From a virus: a stretch of DNA of 14,288 nucleotides. The position numbers were made by a program, and so were the translations under genes. Within the stretch, counting starts at the first letter, position 1; every line of letters begins with the position of its first letter. The DNA lies in UHGV virus genome UHGV-0232082. The stretch is one strand, 5' to 3'. Shown one piece after another: positions 1-14,288 of the stretch. The notes beneath the pieces were generated by a model. That model was not told where the DNA came from, did no database searches, and saw only the letters and a program-made list of their open reading frames with translations.

Positions 1-486
<486 letters not shown>

Positions 487-494
487 GGATCCTC

Positions 495-665
495 ATGTTT
501 GTGAAACCTGTTAAAGGGCGGTCAGTGCCTGACCCTGCCCGCGGCGACCTTTTGCCCGCCGAAGGGCGAAATGTTGACGAGAACAACTACTGGCTGCGCC
601 GTGAAGCAGCGGGTGATATCCGGCGCGTGAATAAAAAGGTGAATACCGATGACGATAAGCTTTAA
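495..665 (+). CDS. Small conserved Mu-like tail-module protein (56 aa, MFVKP... N-terminus; DUF2635-like from memory)
   Basis: ATG at 495 preceded by GAGGA (485-489) at about 5 nt spacing. Translation: MFVKPVKGRSVPDPARGDLLPAEGRNVDENNYWLRREAAGDIRRVNKKVNTDDDKL. Stop at 663-665 overlaps the sheath start (649), indicating translational coupling. Missing from the supplied ORF track, probably because it is under the length cutoff. Confidence 0.5.
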   Translation: MFVKPVKGRSVPDPARGDLLPAEGRNVDENNYWLRREAAGDIRRVNKKVNTDDDKL

Positions 666-2145
666 CACCATTCCGTCGAATACGCTGGTTCCGCTGTTTT
701 ATGCGGAAATGGATAACCAGGCTGCGAATACTGCACAGGACAGCGGAGCATCGCTGCTGATTGGTCATGCCAATAACGGTGCAGAGATTGTTGCCAACAG
801 TCTGGTGCTGATGCCGTCGGCAGACTATGCATGCCAGATTTGTGGTGCGGGAAGTCAGCTGGCGCGTATGGTCGAGGCTTATCGCCAGACCGACCCGTTT
901 GGTGAGCTGTATGTGATTGCCGTTCCTGAATCCACGGGCGCGGCGGCAACGGTTACGCTGACGGTGACTGGAGCAGCAACCGAAAGCGGCACGGTGAATG
1001 TTTATGTGGGACGTACCCGCGTGCAGGCACCGGTGACCAACGGCGATAACGTCACGACGATTGCCAGCAGTATCCAGGATGCCATCAATGCCGTTCCGAC
1101 CCTGCCGTTTACGGCCTCATCTTCGGCAGGCGTGGTCACGCTGACCGCGCGTCATAAGGGGCTTTGCGGGAATGAAATTCCTGTCAGCCTCAATTACTAC
1201 GGCTTTGGTGGTGGCGAAGTGCTGCCAGCGGGTGTACAGATTGCTGTGGCGACGGGTACCGCCGGAACGGGCGCTCCGGTTCTCACCGGCGCGGTGGCTG
1301 CAATGGCGGATGAGCCGTTTGATTATATCGGCCTGCCGTTCAACGACACGGCCTCCGTTAACACGCTGGTGACCGAGATGAACGATACCAGCGGTCGCTG
1401 GAGCTATGCGCGTCAGCTGTATGGTCATGTGTATACGGCAAAGATCGGCACGCTGTCAGAACTGGTGACCGCAGGTGACCAGTTTAACCAGCAGCACATT
1501 ACCCTGGCGGGATACGAAAAAGACACCCAGACGCCTGCCGACGAGCTGGCGGCAAGCCGTACCGCCCGCGCAGCGGTGTTTATTCGCAACGATCCGGCAC
1601 GTCCCACGCAGACCGGTGAGCTGGTGGGTATGCTGCCTGCGCCGAAGGGGAAACGGTTCACGATGACAGAACAACAGACCCTGCTGTCTCATGGCGTGGC
1701 AACGGCGTATGTCGAAAGCGGGGTGCTGCGCATTCAGCGTGATGTCACCACGTACAGGGAAAATGCTTACGGGGTTGCGGATAACAGCTACCTCGACAGC
1801 GAGACGCTGCATACCAGTGCGTATGTACTGCGCAAACTGAAATCCGTCATTACCAGTAAGTACGGGCGTCACAAGCTTGCCAGCGACGGTACCCGCTTTG
1901 GTCCCGGTCAGGCGATTGTCACCCCGGCGGTGATCAAAGGGGAACTGCTGGCAACCTACCGTCAGCTCGAGCGTGCGGGCATCGTGGAAAACTACGAACT
2001 GTTTAAGCAGTACCTGGTTGTGGAGCGTGATGCCAGCGATCCAAATCGCCTGAACACGCTGTTCCCGCCTGACTATGTTAACCAGCTGCGTGTCTTTGCC
2101 GTGGTTAACCAGTTCCGTCTTCAGTATTCAGAGGAGTCCGCATAA
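649..2145 (+). CDS. Contractile tail sheath protein (Mu gpL / gp39-like)
   Basis: 498-aa ORF with RBS AAGGTG 7 nt upstream. Size and position (directly upstream of a 118-aa tube gene) match a Mu-type sheath. Stop overlaps the next start (TAATG). Confidence 0.85.
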   Translation: MTISFNTIPSNTLVPLFYAEMDNQAANTAQDSGASLLIGHANNGAEIVANSLVLMPSADYACQICGAGSQLARMVEAYRQTDPFGELYVIAVPESTGAAATVTLTVTGAATESGTVNVYVGRTRVQAPVTNGDNVTTIASSIQDAINAVPTLPFTASSSAGVVTLTARHKGLCGNEIPVSLNYYGFGGGEVLPAGVQIAVATGTAGTGAPVLTGAVAAMADEPFDYIGLPFNDTASVNTLVTEMNDTSGRWSYARQLYGHVYTAKIGTLSELVTAGDQFNQQHITLAGYEKDTQTPADELAASRTARAAVFIRNDPARPTQTGELVGMLPAPKGKRFTMTEQQTLLSHGVATAYVESGVLRIQRDVTTYRENAYGVADNSYLDSETLHTSAYVLRKLKSVITSKYGRHKLASDGTRFGPGQAIVTPAVIKGELLATYRQLERAGIVENYELFKQYLVVERDASDPNRLNTLFPPDYVNQLRVFAVVNQFRLQYSEESA

Positions 2146-2501
2146 TGGCCCGTATCGGGGGAACCTGTTATTTCAAGATTGACGGTCAGCAGCTATCGCT
2201 GACCGGCGGCATTGAGGTGCCCATGAACAAAACGGTTAATGATGACATCATCGGTCTGGACGGTTCAGTGGACCGCAAGGAAACTCACCGTGCACCTTAT
2301 GTCAAAGGGACCTTCAAGGTACCGAAGAATTTTCCGGTGAGCAAAATCACCTCGTCTGATGAGATGACCATCACTGCCGAGCTGGCGAACGGTCAGGTCT
2401 ATGTATTGTCGTCAGCCTGGCTGCACGGCGAAGCGAACCATAATGCCGAAGAAGGCACGGTCGATATTGAATTTCACGGTGAAGAAGGGGATTACCAGTG
2501 A
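2145..2501 (+). CDS. Tail tube protein (Mu gpM / gp40-like)
   Basis: 118-aa ORF immediately after the sheath gene with a 1-nt overlap; 4-nt overlap with the following gene. Canonical sheath-tube order. Confidence 0.8.
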   Translation: MARIGGTCYFKIDGQQLSLTGGIEVPMNKTVNDDIIGLDGSVDRKETHRAPYVKGTFKVPKNFPVSKITSSDEMTITAELANGQVYVLSSAWLHGEANHNAEEGTVDIEFHGEEGDYQ

Positions 2502-2821
2502 TTGAGCTTGTACTTAAAAAACCGATCATCGCCCACAAAGAAACACTGCATGTGTTGGAAATACGTGAGCCTACGTATGACGAGATTGAGGCGCTGGGGT
2601 TCCCTTTCTCTGTTTCGCCTGATGGTGGTATGAAAATGGACAGTCAGGTGGCGCTGAAATATATCCCGCTTCTGGCCGGGATCCCGCGCTCGTCTGCAGC
2701 GCAGATGACGAAGCTGGATATTTTCAAGGCAGGCATGATTGTAATGCGTTTTTTTACCGGCTTGGAGACGGAAGAGACCTCAGGAAGCGATTCTACAATG
2801 TCGCGTGGTTCTGGAAATTAA
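2498..2821 (+). CDS. Tail assembly chaperone (lambda G / Mu gp41-position protein), zero-frame product
   Basis: 107-aa ORF between the tube and tape-measure genes, the conserved position of the tail assembly chaperone. Contains a T7 run in its 3' part (see frameshift feature). Confidence 0.65.
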   Translation: MIELVLKKPIIAHKETLHVLEIREPTYDEIEALGFPFSVSPDGGMKMDSQVALKYIPLLAGIPRSSAAQMTKLDIFKAGMIVMRFFTGLETEETSGSDSTMSRGSGN

Positions 2822-2913
2822 ACCCACTTGAACTTCGCCGGACGGCTATTTCCCACTTTGCTGATCTGGAGGCAGAGGCCGTCCGTATAAATGAGGAGAT
2901 GAAGCATGGCTGA
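2498..2913 (+). other. Candidate programmed -1 ribosomal frameshift product of the tail chaperone gene (G-T-like fusion, about 140 aa); slippery heptamer T TTT TTT at 2749-2755
   Basis: Zero-frame codons CGT TTT TTT ACC place the T run in X XXY YYZ register. The -1 frame from 2755 stays open for 54 codons (YRLGDGRDLRKRFYNVAWFWKLNPLELRRTAISHFADLEAEAVRINEEMKHG) and stops at 2911-2913, 8 nt into the tape-measure ORF. The +1 frame hits a stop within about 25 codons. Confidence 0.4.
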
Positions 2914-4813
2914 TAATTTTCAGCTGAAAGCCATCATCACCGCCGTTGACAGGCTATCCGGCCCGCTTAAAGGTATGCAGCGTCAGCTTAAGGGATTTCA
3001 GAAAGAAGTCTCCAGCCTTGCTCTGGGTGCTGCCGGGGCGGGTACTGCAATAATGGGGGCACTGGCACTCCCTGTAAAATCAGCCATCACCCTTGAATCG
3101 AAGATGGCTGATGTCCGCAAAGTGGTGGACGGTCTGGATACGCCGGATGCATTTAAGGCCATGACGGAGCAGGTACGCGCTTTGTCTACAGAGCTTCCCA
3201 TGTCTGCAGACGGGATCGCGGAAATTGTGGCGGCTGGCGGTCAGGCCGGGATTGCACGTGATGAACTGATGCAGTTTGCCACTGATGCGGTGAAGATGGG
3301 CGTGGCCTTTGATACAACGGCTGAAGAGTCCGGGCAGATGATGGCCCAGTGGCGTACTGCGTTTAATATGACGCAGGATGAAGTGGCCGGGCTGGCTGAC
3401 AAAATCAACTACCTTGGTAATACCGGCCCGGCGAATGCGAAGAAAATCTCCGATATTGTTACGCGTATTGGTCCTTTAGGTGGTGTTGCAGGTGTGGCTT
3501 CCGGCGAAATTGCGGCAATGGGGGCAACCATTGCCGGGATGGGCGTGGAGTCAGAAATTGCCGCCACAGGGATCAAGAACTTCATGCTTTCCCTGACCGC
3601 GGGAAATTCTGCGACAAAATCGCAGAAACAGGCATTGCGTTTTCTGCGGATCAATCCGAAGAAATTAGCTGCTGATATGCAGAAAGATGCCCGGGGCACC
3701 ATGCTGTCTGTACTGGATGCGATGGCTAAAGTGCCTAAAGAAAAACGGGCCGCTGTGCTGAATGCCCTGTTCGGGAAAGAGTCTCTGGGCGCGATAGCAC
3801 CTCTGCTGACTAACCTTGATTTGTTGCGTACCAACTTCAGGCGGGTTGCGGATTCCCAGCAGTATGGCAGTTCGATGCAGAAGGAATATGCTTCGAGGGC
3901 AGCGACGACGGAAAACCAGCTTTTACTTCTGCAAAATCAACTTGATGCCATTTCTTCCACGCTGGGGGAAACGTTTCTTCCTGAGGTTAATGATGGTCTT
4001 GAAGCGGTAAAACCGCTCCTTGAGGAAGTGAGAACGTTTGTCCGTGAAAACCCGGAGCTCGTTAAGACCATTGCTAAAATCGGTCTGGCCTTACTGACGG
4101 TGGGAGCCGCTGCAGGCTCTTTGTCCAGAATTATGAAAGTTCTCGGCGGTGTGATGAATATGACGCCAGCTAAGGGGCTGATTGCTCTTCTGGTTGGTGG
4201 CGCTTACCTCATTATTGATAACTGGGAAACCGTAGGCCCTGTCATAAAAAAAGTCTGGCACGTGGTGGATGAAACGGCGCAGGCGATGGGGGGATGGGAA
4301 ACTGTTCTGAAAGCGATTGCCCTGTTTATGGCAACCAAATGGGTTGCTGACGTTACCAAATCCATTACCGCAGTGACCAGAGAGATGCGTACGCTGGGGA
4401 AGGTATCGGCAGAAACGGGATTGATGGGGAAAGGCCGCGGCTTTATCGGGAAGGCCGGGGGATATGGTTTTCTGGGAACCCTGATGTATGAGCCGGTTAA
4501 AGATACTCTGGAAAGTGTTGTTCCTGAAGATACGGTTAACTGGCTGGATAATAAAGGGCTGTTTCTGGCTTCAGACTGGACGCCTTTTTTTGATCGTAAA
4601 GAGTACGAGCAGTATCAGGCCAGCCTGAGCCAGTACAAACCCAATGTTCCGCTGTTGAATCCATCTTCTTCCATGACACAGCACAGCGAACTGAAAGTCA
4701 CGTTCGAGAATGCTCCGCCAGGTATGAAGATAATTGATGTACCGGGCAAAGCCGATCCCCTGATGAAAATCACGCACGATGTGGGGTATTCCCCTTTTCG
4801 TTTTCCACGATAA
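2906..4813 (+). CDS. Tail tape measure protein
   Basis: 635-aa ORF, RBS AGGAG at 2893-2897. Ala/Gly-rich, predicted helical protein with a hydrophobic segment (LALLTVGAAAGSL) in the conserved position after the chaperone. Confidence 0.8.
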   Translation: MADNFQLKAIITAVDRLSGPLKGMQRQLKGFQKEVSSLALGAAGAGTAIMGALALPVKSAITLESKMADVRKVVDGLDTPDAFKAMTEQVRALSTELPMSADGIAEIVAAGGQAGIARDELMQFATDAVKMGVAFDTTAEESGQMMAQWRTAFNMTQDEVAGLADKINYLGNTGPANAKKISDIVTRIGPLGGVAGVASGEIAAMGATIAGMGVESEIAATGIKNFMLSLTAGNSATKSQKQALRFLRINPKKLAADMQKDARGTMLSVLDAMAKVPKEKRAAVLNALFGKESLGAIAPLLTNLDLLRTNFRRVADSQQYGSSMQKEYASRAATTENQLLLLQNQLDAISSTLGETFLPEVNDGLEAVKPLLEEVRTFVRENPELVKTIAKIGLALLTVGAAAGSLSRIMKVLGGVMNMTPAKGLIALLVGGAYLIIDNWETVGPVIKKVWHVVDETAQAMGGWETVLKAIALFMATKWVADVTKSITAVTREMRTLGKVSAETGLMGKGRGFIGKAGGYGFLGTLMYEPVKDTLESVVPEDTVNWLDNKGLFLASDWTPFFDRKEYEQYQASLSQYKPNVPLLNPSSSMTQHSELKVTFENAPPGMKIIDVPGKADPLMKITHDVGYSPFRFPR

Positions 4814-4837
4814 TGCAGTCCTTTTTGAGGTCAGTCT

Positions 4838-6214
4838 ATGGATTTATCCTCATTTCCCACCCGACCTTCATTACTTTCGTCGTCTTCAGGCTGGCGTGAC
4901 AGACTTCAGGACGCGTCATTTCGCGGCGTGCCGTTTAAGGTTGAAGAAGAAAGTGCGGGAACCGGTCGCCGTGTGGAAACACATGAATACCCGAACCGCG
5001 ACAAACCCTATACCGAAGACCTGGGGAAAATCACTTTTCGCCCGTCCATCACGGCTTATGTGGTGGGAGATGACTGCTTTGACCAGCGCGATCGCCTGAT
5101 TGACGCGCTGAATAAACCCGGTCCCGGCACGCTTGTCCATCCGACATACGGTGAGCTGAAAGTCTGTGTTGACGGGGAGGTTCGGGTCAGCACATCGAAG
5201 AGTGAAGGGCGTATTGTCCGCTTTGACCTGAAGTTTGTCGAAGCGGGAGAACTCTCTTACCCCACATCAGGTGCGGCGACGGCGCAGACGCTGATGTCAT
5301 CCTGTTCTGCACTGGATGACTGCATCAGTGACAGTTTCAGTGGTTTCAGTATCGATGGCGTGGCAGATTTTGTGCAGAACGACGTCGTCGGTAATGCCAG
5401 CACAATGCTTGGGTATGTTTCTGATGCGATGAAAGTGGTGGATTCTGCCGTATCGGATGCCGCCAGGCTGTTGCAGGGGGATATCTCGGTACTTCTGCCG
5501 CCGCCATCGTCAGGCAAAAATTTCGTTGAGCAGGTGCAGAAAATGTGGCGTACCGGGAAACGCCTTTATGGTAACGCCAGCGACCTGGTCACCATGATCA
5601 AAACGCTTTCCGGTGTCAGCCTCGGCAGCGATCTGCAACCGCGCGGCGTCTGGAAAACGGACAGTAAAACTACCGCTACGGCGACGCAGCAGCGTAACGT
5701 GGTTGCCAGCACCCTTCGTACGACCGCAATCAGCGAAGCGGCGTATGCCGTCACACGATTGCCTGCGCCAACAACTTCCGCGGTGATGCAGAATGCCGCA
5801 ATGGGGCAGGCAACAACACCTGCGCAGAGCACTGGCTGGCCTTCCGTCACGCATCCGGCACTGAACAATGCACCGGCGGTGAAAAGCACGGTTGACCTGC
5901 CGACGTGGGAAGAACTGACTGACATTCGCGACACACTGAATACGACAATTGATAAGGAGTTGTCCCGTACAACCAGTGATGCGCTGTTTCTGGCGCTGCG
6001 CCGGGTGAAAGCAGATCTGAATGCGGATATCAACATGCGCCTTGAACAGTCTGCGCGGATCATTCAGCGCACACCGGATGAGGTTTTACCCGCGCTGGTG
6101 CTGGCGGCGACCTGGTTTGATAACGCGGCGCGTGACGCGGACATTATCCGGCGTAATGCCATTACGCATCCCGGCTTTGTGCCGGTGATCCCTCTGAAGG
6201 TGCCAGTGCAATGA
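4838..6214 (+). CDS. Mu-type DNA circulation protein (gpN / gp43-like tail/baseplate protein)
   Basis: 458-aa ORF, RBS GAGG at 4827-4830. Follows the tape measure and precedes the gpD-like hub as in Mu-like tails. 4-nt overlap with the next gene. Confidence 0.75.
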   Translation: MDLSSFPTRPSLLSSSSGWRDRLQDASFRGVPFKVEEESAGTGRRVETHEYPNRDKPYTEDLGKITFRPSITAYVVGDDCFDQRDRLIDALNKPGPGTLVHPTYGELKVCVDGEVRVSTSKSEGRIVRFDLKFVEAGELSYPTSGAATAQTLMSSCSALDDCISDSFSGFSIDGVADFVQNDVVGNASTMLGYVSDAMKVVDSAVSDAARLLQGDISVLLPPPSSGKNFVEQVQKMWRTGKRLYGNASDLVTMIKTLSGVSLGSDLQPRGVWKTDSKTTATATQQRNVVASTLRTTAISEAAYAVTRLPAPTTSAVMQNAAMGQATTPAQSTGWPSVTHPALNNAPAVKSTVDLPTWEELTDIRDTLNTTIDKELSRTTSDALFLALRRVKADLNADINMRLEQSARIIQRTPDEVLPALVLAATWFDNAARDADIIRRNAITHPGFVPVIPLKVPVQ

Positions 6215-7290
6215 ACGACAATGTCACGCTACGGATAAATGGCCGGGAGTGGAATGGCTGGACATCGGTGCGCATCGGTGCCGGTATTGAACGGCTGGCG
6301 CGGGATTTCAGTGTGGAGATCACCCGCCAGTGGCCGGGTGATGAGGGTATCACCACGCTTCAGCCGCGCATTAAAAACGGTTCAAAAGTGGAGGTGCTGA
6401 TTGGTGATGAGCTGGTGATCACCGGCTGGGTGGAGGCGACGCCCGTTCGTTACGATGCCCGTTCGGTCAGCACCGGTATTGCCGGACGTAGTCTGACGGC
6501 TGACCTGATTGACTGTGCAGCCGAACCGACACAGTTTAACGGACGCTCGCTGGTGCAGATTGCGCAGGCGCTTGCTGCGCCTTTCGGCATTGAGGTGGTG
6601 AACAGCGGTGCGCCGTCGGGTGTTATTCCTGATGTTCAGCCTGATCACGGTGAAACGGTGATTGAGGTAATCAACAAAATACTCGGTCAGCAGCAGGCGC
6701 TGGCTTATGACGACCCGCACGGCAGGCTGGTGATTGGTGGTATTGGCTCAACGCGGGCACATACCGCGCTGGTACTCGGGGAAAACATCCTTTCCTGCGA
6801 TACGGAGAAGAGTATCCGGGAGCGGTTTTCTGTTTACCAGGTGGCGGGGCAGCGTGCCGGAAACGACGATGATTTCGGTGAGGCCACCACCACCGCGCTG
6901 CGGGCCCGCACAGAGGACGCATTTATTGCCCGTTACCGTCCGATGTATATCAGGCAGACAGGACAGGCTACGGGGGCTGGCTGTATTGCCCGTGCGGACT
7001 TTGAAGCCCGACAACGGGCGGCGCGGACGGATGAAACCACCTATGTGGTGCAGGGCTGGCGACAGGGTAACGGTACGCTGTGGCAGCCCAACCAGCGGGT
7101 GATTGTCTTTGATCCGGTCTGTGGTTTCGACAACACCGAACTGCTTGTTTCGGAAGTCACGTTTACTCAGGACCAGAACGGCACCCTGACGGAAATCCGT
7201 GTCGGCCCACCAGATGCTTATCTGCCTGAACCCGAAGCCCCCGGCGCGCGGAAAAAGAAAAAAGCCAGAGTACAGGAGGACCCGTTCTGA
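6211..7290 (+). CDS. Baseplate hub protein (P2 gpD / Mu gpP gp44-like)
   Basis: 359-aa ORF with a basic C-terminal tail (ARKKKKARVQEDPF). Order and size match the gpD-like hub of Mu-type baseplates. Stop overlaps the next start. Confidence 0.8.
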   Translation: MNDNVTLRINGREWNGWTSVRIGAGIERLARDFSVEITRQWPGDEGITTLQPRIKNGSKVEVLIGDELVITGWVEATPVRYDARSVSTGIAGRSLTADLIDCAAEPTQFNGRSLVQIAQALAAPFGIEVVNSGAPSGVIPDVQPDHGETVIEVINKILGQQQALAYDDPHGRLVIGGIGSTRAHTALVLGENILSCDTEKSIRERFSVYQVAGQRAGNDDDFGEATTTALRARTEDAFIARYRPMYIRQTGQATGAGCIARADFEARQRAARTDETTYVVQGWRQGNGTLWQPNQRVIVFDPVCGFDNTELLVSEVTFTQDQNGTLTEIRVGPPDAYLPEPEAPGARKKKKARVQEDPF

Positions 7291-7838
7291 TGAGGACGAT
7301 TGAAGCCATGCAGCGACAACTCCTCGGCCTGATTGGGCGGGCCGTGGTGAAAAGCATCAGTGCCGCCACGAAATGTCAGACCGTGGATGTGTCCCTGATT
7401 GCCGGTGAACCCAAAGCCGGGGTTGAACATCTTGAACCCTACGGTTTTACTGCAAGGGCAAACAGTGGTGCGGAAGCGGTGGTGTTGTTTCCGGATGGCG
7501 ACCGTTCTCATGCGGTGGTTGTTACGGTGTCGGACCGTCGCTACCGCCTGAAAGGGCTGCAGACGGGGGAGGTGGCTGTCTATGACGATCAGGGGCAGTC
7601 CGTGACGCTGACCCGGGAGGGGATTGTGGTGGACGGTGCAGGTAAAACGATCACGTTTCGCAATGCACCTGAAGCACGTTTTGAAATGGACCTGGAAGTG
7701 ACAGGACAGGTGAAAGACCTGTGCGACTCCGGCGGCACCACCATGTCAGCGATGCGGCTTGCCTATAACGGGCATCGTCACAGAGAGAACGGTCAGGGCA
7801 GTAACACCGACAAACCTGATAAATCGATGGAGGCATGA
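7290..7838 (+). CDS. Baseplate central spike protein (P2 gpV / Mu gp45-like)
   Basis: 182-aa ORF following the hub gene. C-terminal region carries an H-x-H motif (NGHRHRENG), consistent with the metal-binding spike apex described for gpV-type spikes. Confidence 0.75.
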   Translation: MRTIEAMQRQLLGLIGRAVVKSISAATKCQTVDVSLIAGEPKAGVEHLEPYGFTARANSGAEAVVLFPDGDRSHAVVVTVSDRRYRLKGLQTGEVAVYDDQGQSVTLTREGIVVDGAGKTITFRNAPEARFEMDLEVTGQVKDLCDSGGTTMSAMRLAYNGHRHRENGQGSNTDKPDKSMEA

Positions 7839-8263
7839 TGGAACTGTGGCTGACGGTGAACGGTAAACGCACCTGCGCCAGCGCACCGCTGGATCCGCTG
7901 ACCCGCGCCGTGGTGATTTCCCTGTTTACCTGGCGGCGGGCGGAGCCTGATGACAATGCCGACGTCCCGATGGGATGGTGGGGGGATACCTGGCCTGAGG
8001 TACAGAATGACCGTTACGGCTCCCGACTGTGGCTGCTTCAGCGCAGCAAACTGACCAATCAACTGGTGCAGACGGTAAGGGGGTATATCCGCGAATGCCT
8101 GCAATGGATGATTGATGACGGCGTGGTGTCCCGTATTGATCTGGATATCCGCCGCACCGGGATTAATGAACTGGGTAACAGTATCACTCTCTGGCGTCGT
8201 GACGGACCGGTAATGATTTCTTTTGATGATCTGTGGAGTGCGATAACGCATGGCGGACAGTGA
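7835..8263 (+). CDS. Baseplate protein (Mu gp46-like, gpW/gp25-type wedge component)
   Basis: 142-aa ORF, 4-nt overlap upstream and 14-nt overlap downstream; position between the spike and the J-like protein. Confidence 0.7.
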   Translation: MMELWLTVNGKRTCASAPLDPLTRAVVISLFTWRRAEPDDNADVPMGWWGDTWPEVQNDRYGSRLWLLQRSKLTNQLVQTVRGYIRECLQWMIDDGVVSRIDLDIRRTGINELGNSITLWRRDGPVMISFDDLWSAITHGGQ

Positions 8264-9308
8264 ATTTCAGCGCCCGACGCTGGCAGAAAATATCAGTATG
8301 CTCCGTAACGATTTATTCGCCAGGCTGGACGTCAGCGACACGCTCCGGCGCATGGATGAAGACGTGCGGGCAAAGGTGTATGCGGCGGCGCTGCATACGG
8401 TTTACGGGTACATCGATTATCTGGCAATGAACATGCTGCCTGACCTGTGCGATGAGTCCTGGCTGGCGCGACATGCTGCGATGAAACGGTGTCCGCGCAA
8501 GGGGGCCACGGCTGCCAGCGGGTATATGCGCTGGGAAGGTGTCAGCGATGGCCTGAAGGTGACCGCCGGAAGTGTTATTCAGCGCGATGACCTGGTTCAG
8601 TACACGGCAACTGCCGATGCAACCAGCACCGGTGGTGTCCTGCGCGTGCCGATCGCCTGCTCAAGTGCAGGCGCGGTCGGTAACGCTGACGACGGTACGT
8701 CATTAATCCTGGTCACGCCGGTTAATGGTCTGCCGTCTTCCGGCGAGGCAGATACCCTGACAGGTGGATTTGATACTGAAGAGCTGGAAACGTGGCGCGC
8801 CCGCGTCATTGAGCGGTATTACTGGACGCCTCAGGGCGGGGCTGACGGGGACTATGTCGTCTGGGCTAAAGAAGTGCCCGGCATTACCCGCGCATGGACA
8901 TACCGACACTGGATGGGAACGGGGACTGTCGGTGTGATGATTGCCAGCAGTGACCTGATTAACCCCATTCCGGAAGAATCAACGGAAACGGCGGCAAGAC
9001 AACATATCGAGCCACTGGCCCCGGTGGCAGGCTCTGATTTGTATGTATTCAGGCCGGTGGCGCACAAAGTGGATTTTCATATCCGCGTGACGCCGGACAC
9101 ACCGGAAATACGGGCTGCCATCACCGCGGAGTTGCGTTCATTCCTGCTGCGTGATGGTTATCCGCAGGGAGAGCTTAAGGTATCGCGTATCAGTGAAGCG
9201 ATTTCCGGTGCGAACGGGGAATACAGCCATCAGTTGCTTGCTCCGGCGGACAATATCTCCATTGCAAAAAATGAACTGGCGGTTCTGGGGACGATTTCAT
9301 GGACGTGA
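8250..9308 (+). CDS. Baseplate J-like wedge protein (P2 gpJ / Mu gp47-like)
   Basis: 352-aa ORF in the conserved position; size and order match Baseplate_J family proteins. Confidence 0.8.
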
Positions 9309-9883
9309 CAAACGATGATTACATCCGTCTGTTGTCGGCACTGTTGCCCCCTGGTCCGGCGTGGTCAGCCAGCGATCCGGCGATTGCCGGTGCGGCACAG
9401 TCATTAACCCGTGCTCATCAGCGTGCGGATGCCCTGATGCGGGAGCTGGATCCGCGCACCACCACCGAACTGATAAACCGCTGGGAGCGTCTGTGCGGCC
9501 TGCCGGATGAATGTATTCCGGCAGGGACGCAGACCCTTCGCCAGCGTCAGCAACGGCTGGATGCGAAGGTTAACCTGGCGGGTGGCATCAATGAGGATTT
9601 TTACCTTGCGCAGCTTGCTGCCCTGGGCAGACCAGATGCCACCATCACGCGATACGACAAAAGCACGTTCACCTGCTCATCGGCCTGTACTGACGCGGTG
9701 AATGCGCCGGAATGGCGGTATTACTGGCAGGTCAATATGCCAGCTGCCACCAACACCACCTGGATGACATGTGGCGATCCCTGTGATTCCGCACTGCGTA
9801 TCTGGGGGGACACCGTTGTCGAGTGCGTGCTTAACAAACTCTGCCCGTCGCATACCTACGTAATTTTTAAATATCCGGAGTAA
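9299..9883 (+). CDS. Tail protein, YmfQ / P2 gpI / Mu gp48-like (baseplate-tail fiber connector)
   Basis: 194-aa ORF directly upstream of the tail fiber gene, the position occupied by ymfQ-type (DUF2313) genes in e14- and Mu-like prophages. Confidence 0.7.
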
Positions 9884-9886
9884 TTC

Positions 9887-14288: not shown

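What the first reader, a model, noticed from the sequence alone, without database searches (positions are those of the whole stretch)
2498..2913. Candidate programmed -1 frameshift in the tail assembly chaperone gene
A U UUU UUU slippery heptamer (2749-2755) lies in the correct register within the chaperone ORF. The -1 frame then runs open for 54 protein-like codons, bridges the otherwise non-coding 84-bp gap between the chaperone and tape-measure genes, and stops 8 nt after the tape-measure start. The +1 frame closes quickly. This is the conserved G/G-T architecture of long-tailed phages and would yield a fusion of about 140 aa. It also explains the only sizeable gap in an otherwise overlapping gene array.
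Basis: partly seen in the sequence, partly recalled or inferred. Interest (0 to 1): 0.5.

Follow-up and report, generated by a model that had tools for sequence, protein, structure and literature searches.

The report
Unannotated tail-chaperone -1 frameshift site
The small gene between the tail-tube and tape-measure genes of this E. coli prophage almost certainly makes a second, longer protein when ribosomes slip back one base on a run of seven U's; this trick is well known in long-tailed phages, so the case is real but ordinary and simply missing from the public annotations.

Summary
The window is an SfIV/SfV/phiP27/ST64B-type E. coli prophage with a Mu-like contractile tail.

- **The site.** T7 (2749-2755) lies in X_XXY_YYZ register inside the 107-aa tail assembly chaperone gene (2498-2821, PF10109). 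After a -1 slip, 52 new codons cross the 84-nt "gap" and end at TGA 2911-2913, overlapping the tape-measure ATG (2906). The predicted fusion is 138 aa.
- **Conservation.** Across 47 distinct homologues (as low as 38% identity in the N domain) every intact copy keeps NNT TTT TTY at the same Phe-Phe. The residue before it varies (G/N/R/S), but its third base is always T.
- **Coding signal.** The -1 frame stays open for 50-57 codons, and its stop ends 7 nt past the first base of the tape-measure start in most copies. Substitutions in the "gap" fall on -1-frame third positions (window versus phiP27: 11 synonymous, 4 non-synonymous).
- **No own start.** The -1 frame has no start codon before 2899.
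- **Closest relative.** The annotated P2 E/E+E' frameshift (TTTTTTG) sits at the homologous position with the same 8-nt overlap.
- **What is missing.** No downstream stimulatory RNA structure was found in the window. None of the 13 annotated records inspected for this family annotates the fusion. No protein-level evidence exists.

Verdict: an unannotated new member of a known kind; low interest.

The parts
2145..2501 (+). Tail tube gene (118 aa), immediately upstream; its stop overlaps the chaperone GTG (GTGA).
   Evidence: PF10618 Tail_tube, E 8.5e-33; coordinates.
2498..2821 (+). Tail assembly chaperone, zero-frame product (107 aa); analogue of lambda gpG and P2 gpE.
   Evidence: PF10109 Phage_TAC_7, E 1.2e-7; the match covers residues 5-86 and so ends exactly at the slip site. 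phrog_166 'tail protein', E 1.3e-25. RefSeq calls it 'phage tail assembly protein'.
2749..2755 (+). Slippery heptamer T_TTT_TTT (U_UUU_UUU) in X_XXY_YYZ register: CG[T TTT TTT] = Arg84-Phe85-Phe86.
   Evidence: NNT TTT TTY is invariant in all intact homologues. Third-position entropy is 0 at the preceding codon, although its amino acid varies G/N/R/S, and 0 at Phe85.
2755..2913 (+). -1 frame extension ('T'/E'-like domain): 52 codons, YRLGDGRDLRKRFYNVAWFWKLNPLELRRTAISHFADLEAEAVRINEEMKHG, then TGA.
   Evidence: Matches phrog_32181, E 4.5e-6. Conserved motif Y-x-x-A-x-(F/Y)-W-(K/R)-x-N-P...A-x-R-I. Entropy by codon position 1.00/0.78/1.44. No ATG/GTG/TTG in this frame from 2623 to 2898.
2498..2913 (+). 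Predicted frameshift product, join(2498..2755, 2755..2913): 138 aa, residues 1-86 shared with the chaperone.
   Evidence: tblastn of this fusion finds two collinear pieces in two frames in 28 of 30 phage records.
2822..2905 (+). Apparent 84-nt intergenic gap; in fact -1-frame coding sequence.
   Evidence: Window-type versus phiP27: 17 differences, 14 of them at -1-frame third positions. Codon changes are 11 synonymous / 4 non-synonymous in the -1 frame against 2/15 and 1/15 in the other two frames.
2893..2898 (+). GAGGAG Shine-Dalgarno-like sequence, 7 nt upstream of the tape-measure ATG and embedded in the -1-frame codons N-E-E-M.
   Evidence: Read directly from the sequence; its function is inferred.
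2906..4813 (+). Tape measure protein gene (635 aa); its first 8 nt (ATGGCTGA) overlap the end of the frameshift product.
   Evidence: PF10145 PhageMin_Tail, E 1.2e-42. The -1 stop ends 7 nt past the first base of the ATG in most homologues and in P2 (ATGAGTAA).

Best explanation

Most ribosomes read 2498-2821 and release the 107-aa chaperone. A minority slip when tRNA-Phe occupies both the P site (UUU 2750-2752) and the A site (UUU 2753-2755). Both tRNAs re-pair one base upstream (UUU 2749-2751 and 2752-2754). Translation then continues with UAC at 2755 through 52 further codons and stops at UGA 2911-2913, inside the start of the tape-measure gene. The product is a 138-aa protein with the same N-terminal 86 residues and a new helical-looking C-terminal domain.

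By homology with P2 gpE/gpE+E' and analogy with lambda gpG/gpGT, the two proteins are made in a fixed ratio and are both needed for tail assembly. In lambda they coat the tape-measure protein and recruit the tail-tube subunit, and neither ends up in the virion.

Shown here: the sequence geometry, the conservation of the slip site, the coding-type selection on the -1 frame, and homology to the P2 E family. Inferred: that slippage is ribosomal, its efficiency, and the assembly role.
For: - **Geometry:**
- **Gene context:** sheath, tube, PF10109 chaperone, tape measure, Mu-type baseplate.
- **First homologues:** nine annotated homologous loci (SfIV, 720R4, phiP27, ST64B, SfV, Pantoea AH07, Edwardsiella EPP-1, Yersinia YeP1 and an identical E. 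coli copy) all carry TTTTTTT or TTTTTTC at the same codon, followed by a 52-53-codon -1 ORF whose stop ends 7-10 nt past the first base of the tape-measure start.
- **Wider survey:** among 126 loci and 47 distinct fusion proteins, every intact copy has NNT TTT TTY. The two silent positions never vary, while ordinary third positions average 1.4-1.6 bits. The zero-frame tail after the slip varies from 3 to 26 codons, whereas the -1 extension stays at 50-57 codons.
- **Selection:** substitution pattern and synonymous/non-synonymous counts show purifying selection in the -1 frame across the 'gap'.
- **No independent initiation:** no start codon in the -1 frame before 2899.
- **More distant phages:** Pseudomonas DVM-2008 (TTTTTTC), Pseudomonas PG1 (TTTTTTG) and Burkholderia BgVeeders33 (TTTTTTC) keep the site and the -1 ORF.
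- **P2:** RefSeq annotates E+E' as a -1 frameshift at TTTTTTG. PF10109 ends at the slip site in both proteins, the local context is VGF(L/F) in both, and the 8-nt overlap with the tape-measure start is the same. This is summarised in PMC3091744.
- **Slipperiness of the motif:** U_UUU_UUU and U_UUU_UUC are measurably frameshift-prone in E. coli (0.33% and 0.12% unstimulated; 10% and 7.6% with a pseudoknot), and U7 is strongly avoided in E. coli genes (z = -15.6) (PMC4066793 supplement).
- **General phenomenon:** reviewed in PMC5009743.
Against: - There is no protein-level evidence for the fusion in this or any close relative.
- No stimulatory element was found. The 80 nt downstream fold less stably than shuffled controls (z = +1.35), there is no Rfam match, and there is no conserved upstream Shine-Dalgarno-like sequence. 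If the reporter value of about 0.3% applied, the fusion would be very scarce. Lambda and P2 also lack known stimulators.
- The -1 extension does not match Pfam PF06528 (the P2 E' domain). Profile-to-sequence alignment with P2 E+E' is collinear but weak (E 0.0018, probability 15%).
- One relative, Paraburkholderia phage IPK (an UNVERIFIED record), encodes Phe-Phe as TTC TTC with no heptamer.
- A homopolymer of seven T could also support some transcriptional slippage.
Confidence: 0.85

Rival explanations
1. Transcriptional slippage. RNA polymerase stutters on the T7 run and produces a subpopulation of mRNAs with U8, which encode the same 138-aa fusion in frame. Ribosomes do not shift.
For: - The run is a pure homopolymer.
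- PMC4066793 attributes the strong avoidance of U7 and A7 in all three frames partly to transcriptional slippage and indel mutation.
- Database variants with T5 (P0001) and T8 (L048) show the run is length-unstable, at least at the DNA or sequencing level.
Against: - A large subgroup of homologues (SfV, SfI, SfII, AH07, EPP-1, Kosakonia, Pseudomonas, Burkholderia) has only T6 followed by C, and P2 and PG1 have T6G. From general knowledge, not tested here, efficient bacterial transcriptional slippage needs runs of about 8-9 or more.
- The X_XXY_YYZ register is kept in every intact copy, which transcription does not require.
- The P2 site is annotated and described as translational (PMC3091744).
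Confidence: 0.08
2. The -1 frame ORF is a separate small gene with its own translation start, as some phage records with phrog_32181-type ORFs imply, and is not a fusion.
For: The extension matches phrog_32181, a family of about 63-aa stand-alone ORFs of unknown function (E 4.5e-6). A 66-aa stand-alone representative (P0103) exists in the protein library.
Against: - In the window the -1 frame (open 2623-2913) has no ATG, GTG or TTG until 2899, four codons before its stop.
- A HMMER scan of 1.84 billion representative proteins finds only 7 hits to the extension, and the ones also seen are indel or deletion chimeras. Gene callers therefore almost never find a start for it.
Confidence: 0.02
3. 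Chance. The T run merely encodes Phe-Phe, the open -1 frame is fortuitous, and 2822-2905 is a non-coding spacer holding the tape-measure ribosome-binding site.
For: 5.5% of in-frame positions in the tail genes are followed by 52 or more open -1 codons. No stimulatory RNA structure was found.
Against: - The silent bases of the heptamer are invariant across 47 distinct homologues.
- The -1 frame stays open with a conserved peptide at 19-83% identity.
- Differences in the spacer fall on -1-frame third positions, 11 synonymous to 4 non-synonymous.
- The T run is not part of a terminator.
Confidence: 0.02
4. A Mu-type -2 (or +1) frameshift, since the tail module is Mu-like and Mu gp41 is reported to shift by -2.
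For: The sheath, tube and baseplate genes are Mu-type. Mu's -2 shift is reported by Xu et al. 2004, as cited in PMC2628397 and PMC5009743. In Mu the +1 frame, not the -1 frame, crosses the gap.
Against: In the window the +1 frame closes at 2831, 10 nt after the zero-frame stop and 75 nt before the tape-measure ATG. In homologues it is open for only 10-77 codons, without a consistent end point.
Confidence: 0.01

Closest known systems
Phage P2 gpE / gpE+E' (-1 frameshift at TTTTTTG in the FETUD tail operon; Christie et al. 2002 as cited in PMC3091744; RefSeq NC_001895)
   Same: - Same Pfam family for the shared N domain (PF10109), with the match ending at the slip site in both.
- U6N heptamer at the homologous V-G-F-(L/F) position, near codon 84-86.
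- Similar sizes: 91/142 aa in P2 against 107/138 aa here (89/139 in SfV).
- The -1 ORF has no own start in the window; P2 was not checked for this.
- The -1 stop overlaps the tape-measure ATG by 8 nt (ATGAGTAA versus ATGGCTGA).
- No downstream structure (PMC3091744).
- Contractile tail.
   Different: - The heptamer ends in T (T7), not G.
- N domains are about 16% identical by hhalign.
- The extension does not reach the Pfam PF06528 (Phage_P2_GpE) threshold.
- The zero-frame tail after the slip is 21 codons here against 6 in P2.
- The surrounding tail module is Mu-type, not P2-type.
Phage lambda gpG / gpGT (-1 frameshift at G_GGA_AAG; Levin et al. 1993; Xu et al. 2004, 2013, 2014, as reviewed in PMC5009743)
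   Same: The gene pair sits between the major tail (tube) gene and the tape-measure gene. [quoted passage not shown] The functional model is two chaperones in a fixed ratio, absent from virions.
   Different: No detectable sequence similarity; a different slippery heptamer and different tRNAs (Gly/Lys versus Phe/Phe); a siphovirus tail; in lambda the -1 ORF (T) is a recognisable separate reading frame of 144 codons.
Phage Mu gp41 (tail assembly chaperone; -2 frameshift)
   Same: Homologous tail module (sheath L, tube M, tape measure gp42, N, P, gp45-48) and the same gene position. By its name ('E, or 41 or 14'), PF10109 is meant to cover gp41; this was not tested here.
   Different: Mu shifts by -2 into the +1 frame (PMC2628397, PMC5009743; frames). 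gp41 is 144 aa. Here the +1 frame is closed and the -1 frame is the conserved one.

Membership tests
Conserved tail-assembly-chaperone programmed frameshift (lambda G/GT, P2 E/E+E' class) | The gene pair lies between the major tail/tube gene and the tape-measure gene. | tested here: met
   Tube 2145-2501, chaperone 2498-2821, tape measure 2906-4813.
Conserved tail-assembly-chaperone programmed frameshift (lambda G/GT, P2 E/E+E' class) | [quoted passage not shown] | tested here: met
   T_TTT_TTT at 2749-2755, 21 codons before the zero-frame stop.
Conserved tail-assembly-chaperone programmed frameshift (lambda G/GT, P2 E/E+E' class) | The shifted frame is open from the slip site to about the tape-measure start and has no initiation signal of its own. 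| tested here: met
   52 codons, with TGA overlapping the ATG by 8 nt; no ATG/GTG/TTG from 2623 to 2898.
Conserved tail-assembly-chaperone programmed frameshift (lambda G/GT, P2 E/E+E' class) | The slip site and the shifted ORF are conserved in divergent relatives despite low sequence identity. | tested here: met
   47 distinct homologues; invariant silent bases; -1 extension of 50-57 codons; coding-type substitution pattern.
Conserved tail-assembly-chaperone programmed frameshift (lambda G/GT, P2 E/E+E' class) | Both the short and the frameshifted protein are detected in infected or induced cells. | not testable with these tools
   Needs mass spectrometry, western blot or ribosome profiling.
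Conserved tail-assembly-chaperone programmed frameshift (lambda G/GT, P2 E/E+E' class) | Both products are required, in the right ratio, for tail assembly, and both are absent from virions. | not testable with these tools
   Needs genetics. Inferred only from lambda and P2 (PMC5009743, PMC3091744).
P2 gpE family (Pfam PF10109 N domain plus PF06528 E' domain) | The N-terminal domain matches PF10109 above the gathering score. | tested here: met
   32.1 bits against a cut-off of 25, residues 5-86. SfV-type relative 56.7 bits; P2 47.8 bits.
P2 gpE family (Pfam PF10109 N domain plus PF06528 E' domain) | The frameshift extension matches PF06528 (Phage_P2_GpE). | tested here: not met
   No hit even at E <= 10. 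hhalign of the 7-sequence fusion alignment against P2 E+E' is collinear through the extension but weak (E 0.0018, probability 15%). Homology of the extension is therefore possible but unproven.
Mu gp41-type -2 frameshift | The +1/-2 frame, not the -1 frame, bridges the chaperone stop and the tape-measure start. | tested here: not met
   The +1 frame closes at 2831.
Transcriptional slippage (programmed RNA polymerase stuttering) | Long homopolymer (about 8-9 or more A/T) conserved as a run irrespective of reading register. | tested here: not met
   The run is 7 here and only 6 in many functional-looking relatives. The register is always X_XXY_YYZ. The length threshold comes from general knowledge and was not measured here.

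The most novel reading that the evidence does not exclude
The U6N slip site at the V-G-F-(F/L) position may be an ancestral feature of the whole PF10109 chaperone family. It is retained from P2 through SfV/SfIV/ST64B-type Mu-like tails to Pseudomonas and Burkholderia phages, which would make Mu's own -2 shift the derived exception.

The equally conserved 8-nt overlap of the fusion's stop with the tape-measure ATG (ATGNNTRA) may be functional. It could couple tape-measure initiation to termination of the frameshifted ribosomes.

In addition, the T7 (as opposed to T6C/T6G) allele may add a transcriptional-slippage or hypermutable-homopolymer component, since T5 and T8 variants are seen in databases.
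Probability: 0.2. Interest if true: 0.3.

Novelty: new member of a known kind. Interest (0 to 1): 0.15.

Why it matters
The main value is for annotation. One real protein, needed for tail assembly, is missing from the 13 annotated records inspected for this family (RefSeq E. coli, SfIV, 720R4, phiP27, ST64B, SfV, AH07, EPP-1, YeP1, DVM-2008, PG1, BgVeeders33 and Mu). The SfIV genome paper calls the gene a hypothetical protein. The 84-141-nt 'intergenic gaps' in these prophages are coding sequence.

The prophage family is common: the query region matches 1,080 of 5,426 complete E. coli genomes, 211 of them at 80% coverage or more. It also carries O-antigen serotype-conversion genes.

The result adds a clean comparative data set. 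It shows that Mu-like tails outside Mu itself use the P2-type -1 U6N site rather than Mu's -2 shift. It does not change the understanding of frameshifting or of tail assembly.

Tried and rejected
- **Downstream stimulatory structure.** Folding 2756-2835 and 2720-2920 gave z = +1.35 and -0.05, and the upstream 52 nt gave z = +0.48. Rfam at E <= 1 found nothing in 2400-3000.
- **Upstream Shine-Dalgarno-like stimulator.** Some T6C relatives have GGGAGG 8-14 nt upstream because of W-E-V codons. It is not conserved and is absent from the window.
- **T run as an intrinsic terminator.** No terminator-like site in 2300-3100.
- **Pfam and NCBIfam on the extension.** No hits.
- **AlphaFold2 of the fusion.** Run on P0001, a 137-aa T5-allele variant, without an alignment. 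Mean pLDDT was 54.5, too low for a fold search. It only hints that the extension is helical. No fold search was run.
- **HMMER of the extension against 1.84 billion representative proteins.** Only 7 hits. This is informative only in showing that gene callers never call this ORF. One hit is a 998-aa repetitive protein that was not pursued.
- **Literature.** Xu et al. 2004 and Christie et al. 2002 are not in the held library. I could not check whether SfV, ST64B or phiP27 were among the 28 phages Xu et al. listed. No held paper combines SfV, serotype-converting and 'translational frameshift'. The SfIV paper does not mention a frameshift.
- **Sharma et al. 2014 prophage clusters.** The four of five clusters that could be read do not include a T_TTT_TTT tail gene.

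Full report
**What the window is.**
Pfam places a complete Mu-type contractile-tail module on the + strand:
- tail terminator (88-486) and DUF2635/Mu gp38-like (495-665);
- sheath (649-2145) and tube (2145-2501);
- a 107-aa PF10109 'tail assembly chaperone E/41/14' protein (2498-2821);
- tape measure (2906-4813);
- Mu N-, P-, gp45-, gp46-, gp47(Baseplate_J)- and gp48-like baseplate proteins;
- a fibre gene and a fibre assembly protein.

The 1,156 nt around the finding are 100% identical to prophages in many E. coli chromosomes. They are 98% identical to Shigella phage SfIV, 77% to phiP27 and 72% to ST64B. The region matches 1,080 of 5,426 complete E. coli genomes, 211 of them over at least 80% of the query.

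**Checking the observation.**
- The T7 run is at 2749-2755. Base 2749 is the third base of CGT (Arg84), followed by TTT TTT (Phe85, Phe86), so the run is T_TTT_TTT in X_XXY_YYZ register.
- After a -1 slip the next codon is TAC at 2755. Fifty-two sense codons follow (YRLGDG...RINEEMKHG), then TGA at 2911-2913.
- The zero-frame stop is at 2819-2821, so 2822-2905 is the 84-nt gap. The -1 stop overlaps the tape-measure ATG (2906) by 8 nt (ATGGCTGA). The fusion is 138 aa.
- The +1 frame stays open to 2831. That is longer than 'closes quickly' implies, but it does not cross the gap.
- The other gene junctions in the array range from -14 to +24 nt.
- As a single-sequence statistic the finding is only moderately unusual. 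There are 11 in-register heptamers in 3,465 codons, and 5.5% of positions are followed by 52 or more open -1 codons.

- In eight annotated phage records and an identical E. coli chromosomal copy (nine loci), the chaperone is followed by a gap of 84-141 nt. Each carries TTTTTTT or TTTTTTC at codon 84-89. Each is followed by a 52-53-codon -1 ORF whose stop ends 7-10 nt past the first base of the tape-measure start.
- I then collected 117 more loci from bacterial genomes and IMG/VR, giving 47 distinct fusion proteins.
- Every intact copy reads NNT TTT TTY at the same invariant Phe-Phe.
- The codon before it encodes Gly, Asn, Arg or Ser in those 47, and Val in one further copy set aside from the alignment. 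It always ends in T. The first Phe is always TTT, never TTC. Third-position entropy at these two codons is 0, against a mean of 1.4-1.6 bits elsewhere. The only other zero column is Met/Trp/Glu.
- After the slip, the zero-frame tail ranges from 3 to 26 codons and is poorly conserved. The -1 extension stays at 50-57 codons and carries a conserved motif, Y-x-x-A-x-(F/Y)-W-(K/R)-x-N-P ... A-x-R-I.
- Entropy by codon position in the extension is 1.00/0.78/1.44, the same periodicity as the N domain (0.91/0.73/1.56).
- In the part of the extension that lies in the 'non-coding' gap, window-type versus phiP27 shows 17 differences, 14 of them at -1-frame third positions. Codon changes are 11 synonymous / 4 non-synonymous in the -1 frame, against 2/15 and 1/15 in the other frames. 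Three further pairs give the same picture.
- More distant phages keep the arrangement: Pseudomonas DVM-2008 (TTTTTTC), PG1 (TTTTTTG) and Burkholderia BgVeeders33 (TTTTTTC).
- tblastn with the 138-aa fusion finds two collinear pieces in two frames in 28 of 30 phage records.

**Why a fusion rather than a separate gene.**
- The -1 frame is open from 2623 to 2913 but contains no ATG, GTG or TTG before 2899.
- The extension matches phrog_32181, a family of small stand-alone ORFs of unknown function (E 4.5e-6).
- A full HMMER scan of 1.84 billion representative proteins finds only 7 hits to it.
- Database proteins that cover the whole fusion are indel variants, not annotated frameshift products: a T5 allele, a +1 G insertion, and double-shifted assemblies.
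- None of the 13 annotated records inspected for this family annotates a joined CDS. The SfIV genome paper calls the gene a hypothetical protein.

**Mechanism.**
The heptamer allows tandem re-pairing of two tRNA-Phe.
- U_UUU_UUU and U_UUU_UUC are among the frameshift-prone motifs measured in E. coli: 0.33% and 0.12% without a stimulator, 10.2% and 7.6% with the IS3 pseudoknot.
- U7 is strongly under-represented in E. coli genes, with z = -15.6 in this register (PMC4066793 supplement).
- I found no stimulator in the window. Downstream folds are no more stable than shuffles (z = +1.35 and -0.05). There is no Rfam match, no conserved upstream Shine-Dalgarno-like sequence, and no terminator. PMC3091744 reports that P2 also lacks a downstream structure.
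- Transcriptional slippage could add to the fusion on a T7 run. It is unlikely to be the main route, because many relatives and P2 manage with T6C or T6G and the register is always kept.

**Comparison with known systems.**
- *P2 E/E+E'* is the closest. RefSeq annotates a -1 shift at TTTTTTG. PF10109 ends at the slip site in both proteins. The local peptide is VGF(L/F). Sizes are 91/142 aa against 107/138 aa. The -1 stop overlaps the tape-measure ATG by the same 8 nt.
- The extension itself does not reach Pfam PF06528, the P2 E' domain. It aligns with P2 E' only weakly (hhalign E 0.0018, probability 15%). I therefore file the N domain in the family but leave homology of the extension open.
- *Lambda G/GT* is the functional paradigm (PMC5009743) but shows no detectable sequence relationship.
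- *Mu*, whose tail genes are otherwise the closest relatives, is reported to use a -2 shift (PMC2628397, PMC5009743). In Mu the +1 frame crosses the gap, whereas here it is closed.

**Verdict.**
The finding is correct and is a textbook tail-chaperone frameshift that public annotation has missed. It is a new member of a known kind. Confidence that the -1 frame is expressed as a fusion through slippage at the T run is about 0.85-0.9. What remains untested is the protein itself, the efficiency of the shift, and the split between ribosomal and transcriptional slippage.

Noticed in passing
window 11526-14288 (- strand): An O-antigen glucosylation (serotype-conversion) cluster: GtrA (13926-14288, PF04138), GtrB (13000-13929, PF00535) and a type-specific Gtr (11526-13013, PF14264). 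The G+C content of 11401-13200 is only 30-34%, against 50-60% in the tail genes. This fits an SfIV-like serotype-converting prophage.
   Followed up: partly
L047 (Shigella flexneri VA-6), about 27 nt downstream of the heptamer; proteins P0003, P0004, P0007: A +1 G insertion (CCGGAAAC to CCGGGAAAC) hard-wires the chaperone into the -1 frame. The zero frame then encodes a 140-142-aa fusion directly. P0007 is recorded on 661 contigs, so this is a fixed allele in S. flexneri rather than a sequencing error. It would presumably lose the short chaperone and may mark a tail-defective prophage.
   Followed up: partly
L048 (IMG/VR 2534681784_000009); P0001; L022: Length variants of the slippery run. T8 in L048 puts the fusion in frame. 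T5 in P0001 (9 member sequences) gives a 137-aa in-frame fusion lacking one Phe. GTT TTT TTT in L022 is a T8 run but still in register. These are either homopolymer sequencing errors or real slippage mutations.
   Followed up: partly
L006 (SfV), L007, L008, L029, L036: about 44-63 nt downstream of the TTTTTTC heptamer: The SfV-type subgroup has a conserved 8-bp hairpin, TGCGCCAG-NNA-CTGGCGCA, encoded by the -1-frame residues C-A-(S/R)-(Y/F)-W-R. The 70 nt downstream fold with z = -1.9 to -3.7. It lies too far from the slip site for a classical stimulator and is absent from the window's subgroup (AATGTCGCGTGGTTCTGG).
   Followed up: partly
L129 (Paraburkholderia phage IPK, UNVERIFIED record) 601-1106: The homologous chaperone encodes Phe-Phe as TTC TTC with no slippery heptamer. 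The -1 frame, which carries the conserved ...AHFWNVSP... extension, opens only 9 nt before the zero-frame stop. A shift would have to occur at a non-canonical site (...GAG GGC GCG TAA), or the record contains an error.
   Followed up: no
window 4246-4252, 4585-4591 and 4792-4798 (tape measure gene): Three more in-register slippery heptamers lie inside the tape-measure gene. A_AAA_AAA has a -1 stop after 6 codons. T_TTT_TTT has an immediate -1 stop. C_CCT_TTT lies 4 codons before the stop and has a 33-codon -1 ORF that runs past it. They are probably chance. Conservation was not checked.
   Followed up: no
L015, L023, L028 (Arsenophonus and Candidatus Pantoea bathycoeliae insect symbionts): The chaperone gene is broken by frameshifts or truncations and the T run is lost, consistent with decaying prophages in reduced symbiont genomes.
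   Followed up: no
P0087 (117 aa, PF05135 head-tail connector) and P0085 (165 aa, PF14359): These E. coli proteins match the query only over its C-terminal extension (39% of the query, 98-100% identity; residues 66-117 of P0087), while their Pfam domains belong to unrelated head or neck families. They look like deletion chimeras in degraded prophages.
   Followed up: no
window 2906-2913; L127 (P2) 1851-1858: The 8-nt overlap between the stop of the frameshift product and the tape-measure ATG is the same in P2 (ATGAGTAA) and in the window (ATGGCTGA). It holds in most of the 47 distinct homologues. This hints at a constraint, possibly translational coupling, beyond simple compaction.
   Followed up: partly
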